Source of the DNA: Octopus sinensis
Taxonomy: Eukaryota
Direction: 5' to 3'
NCBI RefSeq assembly: GCF_006345805.1
Contig: NC_043012.1
Coordinates: 16,678,001 to 16,742,000, forward strand
Length of the DNA: 64,000 nucleotides
The translations under genes and the position numbers were made by a program. The notes below the pieces were generated by a model. It did not search any database, was not told where the DNA came from, and saw only the letters and a program-made list of their open reading frames with translations. Within the stretch, counting starts at the first letter, position 1; each line of letters begins with the position of its first letter. This document shows positions 1-64,000 of this stretch, in pieces.

Positions 1-953
1 ATATCCAGTGACCTAAATAGTTGCATGACTTGCTAGAAATAGCAGTCAACTCTCCCTCAGATCACACTTTTCAATTGCAATGGATCAATGACAGATCATC
101 TAAATAGTTGCTCGACTTGCTAGAAATAGCAGTGAAGCCGCCCTCAGATCTCACTTTTCTATTCTAATGCACCAATGTCATATCCTCTAAATTGTTGCTT
201 TACTTGCTAGAAATAGCAGTCAAATCGCCTACAGATCACACTTTTCTATTGTAATGGACCAATATCAGATCTACTAAATAGTTGCTTGACTAGCTAGAAA
301 TAGCTTTCAAATCTCCCTCAGATAACACTTTTCTATTCTAATTGACCAACGTCAGATCATCTAAATAGTTCCTTGAGTTGCTAGAAATAACATTCAAATC
401 GCCCTCATATCAACCTTTTCTATTCTAAAGTAACAATGTCAGATCCTCTGAATTGTTGCTTAACTTGCAAAAGAAATAGCAGTCAAAAACTCCCTGAAAT
501 CTCTCAGTATTTTCTAATGGATCAATATCAGATCCCCTAAATTGTTGCATGACATGCAAGAACTAGCAGTCAAGTCTCCCTCAGATCACATTTTCCTATT
601 CTAATGGACCAAGGTCAGATCCTCTAAATAGTTGCTTGAGTTGCTAGAAACAGCAGTCAATCTCCCTCAGATCTCTCTCTAGTATTCTAAAGGACCAATG
701 CCCTAAATTGTTGCTTGACTTGCAGAAATATCAGTTAAATCTCCCTCAGATCTCTCTTTACTATTGTAATGGACCAATTTTAGAACCACTAAATAGTTGC
801 CTGACTTGCTAGAAATAGCAGTCAAATCTCCCTCAGATCTTTCTATACTACCAATGTCAGATCCCCTAAATAGTTGCTTGACTTGCTAGAAATAGCAGTC
901 AAATCTTCCTCAGATGTCAATTTCCTATTCAAATGGAACAATGTCAGATCCTC

Positions 954-1510
954 CTTTGTTAGCCGCTCTCCAGCCATCTATTTAAAACTGTATACAGCTA
1001 TGGTACGACCACACTTGGAATTCGCATCATCAGTTTGGAACCCCTATCTTGCTCAGAACATTGACCTCCTGGAATCAGAGACGTGCAACCAAACGCATAC
1101 CCTCCATCAGACACCTACCATATTCTGAGCGCCTTGTTTCCCTGGGCATGGATTCACTGAAGCTCCGGCGTCTGGCGACAGACTTGGTAAACGCCCACAA
1201 AGTTGTCAACCACCTCACCAATAACAACACTGAACACCTTTTTGATCTCCATGTGTCTAACACACGTGGACATGCCTACAAAGTCAGAAAACAACACAGC
1301 TCCCATGACTTTCGGAAACATTTCTTCACGCTCAGAGTTGCTGAAGCATGGAATAAACTGCCTGCATCAGTTGTTGACTGCCATGACACTGCATCCTTTA
1401 AGGCCCTCATGCTTTCCGAAATCCGCCAAAACTACACCTGATTAAATATGCACTTTAGATGAGTTGTAGTGCACCTGAGCACTGTACACAATGTTTATTA
1501 TTATTATTAT
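954..1510 (+). mobile_element. 5'-truncated CR1-clade LINE 3' end (ORF2 C-terminus, frameshifted) inserted in the satellite
   Basis: ORFs 874-1128 and 1049-1441 give LYTAMVRPHLEFASSVWNPY / QRRATKRIP..YSERL..L..RR..DL / TRGHAYK..RKHFFTLRV..WNKLP, typical of the CR1/L2 ORF2 tail. A (TTA)n tail follows, and the satellite resumes in register (gatcctc | taaatag). Confidence 0.9.
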
Positions 1511-4100
1511 TAAATAGTTGCTTGACTTGCTAGAAATAGCAGTCAAACTCCCTCCATTCATACATTTCTATTGTAATGGACCAATGCCAGATCCTCAAAA
1601 TACATTCTCGATTTAGTAGAAATAGAAGTCAAATCTCCCTCAGATCATACTTTTTTATTCTAATGGACCAATGTCAGACCCTTGAGAGTGTTGCTTGTCT
1701 TGCTAGAAATAGCAGCCAAATCTCCCTCAGATCACACTTATATATTCTATTGGACCAATGTCAGATCTTCTAAATGGTTGCCTGACTTGCTAGAAACAGC
1801 AGTCAATCTCCCTCAGATCTCTCTCTAGCATTCTGAAGGACCAATATACGATCCCCTATATAGTTGCTTGACTTGCTAGAAATAGCAGTCAAATGTCCCT
1901 CAGATAACACTTTACTATTGTAATAGACCAATTTTAGATCTTTTAAATAGTTGCTTCACTCGTTAGAAATAGCTGTCAAATCTCCTTCGGATCACACTTT
2001 TCTACTCCAATGGAACAATGTCAGATCCTCTAAATAGTTGCTTTCTTGCTAGGAATAGCAGTCCAGTCTGCCTCTGATCTCTCTGTTCTATTCCAGTGGA
2101 CCAATGTCAGTTCCTCTAAATAGTTGCTTGTCTTGCTAGAAATAGCAGTCAGATGTCCATCAAATCACACTGTACTATTTTTATGGGTCAATGTCATATT
2201 CTCTAAATAGGTTCTTGACTTGCTATAAATAGTAGTCAAATCTCCCTCAAATCACACTGTACAATTTTAATGGTTGAATGTCAGACCCTCCAAATAAGTG
2301 ATTTACTTGCTAGAAATAACAGTCAAATTCCCCACAAATCTCACTTTACTTTTCTAATTGGCCAACATCTTAGATCCTCTAAATAGTTGCTTGACTTGCT
2401 AGAAATAACAGTCAACTCTTCCACAGATCATACTTTGCTATTCTAATGGAACAATGTCAGATCCTATAAATAGTTGCTTGACGTCCTAGAAATAGCTGTC
2501 AAAATCTCTTTCCAGTCACACTGTACTATTTTAATCAACCAATGTCAGATCTTTTAAATAGTTGCATGTCTTCCAAAAAATAGCAGCCAAATCTCCCTCA
2601 AAGCACACTGTACTATTTTATCATGCCAATTTCAGATCCTCTAAATAACTGATTGACTTGCTAGAAATAGCCTTCAAATCTCATTTAAATCACATGTACT
2701 ATTTAAATGGGCCAGCATGAGATGTTTTAAATAGTTGCTTGGCCTGCTAGAAATAGCAGTTGAATGTCCCTCAAATCACTCTCTAAATAGTTGCTTGACT
2801 TGCAAGAAATAGCAGTCAAATCTCCCCCAAATCACACTGTACTATTTTAATGGGTTAATGTCTGATACTCTAAATTAGTGATTGACTTGCAAGAAATAGG
2901 AGTCACATCTACCTTATATCACACTGTACTATTTAAATGGGCCCAAGTCAGATTCTCTAAATAGTTGCTTGACTTGCGAGAAATATCAGTCAAATATCCC
3001 TATAATTACACTTTTCTATTCTAAACGATTAATGTCAGATCCTCTAAATAGTTGCTTGACTTGTTAGAAATAGCAGTCAAAATCCCTCAGATTACTGCTC
3101 TGTTCTAATGGACCAATTTCAGATTCTGTAAATAGTTGCCTGACCTGCTAGAAATAGCAGTCAGATCACCCTCAGATTACTTTGTTCTATTCTAATAGAT
3201 CAATGTTGGATCCTCTAAATAGTTGCTTGACTAGCAAGAAATATCAGTCAAATCTACCTCAGATCTCTCTGTACTATTCTAATGTCAGATCCTCTAAATA
3301 GTTAATTAACTTGTTAGAAATAGCAGTCAAACCTCTCTCATATCACTTTTCCATCTAGCAATGGACCAATATCAGATCCCTTAAATAGTTGCTTGACTTG
3401 CTAGAAATAGCAGTCAAATCTCCCTCAGATCACTGTTCTATTCTAATGGACCAATATCAGTTCCCTTATATAGTTGCTTGAGTTGTTAGAAATAGCAGTC
3501 AAATCTCCCTTGGATTACACTTTTTTATTCCAATGGACCAATGTCAGATTCTGTAAATAGTTGCTTGACTTGCTAGAAATAGCAGTCAAATCTCGCTTAG
3601 ATCTCTCTGTACCATTTTAATGAACCGATATCAGATCCTCTAAATAGTTGCTTGACTTGCTAGAAATAGCAGTCAAATCACCTTCAAATTACTCTGTGTC
3701 AGATGTCCCTCAAATCACACTGTACTATTTTAAAGGGCCGATGTCATATCCTCTAAATAGCTGCTTGACGTGCTAGAAATAGTAGTCAAATCTCCCTCAA
3801 ATCACACTGTACAATTTTAAATTGTGAATGCTCTAAATAAGTAATTCACTTGCTAGAAATAGCAGTCAAATCTACCACAAATCACACTTTACTTTTTTAA
3901 TGGGCCAACATATTAGATCCACCAAATAGTTCCTTGACTTGCTAGAAATAGCAGTCACATCTCCCTCAGATCTCCCTGTACCATTCTAATGGTTAATGTC
4001 TGATACTCTAAATTAGTGATTGACATCCTAGAAATAGCAGTCAAATCTACCTTATATCACACTGTACTATTTAAATGGGCCAAAGTTAGATCCTCTAGAT

Positions 4101-4330
4101 CAGGGGTGGGCGAACTTTTTTGATCGCGGGCCGCACAGTGCGTCTTTGGAACCTTGGCGGGCCTCATTTGTAAAAATCAAGTCGAAATATTTTTAAAGGC
4201 GGTTATAGACCTATAAACACACAATTGATTGAAAGGAAATTTTGTGAAATATTCCTCTCGGCGGGGGGGGCCGCATGAAAACCTATGGCGGGCCGCATGC
4301 GGCCCGCGGGCCGTAGTTTGCCCACCCCTG
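4101..4330. mobile_element. Non-autonomous hAT (Charlie-type) MITE, 230 bp
   Basis: TIRs caggggtgggcgaact / agtttgcccacccctg; exact 8-bp TSD ctctagat at 4093-4100 and 4331-4338. Confidence 0.93.
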
Positions 4331-5614
4331 CTCTAGATAGTTGCTTGACTTGCTAGAAATAGCAGTCAAATCTTCCTCACATCCCACTCTACTATTTCAA
4401 TGGGTTAACATCAGATCCTTTAAACAGTTGCTTGATTTGCTAAAAATAGGAGTCACATCTCCCTCAACTTTCACTGTATTATTTCAATGGGCCAATGTCA
4501 GAACCTCGACATAACTGACTGAATTACTAGAAATAGCAACCAAATCTCCCTCATATCACACTGTACTCTTTTAATGGGCCGACGTCAGATCCAGTAAATA
4601 GCTGCTTATATTGCAAGAAATAGCAGTCAAATCTCCCTCAAATCACACTTTACTATTTTAATGGTCCAACATGAAATCCTCTAAATAGTTGCTTGACTTG
4701 CTAGAAATAGCAGTCAAATTGCCATCAAATCACACTTGTATTTTGATGGGTTCATGTCAGATTCTCCGAAGAAGTGATTGAAATGAAGAAACAGCAGCCA
4801 AATCTTCCTGAAATCACACATGTTCTATTTTAATGGACCAGCATAAGATCCTGTAAATAGTTGCTTGACTTGCAAGAAATAGTAATCAAATCTCCCTTAA
4901 ATAACACCATACTATTTTAATGGGCCAATGTCAGAACCTCTAAATAGTTGTTTGACTTGCAAGAAATAGCAGCCAAATCTCCCTCAAATCAAACTGTACT
5001 ATTTTAATGAGCCAATGTCAGATCCTCTAAATAACTTATTGACTTGCTAGAAATAGTAGTCAAATCTCACTGAAAACATACTGTACTATTTTAATGGGCC
5101 CAAATAGTTGCTTGATTGCTTGACCTGCAAGAAATAGCAGCCAAATATGTCTGAAAACAACCTGATCATTTTTAATGAATTAACAAGAAATCTTCTATAT
5201 AGTCTTTCAAATATAACTATTACATCTTGAAAACAGGACAGATTGGATAAATTTAGTTCTAGATACACTATATTCTAGAAAACAATGAAAAAGGACGTCC
5301 ATGGCTTGAGTACCTTTAATCATAGAACTGCTTGCTTGATCGGAGTTCACTCAGGGCAAAGCAGCAACATATATTTTAGATTTGTTTAGGAATTGGGGTT
5401 GGCCACCTGGACATTTCACCAAAACTGTTAATTGAACTTAAAACAAAAGATGTCTAACTAAAAGTGCACCTGGCATTGTTATACCATCAACCTTGTGCCA
5501 TTATACATACATACATACATACATACAAACATACATACATACATACATACAAATATATATACATGTACATATGCATTCACACACACACACACACACCACA
5601 CACACACACACACA

Positions 5615-5689
<75 letters not shown>

Positions 5690-6436
5690 TTGCATGTGTA
5701 GTGTATATGCAGATTTAATACAAGTTCTCCTTGAGACCTCTCACAGCACCAGTTTCCTTTCTTGGTAATTATAGTAATCAAAGCACCTAATTTCTAAATT
5801 TAATTAGATTCTTTTTTTCCTTTGTTGTTGTTTAAAGAGTGCTTTTTTAACAGTTTTTTTTTTAATTTAAACAAAAGCTGAAGGTTAAATTTCCTTTCAG
5901 CTATTGGTCACTATTGGTCAATATTGGTCACTAACTATGGGCTTTTGTATTGTGGGTTTATCGAGTGACCTTACTACACTGGACTTGAACCTGCTCACCA
6001 AAATGATAAAAAAAGAAAGAAAGAAAGGAAGAAAGGGAAAACCTTAATTTGAACTATTTCCAAGAAAAAAATAAATGGAAAAAGATTGGTTTAATTAGTA
6101 CAGTTCTATATTGATGTAAACAAACCTGTCTCGTTAGTAATTTCACTCACACCCTGTTAAGTATAGTTGGATAGTGTCATTAGTACTTGCTGCTGTTATA
6201 CACATACTCTTCTGTCGCCTCCTCCTCCTCCTCCACCTAATCCTCCCTCTAAGAGGTCTATCAACCTGCTAGAAATATCAGCTAAATCTCCTTTAAGTCA
6301 CACACTACCATCTCAGAAAAAAAAAAATCAGGAAAAAGGTGCAAGTGTGGATGTGTGGTAAGAAAATTAGTACTGGTGTCTGATTATTGAATATTGTTAA
6401 CCAAATTCTTTTAAATCTTGGTGCTTTATTTATATC

Positions 6437-6853
6437 TCTTTACTCTTTTACTCTTTTACTTGTTTCAGTCATTTGACTGCGGCCATGCTGGAGCACCGCC
6501 TTTAGTCGAGCAAATTGACCCTGGGACTTATTCTTTGTAAGCCCAGTACTTATTCTATCGGTCTCTTTTGCTGAACCGCTAAGTGACGGGGACGTAAACA
6601 CACCAGCATCGGTTGTCAAGCAATGCTAGAGGGACAAACACAGACACACAAACATATACACACACACTTATATATATATATACATATATATGACAGGCTT
6701 CTTTCAGTTTCCGTCTACCAAATCCACTCACAAGGCATTGGTCGGCCCGGGGCTATAGCAGAAGACACTTGCCCAAGATGCCACGCAGTGGGACTGAACC
6801 CGGAACCATGTGGTTGGTTAGCAAGCTACTTACCACACAGCCACTCCTGCGCC
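6437..6853 (-). mobile_element. tRNA-derived SINE family A, full-length copy with internal microsatellite
   Basis: Reverse complement of the 8963-9390 copy: head ggcgcaggagtggctgtgtggtaag, B-box-like gggttcagtcc, tail gactgaaacaagtaaaagagtaaaagag. Confidence 0.85.
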
Positions 6854-6946
6854 TATATCTACCTGGAAATTTTTAATTCTGTTTTTTCTTCTACATACAT
6901 ACATACATACATACATAAATATATATATATATATATTATATATATA

Positions 6947-7008
<62 letters not shown>

Positions 7009-7487
7009 TTAGAGAAAATCCACTATTATGCTATTCAAACAATGATAGACGTGAATCATGCCATATAGAAAAAATAAAATATATAATAAAATATATAATA
7101 AAATATATAATAAATAATATATAATAAATAATATATAATAAAATATATAATAAAACATTTACCTACAGTACAGTACATAATAAAAAAGAGTATATAATTA
7201 ATATATGATATTAATTACATACTGTTTATTATTATGTACTATATTGTGATCCAGGTAAATGTTTTAGCATATATTTTTTTTTTTCTATATGGCATGATCT
7301 ACATCTATCATTGTTTGAATTACATAATAGTGGTTTTTCTCTAATTTATATATATATATTGTGAAATTTAATTTAATACTAAATTGAATTTTTCCCTGTA
7401 AGTTTGGAGTTATACTCCCTAATATTATTATTTTTATCATACATACATACATACATAAATATATATATATATGTGAATATATATATA

Positions 7488-7538
<51 letters not shown>

Positions 7539-8228
7539 TATATATGCGCACACACACACACATGCACGCACATATATATCATGCCAGCATTAAAGGCGGA
7601 TGTTGAATGATGATGATGATGATGCTCATTTACAAGGAACATGTTATGTCAAGACAAGGGTACACACAATTACATAAACACACATAGACAGTGAACGATG
7701 TGAGTGCAGAGTACCAAAAGCACAAGTTACACTAGGCTGAGCATATCACAAGGTTCACAGACAGCAAGTGGGTCCACTCAACATCAAGACACCTGTTTCT
7801 GTCTCTCTGTCTCACTACAATCTTTCATCATCTAACACAAGATCACCCCCCTCCAATGCCCCCATCCCTCTCAATAGATTTTTGTCTTGCAAGTTACTTG
7901 GTGACCCTGTCAGTGCAGGTGCCACTTAAAAAGCACTCAGTCCACACTGTAAACTGGTTGGCATTTGGAAGGGCATCCAACTATAAAGAGCTTGCCAAAA
8001 CTGACCTCACTTGTGCTGGTGCCACGTAAAAAGTGCCATGTCCACTCTGCTGGAAGGACATCTAGTTGTAAAAATCCTGTCAAAGCAGTCACAGAAGTCT
8101 GGTGCAAGCTTCTGCCAGGCCAGTTCTGGTCAAACTGTCCCATTCATGCCAGCACGGATGGCAGATGTTAAACGATGATGATACATACATACATACATAT
8201 ATGTGTGTGTGTATGTATATATATATAT

Positions 8229-8278
<50 letters not shown>

Positions 8279-8302
8279 ATATATATATTTATACACACAC
8301 AC

Positions 8303-8333
<31 letters not shown>

Positions 8334-8391
8334 ATGATACATACATTCATACATACATATATATGTGTGTGTGTATGTATATATTTATATT

Positions 8392-8426
<35 letters not shown>

Positions 8427-8531
8427 ATATATATATTTATACACACACACATATATGTATGTATGTATGTATGTATGATGATACATACATTCATACATAC
8501 ATATATATGTGTGTGTGTATGTATATATTTA

Positions 8532-8574
<43 letters not shown>

Positions 8575-8917
8575 AGTTAATCCAAACGAGAAAACACAGA
8601 AAAAAACACAAGGACGTGGAACAATTAAAGTATTATTTGACGCTCAGGAAACACTTGATCACATGACTGACCAGGTTATCAGATTTTGTTACACATCACT
8701 AGTCACAATGTTCATTTTACATTGTTTTAGCCTTCAAATGATGCCACCCCGCTGGCTAGGTGAGCAGGCCAACATTTCCCCCAGGTCAAAAGGGGGACTG
8801 GAGCAATGTCAAACGAAGTGTTTTGCTCAAGAGCACAACATGCCACCCAGTGAGGGAAATGAACCCACAATGTAGCAATCGTGAGTGCAACAGCCTAACC
8901 ACTAGGCCATACACCTT

Positions 8918-8958
<41 letters not shown>

Positions 8959-8962
8959 GTAT

Positions 8963-9390
8963 AGGCGCAGGAGTGGCTGTGTGGTAAGTAGCTTGCTAAC
9001 CAACCACATGGTTCCGGGTTCAGTCCCACTGCGTGGCATCTTGGGCAAGTATCTGCTGCTATAGCCCTGGGCTGACCAATGCCTTGTGAGTGGATTTGGT
9101 AGACGGAAACTGAAAGAAGCCTGTCGTATATATGTATATATATATATTATATATATATATGTATGTGTGTGTGTTGTGTGTGCCCCCCCCCTAGCATTGC
9201 TTGACAACCAATGCTGGTGTGTTTATGTCCCCCTCACTTAGCGGTTCGGCAAAAGAGACCGATAGAATAAGTACTGAGCTTACAAAAGAATAAGTCCCGG
9301 GGTCGAGTTGCACGACTAAAATGCGGTGCTCCAGCATGGCCGCAGTCAAATGACTGAAACAAGTAAAAGTGTAAAGAGTAACAAGAGTAT
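8963..9390 (+). mobile_element. tRNA-derived SINE family A. Other copies lie at about 12015-12390(-), 16405-16790(-), 17555-17970(-), 20546-20710(+), 46965-47360(+), 47380-47740(-), 53022-53483(+) and 60823-61200(-).
   Basis: Pol III A/B-box-like head, conserved body (gtgagtggatttggtagacggaaactgaaagaagc; ggcggtgctccagcatggccgcagtc), A-rich tail; many near-identical dispersed copies in the window. Confidence 0.85.
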
Positions 9391-9714
9391 ATCATCATCA
9401 TCATCATCATTTAGTGTCCGTTTTCCATGCTAGCATGGGTTGGACGGTTCAGCTGGGGTCTGTGAAGCCAGAAGGCTGCATCAGGCCCAGTCAGATCTGG
9501 CAGTGTTTCTACGGCTAGATGCCCTTCCTAACGCCAACCACTCCGTGAGTGTAGTGGGTGCTTTTTACGTGCCACCCGCACGTAAATATACATATTTTTA
9601 TATATAAACATGAGGGTCATGACCAAACTGTGCCTTTGTTTATATAGATCTTGATCAGAACTTATTTCAAGGGCTAAACAAAAACAACAACAATAACAGA
9701 AGCAGAATGCCTAT

Positions 9715-9745
<31 letters not shown>

Positions 9746-10300
9746 CTTTTCTTTCTCTTTTGTTTTACTCTCTACATTTCACTTCTAAAATCTGGCAGAA
9801 TGCCACCCACTCTTCAATTTATAGAACACACAAATCCATAGCCATGCCACCCCAGACACTCAAGCACCCAGCTTTCAAATTCCTCTGCTTTCCCCCATTC
9901 CCTTCTCTCCACCACTTCTTCCTCTAAGAGTGGAAATCGGTAATATCCAGGGTATTAATTAACTATTTTTCTCATTACTTCTTTATCCCATTTTGGCCAA
10001 TTTTCCTCAGGCCAATCAGTCAGTCAGTCACATGGTCACTCACCATTCAATCAACCAGTCACTTGCAAATGTCTTTTCCTCTCTCTCTCTCCTCCTCTTC
10101 CTCCCCCTTTCTTTCTCTTTCACTTCTACCACATTGCTCTTTCCTCCCCCCTCCCTCTCTTATTCCCCTCATTATCTTACTCCTCACCTTCCTCTTTCTC
10201 CCAGGTTCTTTCCTTTGTATTCCACCAGGTGTATAACTGAAGAAAACACACTGCTGAGTGTTTCTCCATTGTCTTTTCACCTGAGGGGCTCAGTCCCTGA

Positions 10301-10335
10301 TATAAGAGATAGCCTCGTAAACGTTACTTCTCAGT
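10301..10335 (+). promoter_or_regulatory. Core promoter: TATA-like box (TATAAGAG, 10301) and initiator (TCAGT, 10331)
   Basis: TATA-to-Inr spacing of ~30 nt, 30 nt upstream of a good-context ATG (acaacATG) that opens the signal-peptide exon. Confidence 0.65.
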
Positions 10336-10365
10336 AAGACAGATTTGAGACAACAGGAGCACAAC

Positions 10366-10411
10366 ATGAAGTTCCTTCTGACATTGGTCGTCTTTTTTTT
10401 CTCAATTATGG
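10366..10411 (+). CDS. Exon 1 (signal peptide) of a secreted tandem 12-Cys-module protein: MKFLLTLVVFFFSIM(V)
   Basis: MK followed by a hydrophobic core. The phase-1 donor G|GTAAGT at 10412 joins exon 2 in frame to give ...SIMVCG-HS, a plausible cleavage site. Confidence 0.75.
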
Positions 10412-11339
10412 GTAAGTCAAACCAAATCCTTTCTACCTGATTGATATCTTGAAGTGATTAGTCTTATATTGAAATATCATTAATTAATTAATTAACTGTT
10501 TTTCATATATATATATAAATATATATGCATATGTGTGTGTGTATGTGTGTGTGTGTGTAAGCATCATTATCATCACCATCATCACAACCATCATCATCAT
10601 CATCTATATTTTTTGATGTGCATTTTTTTGATCCATGCTTGCATGCATCAGCAGCACATTAGTGAATTAGATCTTTTTTACAACTGGGTGCTCTTCCTCT
10701 CACCAAGGATGCCTTAAGGCATGGGCACACTGGACTGTTATCCAAGGGCTTCAGGTGTTTAGGGCACAACTCTAATCTATGTATGCTATGGCTTGCTGTC
10801 AATAAATAGATACTATAGGGTCCAGTGCCCAGGGACCTATAAAGCTACTGTCATGATCCTGGTCAACCCTGACTTGTTTCCAATCTAGCGAAATTTTCCT
10901 CTGGTCCTTCAAACACAAATTGTTCCATGGCCAGAGATATTTTCAGAAAAGATTGCGGATGCAAAACTCAGGTTGTATAAAAGTGACAGTTTCTTTTTAC
11001 AATAAGCAAGTAAAGACAACAAAAACACCCATCGACACATATACACATACACACGTGCACACATGTAATGGGCTTCTATCAGTTTCCATTCACCAAATCC
11101 ACTCGCAAGGCTTTTGCTGGCTTGGGGTTATAGTGGCAGACATTAGTTTGTCAAAGGTATGGTGCAGTGGGATTGATCCCGGAAACATGGAGTTGAAAAG
11201 CAAGAATCTTAACTACACAGCTATGCATGTGCCTACATGTATACACACACATACATGCATACACACACAGACACAGACACACATAAGTATGCATGTGTAA
11301 TTAAAAATATATATATGTATATATATATATCTATATCTA

Positions 11340-11372
<33 letters not shown>

Positions 11373-11457
11373 GGATCAGAGCAGTTTTATTCAAATTTGT
11401 TGGTACTCCAAGTTTCAAGCATGGTGCTAAACTTCAGCTATCCGAATTTGAATTTGT

Positions 11458-11505
<48 letters not shown>

Positions 11506-11967
11506 GAAATTAGTAAAAAGTGAAAAACTACAGAAGGCTTCTGTAGTTTTTTCACTTTTTACTATTTTCTATATATTCAACCACGTGCTTTCACAAACCA
11601 ACTTTCTTGTGTATCATCATCATCATCTCGTCGTTTAACGTCCGTTCTCCATGCTAGCATGGGTTGGACGGTTCGACCGGGGTTCTGGGAAGCCAGAAGG
11701 CTGCACCAGGCTCCAGTCTAATTTGGCAATGTTTCTACAGCTGGATGCCCTTCCTAACGCCAACCACTCCGTGATGTAGTGGGTGCTTTTTACGTGCCAC
11801 CTGCACAGGTGCCAGGCGGGGCTGGCAACGGCCACGGTCAGATTGGTGTATTTTATGTGCCACCGGCACGGAAGCCAGTCGAGGCGGTGCTGGCATCGGC
11901 CACGAGTCGGATAGTGCTTTTTACGTACCACCAGACCAGGGATCCTGGCTGGTTCAATTCGATTTCG

Positions 11968-12009
<42 letters not shown>

Positions 12010-12234
12010 TTTTTCTTTTATTCTTTTACTTGTTTCAGTCATTTGGCTGCAAACATGCTGGGGCACCACCTTTAGTCGAACAAATTAATCCCTGTGCTTA
12101 CTCTTTGTAAGCCTAGTACTTATTCTATCGGTCTCTTTTGCCGAACTGCTAAGTTATGGGGACGTAAACCCACCAACATCGGTTGTCAAGCAATGGTGGA
12201 GAAACAAACACAGACACACAAATATATACATACT

Positions 12235-12273
<39 letters not shown>

Positions 12274-13427
12274 CGGGCGTCTTTCAGTTGGCCCAAGGCT
12301 ATAGCAGAAGACACTTGCCCAAGGTGCTCACAGTGGGACTGAACACAGAACCCAGTGGTTGGGATGCAAGATTCTTTCAACTCAGCTATGTGTGTGTGTG
12401 TGTATGTGTGTGTATGTGCATATATATACACATACATATATATATATGTATATATACACACAGATGGAGGAAGCAGGTGAAGGTGGGGGTATCGACACCT
12501 TTGAAAGAGCATGTATTCTGTTGTAATGAATAGGGAAAGCTTGGTCTGCAATGTTTGCAGTCGTGTATGCTTGTCAAGAGCAGGGCTCATTAGCCACCAA
12601 TGGAGCTGTAAATGCAAAATATAAGTCAGTCCTAGAGCACACAATGTTCCTAAAGGTCACCAATGGTCTTCCTCCGTCACGAGTGGACAGCCATCATATA
12701 TATAGTCTATTGTTCCATTAAGGTAAGATCAACAAAAATGTACTCCATCCAGTGAGAAGGAAATATCATTTAATGTCTGACTGGGCCTGACGAAGCCTTC
12801 CAGCTTCACAGACCCCAGTTGACCCGTCCAACCCATGCTAGCATGGAAAGCGGATGCTAAATGATGATGATGATGATGATGTACAGAATATAAAACTAAG
12901 ACGAGAATTACAAATAGTTTCTTCCTATCAAGACACAGGGCACGCCATAAAAGTCTGCCTTGCCAGGTGTCTTCTTAGCAAGAAACTATGAGTAGCTCTT
13001 TGTCTACTCTGACTTATTTTCAGTTCAACAAATGCAAAATAACTTTGTCATAAATGTTTTTTATTCCTTTTGTATCTGCTTATGCCTTGTGGCTGCTGGA
13101 GAGAGTTTTGTTGGTTCAATTGCTATACTGATGATGCCATTTGAGGTAGAAACACATGTTCATGAATATTTGCTTATCTCATGACAATAAGCCTTTTCCT
13201 TAATGGCATGTCAGCTTTGAAGAATTCTTGATTCTTAAAATTAGCTCCCCTTCTAATATAAAGCTGGTCCCAGTTGCCATGTAGGAGTAGTGTTGCATCC
13301 ACTAGAGGCAGGACAGTGATAATTTTAATAAATCAAAAATTTACCTTGTAAGGCATTTGATATACCTGTATATCTCCCTCTCTCTCTCTATCTCTCTTAC
13401 TCTCTTATATACGTATACATATATACA

Positions 13428-13655
13428 TTTCTTTACTACCCACAAGGGGCTAAACACAGAGGGGACAAACAAGGACAGACAAAGGGATTAAGTCAATTAT
13501 ATCGACCCATAGCGAAACTGGTACTTTACTTATCGACCCCGAGAGGATGAAAGACAAAGTCGACCCTGGCGGAATTTGAACTCAGAACGTAACAACAGAC
13601 GAAATACCGCTAAGCATTTCGTCCGGCGCGCTAACGTTTCTGCCAGCTCGCCGCC
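13428..13655 (-). mobile_element. tRNA-derived SINE family B. Other copies lie at about 23525-23750, 29448-29650, 29668-29885, 37870-38040, 50490-50720(+) and 60380-60695(-).
   Basis: Head ggcggcgagctggcagaa, B-box gagttcaaattcc, body gtcgactttgcctttcatcctttcggggtcgataaattaagtaccag; multiple copies in the window. Confidence 0.8.
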
Positions 13656-14131
13656 TGTGTACATATACATATATTCGTACACACACATACACAGACGCTC
13701 ACACACACACATATACATACATGTGTGTGTGTGTGTAAATGAATGTATGTATGTATATGTCTGTATATTTATACAAGCGGGTGCCGAAAAGTTCCTGGTT
13801 TTGGGTAAAAGAAAATACAGGAGGATCAGTTTATTATGGCTTCATCCTACATATCCCTCTCTCAGATTCAGGTTCTTATTTCATTGGTCCTTCAGTTTTT
13901 CTAAGCTCTGTAAAAGACCTCAGAGGTGGCGCATCAAATCAGGCCTTTCATGATACCTTTATATATCAGAAGTGTTGGTATCCAGAAGACCCAAGGTGGC
14001 AGGTAAAGCTATATAAGTGCTTTGGAAGGACCGTAGTTAAATTCTCGGAACAATAATATAAGCGAGGAGTCTAATATGGGTCTTGTATGAGCATGTATAT
14101 GTTAAATATGGCTTTGTTGTTTCATTTTATT

Positions 14132-14170
<39 letters not shown>

Positions 14171-14188
14171 AACACACACACACATACG

Positions 14189-14227
<39 letters not shown>

Positions 14228-14693
14228 ACATATATATCATGATGATGATCATCATCATCGTTTAACATCCGTTTTCCATGCTGGCATGATTTGGAAGATA
14301 TATATATATATATATATACATACGCACACACACATGTGTGTGTGTGTAGAAGCATGTGTATATATGCAAGTGTATACAAGCAGGAAAATATATAGAGTCA
14401 GAGGTTCTTTGAGTAATTTAGCAAAGTAGAAAGTAACTCCCTTCAGGCCCTGGAAGAGGAAATGGAAGAGGAAAAGGTTCAGTTGTAAGGGCATATTACT
14501 CTTTTTTTAATTTTTTTTTATTTGGAGAGGTGCACACCAGGTAGTCATAGACCCCTTTTGGGCTTGCTTTCTACACCTAACACTGATGTACTTGTTGCCT
14601 CCCACTTACCTCTTCTAAACCCAGAAATCTTGTGAAAGAATTTGGCAGACAGAAACTGAATGAAGCCCTTTGTGTGAGTGCATATATATATAT

Positions 14694-14694
<1 letters not shown>

Positions 14695-14725
<31 letters not shown>

Positions 14726-15220
14726 TGCCATTGTTTAACATCCGTTTTTCTGCTAGCATGGGTTGGATGGTTCAACCAGGGTCTGGGAAGCCAGGAGGCT
14801 GCACCAGGCTCCAGTCTGATCTGGCAGTGTTTCTACAGCTGAATGCCCTTCCTGATGCCAACCACTCTGTGAGTGTAGTGGGTGCTTTTTACATTCCACT
14901 GGCACAGGGGCCAGAGGAGGCTGGCAACAGCCACGATCAGTTGATGCTTTTTATGTGCCACCGGCACGGGTATCACAACTACAATTTCCATTTGATTTTT
15001 ATTTTGATGTTGATGTACTTGACTCAATAGGTCTCCTCAAGCGCAGCAGGTCGCCCCACGATCCAAGGTAGGCACAGCAGGCTGTTCTGTGATCCAAAGT
15101 ACTTTGAATGGGCTGGGACTGGTTGTGTGAAGCTGGTGTAGGATACAGCCATGAACTCGCTTTATTTGTCAGGTCTTCGCAATCACAGCATATCTCCAGA
15201 GGTCTCGGTCTTTTGTCAAT
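14695..15220 (-). mobile_element. 3' end/3'UTR of an RTE-like LINE, same family as 25005-26450
   Basis: Reverse-complement match to 26010-26450, including gagacctattgagtcaagtacatcaacatcaaaata and the (GAT)n tail. Confidence 0.8.
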
Positions 15221-15243
15221 ATGTATATATGTATATATATATG

Positions 15244-15283
<40 letters not shown>

Positions 15284-15704
15284 AAGGCACATGGCTTAAT
15301 GGTTAGGGTGTTGCACTCACAATTGCAAGATCATGGGTTTGATTCCCAGATCAGGTGTTGCATTGTGTTCTTGGGCAAAGTATTTCACTTTACATTACTA
15401 TCATTTTGTCATCTGACATGTGGCACATGGTGCACCTGTACAGGTAATGTTAATTTGATGGAGAGAGTGAGCTTATGTGTACACAAGCATTTGATCACAA
15501 CAAACAAATCATTGTGGTTGTTCGGCAAAAATTACCGAATCCTCATATGTCATCTAATGACAGGAGAGTCCAAGATATATATAATAACAAAGGGTGAAAT
15601 CAATTAATTAAGAAGTAATCAGTAATTTCCCCAAGTAGAATTCGGCATGAAAAGGACCATTTCATGGTAAGCTTAAGAAATACTTTATAAATAGGGTTCA
15701 GCAC

Positions 15705-15735
<31 letters not shown>

Positions 15736-15898
15736 AAATCAAAAAATAATTTTACCTTTGCCCATGTAATACAGTAAATGAATTAATTGCATCGCAATTC
15801 TTAACATTTATGTATTAATTTTGTTGGGTACTTCACTAGCAGTATATTGGATATATGTTATCCCATGGAGGGTTGAATTTGCAACCTCTATCTCAATT

Positions 15899-15937
<39 letters not shown>

Positions 15938-16787
15938 AAAAGAGTAAATCCAAAAAAAACGATGAACAAACACACACAAAAAAACAATGTAAGGATGTTG
16001 TACATGCAATGTATTAACAAACGCTCAAGGAAGAAAATAAAGATGGTTTAATGTTTTGAGTAAAGCTCATCTTCAGAAACAGAGAAAAGTTCAATAGAAA
16101 AGGAAGGTGGAGGAAGAAAATCACTAATGATTTACATGTTGTTGCATTTATATATAAATGTATGTATGTATATATGTAAAATACGTACATATATATATGT
16201 GTGTCTATTAAATAAAATGAGATGACAAAACCAAAGCTGTGTGGAATTTATAGGACTTTTATAAAGAGAAAAGTAGGCTTACAGCTGTTTCTGGGATATT
16301 AGGGATATCCATTCATTAGAGAGAAATGAGAGAGTTAAGACCTATCTTGGGTCTTCTGCATACCAATTCCTCTCATACATACATACATATATATTGCTCT
16401 CTTTTTTTTCTCTTTTATTGGTTTCAGTCGTTTGATTGCGGCCATGCTGGAGCACCGCCTTTACTCAAGCAAATCGACCCCGGGACTTATTCTTTGTAAG
16501 CCCAGTACTTATTCTATCGGTCGCTTTTGCCGAACCGCTAAGTGACAGGGACGTAAACACACCAGCATCGGCTGTCAAGCAATGCTAGGGGGACAAACAC
16601 AGACACACATACATATATATACATATGTACGACAGGCTTCTTTCAGTTTCCGTCTACCAAATCGACTCACAAGGCATTGGTCAGCCCGGGCTATAGCAGA
16701 AGACACTTGCCCAAGATGCCACGCAATGGACTGAACCCGGAACCATGTGGTTGGTTAGCAAGCTACTTACACACAGCCACTCCTGCA

Positions 16788-16887
<100 letters not shown>

Positions 16888-17323
16888 ATATTTATATATG
16901 TATGTATGTATGTATATATATATATCACGTGATCACGTGACTGACCAGACCATCAAATGTTGTGACACATCACTGGTCACAATGCGTTCGCATTGTTTTA
17001 GCCTTCGAATGACGCCACCCTGCTGGCTAAGCGAGCAGGCCAATATATATATATACATATACATATATATATTTGTCATGATACATCGCTAGCTACTAAA
17101 CCTTTTTTATTTTCTCTCTCTTCTTATTTCTGCATTCCTTTCTGTCGAAGAGCATAGTCTCGAAATGTAAAAGACTTTCCCACTTCCCGAGCGTTAAGCT
17201 AATACATCTGTTTGTTGTTTACACACCTGTCTTCATCTTTTGTTTTTTGGTAAATTCTCACTATACACACACACATATATGTGTGTGTTTGTGTGTGTGT
17301 ATTGCATGTATGTATATGTATGT

Positions 17324-17359
<36 letters not shown>

Positions 17360-17754
17360 ATGTGTGTATGGATGTGTGTGTATGTATATATATATAGTTC
17401 AAAATGTTGCAAAAAGCAAAAAGCAAAAGACAGAGATAGATGAGGAAACAACAGATACAGTGTGTTAGTTTAACACTATGGAAGAATGGAAGAAGTCTTT
17501 GAAATTTGGAGCCTAAGAAAAAATCTAAAGGAATATATATATATATATATATTCTTTTATACTCTTTTATTTGTTTCAGTCATTTGACTGTGGCTATGAT
17601 GGAGCACCACCTTTAGTTAAGCAAATCGACCCCAGGACTTATTCTTTGTAAGCCTAGTACTTATTCTGTCAGTCAAACTGCTAAGTTACGGGGACGTAAT
17701 CACACCAGCATCAGTTGTCAGCAATATTGGGGACACAATCACAGATACACAAAC

Positions 17755-17795
<41 letters not shown>

Positions 17796-18278
17796 CACAT
17801 ATATACGACTGCCTTCTTTCAGTTTCCATCTACCAAATCCACTCACAAGGCTTTGGTTGGTCCGAGACTATAGTGGAAGACACTTGCCCAAGGTGCCACG
17901 CAGTGGGACTGGACTTGGAACTATGTGGTTCATAAGCAAGCTACTTACCTCACAGCCACTCCTACACCTAACTACCACACAGCCAGGCCAGTCAAAGCCT
18001 TGTGAGTGTGTCTATTAGACAGAAATTGAAAGAGGCCCATCGTGTGTGTGTATGCATATATATACATATATATGTATATTTAATTAGAGTATATGTTAAC
18101 CTCGTGAAGGGATGGTTGCATTCAAGGAAATACTGGTTCAATACCTAGTGTTTTTAGGGAATAGAATTCCCTTAAAACAATAGGTATATATTAAACATAT
18201 AGTTTATATCCATTTAAGAGAAGAAAAGAAAAGAAAATGGAGATAAGGAAGTTAATAATTATTTATTATTAACGAATT

Positions 18279-18581
18279 TTGAGCTCCAACCAAAATGCAA
18301 ATATATGGGAAACTACCACCTGTGTCATCTCTTGTGAAAGGTAGGAGAGTCCAGTTTGCTGGACATTGTTGTAGAGCTGGAAAAGAAGTAATTTCTACTC
18401 TTCTCCTCTGGAAGCCATCTACTCGCAATACCAGAGGGCATACACTCTCCTACCCTGATGTAATCTCCAGGGATACAGGCATCCAGCAACAGGACCTCCA
18501 TAATGCCATGATGGACCGTGAAGTCTGGCGTAGCATGGTAAATTTCATTGTCTCGACCACGGTCAAACAATAATAATAATA
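18279..18581 (+). mobile_element. 5'-truncated RTE-like LINE 3' end with TSD
   Basis: ORF 18295-18573 (RRVQFAGHC..LLWKP..RG..DREVWR) resembles RTE ORF C-termini; (TAA)n tail; 11-bp TSD attaacgaatt at 18268-18278 and 18582-18592. Confidence 0.8.
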
Positions 18582-19114
18582 ATTAACGAATTGGTCATTT
18601 TCGCTTCTTACAGCTGTTTCAATTAATACTCAATAATTTAATTACAAATTTGTACATTAAATTTTACACTTATATGAGATGAGTATAATTACATCAGAGG
18701 AAAAAGGATGTACCTTTTTTGATGTTACATGTAGGCTTATCAGTTCATTTCAGCAGATCTAACTTTGAGTCTGCTGAAATGAATATATATATATACACAT
18801 ATATAAATATAATGTATGTGTAAGCAGGTGTGAGTGTGTATATGTCTGTGTGTCCTTATCTTGAAATTGCATGATTGTTGTGATTGTCCCCATCATACAA
18901 GCAGTGTCATTCATTTCCGGTATTGTATAAGAACATGTCTGGTCATGAGGAGATATCACCTTGCTTAGCAAAATAGACAAGGGTTGGCAACAGGAAAGGC
19001 ATGCTTTCTGCAGCCAGATACCCATGCCACTCCTGTTGCCGACCCTCATCTGTTGAAAATATCTCAATAATCTCTATCCAACCCATGCAAGCATGGGAAA
19101 GTGGATGTGAAAAG

Positions 19115-19155
19115 GATGATGACAATGATGATGATGACGATGATGATGATGATGG

Positions 19156-19214
<59 letters not shown>

Positions 19215-19239
19215 GTGATGGTGGTGGTGGTGGTGGCGG

Positions 19240-19298
<59 letters not shown>

Positions 19299-19405
19299 TG
19301 GTGATGGTGGTGGTGGCAGTGGCGGTGATGATGATGATGATGAATGATGATGATATGATGATGATGATGATGATAATGGTGGTGGTGGTGATGATGATGA
19401 TGATT
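19115..19405. repeat. Long (GAT/GGT)n microsatellite, an expanded tail of an RTE-derived element
   Basis: Direct reading; it follows ccaacccatgcaagcatgggaaagtggatgtg. Confidence 0.9.
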
Positions 19406-20839
19406 ATATATGCATCCATGCACACACACACACACATACACACACACACACACACAAATATAACACTTTCTAAACATCTAAGCATACATTTACAGCAAAG
19501 AGCTATCGTCGCAACATGTCATTAAATTTCACAAATAAAAAAAAAACTTTTAAAAATAAGAAGATTAGGAACATAAGCTTTAACTGATAGCAAAAGACAC
19601 ACCGGAAATTAACATCCAGATATAGCAGACTTGTGAAAAAAAAACCAAAAAAAAAACTAGAAACATTTACTGATTGCTGAAAGAGACTTTGAGATAAGAA
19701 CAAAAATTTTAAATCGAGTGATGACAAAATCATCCATGATAAATAACATTATTCTCTCGGAACAAAAACAATGGCAGGCAACTGGGCTCATAACAAAAAT
19801 CTGAGTTCACATTGTTTTCTTTCTATAATTGCCACAAGCCTGAAACTTTGTGGGGAGGGAGCTTGTTGATTAAGTCAACCCCAGTATTCAACTGGTACTT
19901 ATTTATTTCTTTATTGCCCACATGGGGCTAAACGTAAATGTATGTATATATGTATGCGTATGTATGTGTGTGAGTTGTCTAAGGGACCAAAAATCAGGGA
20001 GGGCAAAGATGCACTCATATAACTGTTGCCAAATTCCCTTCCAGATCAGCTAACTCTGATGAGTATAAGGTTATATAATAGGATTGTTACTTAACACTCC
20101 ATTGTATTGGCTGTACAAAACCAGTTGGTAAAATCAACCATCATGGATATATAATATGGTACATTTCGGATAATATATACATAAATATATATATATCAGT
20201 TGAGGTGTATTCTGTTAGAAATGTGTTAGAGTTCAAAATGAGAAAGGGATTAAGTCGATTGGTACTTATTTATCAACCTGCAACTGGTACTTATTTATCG
20301 ACCCTGGAAGCATAAAAGCAAAGTCAACCTCATGGCATTTGAATTCAGAATATAAAGCCAGAAAAAAATACTGCTATCCAGCATGGTGAAGATTCTGGCA
20401 GCTTACCATTCCATAAACTGGGATCATGATATAATATCAGTTGATAAAGGGCTGAGAATCTCTTGAAAAAGTTTATGAAATTAGGAAATTTATTGTTTCA
20501 AACTAAACAGTAAGGGCTTATAAGACCTAAAACAGAGATGATATATAGGCATAGGTGTGGCTGTGTGGTAAGAAACTTGTTTCGCAACCACATGGTTCCG
20601 GGTTCAGTCCCACCACGGCACCTTGGGCAAGTATCTTCTGCTATAGCCTTGGGCCAACCAAAGCCTTCTGAGTGGACTTGATGGACAGAACCTGAAAGAA
20701 GCTCGATGTATACATACATACAGCAGACAGATAGATAGATAGATAGATAGATATATAGATAATAGATTAGATAGATATAGATATAGATACATTATAATAT
20801 GCATACATATATATATACATAATATATATACATACATAT

Positions 20840-20910
<71 letters not shown>

Positions 20911-22671
20911 GTTAATCCAAACATGAAAACACAAGAGAAAACACAACAATGTGAGGACGTGGAACAAGTATATATTATTGGACGCTCAGGAAAGAAGGAA
21001 AGAAGGAGGGTTTTTAATGTTTCGAGTGGGATCTCTTGTCAGAAACATAGGAAAAGGCAAGGTCCAAGGAAGGGAAGACAATGGAAAAAAAATGCGCCAA
21101 TGGTACACACGTTGTCATACATTATATATATATATATAGTGAGATTACAAAAAAAAACAAAAATACAAAAGACGAAGACTGGTGTGTAAACAACAAACAG
21201 ATGTATTAATTTAACTTTCGGGAAGTGAGAAAGTCTTTTACGTTTCGAGCCTACGCTCTTCAACAGAAAGGAATACAGAAATAAACTGGGAGAGAAAATA
21301 GAAAAAGGTTTAGTGGCTAGCGATCTATCATGGCGAATATATATATATATATATACACAGTGGAACCATGGTCTATGAATTTCATTCTTTCCTAAAGGCT
21401 GTTTGCCATCCAAAAGGTTCATAAACTGAAACTATTTTTCACACTTTGGGTAAATTCAAAAGAATGCACAATGAATTCAAGCTGAAATGTGCACTGAGAA
21501 AAAGCCAGACAGTAACTAATGCTCTCCTCTTAATACCCCCAGTTCATCACTGACTGTTATTGCCAGCTTGCATGTCCATTACTTGAGACATTGTTCATCA
21601 CCCGCGATGTTTCATCTTAAAAAAATTGTTCGTAAACTGATTTCTTTATTATGAGAGGTGTTTGAAAACTGAGGTTCCACTGCATACACACACACACACA
21701 CACACGCACACTCACACACTTATATACATACACATGTATATGAGAGGCTTCTTTCTGTTCCCTTCTACTAAGTTTACTCATGGGGCTTTGATCAACTGCG
21801 GCTATAACAGATGACACATTGTCCAAATTGGGAGCCATGCAGTGAGACTGAACTCCAAGCCACATACTTGGGAGGTGAACTTCTTAACCAGACAGCCGTG
21901 TTGGTTCCTAGATGTATTCATGAAATAAGCAATGCTGTACGTGATTATCATTTATCAGCATAAATATAGATATGACGTCGTTAGGCTATGTTCAACCGTG
22001 ATACACGACCAAATGACTGAATCAGTCCAGAGGGTCACTATCACAGTCAACCTCCTCCAAGCACTTAATAACTTTAGATAACCTCATTCATTGTGATGTT
22101 ACATATTGTTATCTAAAAGGTGTGTGATTTTATTATAGAAATTATGAAATAGGTTTAAATTAAGCAACTTTATTGATCAGAATGCAAGATATACTTACCT
22201 TAAATTCTGTTGAAAAGCAGTAGTGAGAAATAGGACAGATGAGAACTCTGTCTTGGATATGAAATGCTTTGACCCAGCCATTTTGGTCCTGCTTATTTAG
22301 CACTGGTGTTCGATGCTGACTTATTTGACATCAGACATTTTAATGTTTCTCTCGTCCTCTCTCTCTCTCTCTCTCCCTCCCATCCCTCACACTGTTTATG
22401 TGTGTGGGTAGGTTTCCCTTTTATGTGTATGAGGAAAGGGAAATGTTTATGTCTGTCTACAGTTAATAAATTGTAACATCCACTCTGGTGGGTGGTTGGT
22501 GTTAGGAAGGGCATCCAGCTGTAAAAATCATGCCAAGACAAGACACAGAAGTCTGGTGCAGTCTCCTGCCTTGCCAGCCCCTGTCAAACCGTTCAACCCA
22601 AGGCAAACGTTAAACAATGATGACGATGATAGTGGTCGTTTTCTCCTTCACTCTATTTCTTTCTCTCCTAG

Positions 22672-22710
<39 letters not shown>

Positions 22711-23109
22711 GTGTGTGTATATTTCTGCGTGTGCATATGTGTGTGTTTGCCTCCAGTGCCAAAAAGAACTGCCCTGCCACCAAAACTGGCTGAACGTCCA
22801 GTCATCTGCACCAAATCATCTAATTGTAATCTGGGACAACGGACTAAACTGTGATTCTTCCTCTCAAATTAGTTGATGTTTTAGAGTCATTTTGTCTGTC
22901 TTAACATTCTGAGTTCAAATTCCACCAATGGCAACTTTACCTTTCATCCTTTTCTGGTCAATAAGAACCAGGTGAGCTCTGCAGTCGGTGCAATCAACTC
23001 AAACTCTACCCTAAAATTATTATTGCTGTTGTTGTTGTTGTTATTTTGGTTTGACTCAGGTTCTGTCTTATTACTGGTAGGATTTGTGTGGGTAGCAGAT
23101 TACTACCTG

Positions 23110-23400
23110 TAACCTTAAGATTCTACAACTCTTCCGCAGTCTTTCAAGTGCATAGAACCCTCTTAATAATCCTTGCTGTCCCTAAGAGACAAACTTTCTG
23201 TAGGAGCTTTGCTGGGCATTTCTATTTCTAGGAGCTCTACCGGTCATTCTGTTTCAATCTCCTTCGACAATTTGTCTATATTTTTGCTAATTTTTCCCAA
23301 CACACCAATTACTATAGACATGGCCATTACTGTTTGCATGCTGCAAAATTCTTCTTATTTCATATTTTAAAGGATTGTATTTATTTTTCTACCACTTTCT
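23110..23400 (-). mobile_element. Degenerate 3' end of an R4/Dong-like RLE non-LTR retrotransposon
   Basis: The reverse strand reads IVIGVLGKISKNIDKLSKEIETE*PVELL, which resembles the C-terminus at 62720-62870. Confidence 0.5.
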
Positions 23401-24001
23401 TTATGATCTTGGAATTAAATGGTCACGAGGAATCGATGAGGAAGTAACTTTGCTTTTCCTTAAATTCTTCTTCTTATTATTATTATTACCATCATCATCA
23501 TCATCATCGTTATTATTATTATGAAGGTGGTTGGTCGGTAGAATCGGCAGCACACTGGACTAAGTGCTTAGTGGTATTTCATTTGCCACTACATTCTGAG
23601 TTCAAATTCCACCACCAATGTTGACTTTGTCTTTCATCCTTTCAGGGTCAATAAATTAAGGTACCAGTTGAGTACTGGGGTTGATGTAATTGGTTTAACT
23701 CCGCCCCCGCAAATTTCAGGCTTTGTGCCTGTAGTAGAAAGGATTATTATTATTTTTATTATTATTCTATGTTTGACTTTTGCTTTATATTTGTACAAGT
23801 TGGCTCCAAGTCTCACCCAGAAACCTCAAGAGACAACAGGTTGGAAGTTCATGTTGTTGTTATGCGTAGTGTGCCATATATTTGTTTTTTTTTTTTTTGG
23901 TGTTGTACTAGTGAATGTCTAAAAAAAAAAAAAACCAAAAAATTATGTTTGTTTTAAACCTTGAGATTACATAGAAATTATTATTATTATTACCATTATC
24001 A

Positions 24002-24050
<49 letters not shown>

Positions 24051-24153
24051 GGTGTTGGACAGGCAGAATCATTCTTCTTTTTCTTCTTCTTCTTCTTCTT
24101 CTTCTTCTTCTTCTTCTTCTTCTTCTCCTCCTTCTTCTTCTTCTTCTTCTTCT

Positions 24154-24184
<31 letters not shown>

Positions 24185-25004
24185 TTATTATTATTATTAT
24201 TATTATTACCACTCAGTTTATTTTGATAATCTTTGAGAATTGTCATTTATTTATTTATGTATTTATTTATTTCCTCCAGATAACGACTCATCCCCCACCA
24301 ACTCCACCTTTTGCACTAATCTAACACACACTCATGGCTGTTAGTTTATACAGATGTGTGTGTGTGTGTGTGTGAGTGTGTGAGTGTGTGTGTGTGTATG
24401 TGTGTATATATATCTGTATCTTTGTCTCAATTATACTGGGGGGATGGGGAAAAGGAAATTAGAGAGTAATTTTTCTCATTTCTTGTTTTGGGTTTTTTTT
24501 TGTTTTATTTTTTTAGTTCTTATTTCTTCACCTACAGACAATGAACTGCACCAACTTACCTTTTACAATATAACAAGACAATCATTAATCACCTGTTTAA
24601 AATCTTTGTTTTTTTTTTTTTTTTTTTTTAAATGTGTGATGTCTTCTACAGCCCTGCCTAGAGAAGCACAGGCAACAGATACAAACAACTGCCCCCCCCA
24701 CTTCCCCACCCCACCTGCATAGTAGTTTGGTGGGATTAAATTGAATGAAAAAAGTCTTGACTTCTTTATTTCTTCTTTCTTTCATAAGTTATTTTCTTTC
24801 CGATTTTTCTTAGTTCTTTTCTTTAATCCCTCATTCATTCATTTTCCTTTTTTTCAGGTTTTTTTCTTTCACTTATTTTTCTTACTTTGAACCTTTTTCT
24901 TTTCTTCTTTCTTTCTAGCTTACTTCATTGCTTCCTTTCTTTCATTCTTTCTTCCAATAACTTTAACAGGTAAAAGATGAAAGGTAAAATAAATATATGA
25001 AGAA

Positions 25005-26450
25005 TTCCGGGTAGAAGTAGGGGTCCACCAAGGTTCAGCCCTCAGTACCCTTTTATTCATCATAGTCATCCAGGCAATAACAGAGGAATTCAAGACAAGT
25101 TCCCTTGGGAGCTCCTCTATGCCGATGACCTGGCCCTCATAGCAGAATCACTACCGGAACTAGAAAAGAAATTTTGGGTGTGGAAGCTAGGTTTAGAATC
25201 AAAAGGCCTTAGAGTCAATGTAGCAAAGACCAAAGTTCTAGTAAGTAGGAAGGCGAACTCATCACACACCCCCTAAGGTAGGTGGCCCTGCTCGATCTGT
25301 AGAAAAGGTGTAGGTAGAAACTCCATAAGATGTACCCAGTGTAAGCTATGGACGCATAAAAGGTGCAGTAACATCAAAGGAAAAATTAACCGAGAAGATA
25401 GCTTTCATGTGTGGCAGTTGCACAGGGGCAATAGTCACCACAGATACTCAGAAAACAGATTCCATCACACTCCAGGGGGAGAAACTAGAAGTAGTTGATA
25501 GTTTCTGCTATCTAGGTGACCAAGTTAGTAGTGGAGGTGGATGCTCAGAGAGTGTCACCACTAGAATACGAACAGCCTGGGCAGAGTTTAGAAAGCTTCT
25601 ACCCCTACTGGTGACAAAGGGTCTCTCGCTCAGAGTGAAAGGTAGATTGTACGACGCATGTGTATGAACTGCCATGCTTCACGGTAGTGAAACATGGGCT
25701 GTGTCTGCAGAGGACATGCATAGGCTTGAAAGAAATGAAGCTAGCATGATCCGCTGGATGTGTAATGTCAGTGTGCACACACGACAGAGTGTAAGTGCTC
25801 TGAGAGAAATGTTGGACATAAGAAGCATTGGATGTGGTGTGCAAGAGAAACGTTTGCACTAGTATGGTTATGTACAAAGGATGGATGAGGAGAGATGTGT
25901 GAAGAAGAGCCACTCCCAAACAGTTGAAGGAATCCAGGGGAGAGGTAGACCCAGGAAGACATGGGATGAGGTGGTCAAGCATGACATTAGGTCTCACAGA
26001 GGCAATGACGAAAGACAGAGATCTCTGGAGATATGCTGTGACTGCGAAGACCCGACAAATAAAGTGAGTTCATGGCTGTTTCCCGCACCAGTTTCGCATA
26101 GCAGCCCCAGCCCATCCAAAGTACCTTGGATTGCAGAACGACCTGCTGTGCTTACCTTGGATCGTAGGGTGACCTGCTGTGCTTGAGGAGACCTATTGAG
26201 TCAAGTACATCAACATCAAAATAAATATCAAATGGAAATTATAGTCATGTTACCTGTGCTGGTGGCACGTAAAAAGCACCCACTGCACTCACAGAGTGGT
26301 TGGCGTTAGGAAGGGCATCTAGCTGTAGAAACACTATCAGATCAGACTGGAGCCTGGTGCAGCCTTCTGGCTTCCCAGACCCCAGTCGAACTATCCAACC
26401 CGTGCTAGCACAGAAAACGGATGTTAAACCATTATGATGATGATGATATA
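25005..26450 (+). mobile_element. 5'-truncated RTE-clade LINE: RT C-half, Cys/His finger, C-terminus, 3'UTR and (GAT)n tail; disrupted
   Basis: GVHQGSALS, LLYADDLAL, GLRVNVAKTKV, CSIC..C..C..H..C..C..C finger, LEVVDSFCYLGD, LHGSETW and GRGRPRKTW; in-frame stops and frameshifts. Confidence 0.9.
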
Positions 26451-26476
26451 TATATGTGTGTGTATGTATGTATATA

Positions 26477-26566
<90 letters not shown>

Positions 26567-26577
26567 CATATACATAT

Positions 26578-26991
26578 ATACATACCAAATCCACTCACAA
26601 GGCATTGGTTGGCCTGGAGTTATTGTAGAAAATACTTGCTCAAGGTGTTGCATAGTAGGACTGAACCAAGACCTCATAAATCCAAAGCAAGTTTCTTAAC
26701 TGCAAACCCATGCCTCTGTGTGTATGTATGTGAGTGTGCATGTGTGTGTGTGCATGTGTGTGCATGTATGTGTGTTATACATATATATATATACATATAG
26801 GCAAACATTTAATCATACATACACATATCCACATCTACTCACACATTTTTACAAATGTGTGCATGTATATATAAGGATACATACACATGCATACACACAT
26901 GCATATACCGATGCATACACACACATGTACATACACACATACATACATACACACAGATATTTATAAGTACACCTATGTATATATATATATA

Positions 26992-27042
<51 letters not shown>

Positions 27043-27471
27043 ATATATATATTATATATATATACATATACATATATACATACCAAATCCACTCACAAGG
27101 CATTGGTTGGCCTGGAGTTATTGTAGAAAATACTTGCTCAAGGTGTTGCATAGTAGGACTGAACCCAAGACCTCATAAATCCAAAGCAAGTTTCTTAACT
27201 GCAAACCCATGCCTCTGTGTGTATGTATGTGAGTGTGCATGTGTGTGTGTGCATGTGTGTGCATGTATGTGTGTATACATATATATATATACATATAGGC
27301 AAACATTTAATCATACATACACATATCCACATCTACTCACACATTTTTACAAATGTGTGCATGTATATATAAGGATACATACACATGCATACACACATGC
27401 ATATACCGATGCATACACACACATGTACATACACACATACATACATACACACAGATATTTATAAGTACACC

Positions 27472-27510
<39 letters not shown>
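26578..27510. repeat. Tandem direct duplication, ~498-bp unit, near-identical
   Basis: ccaaatccactcacaaggcattggttggcctggag begins at both 26585 and 27083, and the downstream sequence is repeated almost exactly. Confidence 0.9.
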
Positions 27511-27515
<5 letters not shown>

Positions 27516-28379
27516 GACAAATGTTAACACAAGATATTTTATTTTGTAGAACAGTATTTGAAGAGGTGATAATAGTTCTTGAAGACTGCTTGTCTACAAA
27601 ATAACAAAGAACACTAGATAAATACTTAATTATGTCTCAATTTAGCCATTAACGAAACATCTGCCAAGTTTGAATTCAAAAAACGAAACAAAAAAAAAAC
27701 TCCGAAAAAAACATTAAAGCTAAGAAGTAAAAATGGACATTGGAGAAGCAAATTGGTTGAGAAGTAATTGTCAGGAATGATTACAGAGTTCTATGTTCTT
27801 CATTTGTTGAAACAACAAAGAATTCTGTTATTATTTGTTGAAATAACAAGTAGAGAACAATGAGTCGAAAATAGGTCCATACAGTTTATATCAGTTCGTA
27901 CCAAGAATCAATAGGAAAGGTCATTATAATGCAATGCGGTGTAATCTTTTAAGGCTAATGGTGCCAACAAGAACAAAGATTACAAAAGCAAAATAACAAC
28001 AACAATGGGCAAATCAATGAACCTTCATATCAGTCATAGGCAAAATGTGACCCACAAGACTTTTGAATGGCATGTCTAATGATAAATTACCTTGAATATT
28101 CTTTAGTAGCGGGGCCTGCTTGATGATGAGCCCATGTCCTTTGTTGCCCACTTTTTGATAAAGGTTGTCCTCGCTTGCTCTACATCAGGATTTCTCAACC
28201 ATTTTTCTTTCTATACACACCTTTGATTTCTATTTCATTCTGGTGGATCCCCATAGCCATTTGATGTTTAGAAACTAGTTTTATAGAAACTTCTTTCAAA
28301 ATTCCTATTTTATTGTTCACACATTCCCTTGAGCTGTTTGAAGAATGTAAAATGTTAAAGAAAGAAACCTGGCTGCTTC

Positions 28380-28658
28380 TTGCAATGTGTGTATATATGT
28401 ATGTACATATATATCATCATCATCATCATCATCATTTAACGTCCGCTTTCCATGCTAGCATGGGTTGGACGGGTCAACTGGGGTCTGTGAAGCTGGAAGG
28501 CTTCGTCAGGCCCAGTCAGATCTGGCTGGGCCTGACGAAGCCTTCCAGCTTCACAGACCCCAGTTGACCCGTCCAACCCATGCTAGCATGGAAAGCGGAC
28601 ACTAAATGATGATGATGATGATGATGATATATATATACATACATATATACACACATTG

Positions 28659-28661
<3 letters not shown>
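28380..28661. repeat. Loopless 282-bp palindrome (two 141-bp arms)
   Basis: Centre aga|tct at 28520/28521; the arms are reverse complements with ~4 mismatches. Confidence 0.95.
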
Positions 28662-28733
<72 letters not shown>

Positions 28734-28897
28734 GTATATATGTATGTATGTACATATATAATATATATATGTATGTATGTACATATGTACATCCATATGT
28801 ATGTACAAATATATATATATATGTATGTATTTACATATGTATATCCATATGTGTGTATGTATGTATGTATGTATGTATGTATGTATGTATGTATGTA

Positions 28898-28948
<51 letters not shown>

Positions 28949-29112
28949 ATATATTTATGCATATATGTTTGCAAGTATAATTATATATACATATTTCTCT
29001 TTCTTACATTTAGCGACGTTGGAAACATTTTCATTTTTATAAGCATTAATTCATTTGCATACATTATACATTATACACACACATCATGTATATATATATT
29101 GCTTCCTTGCAG

Positions 29113-29281
29113 TCTGTGGCCATAGTATGGAACAGTCCACTACCACCATGGGGACCTGTATCACACAGTCAATGATGAGCTGTTTCTATCCAGCTTACCA
29201 GACTATGAAACAGCAGTACCATCGTCTCAGACGAACTTCTCACCTGCAATTCAACAAACAAGATTTTGATAATATGTGCCA
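29113..29281 (+). CDS. Exon 2 (module 1, Cys1-3): [56 protein letters not shown]
   Basis: Acceptor ttccttgcAG, donor GTAAGT; 169 nt, phase 1 to 2; homologous to exon 6 (C-x7-C...NMC). Confidence 0.85.
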
Positions 29282-30317
29282 GTAAGTTTTCCATTTATTT
29301 TTCATTTTTTAATCTTTTCAATTAATTCTTGAATTACACACACACAAAAATCAAATGAAATGAAACCAAAAAATTGAAATGATTATATTAATCTTTGAGA
29401 AATGTCAAAAAAATATTTGTTTTAATATCCTGGTTAATAAACAAAATGGTGAACTGGCAGAATTTTTAGCATGCTTAGCGGTATTTCGTCTGTCTTTAGA
29501 TTCTGAGTTCAAATTCCACCAAGGTCGACTTTGCCTTTCATCTTTTCAGGGTCGATAAATTAAGTACTCGTTGTGTACTGGGGTCAATCAAATCGACTGG
29601 CACCCTCCCCCAAAATTTCAGGCTTTGTGCCTAGAGTGGAAAGGAATATTATGGCTAATAAAGAAATGGGTGAGCTGGCAGAATTGTTAGCATGCCAGAT
29701 GAAAAGCTCGGCGGCATTTCATCTGTCTTTATGTTCTGAGTTCAAATTCCACCAGGGTCAACTTTACCTTTCATTCTTTAGGGGTTGATAAAATAAATAC
29801 CAGTTGGGTACTGAGGTCGATGTAATTGACTTACCCACTCACCTCAAAATTTCTGGCCTTGTGCCAAAATTTGGAACCAATATTATGAAGAATAAATGAA
29901 GGCAAGTCTGAGGGGTTAAGAAGTCCACTTTCCAACCATGTGGTTTTGGGTTCAGTCCCACAATTTGGCACATTGGGCAAGTGTCTTCAACTACAACCCT
30001 GAACCAAACAAAGCCTTTTTGAGTGAATTTAGTAGATGGAAACTGAAAAAAGCCCATCATATATTTACCTCTGTGTTTATGTGTGTGTGTGCATTTCTTT
30101 ATCTTGCCATCACATGATAGTTGTAAACAAGCATCGCTGTCATACAGATGGTGTCATCCCTTTCCAGTCTCCCATGAAAACATGTCTGGCCACAGGGAAA
30201 TATTAACTTGCTTAGAAATAGGCGTGGGTTAGTGACAGAAAGAGCATCCAGCCGTAGAAAATATGCTTCGACAAATTCTGTCTACTCATGTTAGTATAGA
30301 AAAAAATGAATGTTAAA

Positions 30318-30349
<32 letters not shown>

Positions 30350-31598
30350 GAAGGTTGCTATCTGTCAGTCATTTGGTCATTGGTTGGAATGTCTTGCTAT
30401 GTAAACATCAAACACATCAAATAATCCTTAGAGTATGAAGAGGACAATTAGCGAGCTTAATGAGAAGATACAGTCAACATCTGTTCGCAACCATGGATGG
30501 TTTGACAAATTTCACCATGAATGGGGTGCCCATCATTGTCAAATCCATGGTGTAAGATAACAACAGCTAAATGATGATGATGATGGTGGTGGTGGTGGTG
30601 GTGGTGGTGGTATTGGTGGTGGTGGTGGTGGCGGCGGTGGTGGCGGCGGATGCGGCGGCGGATGCGGCGGTGGTGGTGGTGGTGGTATTGGTGGTGGTGG
30701 TGGTGGTGGTGGTGGTGGTGGTGTGGTATTGGTGGTGGTGGTGATGTTCATGTTGCATTTGTAAAAGAGAAATATGTGGTGATCCTACATTTCCAATGAA
30801 GAATTTCAATGTCCTGCTCTCTCTGCCATCTTACCTACAATGATAAGTTCTGACTTCATGCCACCCCCAACTCCAACCCTACCATAAGCCCCACACTTCC
30901 CTGAAAGATAACAACATGTGATAAATAATTCCGAAACTGTTCAAAGATTCTAACATAACTTATCTTGAGAAATATCCAAATATCTAAAACCTCATCATCA
31001 TTTTATGTCCACTTTTCCTTGTTTGCATGAGTTGGACAGAATTTGTTGTGGCTGATTTTGTATGGCTGGATGCTCTTCCTGTGGCCAACCATCACCTATT
31101 TCCCAGCAAGGTAATATTTTCCCATGGCCAAAGATATTTTTCACAGAAGACTTGAAAGGAACAACACTGCTTGTATGACAGTGATGCTTGTTTACAAGCA
31201 GCACATGATGTCAAGACAAGGAGACACACAAATACACACACACACACACACGTGCACACACACACACACACATGCATACATACATACTGGTGATTTGCTG
31301 TGCTTGAGAAGATACATCAAGCTAAGTGAAATCGTGGGCGTGACCAGTGACGGTGACACATAAAAGGCACCTGTGCCAGTAATATGCAAAAGGCACTCAG
31401 GCTGGTGACATGTAAAGTATACCCAGTGCACTCTGTACAGTGGTTGGAGTAGGGAAGGGTATCTAGCTGGAGAAACCAAGCCAAAACAGAGCAGAGTCTG
31501 GTGCAACTCTCCGGTTTACCAGCTCCAGTCAAACAGTCTTACCTATGCCAACATAGTTTGAATAATTAGACCATTTTTTCCGGAATGTTGAATACAAC

Positions 31599-32687
31599 AT
31601 GGACAAAAAGCAAATTTGCACAATTTTCTTATTCTAGTTCAAGCTAGGCCGAAAAGCTGCTGAAACAGCTCATGATATCAACGATGCGTTTGGCCCAGGA
31701 ACCACTAATGAATGTACAGCTCGATGGTGATTCAAGAAATTTCATAGCAGTGACGAAAGTCTTGAAGATGATAAGCATAGTGGTCGGCCATCAGATGTTG
31801 GCAACAATCAACTAAGAGCCTTAGTCGAAGTCAATCCATGCACAACTGTTATAGAGCTTGCTTCTGAATTAGGCGTAATGTATACAACAATTTCCAACCA
31901 CTTGAAAGAGATTGAAAAAACAAAAATACTTGAAAAATGGATGCTGCACGAATTGAACAACAGCCAAAACAAAAACCCTGTTTTGAAGCATTGTCTTCCC
32001 TACTTTTACACAACAAGAATGACCCATTTCTCAACTGGATTGTGACTTGCGATGAAAAGTGGATTCTTTACGACAACTGGCGATGCTCAGCTCAGTGGTT
32101 GGACGAAGCTCCACGGCACTTCTCGAAGCCAAAGTTGCACCAAAAGAAGGCCATGGTGACTGCTTGGTGGCTTGCGGCTGGTCTCATCCATCACAGCTTT
32201 TTGGATCCAGGCAAAACCATTACGGTGGAGAAGTACTGTCAGTAAATGGATGAAATGCATAAGAAACTCTGACAATAGCCAGCATCGGTCAATAGAAAAG
32301 GACCAATTCTTTTCCACAACACTCAGCCCCATGTTGCACAACTGATACTGCAGAAGTTGAACGAATTGGGCTACGAAACTCTGCCTCATCCGCCACACTC
32401 ATCAAACCTCTCGCCTACCAACTACCACTTTTTCAAGCATCTCAACAACTTCCTGCGTCAGAAATGCTTCAAAATCCAAGACGATGCCAAACACACCTTC
32501 AATGATTTCATCGCCTCCAGAACGCAGGATTTTTACGCTACTGGCATAAATAAACTTGTTTCGCATTGGCAAAATTGTGTTGATTCTGATGGTGTTTATT
32601 TTGATTAATAAAGTTTTGTTTGAGCTGAGATATGTGCATCTGAATTTAAAGGTTAAAAAATGCAAGAACTTTCTTGACAACCTAATA
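31599..32687 (+). mobile_element. Decayed mariner (DD34D) transposon: transposase pseudogene 31599-32608 plus right TIR
   Basis: [50 protein letters not shown] and C..DG.YFD; stops and frameshifts; TIR-like end ttcttgacaacctaaTA. Confidence 0.92.
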
Positions 32688-32750
32688 ATTTCAAAATTAA
32701 AACTACCATTCTAAGCATTGAAAGAATATTTTTGCAATGTTTTAATGTAG

Positions 32751-32878
32751 GGTCTTGCAGACTGATATTGTATATTGCATGGACAGAATTGAAGGTTCTT
32801 GTGGTCAGACAACTAGACAGAGTGCTTTGAAACAACTGAACACAAGCTTTCATTACTTCTGCTACAACGGATGGAAAG
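32751..32878 (+). CDS. Exon 3 (module 1, Cys4-6): VLQTDIVYCMDRIEGSCGQTTRQSALKQLNTSFHYFCYNGWK
   Basis: Acceptor tttaatgtAG, donor G|GTATTT; 128 nt, phase 2 to 1, the same length as homologous exon 7; it bridges the phases of exons 2 and 4. Confidence 0.85.
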
Positions 32879-32976
32879 GTATTTATGCTAATGGGCAAGA
32901 TCTCAAGACTTGCTCTTTTCAGTCTTATCTAACTAATCCATACTTGCTGTCTAATACCGTTGATGATATGTGCATC

Positions 32977-33097
<121 letters not shown>

Positions 33098-33650
33098 ACA
33101 TGCATATGATCTGACATTCTCTAAAGAGGTGAGTGTTGGTCTGCATTAGCAAGACTGATATTATAAAGTAAAAATGATACAAAGCGTCCAATGAACCTGC
33201 AGTGAGGAATGGAAAATCCAACGTTTCAGACAGAGTCCTTCTTCAGAGAAAATTTGAAAGGCGAAAAATTAATGAAAGGCAGCAAAGTCTTATTTTACGC
33301 TGCTGTGTCCCATTAATTCCTCTCCTTTCAACTTTTATTTGAAGAATTCTATCCAAAACTTTGGATTTTCCATTCGCTGTAATCTTTATATGCACATATG
33401 TATATATATTTGAAAAAGGTAGTTCTAATCAATTTGATTTTCTAATAATATAATATAAATTTTTCAGTTCTAGATCTACAAGCCAAACTGTCAAATTATA
33501 TTATTAGAAAATTAAATTGATTAGGACTACCAGTGAAGTCATTCTTTTCCTTCTTCAAATATACCTAACTGTAAATTCTCACCATATATACATACATACG
33601 TACATACATGCATACATACATACATACATATATACATATATACATACATA

Positions 33651-33873
33651 TGTAGCGGTAGCTGATATCCTCACTGTTTGAGAGACACAACAGGAGCCGT
33701 GATTAGTTGGCTTTGGACAGTGGCACGAAATAAAGTAGAGACAAACCGCGCCACATGTCAACCAATCAGATCAGTGGACACAACAGGAACAACCCAGCCA
33801 AAGATGGCTGTAATCTCATTGAGATCATTCCTGCTGTGTCTCTCAAACAGTGAGGATATCAGCTACCGCTACA
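33651..33873. mobile_element. MITE with TGT...ACA ends and ~45-bp TIRs (Ginger-like?) inside a (TACA)n microsatellite
   Basis: tgtagcggtagctgatatcctcactgtttgagagacac and its exact reverse complement ending at 33873; cata flanks both sides (possible 4-bp TSD, ambiguous inside a microsatellite). Confidence 0.75.
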
Positions 33874-34623
33874 CATACATACATACATACATACATACAT
33901 ACATACATACATACATACATACATACATACATACCTACATACATACATACGTACATGCATGCATACATGCATGCATACATACATACATACATACATACAT
34001 GAATGCATGCATGCATGCATACATACATACATACATACATACATTCATACATACATACATACATACATACATACATACATACATACATACATACATACAT
34101 ACATGCATGCATGCATACATACATACATGCATACATACATACATACATACATACATACATACATACATACATGCATGCATGCATGCATACATACATACAT
34201 ACATACATACATTCATACATGCATACATACATGCATGCATACATACATACATACATGCATGCATACATACATACATGCATGCATGCATGCATACATACAT
34301 ACATACATACATACATACATACATACATACATACATGCATGCATGCATTTGTCTGTGTCAACTACATCCTAAAGATTTATAATAATCAGAAAAAATAGAA
34401 GAGACTTTCATACAGACACACACATACCATACGTACTTATGTATAAGTCACACTATCACTATTTTATACTTCATTTTAACCAAAGAAGCTGGGATGCAAC
34501 TTATATACAGAGCAGAGCAAAAACTGTGAAGGGAAAAAATTCAGGTTCCAAGATCCACCACTAAATTAGGGATGTGACTAATACATGAATAAATACAGTT
34601 ATGTTTATCTATCTATCTATCTC

Positions 34624-34703
<80 letters not shown>

Positions 34704-35345
34704 CTTATTTATGTATGTTTATGAAATCTAAGTATCTTCCATAGCTTTCTGACAAGATGTGATTGTCTTAGTAATTTTATATTTTGAGAAAGAATGAGTA
34801 GGAAATACCGACAATATGAGACTTTATAAGAGAAGTTGTAACAATGTAAAGAATTTTTCTCAGTCAGTTTCTCTCTCTCTCTCTTTCCTTCTCTCTTTCT
34901 TCCTCTCCCTCTCTCTCACATCCTCTTCCCCACCTTTCTCTCTCTCTTGTTCTTTCTTCCATAAAGCAAATGACATTTTAACCAATTGACATTTTGAGCC
35001 CAAAGGTCTCAGATACAAAGATGTAACTTCAGGCCAGAAAACAAAATGAATTTAAACAACAGACAACATAGCCAAGAATTTTCTTTTTTGCCAATTCAAC
35101 TGCTGCAGAGGAATGATTCTGGAAACCTTCAAGCGCAATAGGGAAGCTAACTCAATCAAGGTGTTATGATTTAATTTCTGTCAACACTGACTTCAATTAT
35201 GTAATTTCAGCCAATAACATGAGCTCCTTTTATTGAGCCTGGTCACAGTTCATTTATTTGCGTTCAGCATCTGGTTGTCATCTTAGAGGTGCCCTGTGTC
35301 AAAAAATATTTGTAGCAGACATTCTCTTGACATCGTTCACATGCA

Positions 35346-35947
35346 CCTGACTCAGGCTCAGAAGTTACAGCCTGACTCAGGCTCAGAAGTTACAGCCTGA
35401 CTCAGGCTCAGAAGTTACAGCCTGACTCGGGCCCAGAAGTTACAGCCTGACTCAGGCTCAGAAGTTACAGCCTGACTCAGGCTCAGAAGTTACAGCCTGA
35501 CTCAGGCTCAGAAGTTACAGCCTGACTCAGGCTCAGAAGTTACAGCCTGACTCAGGCTCAGAAGTTACAGCCTGACTCAGGCTCAGAAGTTACAGCCTGA
35601 CTCAGGTCAGAAGTTACAGCCTGACTCAGGCCAGAAGTTACAGCTGACTCAGGCTCAGAAGTTACAGCCTGACTCAGGCTCAGAAGTTACAGCCTGACTC
35701 GGGCCCAGAAGTTACAGCCTGACTCAGGCTCAGAAGTTACAGCCTGACTCAGGCTCAGAAGTTACAGCCTGACTCAGGCTCAGAAGTTACAGCCTGACTC
35801 AGGCTCAGAAGTTACAGCCTGACTCAGGCTCAGAAGTTACAGCCTGACTCAGGCTCAGAAGTTACAGCCTGACTCAGGCTCAGAAGTTACAGCCTGACTC
35901 AGGCTCAGAAGTTACAGCCTGACTCGGGCCCAGAAGTTACAGCCTGA
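35346..35947. repeat. 25-bp minisatellite, 24 units (cctgactcaggctcagaagttacag)
   Basis: Direct count; three variant units (cctgactcgggcccagaag) start at 35421, 35693 and 35918. Confidence 0.97.
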
Positions 35948-36399
35948 GTTGTTATCTATAATCGTAAAAATTAAAAGTAATTCAAATTCAATTTTTTCTT
36001 GAAACAATAAATTTCTATAGAGATTAGGATTTAAATTCCAATATATGAACAGTTTCCGTTCTACAATATTCTTAAAGGAATGAAAAATTATCCAGCAACT
36101 CGGGCTAATACGAACGAGCCTGGTAGGTGTAAAAGACTAACTGGCATCTATTGTCAACAGTACAGGCGATAGTCTGATGCTTGTTGTGCACTCTGATGTC
36201 GTTATTTGATTGCTGTTGTTCTGTGTGTCTGTGTGCAAAGATCAGTTGTGTTTTGCAGGATTGCTTTATTTTAACCCTTAACTAAGAAATAGAGAAAGAC
36301 ATAGTGCTAGATATAAAACAAATAAGCTATTTGAGGTTAGAAATATTTCAGAAAAATGTGAAATTCTTCGAGCAGGCATGTGTCTTATGAGAAATCTGT

Positions 36400-36440
36400 A
36401 ATGAACTCGAGTGACGCTGATGACCAGGAGTCGCCTCCAA

Positions 36441-36481
<41 letters not shown>

Positions 36482-36720
36482 GGTGGTCATCGACTCCTTA
36501 TGCAGAGTCTGACTACCTCTTGTACTTACATCATGGGGTCTGATGTGGCTTTTTAAACCAGACAACGTATTGAAAAGACACCCACATAGATTGCATATCT
36601 GCTTTGGACCATAAAGAGCTGCAGTTTAGTTCTGATCTTTGTGAATCTTAAAATGTCTTTAGAAACCTTCAATTAGATTTTCAGATCTTATGGCATAAGC
36701 AGCATTGAAAGGCAAGTGCA
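36400..36720 (-). mobile_element. RTE-like LINE 3' fragment with a C-terminal C2H2 finger
   Basis: The reverse strand reads ICNLCGCLFNTLSGLKSHIRPH, as in RTE/BovB-type ORF ends; contains stops. Confidence 0.55.
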
Positions 36721-36826
36721 GATATATAGGCAGAGTAGTTGGTGGAGGTACATTTTCCATATATATATATATATATATATATACATAAATATATGCACAC
36801 ACATATATACAAAAACATTTAACATT

Positions 36827-36858
<32 letters not shown>

Positions 36859-37529
36859 CACACAAATTCTATGTGCTTTTATAGTAGTTTACTGTTATGT
36901 TTTTAATTCCCGTAGTTTTCTCATCTTTAACAATTATGCATGTGTCAGTTGCAAGATCTGTATTCAGGTAAGAATATGACTCTTATTGATTGGTGTGGAA
37001 TTCTCTGTGACAAACCAAAAAACCAAAAAAACATCAAAGTGTAAATTAACAACAAGAAAATATAAAATGGTGTTTAATGATCCAATCCATTAATCAATCC
37101 ATCATTCCATCAACAGTATTGATTAATAAATGAATATAATAATATTGAATCATGATTTTTTTTTTTTGATAACCATGCTTATATATTTTTTTACAACTAT
37201 TGTCTTCAACACCTGTTTCCTTCCTGATACTTTGGAGTTTTTGTGTGTGGTGCACACATCCACATGTTGTTGACTTGCCAAATTCCCCTTCTCACAGTAC
37301 CGAGTCAACAACTTGTGGATGTGTACAAAACAGACTCATTGCAACATATCAAGTGATAGAAACCAAAAGAGAGGAAACAAAGAATTTTCCTCACCCAACA
37401 AAAAAAAAAAAGAAAATCGTACAGGTACAGATTCTGAGAAAGAATTCATTTGCTAAACTTAATTTTGATTATTGTTTGCATAATTAAATAAATAAAAATC
37501 TTGTATATCAGTATTTATTGTATAATAAA

Positions 37530-37889
37530 GCTGGCAGAATTGTTAGCAAGCTGACAGAATTGTCAGCATGCTGGCAGACTTGTTAGCAAGCTGACAGAAT
37601 TGTTAGCAAGCTGACAGAATTGTCAGCATGCTGGCAGAATTGTTAGCAAGCTGGCAGAATTGTTAGCAAGCTGGCAGAATTGTTAGCAAGCTGACAGAAT
37701 TGTTAGAAAGCTGGCAGAATTGTTAGCAAGCTTACAGAATTGTTAGCAAGCTGATAGAATTGTTAGAAAGCTGGCAGAATTGTTAGAAAGCTGGCAGAAT
37801 TGTTAGCAAGCTGGCAGAATTGTTAGAAAGCTGGCAGAATTGTTAGCAAGCTGGCAGAATTGTTAGAAAGCTGGCAGAATTGTTAGCAT
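37530..37889 (+). repeat. 20-bp minisatellite, ~18 units (gctggcagaattgttagcaa), derived from the SINE-B head
   Basis: The unit matches the SINE head gagctggcagaattgttagcatg at ~29672, and the array runs directly into the rest of a SINE-B copy. Confidence 0.92.
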
Positions 37890-38732
37890 GTCAGACAAAA
37901 TGCTTGGTGGCATTTCTTCTGGTGCTTTACATTCTGGGTTCAAACCCTGCCAACACCAACTTTGCCTTTCATCTCTTTTGGATTGATAAAATAAAGTACC
38001 AGTGAAGTACTGGCGTCAACGTATTTAACTTGTCTCCTCCCCTCAAGATAGCCAACCTTGGACCCAGCAACAGACCAGCATTTTGTTGAGTAGTAATATG
38101 ATCTTGACCACTTCTATGCCATCAAGCTTGGATAACTGGCCTTGTGAATCCTGCGGCTCAAGAAAAATTCTTTTTAAAAATATATCTTATATTATCAATT
38201 TTTTAAAAATTATTTCTCCCTTAGCACTTTGTTTTGTTTTATATATATTTACTTTTATTATATTATCATTTCACCATAAACCCAAATATTTTGTTTCCAA
38301 TACAGTTTATTTCATATAATGTTTTTAACTCAACATTGACCGCATCAATCTCAAGAGACTGGGAAATCATGCAAAGGCCATGGGTATTCCCCTATTTCTT
38401 TGATTAATTTATCAAAATAAAATTTATGTTACATGAATGTATATCCTGTATTACCTTCAACTCTATTTGTTAAAATGTTCTCACATCATATTTTTATGCA
38501 TATTTTATAAATCCCATGTAATTTTAATCTATATATTTTTATATATTTTTCCTCTCATAAGAATATTTGCCAATATTATTATATTGCTGTATTTAGCATT
38601 GACTTGTCTCTCTTTATGCATGTATACACACACACACACACATACACACACACACACATGCACACACACACATGCACACACACACACATGCACACACACA
38701 CACATGCACACACACACACATGCACACACACA

Positions 38733-39900
38733 TTCAGGTTGGGGGGAGCAAAATTTGGAAAAGCCAAATGGAATTTGGAAATGGTTTATTGTCCATGGAA
38801 GAGACAATGTATAGCAAAATTATTTATACATAAGTTATTAACTGCCAATAATAGAGATTCTACTCAATGTGTCCACCTTTATTTTCTATCACCATTTGGA
38901 TACGGAGTCTGAATGTGCCACAGGTCTTTATTATAAAATGTGCAGATAATTTGGCCCATTCTTCCTTCAAAACCTGCTTGAGATGTCCAGTTCTAGGATA
39001 AGAAGTTCTGTTGGTACACTGCTCTAAAGTGCTCCAAATTGAATAGTTCAGCAGATTCAAATCTGGGCTGGAGGAGGGCCAAAATTCAAAGGGCCAAAAA
39101 TCAGCAAAATTATTCTTGCAAAATGTTTGCACTTTTTTCACTGTATGAGCAAGTGCCCCATCCTGATTCCACATATAATTACCTTCAGGGTAATTAGCCT
39201 TAAGCCAAAGCTTAAGACACCCTTGACTTGAGATGGTGATTCAGCAATATACAAATCATTTCATCTGTTCACAACAGCATCCACAGTGAAGATTTTCTTA
39301 TCAGAAAATATTTTTAACAGTGAATCCAGATCTCTTGAGAAAGGACCACACACTTCTTTGCCCTTTCAAGCCTCCTGGCCTTCATTGAATTGATTAGGAG
39401 GCGACACAGAGGATTTCAGGCCTAAATCACAGTGAACAGAATTTCTTATAGTCTTGGCACCAACTTCCATGTCAACTGCCAGTTTCCTCGTGGATGTGGT
39501 TGGATCCTTCAAAATGTTAGACTTGAGGGCCTTCAGGAATGCTGGATTTCACTTTTTATTGGTTCCTCCAATGCCTTGCTTCCTCTGAATGCTTTTGATG
39601 TTATCCAAATTATTCTTGATGTTGTAAACTGCGCTTAATGAGACATTAACACATTAACCAACTCAGAAATTTGCTTGATATCAATTCCTGAGCTGAGTAA
39701 ATGAGCAAAGTATTGTCTCATTGCTACTTTAGCTGATATAGTTGGACTTGTACATGAAAAAGCAAATTAAATTGTTACTATGAGACCTAATACTGAAAAT
39801 AAGATTAAAAAAAACAGTTGTTATAATACACCAATGCTACATTAAAAAAAAATGAGGTTTACAAAAAATTCCTGTCAAAAGTTTTGCTTGCCCGTCCTAT
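38733..39900 (-). mobile_element. Decayed Tc1/mariner-superfamily transposon (maT/DD37D-like)
   Basis: ORF 38860-39174: WNQDGALAHT..FWPSSSPDLNLLNYSIW..VIENKGGHIE; degenerate terminal inverted similarity. Confidence 0.85.
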
Positions 39901-40171
39901 ATATGTTGTCACTACCACCACTTCATACAGAAGATGAGATCAAGAGGGTCTAGAAAAATTTAATGGACATAAGAATGTTCATCGAAAAAGCATTAACAAA
40001 AATAATTAAACTCTAACAGTCACGTTTTCAATGTAACAAGCTCCAAAGCAAAGCTGTTTCCTAGTCAAAGCCATATTGATACACACACACATTTGTGTGT
40101 GTGTGTGTGCATGCGCATTACTTATCCATTCTGTTTTTTCTTTCCCGTCTACCTATTTCATTTCCTCCTAA

Positions 40172-40395
40172 CCCTTTTGTTACCATATTTCTATGGCAAA
40201 ACCCTGCCTTTGTTTCAATTAATTTTGAAAATAAAATAAGAATTTAAAAAAAGCAACATTGCCATTTTTAAATTGATATTTGGAACATAAATTAACTTGA
40301 AATTTTGATGAAATGTTTAAATTTATATCACTTTAACGCATGAAATTTGCATGATAAAACCAAGGAAATTCTCAGGCAGGTTGGTCACGAAAGGG
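40172..40395. mobile_element. piggyBac-like MITE
   Basis: Ends (c)taa-CCCTTTTGTTACC ... GGTCACGAAAGGG-ttaa; a related fragment lies near 53516. Confidence 0.6.
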
Positions 40396-40577
40396 TTAAA
40401 CCTGATTCAGTTCCTCATTTTCAGTTTTGTTATTCAGTCCTGTGTTTTCTTATCTCTTTTTCTATATTGTCTGGTTTGTTTTCTTCCTTTTTTTTTTTGC
40501 TGTGTTTGTTCTGTTTCTTTTCTTTTTCTTTTTCTTTTTTTTTCTTTTATATTCTACTCTCCTCACCAAACTTGTAG

Positions 40578-41586
40578 ATTACCAGAAATTCCAGAAATGC
40601 TTCAAATCAAACAAGAACAATGTCCAAGAGAAAATAAGGCACTGCTACACAACTTCAGAACTGAATCACAGAAATTTCTTTGAACATGAGTATGAATATA
40701 TCAATCGTGACTTCTTTCATAACTATCCAAACTCTTACAATTGGCAGGGATATTTTGAGGATGACCCTAACAAGCAAGGTGATGGTCAAGTTCATGACCA
40801 AGGTCAAGGCTATCGGTCTGACCAAGCATTGCAACCTGATGCGCCTTTCTCTGAGACTGGCACAGCTGGAATCCAAGCTGATGCAACTGCTCCGGCTAAA
40901 ACAGAAACTGTCACTTCTGCAGCCAAAAAGGATGGTGTTAAAAATGAAAGCGATGATGATGATGATGATGTCAACATGCACGAGTGGCTACGTAACTTTG
41001 GAAATGGCTTTGATCATAATCGTGACTATAATTCCGGCCACAACCGTGACTACTGGGCGAACAAATATAATTGGCATAACAAGAACAACTATTACGATAA
41101 CAATCGCCGCAACAACTACGATGGCAACGACTACGATGGCAACAGAAGACATTGGTATGACAACAGTTACTATGACAATGATGATAACTATTACAACAAG
41201 AAATACAACCATGATGGATGGCAGAAAAGTCACTCCCAAAGATCAGACCTTTTCAGCAACGACTACTATAATCAAAACTTCGAGCGACTGAACCGTGAAA
41301 CTCGAGAAGAACCTGACAAGGAACAGCCCCAGCCTGAAGCGGAGAAACTAAAACCTGACATCCATGGTACCTATGAACAAGACAAGGACTGGGAGAATAA
41401 CAGGAATACACCATTCTATAATAACCACTATCGGAACAACTATTATGATCGTAACAGGTTCTATGACCAAGACTATGATTATGATGGTCGTAACTATGGT
41501 TACAATTACTATAATTCCAATGAACGTAGACCAGATTACTGGGCGTTTTATAACTATGATGTAAGATATCGCACAGACATTTGCAG
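40578..41586 (+). CDS. Exon 4 (module 1, Cys7-9) with a 312-aa Asn/Tyr/Asp-rich insertion
   Basis: Long polypyrimidine tract, acceptor cttgtAG, donor AG|GTAAGT; 1009 nt open, phase 1 to 2; lies within ORF 40427-41590. Confidence 0.92.
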
Positions 41587-42320
41587 GTAAGTGTTTCTTA
41601 TTCATACGCTCTGTTCTTTAGTTATTATTATCATTAGATGCAGACATGGCTGTGTGCTTAAGAAGCTCTCTTTGCAACCAAGTTGGCCCAGGTTCAGTTC
41701 TACTGCATGGTACATTGTGAAAGTGTCTTCTGCTGTAGCCATAGGCTCACCAATCCCTTGTGGGTGAATTTGGTAGACAGAAACTGTATGGAAGCTTGTC
41801 ATGTATATATATATATATCAAATAAAGGTGCTGTAAAATACAACACACAATCATTGCATTTGTTGCTAAACACTGATGAGGTGAAATGCAGCATTATATA
41901 ATGATTCAAAAACTGTTGTGTAATTATGACAGTAATTGGTTGAAATGTGTGTATGGTATATAAAACATTAAATAGTACCTATGTTCGATATGTTATTGTG
42001 TGTGTGTGTGTGTGTTTGTGTGTTTGTGTGTTTGTGTTTGTATATACTCCCTTCACCTCGCGATACCCAATGTTGGTTTGTTTACATCAACATAACTTAG
42101 CAGTTTGACAAAAGGGACTCATAAAATAAGTACTAGATTTTGAAAAATAAATACTGGGGGTGGGGGAAGAGTTTGTTTGACTTAACCCTTCAAGGTCATG
42201 CTCCAGCAATGGCTGCAGTCCAGTGACTGAAACAAGTAAAGAACAAAAGCAAAAATTTATTCATTTAACAATTTGTAATTCCAAACTTTCATTTTTGTTT
42301 TCTTTTACCTTTATTTACAG

Positions 42321-42466
42321 AGGAATGTCAAAGATGAGAGACTGCTCTCATGAAATGAAGAAAGTCTGCAACCAGGAATCTGATAATTTTATGTATAATC
42401 TTAACAACATGATCTATCAATTTGGACGTCTTTTTATGAACTGTGATATGTCAGCTGAATCTGCAG
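42321..42466 (+). CDS. Exon 5 (module 1, Cys10-12): GMSKMRDCSHEMKKVCNQESDNFMYNLNNMIYQFGRLFMNCDMSAESA
   Basis: Acceptor ttatttacAG, donor G|GTACAT; 146 nt, phase 2 to 1; homologous to exon 9 (C..NFM.N..C). Confidence 0.88.
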
Positions 42467-42847
42467 GTACATAAGTGTGTAATTCAAATCATACAAACTT
42501 TAATTTTAGACACAAACCTACATCTCCTGGAGACACATTCTCTCAAAATTTATAAATTCTTATGATGTCAACAACATACAGTGCTCGCTGGTAAGAATAA
42601 AGTTTCTAAAATGGATAGAGAAATTCAAAGGATTGCTTTGGTACAATGAGAGTATGCTTGTTATGTTTACAAGAGATGTAAGTTTGAGTTCCATGAGCAG
42701 CAGCCTTCGAATTTTTTCTTATCAAAAATGGGTTTTTAACCCAATATTTACGCACTATTATTTATAGTGTTACTGCTTCAAGATCCACCATTTCAAAAAA
42801 AAAGAAGAATTTCATATTCTTGTGAAGCATATATATGTATATTATGC

Positions 42848-42936
<89 letters not shown>

Positions 42937-43086
42937 AAACTCTCAGACCCTGAGTCACTCTGTTGCTTCTGCTAAATATTAATAAAAATATACATATACT
43001 CATATTTTGAGTTCTATTTTTCCTCTTTGCAATCACCATACTGGTACATGCATACATACATACATACATACATACATATACATACA

Positions 43087-44725
43087 TATATACATACATA
43101 TATATATAAAATCAAAATAAGCAACAGGATATCGTGTAGTGATGCAGTACAGCCATTTCAAGCGGTTGCATTTAATTGAACAATGCAATCATTACATCAA
43201 TTTAAATGCAGTGCCATCTTCAGCTGCACAAATAAATAAATAGAATTTTAACCAGTTGGACACATAAATAGAATTTTCCTCAAATATTTTAACAGCACAA
43301 GAAGATGGAAGAGAATATTATGTATATTTGTAGTGACTTTATGAAAGTAAGTCTCCTTTTGACTAAATTATATACCCGCTAGAAACTATAAAATTATACA
43401 TACAAAGTAACTGTAACATTACGACTTATAAAATTTCTTCAGTCTGAATACCTTTAACTACCCTCACTACATTCATACCTATTACCCCTCTTTTTTAGTT
43501 ACCTTTATCTCTTACCTCAAATTTTAATCCCCTGTTTCTTTAAATGTAAGTTATATGTATTTCTTATTATTTTCTATAAATTATTATTTTGTTTTCTTAT
43601 TTTGATATCTTTACCTATTAACCTCTTATGCATATAAGCACATAACTTATTAACTTCTTATCCCTTATAAATTGTTATTTTTCTTGTTCTTAAATAGATA
43701 TTTTCCAGTTACTTAAGTCTATGCGAGATGGTTATATTGTATCTTTATAAATGTATAAATATTTGTGTATGTGTATGTGTGCTCATATATAAATGTGTGT
43801 GTATCTGTACACATCTTTATTTTTTTTTCTGATTCATGGCTTAAATATTTATATATAGATAGCATGTTTATTATCTTTCCAGTTATTCCATAAGTAAATG
43901 CCTTGAGCAATCTTTATAGAACCCACCTAAGTAAATAATTAAGTACACAAATGAATATTAAACTGATTCTAAGTAATTTTTCCTTTTTTATGTTGAAAAT
44001 TGATATATATGCACATTTTACCTTTTTTGGTTATGATATTATTTTTGAAAATCCTAACTTTATTTTTTCTACAACATAACAATATTGTTTATAAACAATC
44101 ACCCATGGTGCTCCAAAATAAAAAATTTTCTGTATTAACATCCTAGGTTTCTCAGCGTTTTGCCCCTTTAACTGGTAATTAACATTATGATTTAAAGTCT
44201 TCCCTTACCCAGCCTCTTTTTATAGACAGTTACTTTATATCCAATTGCCTACTCCTAATGTCTTCTTTCCTCTCTGAGGAAAAGGGATACATATGACAAT
44301 ATTTATGACCATACCTAGCCATGAGCTGTCAAGTGACTCTTGTCCTTTATTCATAATAGACACAGTCTTTCTTCTAGTCTTAGATTTAGTAGTTTATAAA
44401 GCGATAAATGAATTAGAAATGAATTACAATCCTTTACAACATTATGACTCCAATAGGCTTCATGTAATCCTTGGAAGTGTTGTCTGTTCTTAACTACAAC
44501 AGTGACTACATGAATTTCTTCCATCTTCTTGCTCTGTTAAAATATTTGAGGAAAATTATATTAATGTGTCCAACTAGTTAAAATTCTATTTATTTATTTG
44601 AGCAGTTGAAGATGGCACTGCATTTAAATTGATGTAATGATTGCATTGATCAATTAAGTGGATCCACTTGAAATGGTTGTATAGCATCACTACTTGATAT
44701 CCTGTTGCTTATTTTGATTTTATTC
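43087..44725. mobile_element. Penelope-like element remnant bounded by ~230-bp inverted repeats carrying a hammerhead-like motif
   Basis: 43087-43320 is the reverse complement of ~44510-44723; the CTGAAGA...GAAA...GTA motif lies inside the repeat; AT-rich decayed interior. Confidence 0.55.
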
Positions 44726-45341
44726 ATCTTACTCTTTGGGCTGTGCAGATAATACCGCACTGACTTGGTGCTTCAACTTAAGTACCTAATTCAACTGAAT
44801 CTCAATTAACTTTATATATATATATATATAATATATATATATATACATATCCAAATTGAGGGAATGGAGCAGGTAAAGTCCAGAACCTGAGAAGTAGAAA
44901 TTACTTAACGAGGGGGTACTCCACTAGCTACTTATCAAACAGGAGAAACTTTCAGTGAGTTAACTTGGGATCCCTTGACGACAATATAACCTCTATTAAA
45001 CTAAGGTGTCTTCAGCTTGATGTGCAGCTAGTAGTGTACTCTTTGTCGAGTAATTACTACTTCCAAGGTTCTACTAGCTATGAGACATATGTAATCTAGA
45101 TTTTACCTGCTCCATTTCCTAAATTTGAGATTTTTATTTGCATACATAGCAACCCCAGTTGCTAACCATGAACTATAAAATAACTTATTTCAGCTTATCA
45201 AACTTCAATAAGGGAAAAATTTACACCCCTCTCTGCCAATAAACAACTATTGTTCCTGGAAGTTGGTTTTTCATACCTTCTACGGACTGCTTGAAGCTTA
45301 CTAACTTTCTACATCAGGATCCTTGGATTTTACATCATTAC

Positions 45342-45377
<36 letters not shown>

Positions 45378-45894
45378 TTAAAGTCCATTGACCATGCTGG
45401 TATGGATTGGACGGTTTGACCAGGGCTAGTAAGCTGAGGGACTATACCAGACTCTAGTCTAATTTGGTATGGTTTCTATGGCTGGATGTCCTTCCTAGTG
45501 CCAACCACTGTGAGGGCACAAGTGCCATTTGCATGATACCAATATCTACCATGACTATGATTTCACTTACCTTGATGGGTTTTCTCATATAATTATATAT
45601 ATATATATATATATACATTCATACATTCATTCATGCATATATATACGTACATATAACAGATATAACATGTATATGTATGTATGTTTATGTATATGTATAT
45701 CTGTATGTATGTGTGTATGTATGTACGTATGTATGTATGTATGTATGTATGTATGTATGTATGTATGTATGTATGTATGTATGTATGTATGTATGTACAT
45801 ATGTATGTATGCCTGTGTGCAGATTTCTGTGTTTTATGTATGCCTTCTCATGCATATAGTTACATATCTAGATATGCTCATATATATTTAAATG

Positions 45895-46570
45895 ATAAAC
45901 CTCTGGAAAGTTTTACAGATTTTTACAGTTCCAGTGATGATTTGGATCTGTAGTCTTTGAATCAGCTTTCTCCTTTCTGGTTTTGAGAAGCCTAATTTGT
46001 CAAGATTGGTATTTAGGCAGTGAGTTATAAAATCCCATGGCCCCAATAATTACAGGTATATACCTGAACTTATAATCTGGATAGAGTAACCGTAAATTTC
46101 TCAATAATTCAGCGTAGATATTCTCTTTTTTACTGATCTTCAGCTTTATATTAACATCCACTGGGCAGTTAATTTCCACAACTGTGCACAGTTTCTCCTC
46201 TCTTTTCCAAATCACTATATCAGGCCTGTTGTGCTTCTATCTTATTGAGATCTTCACCGGGACATTCCACCAGTATTCCTGTTTATTGAGTGGCTATGGC
46301 TTCTACCATATTGTAGGTTCATATTTCTTTGTCCTCAGGATTATCCTTCTGACAGATTTCATTATAGAGTATCTTAGCTACATCATGTCTCATCAGTAGA
46401 TAATACTATAATGATATTTTCGGATACCTGCTTATGATGTGAGTGAACTCCAGTGTGAACTCCACAAAGTCTGCATTGGTTGTCTCATTTTACGACTTTT
46501 TTCCCACATCTGTATCACTTTTGTGTATCAGATACTTGGTTGATATTTCCTGTTCCTGGATTGCAAACAC
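45895..46570 (-). mobile_element. 3' part of an RLE-type non-LTR retrotransposon (NeSL/R4-like), decayed
   Basis: The reverse strand reads RPDIVIW..CTVVEINCP..K..KE..Y..L..IPVIIGAMG, a PD-(D/E)xK restriction-like endonuclease motif. Confidence 0.8.
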
Positions 46571-47533
46571 ATACCCTTCCAAGTCGGAGGTAGTAATCCA
46601 ACTGTTGGTGACAGGAAGGGCATCCAGTTGTAGAAAAATCAGCCTCAATAAGCTCTGTCTGACTCATGCAAGCATGGATAAGTGGACATTAAAACAACGA
46701 TGAAGATTGTGTGTGTGTGTGTGTGTGTGTTGGTACCATGTTAAAAACACCCAGTACACTCTATAAAGTGGTTGACATTAGGAAGGGGCATCTAGGTGTA
46801 TAAACAGACTATAAAACCTAGTGCTGCTCCTGGCCTTGACAGCTCCTGGCCTTGCCAGCTCCTGGTCTTGCCAGCTCCTGGTCTAACCAGCTCCTGTCAA
46901 ACTGTCCAACCCATGCCAGCATGGAAAATGGATGTTAAACGATGATGGTGAGGAGGAGGATGATATAGACATGGCTGTGTGGTAAGAAGCTTGTTTCCCA
47001 ATCACATGGTTCCCGGTTCAGTCCCACTGCATGGCACCTTAGGCAAGTGCCTTCAACTATATCCACAGGCCAACCAAAACCTTGTGAGTGGAAACGGAAA
47101 CTGAATGAAGCTCGTTGCCTTTATAAATATGTATATATTTATGTGCATGTACCTTTGTGTCTGTGTTTCTCCCCCTATCATTGCTTGACAACCAGTGTTG
47201 GTGTGTTTACAGCCTTGCAATGTAACAGTTTGGCAAGAGACTGATAAAGTAAGTTTATAAAGAATAAGTTCTAGGGTTGATTTCTTGACTAAAAAACCCT
47301 TTAAGGCAGTGCTCCAGCATGGCCACAGTCAAATGACTGAAACAAGTAAAAGAATAAAAGAATATATATGCTGGAATACAGCCTTTAGTCGAACAAATCA
47401 ACCTCAGGACTTATTCTTTGTAAGCCTAATATATATTCTATCGGTCTCTTTTGCCGAACCTCTAAATTACGGGGACATAAACACACCACCATTGGTTGTC
47501 AAGCGATGGTGGGGGGGACAAACACACACACAA

Positions 47534-47577
<44 letters not shown>

Positions 47578-47740
47578 GACAAGCTTCTTTCAGTTTCTGC
47601 CAACCAGATCCACTCAGAAGACTTTGGTTGGCTCAAGGCTATAGTAGAAGACACTTGCCCAAGGTGCCACAAAGTGGGACTGAACCCGGAACCATGTGGT
47701 AGGTCAGCAAGCCACTTACCACACAGCCACTCCTGCACCC

Positions 47741-47817
<77 letters not shown>

Positions 47818-47827
47818 CATGTATGTG

Positions 47828-47900
<73 letters not shown>

Positions 47901-48281
47901 CATCATCATCATCATCGTTTAATGTCCGTTTTCCAGGCTGGTATGGACTGGACGATTTGACTAAGGCTCCAATATGTGTGTGTGTGTGTGTGTATGTGTA
48001 CTACATTTTGCTTTTTACTGATAATCTATTATTTATGTTATCTGTGTGTTATGACTTTTCAACCTTATCATGACACATGTCAATGAATGAGCAATGCTTC
48101 CGCATGTGACAACAACAAAAAAAACAAACTCTGTGGTCTTGGTTTATCAGAAATTTGACTCATTCTCTACAGCATCTGGCTCTCATAGCCTGGTGGGACT
48201 CCACAAATTTGAATCCCCCCCATTCTATGCAAATATAATTATTTTCCTATGTTTATTTTCATTTTTGTACTTTTCTCAAAT

Positions 48282-48996
48282 TACAAAGTGGCATTAAAAG
48301 GTTCCTGGACTAGTTGGGTTTTATAAAAAAACAACTTATTTACCTGAGTTTTAACATTATCTTCTTCGAAATAATCACCTTGCACAGCAATACACCTGTC
48401 TCGGCCTTCCTGTCACTTTTGGAATCTGGCCTGTAAGTTGTTTGGTATAAGCAAGTAGAGGATCTTCTGCAATTTGTTCTGGATTGATTGTTCTGGATTG
48501 ATAATAGTATTAAAACAGCGACCTTTGAGCTGTGTTTTCCTCTGGGGGAAGAGATGGAATAGGGTGGGTGCAGAAGCAATATCATGTTGTTTTTGGTGAG
48601 AACCACATACATGGTGACAGAGCTTGGTGACAGGGTGGATTGTCATCATGAAAAATCCAGTTCTTTGTGCCACTCAAAACATTGCATACAACTCATAGCC
48701 TCATTGCCATACGCTTACCAAATCATGCACAATGTCTCTAGCAGACTTCCCAAATTTAATGCAAACTTTCACGATGGCTTTTTGTTCTAACTTCCAAATT
48801 ATGACAAAAAGCTCAGACTTTAGTATACACGCGATCACAAAAATACAAATTTTACAACTTGCCAAGTAAACAGTGATATCACTCGGCACACTGGCTCATG
48901 ACAGTCACTGTTAGCTTTCATTATGCATGCAACTGTGTGCTGCCATCTATTGGCATGCTACAGGACTAGTCCAGAAACTTTTTGATACCACTTCAT
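48282..48996 (-). mobile_element. Internally deleted mariner element
   Basis: EQKAIVKVCIKFGKSARDIVHDL (mariner HTH start); TIR-like ends tacaaagtggcattaaaaggttcctggactagt / actagtccagaaactttttgataccacttcata. Confidence 0.7.
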
Positions 48997-51142
48997 AGAT
49001 GGTTAATAGTGCATCGGTTTTAATTTATGAGAACACGATCTTTTACAGAAATTTTGATTACGCCCAGGAGTGCTTGACATCAAATGCATTAAAAGAATGA
49101 AACATTTTGGCACAGGCGTTCTGGTGCTGCTAATTTGGCATCCCTGTTTCGGCACTGAATTATCTGACATTAGACATGTTAATGTTTCATCATCATCATC
49201 ATCATCATCAACAACATCATCCTCATTTAACATCCGTTGTCCATGCTGGCTTTGGGTTGGACAGTTTGACCAGAGATGGCAAGCTGGGGAGCTGCACCAG
49301 ACTCCAGTCTGATATTTGGCATGGTTTCTATGGCTGGATGCCCTTCCTAATGCCGACCACTTTACGAGTTTGCTGAGTGCTTTTATGTGGCCCCACACTG
49401 GTGCTTTTTCATGGTGCTACGTGGGCACTTTTGCATGGTGCTCATTTTAATGTCGTTCTCCTTCTCCCCTTCTCCCTCTCTCCGTTCATGTGTGTAACCA
49501 TTCTCCCCTTATGTGTGTAAGGAGAGGAAAATGCTCAATTCATAAATTGGGATATCCTTCTCTCTCACTCTTTCTGTGTATGTGTTTGAATATATTTTGC
49601 TTTATGTATGTGAGAAAAGACACAGTGTTTATGTTGTTATGTCCCTTTCTCTTACTCTGTTTTATGTTTGTCGGCATATTTCATTTTATGTGTCTGAGGA
49701 GATGGAAAAGTATTTATATGTCACTTATGTTCAGATAATAAATTGCAATATCTCTCTCTCTCTTTCTATCTCTCTCTCTCTCTCTCTCTCTCTCACTCAG
49801 ACACACACATGCACATTCTATCTTACTTTTTCTATTTGTAAGTGTATATTTCTGCACATAAATGTGTGTATGTATTTATCCCCAGCACTAAAAGGTATTT
49901 TCAGCAGAATACGCTCAATGTCCAGTCATCAGCACAAAAATCACCAGCGTCCAAACAACCACATCCTCCCTGTAGTCTCATTCAGATCCACTAAAGAATT
50001 GCATTTCCTGTTTACTTTGATACAAGCAAAGTTGTTAATGATGATGATGATGATCATCATCATCATCATCAGCATCATCAGCATCATCACAGGATTCATT
50101 GAGGTAGATTTGTTTATTCGCCAGGTGCACTTCCTGTTTCAGTTCAAGGTAATATTTTATCATGGTCGGACATGCTTTCACAGAAAACAGATCACAAGTA
50201 ACACCACATGTATGACAATGACACTGATTCTATATCCGTTACAAGATAAGGAGATACAAATACGCATACACATACATGCACACAGCCACACAGACACACA
50301 AACATATGCACCACACACCATACACATACACGCGTGTGCACAGACACAAACACAGACACACACATGCAGAGACACACACACACAGACACCCTTCACACAC
50401 ACACACACACACATACAAACCATAAAAAAATCAGCAGATATGAGAGGTGAACTATATTTATTTAACCATATTTAACTATATTTATTTAAGGCGGCAAGCT
50501 GGCAGAATCGTTAGCACGCCGGGCGAAATGCTTTGCGGTATTTCGTCCGCCGCTGCGTTCTGAGTTCAAATTCTGTCGAGGTCGTCTTTGCCTTTCATCC
50601 TTTCGGGTTCGATAAATTAAGTACCAGTTACACACTTGGGTTGTTGTAATTGACTTAATTCGTTTGTCTGTCTTTGTTTGTCCCCTCTATGTTTAGCCCC
50701 TTGTGGGTAATAAGAAAACATATATTTATTTAACCACTTGTCACCCTTAGGATTACAGCTGTCTACAGCTTTCATTGTGTAACAATAATTTCAGTGTATA
50801 ATAAATTACTTCATGTGTCTGCACTAATATGGTTGCTACACATTATTCAATACAACTAAAAATTCAAAAATCAGAGCAGATGAAGGAAGCTAGCTCAACG
50901 GATCACTAGAATATCATAGTTACATGACAAGTGGTTATATTTTCTTCATGAAATGATTCCATCGATTGGATCTCCTGGATTTCAGCAGCATAGAATGCTA
51001 CATTATGCTCCTCTGTACTGGATTACTCTGTGATCTGCTAACCAGGTCTGTCAGAGGAGCTTTCTGTGACAGCCACATGATTCTATAAATTCATATATTA
51101 CTCAGAAAATTTATACATACATTATATATATATATACACACC

Positions 51143-51176
<34 letters not shown>

Positions 51177-51231
51177 CACACACTCACATATATATATACA
51201 TATATATATATATACATACATATATATATAC

Positions 51232-51268
<37 letters not shown>

Positions 51269-52802
51269 CACAAAAAATTAACAAAAAATTACAAAAAATT
51301 GTATGTACACATGCAGATATATGACCTACGTTGGGTTCCTCATTCACATAATTACCGAACCTGGAGCTTAACTATAGTCTATCCATAGCACTTACTCAGC
51401 ATTACTCCTGACACCTTTGTGTCTTCTTGACACCATTACCTCTCATAACCTATAATATATATATACATATATATATATAGTGTACTGTTCCGTGAAGGTA
51501 AGATCAGCAAAAGTACACTTTCTGGTGAGAGAAAAATATCATTTAATAAACACAGTATATATTTTTATAAGCTACTAATAGTTTCAGGAGATGAAAACAG
51601 CTCAGACGGCATTTTATAACACATCTGGTGCCTTCATGCAATCCTCAGACAGTGCCCACAAGGCATAACAAGCTAAAACAGGATGAAAAGGACAAGCGAA
51701 AATACAAGAAAAGGTGAGAAGAAAGTAGATGTAAAAGTGGAAGGATGAAAACACGAATGTTTTCAACCTTCCACTATTTCACTCTGACACCCCATCACCT
51801 CCATCATTTTTCCCTTTCCTTCTGGGGTAGCCATGTACCTCTTCTACAGCAAGATATTTCTTCTACAGCAAGACACCTCTTCTACAGCAAGATATTTCTT
51901 CTACAGAAAGACACCTCTCCGTATCCCTCAATCACATTTTGCTTTCTTAATGTCCAGCACAAGGACATTTCTCTCAATATTACCCCTCCCTCCACCACCA
52001 CCACCACCACACTCAGTCAAGGGGTCTTGTCTTGTGAGTTACTCGGTGACGTCATTAGTGCCAGTGCCATATGAAAAGCACCTGATATATGCTGAAAAGC
52101 GGTTGGCATTAGGATGGGCATTTAGCCATGGGAACCATGCCAAAGTAGAGACATAGGAATTCAATGCAATCCACTGGATCATCAAATCCCATCAAAACAA
52201 TCCAACTTATGTCAGCATGGAAGATGGGCATCAAATGGTGATGATGGTGATGGTGAAAATGATGACGACAAAGACGACAGTCAAGACAGAAATACAATTG
52301 TTTATAAAAGTAACAAACAAATAATGTCCCAGAATATGCCAGAGGACCCTGGACCTGACCACTCAGAAAGGATTGGAATATCTTCCACAAATTGTGACCA
52401 TCCACTGCTCTGCACGTATGCCTTCTCAGCAACAACTCCAATAAGCAGTAATGAAGCATCTGTATGTCAGCTAAACTATAATGCTCATCTTATCATATTT
52501 AATGTATATACACTGTTAATAGGCAAGTTACTGCACTATTTATCCTGAAATAACATCCCCAGTAGATGTGCTAAACACAGCACATCCATATGAGATGTTA
52601 TTTCAGGACAAATATTGCAGTATCCAGCATACCAACAATATGTATACATTAGATATGATACATAGATGTTTATTTTGATTTAATGATGCCTCATTTGCAT
52701 GTATTGGATCCAAATTATATTTGTTGATTTCACCCTTTTTTCATAAACTTTAAAAATACTTTCATCTGAAAACAAGATAACTTTGTGTTTTGTGTTTCTC
52801 AG

Positions 52803-52965
52803 AGCCTTCACCAGAAGCTGAGGCAGTTGCTAAAAGCGAAACATCCTATTGTGACCACCGCAAGGCAATTTCTTGTACCCAACCGTTCCAGAGCTGGTTT
52901 AGCTCTTTCAAAGACAATGAATTCAAGCTATTCTCTGACTATGACACATTGAGGAATATGTGTGG
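52803..52965 (+). CDS. Exon 6 (linker plus module 2, Cys1-3): EPSPEAEAVAKSETSYCDHRKAISCTQPFQSWFSSFKDNEFKLFSDYDTLRNMC
   Basis: Acceptor tgtttctcAG, donor GG|GTAAGT; 163 nt, phase 1 to 2; absent from the ORF track and translated by hand. Confidence 0.88.
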
Positions 52966-53269
52966 GTAAGTTGTCTCTGATTGTGAAGAACAAAAATAAT
53001 AACAAAAAAATATTTACTATTAGGTGCAGGAGTGGCTGTGAGGTGAGTACCAACACATGGTTCCAGGCTCATGACACCTTGGGCAAGTGTCTTCTACTGT
53101 AGCTTCAGGCCGACCACAGCCTTGTGAGTGGATTTGGTAGATGGAAACTGAAAGAACCCCATCATATGTGTGTGTGTGTGTGTGTGCGTGCGTGTGTGTG
53201 TGTGTTTGTGTGTGTATTTGTGTGTGTGTGTGTGTGTTTGTGTGTGTGTGTATGTGTGTGTGTGTGTGT

Positions 53270-53302
<33 letters not shown>

Positions 53303-54227
53303 TTGTCCCTCCACCATCGGTTGACAACCAATACTGCTGTGTTTACATCCCCGTAACTTAGCAGTTTGGCAAAAGAGACCAATAGACCAATAGTCTGACT
53401 AAGAATGAGTCGATTTGTTCGATTAAAGGCGGTGCTCCAGCATGGCCGCAGTCAAATGACTGAAACAAACAAAAGAATAAAAGAAGATTGTCTCTCTTTA
53501 GTTAAGCAGTTTTAAAGCTTTTGTTACCATGTTTCTGATGAAATACTCTGCCTTAGGTGCAATCAATTCTGAAAATAATAAAGAATTTGACCAAATAACT
53601 TTGTCATTCTTCAGCTACTCTTTGGAAGATTTTTTAAAATCTGAATCACTTTAAAACAGCAAGTACGTATGACAGAATAGAACCAGGGACAGTTCTATTT
53701 ATTTGTTTATATAATGTGTGTGTGTGTGTGTGTGTGTAAGGGAATAAGAAGTTATGTCAGGAACTTCATTAGCTTACAACTGTTTCTGCTGTCAGATTCA
53801 ATGTTTTTGGGGTTACACCCTGTATGTAAATGCTTTCGCCAAATAAAATCGAAGTTATAGGGTGATTCACAAGCACTCAACTATAAGTGCACTGCAGCTT
53901 GTAGCAGAAACAACTGTGAGCCATTGAAGTTCATAACATAATTTCTTATTCTCTTGTCATTTGAATTCCTTATTATTGATTTGTACTCAACTGATGCTTT
54001 GTTCTGAAGCAGATATATTTTGAGTTCTAACACCAGGTTATCAGTATTGCTTACGGCAATAAAGCGGCAGTAGCAGTAATGGTAATGATGATGGGGTGGC
54101 GATGGGTGGTGACAGTGATGATAATGATGAGGACGATTTTGGTGGTGGTGGTGGTGGTGATGATGTCACAACACAGCTTAATGCAGAATTTCATTTTTTT
54201 TTTCTGTTTTTGTTTTTGAATTTGCAG

Positions 54228-54355
54228 AACAATGCAGCAAAAGATGTTTCCTTGTATAAACAGAGAGATTGCCTCGTGCAAAGATAATTTCCAATATCCA
54301 TTCGAGACTCTCATACAGTCATTCACTCACCTTTGCAAACCAGAAATCATGGAAG
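54228..54355 (+). CDS. Exon 7 (module 2, Cys4-6): TMQQKMFPCINREIASCKDNFQYPFETLIQSFTHLCKPEIME
   Basis: Acceptor tttgcAG, donor G|GTAAAC; 128 nt, phase 2 to 1. Confidence 0.88.
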
Positions 54356-55154
54356 GTAAACAATATTTCTTTTATTACTTTCTTCCTTATTTTTCAGTTT
54401 TTTTAATATATTTCTTCTTCTTCTTCTTCTTCTTCTTCTTCTTCTTCTTCTTCTTCTTCTTCTTCTTCTTCTTCTTCTTCTTCTTCTTCTTCCTCCTCCT
54501 CCTCCTTCTTCCTTCTCTTTTTCTTTCCTCTCCTTCTCTTCTACTTTATCTTCTTCTTCCTCATCCACTTCTTCTTCCTCCTCTTTTCTTCTTCTTCTTT
54601 CCCCTCCTTCCCCTCCTCTACTTCTTCTTCCTCCTCTTCCTCCTCCTCTTCTTTTTCATCTTCCACCTCCTTCCTTCCTTCCTTCCTTCCTTCCTTCCTT
54701 CCTTTCTTCCTTCCTCCTCTCCCTACTGTTTCCTTTTCTTTTTTCTCTCCTTATTTTACTGTTTCCTGTGCCACTACCTACCCCTAATATTCCTCACCCT
54801 TGTAACAATCTCAGCAGCTTCTTTCCACTTTCTATCAAAAAATACCTTGGGAATGAAAACCCAAGTTTGATATTTCCCCAAGACACATGATGAAGGCTGG
54901 AGGGTATATCAGCAGAAACATTGTGTTAACGACAAACAAGATGAGGACAAATATCCGTCAAATGTAAATAATGATCAAAATTTTTCATACTCAAACTATG
55001 AGTTACTCACTGACAAAGATATGCTAGAAATAAGATAATTTTGAAAACTGAAGTGAAATTCTTCGATTTTTTTTTTAACTCTTTAACATTCAGATTACTT
55101 TGTCAAAAGTGATGGTTATTTATTCTCATTTTTTGAAATTTTGAGGATATAATT

Positions 55155-55422
55155 AGAAATATTAAATTTCTAAATATCTCATAGAGATATGTATGGTGGT
55201 GGGGCGATAGAACGGTTGTATACTGTCAATTTAACGTGACAGTAGGGGATTACACCACTGCTGTTTAGCCCTAGGAAGCATCGATGCCTCCTGATGGCTT
55301 CGTGTCGAAGGAAGCAAAAAAAAAAAAATGTGTCAAAGCCATCAGGAGGCGTCGATGCTTCCTAGGGCTAAACAGCGGTGGTGTAATCCCCTACTGTCAC
55401 GTTAAATTGACAGTATACAACC
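55155..55422. mobile_element. Insertion with a 12-bp TSD containing an 88-bp-arm inverted repeat
   Basis: gaggatataatt at 55143-55154 and 55423-55434; arms at 55213-55300 and 55336-55423 with 2 mismatches. Confidence 0.8.
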
Positions 55423-55607
55423 GAGGATATAATTGTTTAGGTTTAAATTAACATTGTAGGGTAGGTGTGAGAGGCTGGATCTGGCTAGCTTCAACATAAG
55501 ACAGGTAGAATATTTTGGCTGCATATATAACCAGTTTAAATTATATTCTGTGACAAATTTTTATTTTTCTTATTTTTTTTAATAATTTTATTTTTTTAAT
55601 TATTCAG

Positions 55608-55743
55608 ATCTGACCAACCACCATGAATGCTGGAGCAGCCACAGTGCCAACGTCACTTACGGTCTTTGCAAAGAGCTGATGCAAAGCAAGATGGAATATT
55701 ATTACGACAGACATAAGGGAGATGCTATGCGTTACATCTGCGG
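55608..55743 (+). CDS. Exon 8 (module 2, Cys7-9): DLTNHHECWSSHSANVTYGLCKELMQSKMEYYYDRHKGDAMRYIC
   Basis: T-rich acceptor tattcAG, donor GG|GTAAAT; 136 nt, phase 1 to 2; homologous to both ends of exon 4. Confidence 0.88.
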
Positions 55744-56190
55744 GTAAATCTCTTTTGCAAAATAACAAGTTAAAATATTCCATAAACCATTGTTAGAAAT
55801 TCAAATTAAAATATCATTTATCCAAATTGAAAAATTCCACATTCCACACAGTCTTTCAATAGGAACATGCTTCAACATATATTTAAATATCATGAATAAA
55901 ACAAAGAACTCATAGAACCAGATATTATTGTCTGGACATCTAAGTAGACAATGTCGACAGAGCTTATCTAGGCTAAAAGTATGAATAGTAATTATTGCAA
56001 ATAAAATGTTAATGACTTTTAATTCATTAAAAAATGCTAATTTATTGCATGAAATGTGATGTATAGCTCAGTAGATAGTAATTAGTTTGACTTTTAAACA
56101 AGCACAATTATTCCCATGTACCTTCTAATGTCAGTTTATAAACTAAAGCATGGCTATATTAAGCTTATATTCTGTGAATGAAGTTCCAAA

Positions 56191-56226
<36 letters not shown>

Positions 56227-56773
56227 CCTCGTTGATATCTTGTGATGACTGTAAACAAGCATCACTGTCAAATAAGTGGTGTTGTGACGTTGCTCTCAGT
56301 TCCAATCTTCCATGGGAAACATGTCTGGCCATGGGGAAATGTTACCTTGTTTGGAGACAGCAGGGGTGGCAAGAAGAAGAAGAAGACGATGAAGAAGGAG
56401 GAGGAGGAGGGAACCCAACTGTATAAAACCTGCCTCAACAAGATCCTGTCTGACCCATGCAAGCATGGAAAAGTTGATATTAAAACAATGATGGTGGTGG
56501 TGGTGGTGGTGGTGATGACGATGATGACATGTCTCCCAGTTTTTAAAAGACTTACATGATATCCCTACATAACAGAAGAGGCAAATAAAAGGACTGGTAT
56601 TATGAAGAGCCCTCAACACTGCCTCAAAACAATGATGTCCTACTCATACCCGCACAGAAGTTCATGTAAAAGAAAATGATGATGACGATGATCATGATGA
56701 TGACAACGACGACGATGACGATGATAATGATGATGATGATATATGTATTTTTCTTTTTTTTTTTTTCATTTAG

Positions 56774-56916
56774 ACTTATGTCTGAATTTCAACATTGTGT
56801 GAACATGATAGACTGTGAAGAAGATGCTAGAAATTTCATGGGGAATTTCTTGAGCGAAACCATGCAACCCATCAAAGAGTTCTACCAATGCAATGAGTCA
56901 AGGTACAAAGAAGCTG
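56774..56916 (+). CDS. Exon 9 (module 2, Cys10-12): LMSEFQHCVNMIDCEEDARNFMGNFLSETMQPIKEFYQCNESRYKEA; the CDS continues downstream
   Basis: Acceptor ttcatttAG, donor G|GTAAGT; 143 nt, phase 2 to 1; no stop codon reached. Confidence 0.88.
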
Positions 56917-58867
56917 GTAAGTCGGTTTCATATGAATTTCTTAAATGTCTTATCCAATTAATTTCTTAAATGTCTTATCTAATTAATTTCTTAAATGTCT
57001 TATTTGATTAATTGTTTGTTCTTTTACTGGTTCAAGTGAGGGCTTGGCTTATTGGTTAAGGGGTTTGCTTCTGAAACTCATGGTTTTTGGTTCATTCCTG
57101 CTATGTGGTACCATGGGCAAGTGTCTTCTAGTATAGCCAATGTGTGTGTGTGTGTGGTGTGTGTGTGTGTGTATGTATGTATTTGTGTATATGCATGTGT
57201 GTGATTGTTTGTGTGTGTGTGTTTGCATGTGTATTTTTCTGCGTATGCACGTGTGTACATGTGTGCATGTGTGTGTATGCATGTGTGTGTATGCATGTGT
57301 GTATGCACGTGTATGTGTGCGTGTGTTTGTATGCATGTTAGTGTGTCTGCGTGTGTGTGTGTGTGTGCATGCATGTGTGTGTTTGTGTGTTTGTGTGTGA
57401 ATTTGTGTGTGTATGTGTGTGTATGCATGTGTGTATGTGTGTGTATGTGTGTGTATGCATGCGTGTATGTGTGTGTATGCCTGTGTGTATGCATGCGTGT
57501 GCATGTATGTGTGTATGCATGTGTGTGCATGTATGTGTGTATGCATGTGTGTATGTATGTGTGTGTGTGTGTGTGTTTGTGTGTATGCATGCATGTATGT
57601 GTGTGCATGTGTGTGTATGTGTGCAGGTATGTGTGTGTGCATGCATACATTTCGCCTTGTCTTGACAACACGTGATAGCTGTAACCAAGTGTCACCACCA
57701 CTTAAGGGATGTACTTAGCTTATATGACAACAGGTGTGCATTGATGATGAGGTGGGGGCAAATGGCTGTAGAATATCTGCTTGAACAAATTCTGTCCGAC
57801 CAACGCAATCAAAAGAAAATGGAAAAAAAAAGATGATGATGGTTAACCCTTTCCCTGGGGAATGTTTTTGGAGAAAACATTTCATGTTCAGACAAATGTT
57901 TTTTTATTGCGGTTTTTTTTTGTAGTATTTTTAATGGAAATAACTTTTGTTTTCATCCATTTCCAATATTTTACTTGAAATTTTATTTTGAAGATACCAT
58001 TTTCAGCAAAAACAAGATAACTTGTCTTCCCATATTTTTTCCATATTTTCTTTATTTGTGGCTTTTTTTTCCAACTTAATCATCAAAAGTAAGGGAGAAT
58101 TACACATCTGTTTTACCTTTTTTTTTTAGCAATCTTTTCTTAATATATTTATTTTTCTGAGCTCAAAATCTTGGCATAATTTTCAAAAAGAAAACTAAGA
58201 AAAATCCAACAAATGCCGTAAATTGATGCATAAACTGGTCTGTTGCTGTTTTTGAAATTATATATTTTGGATGAGTTTACTCGTTGCACTCTGGAAAAGA
58301 CAAATTGGATGAAGATGAGTTAACTCATCTTTGCCAGGTCAGGGGTTCTTTAACTATTGACTACTTGTAGGGAGTATCAGTAGGAAGAATCTATTTCCCA
58401 TGTGCACTTCTTGTTTAATGCCCTTGTACACTCGCCACGTATCGACTACCTCTGCTGTTAGTTTCTCCATTATTCCACTACACACGTTTTGTGCTTCCAT
58501 TGTTTACGCTAGGCCATTGATATGAAGCTTCTACCTCATTCTTTCGGGCATAATGAACATGGATATTTCTCTAACAGTTGCTGAGTCCTGTCTTCTTTTC
58601 TTAATCTTGGCTAAGTTTACTTTAAGAAAGCCTAGTTTACCTGTATATATATATATATATATATATATACATGCACACACATACATATATGTGTGTGTGT
58701 GAGTCCACTCTGCAGAGTGGTTGGTGTTAAGAAGGGCATCTAGCTGTAAAACCCTGCCAATACAGCCAATACAGCCACAGTAGCCTGGTGTAGTCTTCTA
58801 CCTGGCTGGCTCTTGTCAAATCCTCCAACCCATGGAAAGTGGACATTAAACGATGATGATGATGAAC

Positions 58868-59350
58868 CAAATTCGATGATTGGCACCCGTGCCAGTGGAG
58901 CGCTAACAGCTCCATCCAAGCGGGATCACTGCCAAAGCAGCTGTCTGGCTTCTGTGCCAGTGGGCATGTAAAAAGCACCATTTGAGCGTGATCATTACCA
59001 GCGTCACCTTACTGGCACTTGTGCTGGTGGCACGTGAACAAAACATTCAAAAGAGGTCATTGCCAGTGCCGCTGGACTGGCTCCTGTGCAGGTGGCATGT
59101 AAAAAACACCATTTTCGAGCATGGCCATTGCCAGTACTGCCAGACTGGCCCTCATGCCGGTGGCACATAAAAGCACCCACTACACTCTCAGAGTGGTTGG
59201 CGTTAGGAAGGGCATCCAGCTGTAGAAACTCTACCAGATCAGATTGGAGCCTGGCGCAGCCATCTGGTTCGCCAGTCCTCAGTCAAATCGTCCAACCCAT
59301 GCTAGCATGGAAAGCGGACGTTAAACGATGATGATGATGATGATGATGAT
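58868..59350 (+). mobile_element. RTE-family 3'UTR copy with internal ggtggcacgtaaaaagcacc repeats and a (GAT)n tail
   Basis: Same terminal sequence as 26260-26450 (gttggcgttaggaagggcatccagctgtagaaac...ccaacccatgctagcatggaaagcggacgttaaacgatgat). Confidence 0.75.
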
Positions 59351-60055
59351 ATATATATATGCCTGTGACCTGACACCCAATATATCCTTGATGAGTCTCC
59401 TCCCAACAACTCATGTTCTTAACACCCAGCCCTCTATTACACTTCTAACTACAACACTATCCACTCAGCTGCGGTAATTATGTGTAAGCTAAACAGTGCA
59501 TATCACATCACCCACCCCTTTTGTGTTACCACTCACTCTCCCTTCTGTTTTTCATATTCATTTTCAGAATTATCCCTCACCACTTTATCTTCCAGTGAAT
59601 GTCCCCTTTTCCCCTGTACACCCTCTCGGTCTGCCAATGGCAGTCCTTACTACCTCTGTTCGTCACCGGCTATTTTCTTCCCAATATATCTCTAACTTCA
59701 TCCCTGGCACTGTGCATCTCTTTTGTCTCCACACACTCCAAATTTTCTGTGCTGCCACCTATTATCCCACTGACCCACACCTATTGCCTCCACCTTATCC
59801 ACACTGGCCAAAACTGATGTTCATCATTGATCACATCTCCACACCCGTTCCCCATACACCACATTCACCTCTGTCTCCATCTCTGTCCATATATCACTCT
59901 CCTTTCACACTCTCGCAATTCTTTGACCAATTTTATCATATCCCACTTCTTATAAATTAAGAGAACACAGTTCTACATTTAAGTGATGAGTAATTATTTA
60001 CATTATTTACATTATTTACATTTGACGGATATTTGTCTTCATCTTGTTTGTTGAT

Positions 60056-60101
60056 AACACAATGTTTCGGCTGATATACCCTCCAGCCTTCGTCAGGTGT
60101 C
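60056..60101 (-). ncRNA. Minimal type-I hammerhead-ribozyme-like motif (degenerate copy)
   Basis: GACAC-CTGACGA-a-GGCTG(loop)CAGCC-GAAA-cat-T-GTGTT: stems I and II pair and the core boxes are present. A sister copy lies at 54882-54927(+). Confidence 0.55.
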
Positions 60102-61478
60102 TTGGGGAAATTTCGAAACAACTTTATCCCCTTAGCAACACCTGAACCAGATATTCAAGTTGTTTTATGTTCAAACCACACATATCAGGCCTTTTGCACC
60201 TATTGTACAATGTCATTCTAAGAATAATCAATCACATCATTGAAATCTCAAGGCTATGAGATAGTGGTTAATAATGTGAGCACACCAGTGGTGTATTGTA
60301 GCTACAACTGTGGTAGTAAGGTGTTAGCATAGCTGTTAATTATGTTGTTATATGACTAGCATGTTGCAGCTAATATTTAATTCTTTATTGCCCACAAGGG
60401 GCTAAACATAGAGAGGACAATCAAAGAATTTGAACTCAGAACGTAGCGGCAGATGAAATACCTATTTCTTTACTACCCACAAGGGGCTAAACACAGAAGG
60501 GACAAACAAAGACAGACATACGGATTATGTTGATTACATCGACCCCAGTGTGTAACTGGTACTTAATTTATCGACCCCGAAAGAATGAAAGGCAAAATAA
60601 ACCTTGGCAGAATTTTAACTCAGAACATAACGGCAAGACAAAATACCGCTAAGCATTTTGCCCGGCATGCTAACGATTCTGCCAGCTCGCCACCCTCAGC
60701 TCACCTGTTACAGCTAATATTGCATTTGCAAAAGTAGCAGTGTAACAGTTGATAATGTTGGTGTAGTAGTTACATAGTGTAGCTGTTACTACAGTAGAGG
60801 CTCTGAGTTACTGATTAATAATACTCTTTTACTCTTTTACTTGTTTTAGTCATTTGACTGTGGCCATGCTGGAGCACTGCCTTTAGTCAAGGAAATCGAC
60901 CCTAGGACTTATTCTTTGTAAGCCTAGTACTTATTCTATCGGTATCTTTTGCTGAACCACCATCGGCTGTCAAGTGATATTGAAGAGACAAACACATACA
61001 CACACACATATATACATTATATATATATATATATATATATGCACGATGAGCTTTTTCCAGTTTCTGTCTACCAAATCCACTCACAAAACTTTGGTCAGGC
61101 CGAGGCTATAGTAGAAGACACTTGCCCAAGGTGCCACCCAGTGGGACTGAACCCAGGACCATGTGGCTGGTAAACAAGCTACTTACCACACAGCCGCTCC
61201 TATAACATTCATATGTTGTAGTAATTATCAAAACAATGGGATAAAAATAAGAACTTGTGAGTGCTAAAGGGTCAGATAAGTTTTAACTCTTATGATGATC
61301 TCATCAGTGAGGTCATAAAAGTTTGCTGTATTTGTTAAAATAATGTTAAGAGTATCATTAAATGAATATACAAGATTTTTAAAGTGGTTTGTGTATGAAA
61401 ATAAAATTGCTTAAAGAACAGATTACTCAGAGATGACAGCTTTATAAAGACCAAACAATAAAGTTATTATCATTATTA

Positions 61479-61537
<59 letters not shown>

Positions 61538-61888
61538 CATTATTATTATTATTATTATTCAGGTCACTACCGGGAATCAAACTCTTTGGGTTTGTAGCCC
61601 ATGCTCTTAACCACTTCGCCATAAGCCCGTGGGCAATTGTGGAATGACTTTCTTTTAGGTCTTATAAATCTAATATTTTCCTATCCTTCCTTAATACTGG
61701 TTCCCATATACTATTCATATCTGTACTCGGTCTGCTTAGGAGGTTATTGTGTCCTAGCATATGTGCTGCTTCTTTTAGTTTTCGTATTTTCCAGTGGTGT
61801 TCTCTGTCTATTATTTTAACTTCATCCCATAGTGGTTAAGAGCACAGGCTACTATCCCCAAGATTCCGAGTTCAATTCCGGGCAGTGA

Positions 61889-61981
<93 letters not shown>

Positions 61982-61982
<1 letters not shown>

Positions 61983-62970
61983 TTAAAGACTGTGTATCAA
62001 ACTCGAGAGCTTAATGAGATACTCAGCCCAAAGTAAGGAAACCTTGCTAGTGACAGTTAGGAACAAGGGAATATTGAGAGTAGAGAAAAAGGGGGAAACA
62101 AAAGAAGTAGGAAAAGGATATGAAGAAGAATGGACAACACAATCAATTGCATGTAGACACAGCAAACGTTGCTTGAAAAAATAGGTGAGATTGGCTAAAG
62201 AAAGGAAACCACCCTTCCTCCCATTACCAAAAAAAAGACCAAGAGCACTATACTGGCAGCACAAGACCAAGCTTTGGTCACGAACTGGATCAACCTTAGG
62301 AATGAGCAAGTGTCTCCGCTGTGCTGCATATGCAATAGAGTAGATGAAACCATTCCCCATATCACAAACGAAGGCCCTAGACTTGCCCAAAACCACTACA
62401 AGTTGTGGCAACATGACCAAGTAGTGAAAGTGCTACACTGGAAACTGTGCAAAAAATGGGGGCTAGAGATGCAAGACGTGGTATGAGCGCAAATCCCAGA
62501 GAGTAACAGAGTTGGAGACAATCAAAATCCTCTGGGATTTCCCAATCCAAACAGATCAGGTGCTAGAGTGCAACAGACTGGACCTAGTGGTAGTGAACAA
62601 GGTGCACCATACGTGCATGCCCCTTTGACCCACGAATAGTCAAGAAGGAAGGCAAAAAGATAGATAGATACAACCCTATTAAGTACAAAATACCCTAGCT
62701 TTTTGAAAATGAAGAAGGTGGAGATAGTGCCAATTATTGCTGGGTCCTTGGGAACAGTATCAGAGGGTATCAAGGGAAATATAAAGGAAATTGGAATAGA
62801 GTGTCCAGTAGAACTGTTACAAAATATTTGCCTCCTTTGCACATCCAGAATAATTAGGAAAGTATTAGAGAGCTGAAAAGAACAGATAGCATGATACTGT
62901 AGGCTGCAGGTAGCAAGCCTGCTACACATGCAAGACTCCAGGAGCTCTGACAAAACCTGTTATAAAGAGA

Positions 62971-63020
<50 letters not shown>
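61982..63020 (+). mobile_element. 5'-truncated R4/Dong-like non-LTR retrotransposon in a (TAA)n tract
   Basis: ILAAQDQAL, C..C....ET..HI, HDQV..LHW.LC, KILWDFPIQTD, NRLDLVVV and VPIIAGSLG; (TAA)n on both sides (61893-61981 and 62973-63020). Confidence 0.85.
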
Positions 63021-63022
<2 letters not shown>

Positions 63023-63439
63023 GTTTCAAATTGTTGTGTCCTAGCATATTTTCCAGTGGCGTTCTCTGTCTTTATAATAACTTCATCCCACAGGGGAAAT
63101 TATAATAAGACATGTGATATTCATTTGATATCCTATAAAAGACTGATTTGGATTAACGAGATAATATTGTTCTGTGCCTGTTAAGCAAAGGTAGTGTAAA
63201 ATTCATAAATCTTATATAAGTCAGTAAGTTTCAAAAAAAGGTTCTAATTAATTCATAAATGCTGACTGGAATTACCAATGATCATAAATACATATACAAA
63301 GAATCGAATCATGGGAGAGAAACAATCTAGAGGAAATTCAAGGTTTAGCTAAAAAGTGCAGCTAAACTGGATGATATTACTCTAGGAGGGGGTATATATG
63401 AGCAACATTTGCAAAAATTAGCAAATCTAAAAATTATAC

Positions 63440-64000
63440 AAAGAGGCAGAGGCAAGTGTGTGACACTTTGTGAAGACCTGTTGAGGCAGATGTGCATACC
63501 TTCCTTCTTATGACACTTATGAAGACCTGTTGAGGCAAGTGTGTGACACTTGTGAAGACCTGTTGAGGCAGAGGCAAGTGTGTGACACTTTGTGAAGACC
63601 TGTTGAGGCAGAGGCAAGTGTGTGACACTTGTGAAGACCTGTTGAGGCAAGTGAAAATCAAACCAAATCAAAATAGATGAACATCAATGGAATTTGTATC
63701 TTTGTGGTACCAGTACCGGTGGCACACAAGAAAACCATCCGAACGTGGCCGTAGCCAGTACCGCATCGACTGGCCTCTGTGATGTGGGCACATAACAAAC
63801 ACCATCCGATCGTGGTGGCCCCTACCTGGGACGTAGTCAGTCCACCTGTGCATACCTTCCTTCTTGTGACACTTGTGAAGACCTGTTGAGGCAAGTGAAA
63901 ATCAACAAATCAAAAAATCAAAAACAAATCAAAATAGATGAACATCAATGGAATCTGTATCTCTGTGGTACCAGTGCCGGTGGCACACAAGAAAACCATC
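63440..64000 (+). repeat. Nested tandem repeats (~33-40-bp unit gtgtgacacttgtgaagacctgttgaggcagaggcaa, plus a larger duplicated block), likely a LINE 3'UTR
   Basis: The unit is repeated about 5 times at 63455-63652; 63625-63740 is repeated at 63865-64000. Confidence 0.75.

Follow-up and report, generated by a model that had tools for sequence, protein, structure and literature searches.

The locus examined here raises the question of why one of two related cysteine-rich modules in a likely secreted octopus protein should carry 312 residues, all within a single exon, where its twin carries 23, and what so large an insertion might do. An earlier note on this DNA had pointed out the insertion and suggested a prion-like or sticker-and-spacer domain in a secreted protein, with a self-assembling structural material (egg-case cement, adhesive, skin or biomineral matrix) as its candidate roles and Tyr near Asp as possible sites of sulfation, DOPA formation or cross-linking. 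The window analysed is the whole stretch of 64,000 nt from Octopus sinensis (G000:C16:16678001-16742000 of a 2.72-Gb genome), and positions refer to it unless stated otherwise; nine coding exons lie inside the window and exon 10 lies outside.

The gene, its transcripts and its two modules

The nine exons in the window have GT donors throughout and AG acceptors after exon 1, and joined together they yield 689 residues, free of stop codons and identical to the start of P0004, which is the 714-aa O. sinensis entry XP_036365820.1 of NCBI, ‘uncharacterized protein LOC118766522’. The features of the gene are as follows.

10301..10335, + strand: TATA-like box at 10301 and initiator-like TCAGT at 10331, 30 nt apart; likely core promoter, as judged from its sequence
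10366..10411, + strand: coding exon 1, with the start codon and a hydrophobic, signal-peptide-like N-terminus; matches P0004
29113..29281, + strand: exon 2, module 1, Cys1-3; holds the RLRR furin-type site
32751..32878, + strand: exon 3, module 1, Cys4-6; its 3' end is the loose contig end before exon 4 in five runs
40578..41586, + strand: exon 4, 1009 nt, with Cys7, Cys8, the insert and Cys9; spanned whole by a spliced contig in four of four runs
42321..42466, + strand: exon 5, module 1, Cys10-12; joint from exon 4 in four of four runs
52803..52965, + strand: exon 6, comprising a linker and Cys1-3 of module 2; the loose contig end after exon 5 matches its start in four of four runs
54228..54355, + strand: exon 7, module 2, Cys4-6
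55608..55743, + strand: exon 8, 136 nt, the equivalent of exon 4 in module 2; Cys7-9 and the 23-aa interval
56774..56916, + strand: exon 9, module 2, Cys10-12
G000:C16:16759924, 18 kb past the end of the window: exon 10, the last

Two CCAAT boxes lie near 10000, upstream of the TATA-like and initiator-like pair, and these together with the canonical spacing of the pair suggest a gene which may be tissue-specific and strongly driven. The N-terminus of LOC118766522 looks by eye like a signal peptide, so that the protein is likely to be secreted, as the earlier note had it; cleavage after Gly18 is the likely event and would remove Cys17. The whole protein is of about 84 kDa, with 25 Cys, no CC pair, a pI of 5.5 and contents of 8.8% Tyr, 5.3% Phe and 4.2% Met. 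After module 2 there is a 33-aa C-terminal tail, aromatic and Met-rich and predicted at low confidence to be helical, of which 82% is kept in Argonauta and 48% in P0003. When the octopus's own genome was searched with the C-terminal portion of P0009, a relative, this gene came up and no second copy; the one outside match (E 0.63) contains a stop, reads like a transposase fragment and was rejected.

The introns hold debris of their own. A frameshifted transposase remnant occupies 31560-32610 (+ strand) of intron 2, its overlapping frames reading ...SPTNYHFF, a motif of mariner type. Intron 3 contains a Tc1-type DDE_3 transposase fragment at 38863-39240 (- strand; E 1e-4, below the cut-off) and two minisatellites, at 35346-35947 (25 nt x 24, 97% matches) and 37528-37888 (20 nt x 18, 91%).

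Exon 4 has AG/GT borders, passes from phase 1 to 2 and is an open frame, and the possibility raised earlier, that transcripts splice out its middle, was examined over 40555-42490 in four runs from at most four studies, with tissues coded. In every one of these a single contig spans the exon whole, with 1-2 differences, and joins it to exon 5 at GT..AG; contigs run onward into exon 6 in all four and come from exon 3 in three. Among the joints listed for the four runs there is no internal splice within exon 4, contigs being of a kind that drops rare forms, and the middle of the exon is thus retained. Four further runs gave spliced ends in two cases and no joint inside exon 4. The runs had only been guessed to be RNA, and it is the spliced joints that identify them as such. 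Contig depth cannot rank expression, and four same-species runs with next to no words of the gene are uninformative on that point. Five polymorphisms were seen in eight runs, three silent and two replacement, too few for a selection test.

After the signal, exons 2-5 and exons 6-9 share the same series of phases and encode 12 Cys per module. When the insert is removed the two modules align with a local score of 99, where the highest of 1000 shuffles reached 69, and hhalign pairs them at E 1.9e-5 with a probability of 78%; they are the product of a tandem duplication of a four-exon module. All 24 module Cys are kept in every aligned sequence covering them, barring one misaligned fragment end, and on the strength of this conservation the modules are predicted to be disulfide-bonded. 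They contain 7% Met and little Leu.

An AlphaFold model made from six sequences (mean pLDDT 42, pTM 0.30) consists of helical modules at pLDDT of about 45-80. In this moderate-confidence model the helices of module 1 reach residue 140 and resume at 443, and at the equivalent site of module 2 a turn of three residues links helices 608-632 and 636-651. The C-terminal portion of the distant relative, modelled separately (pLDDT 58), agrees with this. The insert is predicted, then, to sit at a helix-turn-helix, the ‘loop’ being a short turn between two helices. The RLRR furin-type site (residues 53-56) belongs to the initial long helix of module 1 and lies within an insertion relative to module 2; the site is invariant in all relatives covering it, and judging by this motif the protein may be clipped there.

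Pfam PF15481 (CPG4) was matched at E 1.6e-6 to 7.8e-6, over model positions 19-87 of 94 in three stretches, with scores below its gathering cut-off of 32.7 bits in all eight scans (29, 28.7, 26.8, 18.3 and 15.2, and three fragments without a match). DUF19/T20D4.11 (PF01579) had no HMM match at E <= 10 in eight proteins. The Atlas places module 2 nearest to nematode CPG4 and DUF19 clusters (0.88, 187-190 shared features), which serves as a lead only. The folded part therefore appears, by its sequence, to resemble CPG4/DUF19 but is not filed as a member. With the moderate-confidence models Foldseek returned nothing at E <= 0.001 (best VIA: Z 4.8, rmsd 4.0, 121 aligned) and PDB sequence searches gave 0 matches; at such model quality the lack of a clear fold match does not imply a new fold.

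Composition and conservation of the insert

The insert is bounded by Cys codons at 40643 and 41582, which enclose 312 codons without a Cys, whereas the Cys8-Cys9 interval of module 2, which has the same exon phases, is of 23 aa and contains MEYYYDRH. The disparity reported earlier, within a single exon, is therefore correct; the start then given, 40644, falls inside the Cys8 codon, and the codons of the insert are 40646-41581. Its parts, whose limits were set by eye, are listed below.

40646..41581, + strand: the 312-aa Cys-free insert, residues 138-449
40646..40759, + strand: aromatic block A, residues 138-175, 32% aromatic; holds the conserved island FFEH[ED]YEY.NRDF
40760..40963, + strand: spacer 1, residues 176-243, 3% aromatic, rich in Q/G/A/T, net charge -9, ending in a D6 tract
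40964..41290, + strand: aromatic block B, residues 244-352, 22% aromatic, 9 Arg; closes with the conserved island N[DE]YY...[FY]ERLN
41109..41144: 15-nt tandem unit in block B, 2.4 copies here; copy number differs between Octopus species
41291..41383, + strand: spacer 2, residues 353-383, rich in E/P/Q/K, 3% aromatic
41384..41581, + strand: aromatic block C, residues 384-449, 30% aromatic, 9 Arg; ends in the conserved RP[DE]YWAFYNYD

The layout of aromatic blocks and poorly aromatic spacers that had been described is borne out, and all the motifs named are present (HNRDY, NNYYD and YDGN twice each, NNYYDR, DYDYDG, RPDYW). No D7 tract was found, the acidic tract being D6, encoded by (GAT)6.3. 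The insert is an aromatic polyampholyte, with 15.1% Asn, 13.1% Asp, 12.2% Tyr, 7.4% Arg, 2.6% Trp and 0.3% Met; Asp and Glu together make up 19%, the net charge is -23, and there are 59 aromatic residues (38 Tyr, 13 Phe and 8 Trp), 23 Arg and 13 His. It is predicted to be disordered, pLDDT being below 50 over 141-446 and mostly about 20, with a FoldIndex of -0.43. The clustering of aromatic residues into blocks beats chance in three of four sequences (20, 10 and 62 of 2000 shuffles reach it) and is not significant in Argonauta, where 273 of 2000 do.

A prion-like domain, the other term used in the earlier note, was rejected. By the criterion of 30 or more Gln and Asn per 80 aa in a charge-poor core, the insert fails the Q/N test with a maximum of 23 and has 31% charged residues; the four sequences compared have 23, 24, 30 and 18, Argonauta alone reaching 30, through a poly-N tract. 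The charged fraction is 0.30-0.35 and the mean log-likelihood ratio of a PLAAC-style score is negative in all four, the best 60-aa core scoring 8.2 here and only 2.8 in the distant relative.

Relatives were gathered by three word-based homolog searches, in which shared 5-mers are needed (985, 107 and 1740 candidates), and these found P0001 of O. vulgaris, P0002 of Argonauta hians, a distant cluster (P0003, 50% identity) and a partial O. bimaculoides model; a cluster look-up added P0004-P0011. The sample covers three clusters, with four named species and one further lineage. Because the searches depend on shared 5-mers, their return of four clusters, with no non-cephalopod name among them, does not show that the gene is restricted to cephalopods. 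P0012, apparently a mis-spliced gene model of older date, entered none of the counts, and the composition table omits P0006-P0010, which are near-duplicates or fragments. A search of the Atlas with the insert gave no usable match, and among metagenome contigs 0 of 409 pattern matches were confirmed.

The insert is present in 6/6 sequences at 300-317 aa and Cys-free; aromatic residues make up 17-22% of it, aliphatic ones 4-6% and charged ones 30-35%, and its net charge ranges from -6 to -26. Its identity is 89% to O. bimaculoides, 59% to Argonauta and 38% to P0003. Module 1 is 67-98% identical among relatives and module 2 57-72% (in two full-length distant sequences); against Argonauta and P0003 the modules stand at 57-93% and the insert at 59% and 38%. 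Tyr is among its best-kept residues (37, 26 and 24 of 38), 5-9 Trp are kept, and three islands persist throughout, namely the two flanks and the internal N[DE]YY...[FY]ERLN.

Taken whole, the insert gives alignments to Argonauta and P0003 that lie far above shuffles, and when the 45 flanking residues are removed the core still scores 656 against Argonauta (shuffle maximum 208). Against P0003 the core scores 139, which exceeds the maximum of global shuffles (111) but not that of 25-aa block shuffles (152). Aromatic identities to P0003 over the whole insert are 35 of 59, compared with 24.9 +- 2.6 and a maximum of 33 in 200 block shuffles; those in the core are 23, below the block-shuffle maximum of 25. 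Aromatic profiles correlate at 0.94, 0.64 and 0.54, the last being with P0003 and beaten by a circular shift (0.71). As the core is near shuffle level and a circular shift does better, the exact block layout is not conserved at depth. What is conserved at depth is the length and chemistry of the insert, and not its letters or exact layout; the worry that it might be unconstrained among orthologs is to this extent answered.

The genomic ORFs of the distant cluster (P0008, P0010 and P0011) have ends that coincide with the same exon edges, which indicates that the insert was already a single-exon feature in the common ancestor. Its YDGN units number one in O. bimaculoides, two in O. sinensis and three in O. 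vulgaris, and poly-N and poly-G tracts are variable in relatives: short-repeat slippage continues, whilst the total length stays constant.

Possible functions of the insert

Tyr and Arg are residues which act as stickers in condensates, although rules that predict condensation from composition yield many false positives. The insert shows the sticker-and-spacer feature, with long predicted disorder and many aromatic and Arg residues, and the product of Tyr and Arg numbers is 868-1776 in all four sequences. We propose, with a confidence a little short of evens, that Tyr-Arg and Tyr-Tyr contacts of the insert cause the protein to condense, as a dense granule or as dense material outside the cell. 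It would have grown inside its exon by short-repeat slippage, from a turn rich in Tyr, Asp and Arg like the YYYDR of module 2, and the folded module, by pinning both ends, would make of it a closed ring. Its 59 aromatic and 23 Arg residues would serve as stickers, separated by acidic spacers of Q/G/A/T and E/P/Q, whilst the net charge of -23 and the 13 His could allow condensation to be switched by acid pH, Ca2+ or seawater salt, as might occur in an acidic, Ca2+-rich granule or upon contact with seawater. There is a cephalopod parallel in the histidine-rich beak proteins (HBPs) of squid, described as coacervating by His deprotonation and Tyr-Tyr stacking (PMC11931252). However, the divergence of the block layout, the lack of significant clustering in Argonauta, a net charge that ranges from -6 to -26 and the small sample all count against the condensation reading.

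It is unlikely, though it deserves to be weighed, that the insert is a tolerated linker, a spacer grown by slippage in a protein whose work is done by the modules (e.g., as a ligand or carrier like DUF19/CPG4-type proteins), its N/D/Y bias deriving from AAC/GAT/TAT-type repeats in a microsatellite-rich genome. The insert does evolve fastest, its core is near shuffle level against P0003, it contains short DNA repeats in a window full of microsatellites, and two of the five polymorphisms in eight runs change a residue. Against this, its length holds at 300-317 aa in 6/6 sequences despite indels, it has no Cys and little Leu, Ile or Val, the 5-9 Trp and the internal islands are conserved, and the core score of 656 against Argonauta lies far from the shuffle maximum of 208.

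A processed precursor is a slimmer prospect. Convertases would here cut the loop at dibasic sites and free Tyr-rich, possibly sulfated peptides, whilst disulfides hold the halves of module 1 together in the manner of granins or proinsulin. The five dibasic sites of the insert, the RLRR kept in module 1 of all covering relatives, the acidic protein (pI 5.5) and two Tyr in the acidic EH[ED]YEY island, which fit a sulfation-like rule in four of four sequences, are consistent with such processing; but the dibasic sites number 5, 6, 7 and 3 among relatives with none aligned in all four, neither repeated peptide units nor an amidation series of Gly-Lys/Arg is visible, and six signature peptides were absent from the literature searched.

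The remaining readings would give the protein a more particular use, and the first of them, an optical filler, is the condensation mechanism put to one specific use. The earlier note was right that this is no reflectin. A repeated Met-rich MDM motif is the mark of reflectins, and it matched seven places in this genome. At least six reflectin-motif ORFs lie within 140 kb, on both strands, at G000:C1:162.30-162.44 Mb and were used as a composition control, the six distinct ones being stop-to-stop frames that include some non-coding lead-in. The motif occurs 0 times in four of four proteins, and in none of six comparisons did the insert align to these ORFs above the maximum of 200 shuffles. A reflectin was thus rejected, there being no MDM, 0.3% Met and no homology.

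Chemistry is another matter. Blocks B and C together (Y17 R10 W4 F4 H5 G5%) resemble the six ORFs (Y11-20 R7-11 W2-3%) with a cosine of 0.78-0.88, and refractive increments computed from per-residue values are 0.211 for the blocks, 0.207-0.214 for the ORFs, 0.197-0.200 for the modules, 0.200-0.203 for the whole protein and 0.190 for average composition. This match in composition and dn/dc would favour a high-refractive-index material of the secretory pathway, convergent on reflectin, in transparent or light-scattering tissue such as leucosomes, cornea or the matrix of eye or skin, and the modules independently contribute 7% Met, low Leu and an increment above the average. The Tyr/Trp/Arg/Asn/Met composition of reflectins is held responsible for their high index, and leucosomes can be membrane-bound (PMC7266819). 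The score is nonetheless one expected of any Tyr-rich protein, and the Met richness may be a family trait; the ‘clkA’ label carried by a relative (see below) appears 0 times in four supplementary files of a squid chromatophore proteome (PMC6397165), a weak, name-based observation. Leucosomes, for their part, contain a sulfated glycoprotein. We consider it distinctly improbable that the insert serves as such a filler, and put at the same low level the idea that a reflectin-like chemistry exists in cephalopods a second time, without relation to reflectins and suited to secretion: a Tyr/Arg/Trp/Asn ring that grew out of a disulfide-bonded helical domain and condenses, inside vesicles or extracellularly, into light-scattering or index-matching material. 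If true, the refractive increment of Met-rich modules and aromatic loop combined would be of crystallin grade.

The likelihood is lower again that the protein is an aromatic and Met-rich store or a feedstock for sclerotisation, a protein of haemolymph, yolk or a gland that would deliver Tyr, Phe and Met or else become cross-linked, by way of DOPA-quinone, into beak, sucker cuticle or egg stalk. The arylphorin-like storage family offers the parallel, and DUF1397 is a haemolymph protein, an insect cluster of which is among the Atlas look-alikes (0.82, a lead only); the whole-protein Tyr, Phe and Met contents also agree. Storage, however, needs no conserved islands or blocks, the GHGXY repeats of beak proteins are absent, and mussel DOPA adhesives are cationic, no polyanionic one being known in plaques (PMC9999432). 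Least probable of all is a Ca2+-binding matrix protein of the statolith or the Argonauta eggcase, acting through Asp-rich and sulfotyrosine segments: Asp and Glu at 19%, the D6 tract and the net -23 would suit it, but Argonauta, the builder of a calcite case, has the least acidic insert (net -6) with a tract of mixed N/D, and the main text of a preprint on the Argonauta eggcase proteome, weak evidence in itself, makes no mention of it.

The architecture among known secreted proteins

The architecture is real, expressed and conserved, and apparently undescribed so far. Accessions, signature peptides and the clkA label retrieved no published description of the gene or its architecture from literature in which subscription journals were mostly outside the scope, and no relevant paper on DUF19 in cephalopods was found in the literature searched. 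The O. bimaculoides relative (XP_014782791, P0005), whose gene model is truncated in module 2, is labelled in RefSeq ‘probable serine/threonine-protein kinase clkA’; it has no Pfam kinase domain, so the label was rejected, and is likely to be a composition artefact.

Reflectins, suckerins and beak HBPs are self-assembling cephalopod proteins widely used as templates for biomaterials. Should the insert condense, this would be an undescribed self-assembling protein of a different design, in which the sticky disordered region forms a closed loop of a secreted, folded domain and the loop-free twin is a natural control built into the same protein. The gene also provides a case of a low-complexity domain that expands inside a single exon, its letters changing whilst its size and chemical character are maintained, and it could open a first route to the function of CPG4/DUF19-like domains. 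The finding is an ordinary one if the insert is a tolerated linker.

Reflectins resemble the insert in being from cephalopods, disordered and rich in Tyr, Arg, Trp and Asn, with a similar computed refractive increment; the insert differs in being richer in Asn and Asp, without Met, inside a disulfide domain and in a protein with a signal-like peptide, which reflectins are not known to have.

Mussel mfp-3S has a Y/N/G/R/W make-up and self-coacervates. Squid beak HBPs and mussel mfp-3/TMP-1 are, like this protein, secreted, disordered, Tyr-rich and molluscan, but mfp-3 and HBP are of 5-18 kDa, Gly-rich, neutral to cationic and without a folded host domain, whereas the octopus protein is of 84 kDa and acidic. 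By eye, the printed sequence contains none of the GHGXY repeats given as a feature of squid beak HBPs (PMC11931252), and mussel plaque proteins are described as cationic (PMC9999432). SepECP1/2 of the Sepia egg case are closer in size and setting, being of about 70 kDa, secreted, Cys-rich and from a cephalopod. They are reported to have 50-55 Cys, CC motifs and a cationic character (PMC4500399), and of the features looked for (50-55 Cys, CX2GX2CCXGCC, cationic) the octopus protein has none, with its 25 Cys, no CC and pI of 5.5.

The nearest likeness of the folded part is to CPG4, DUF19 and DUF1397, which share predicted all-helical modules of ~170 aa, 12 Cys and a signal-like N-terminus. DUF19 proteins of C. 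elegans are described as secreted and 140-220 aa long (PMC3534327), in a family whose function is given as unknown (bioRxiv 2023.11.07.565949). From CPG4/DUF19 the octopus protein, which scores below the Pfam cut-off, differs in being a tandem pair with a 300-aa aromatic loop.
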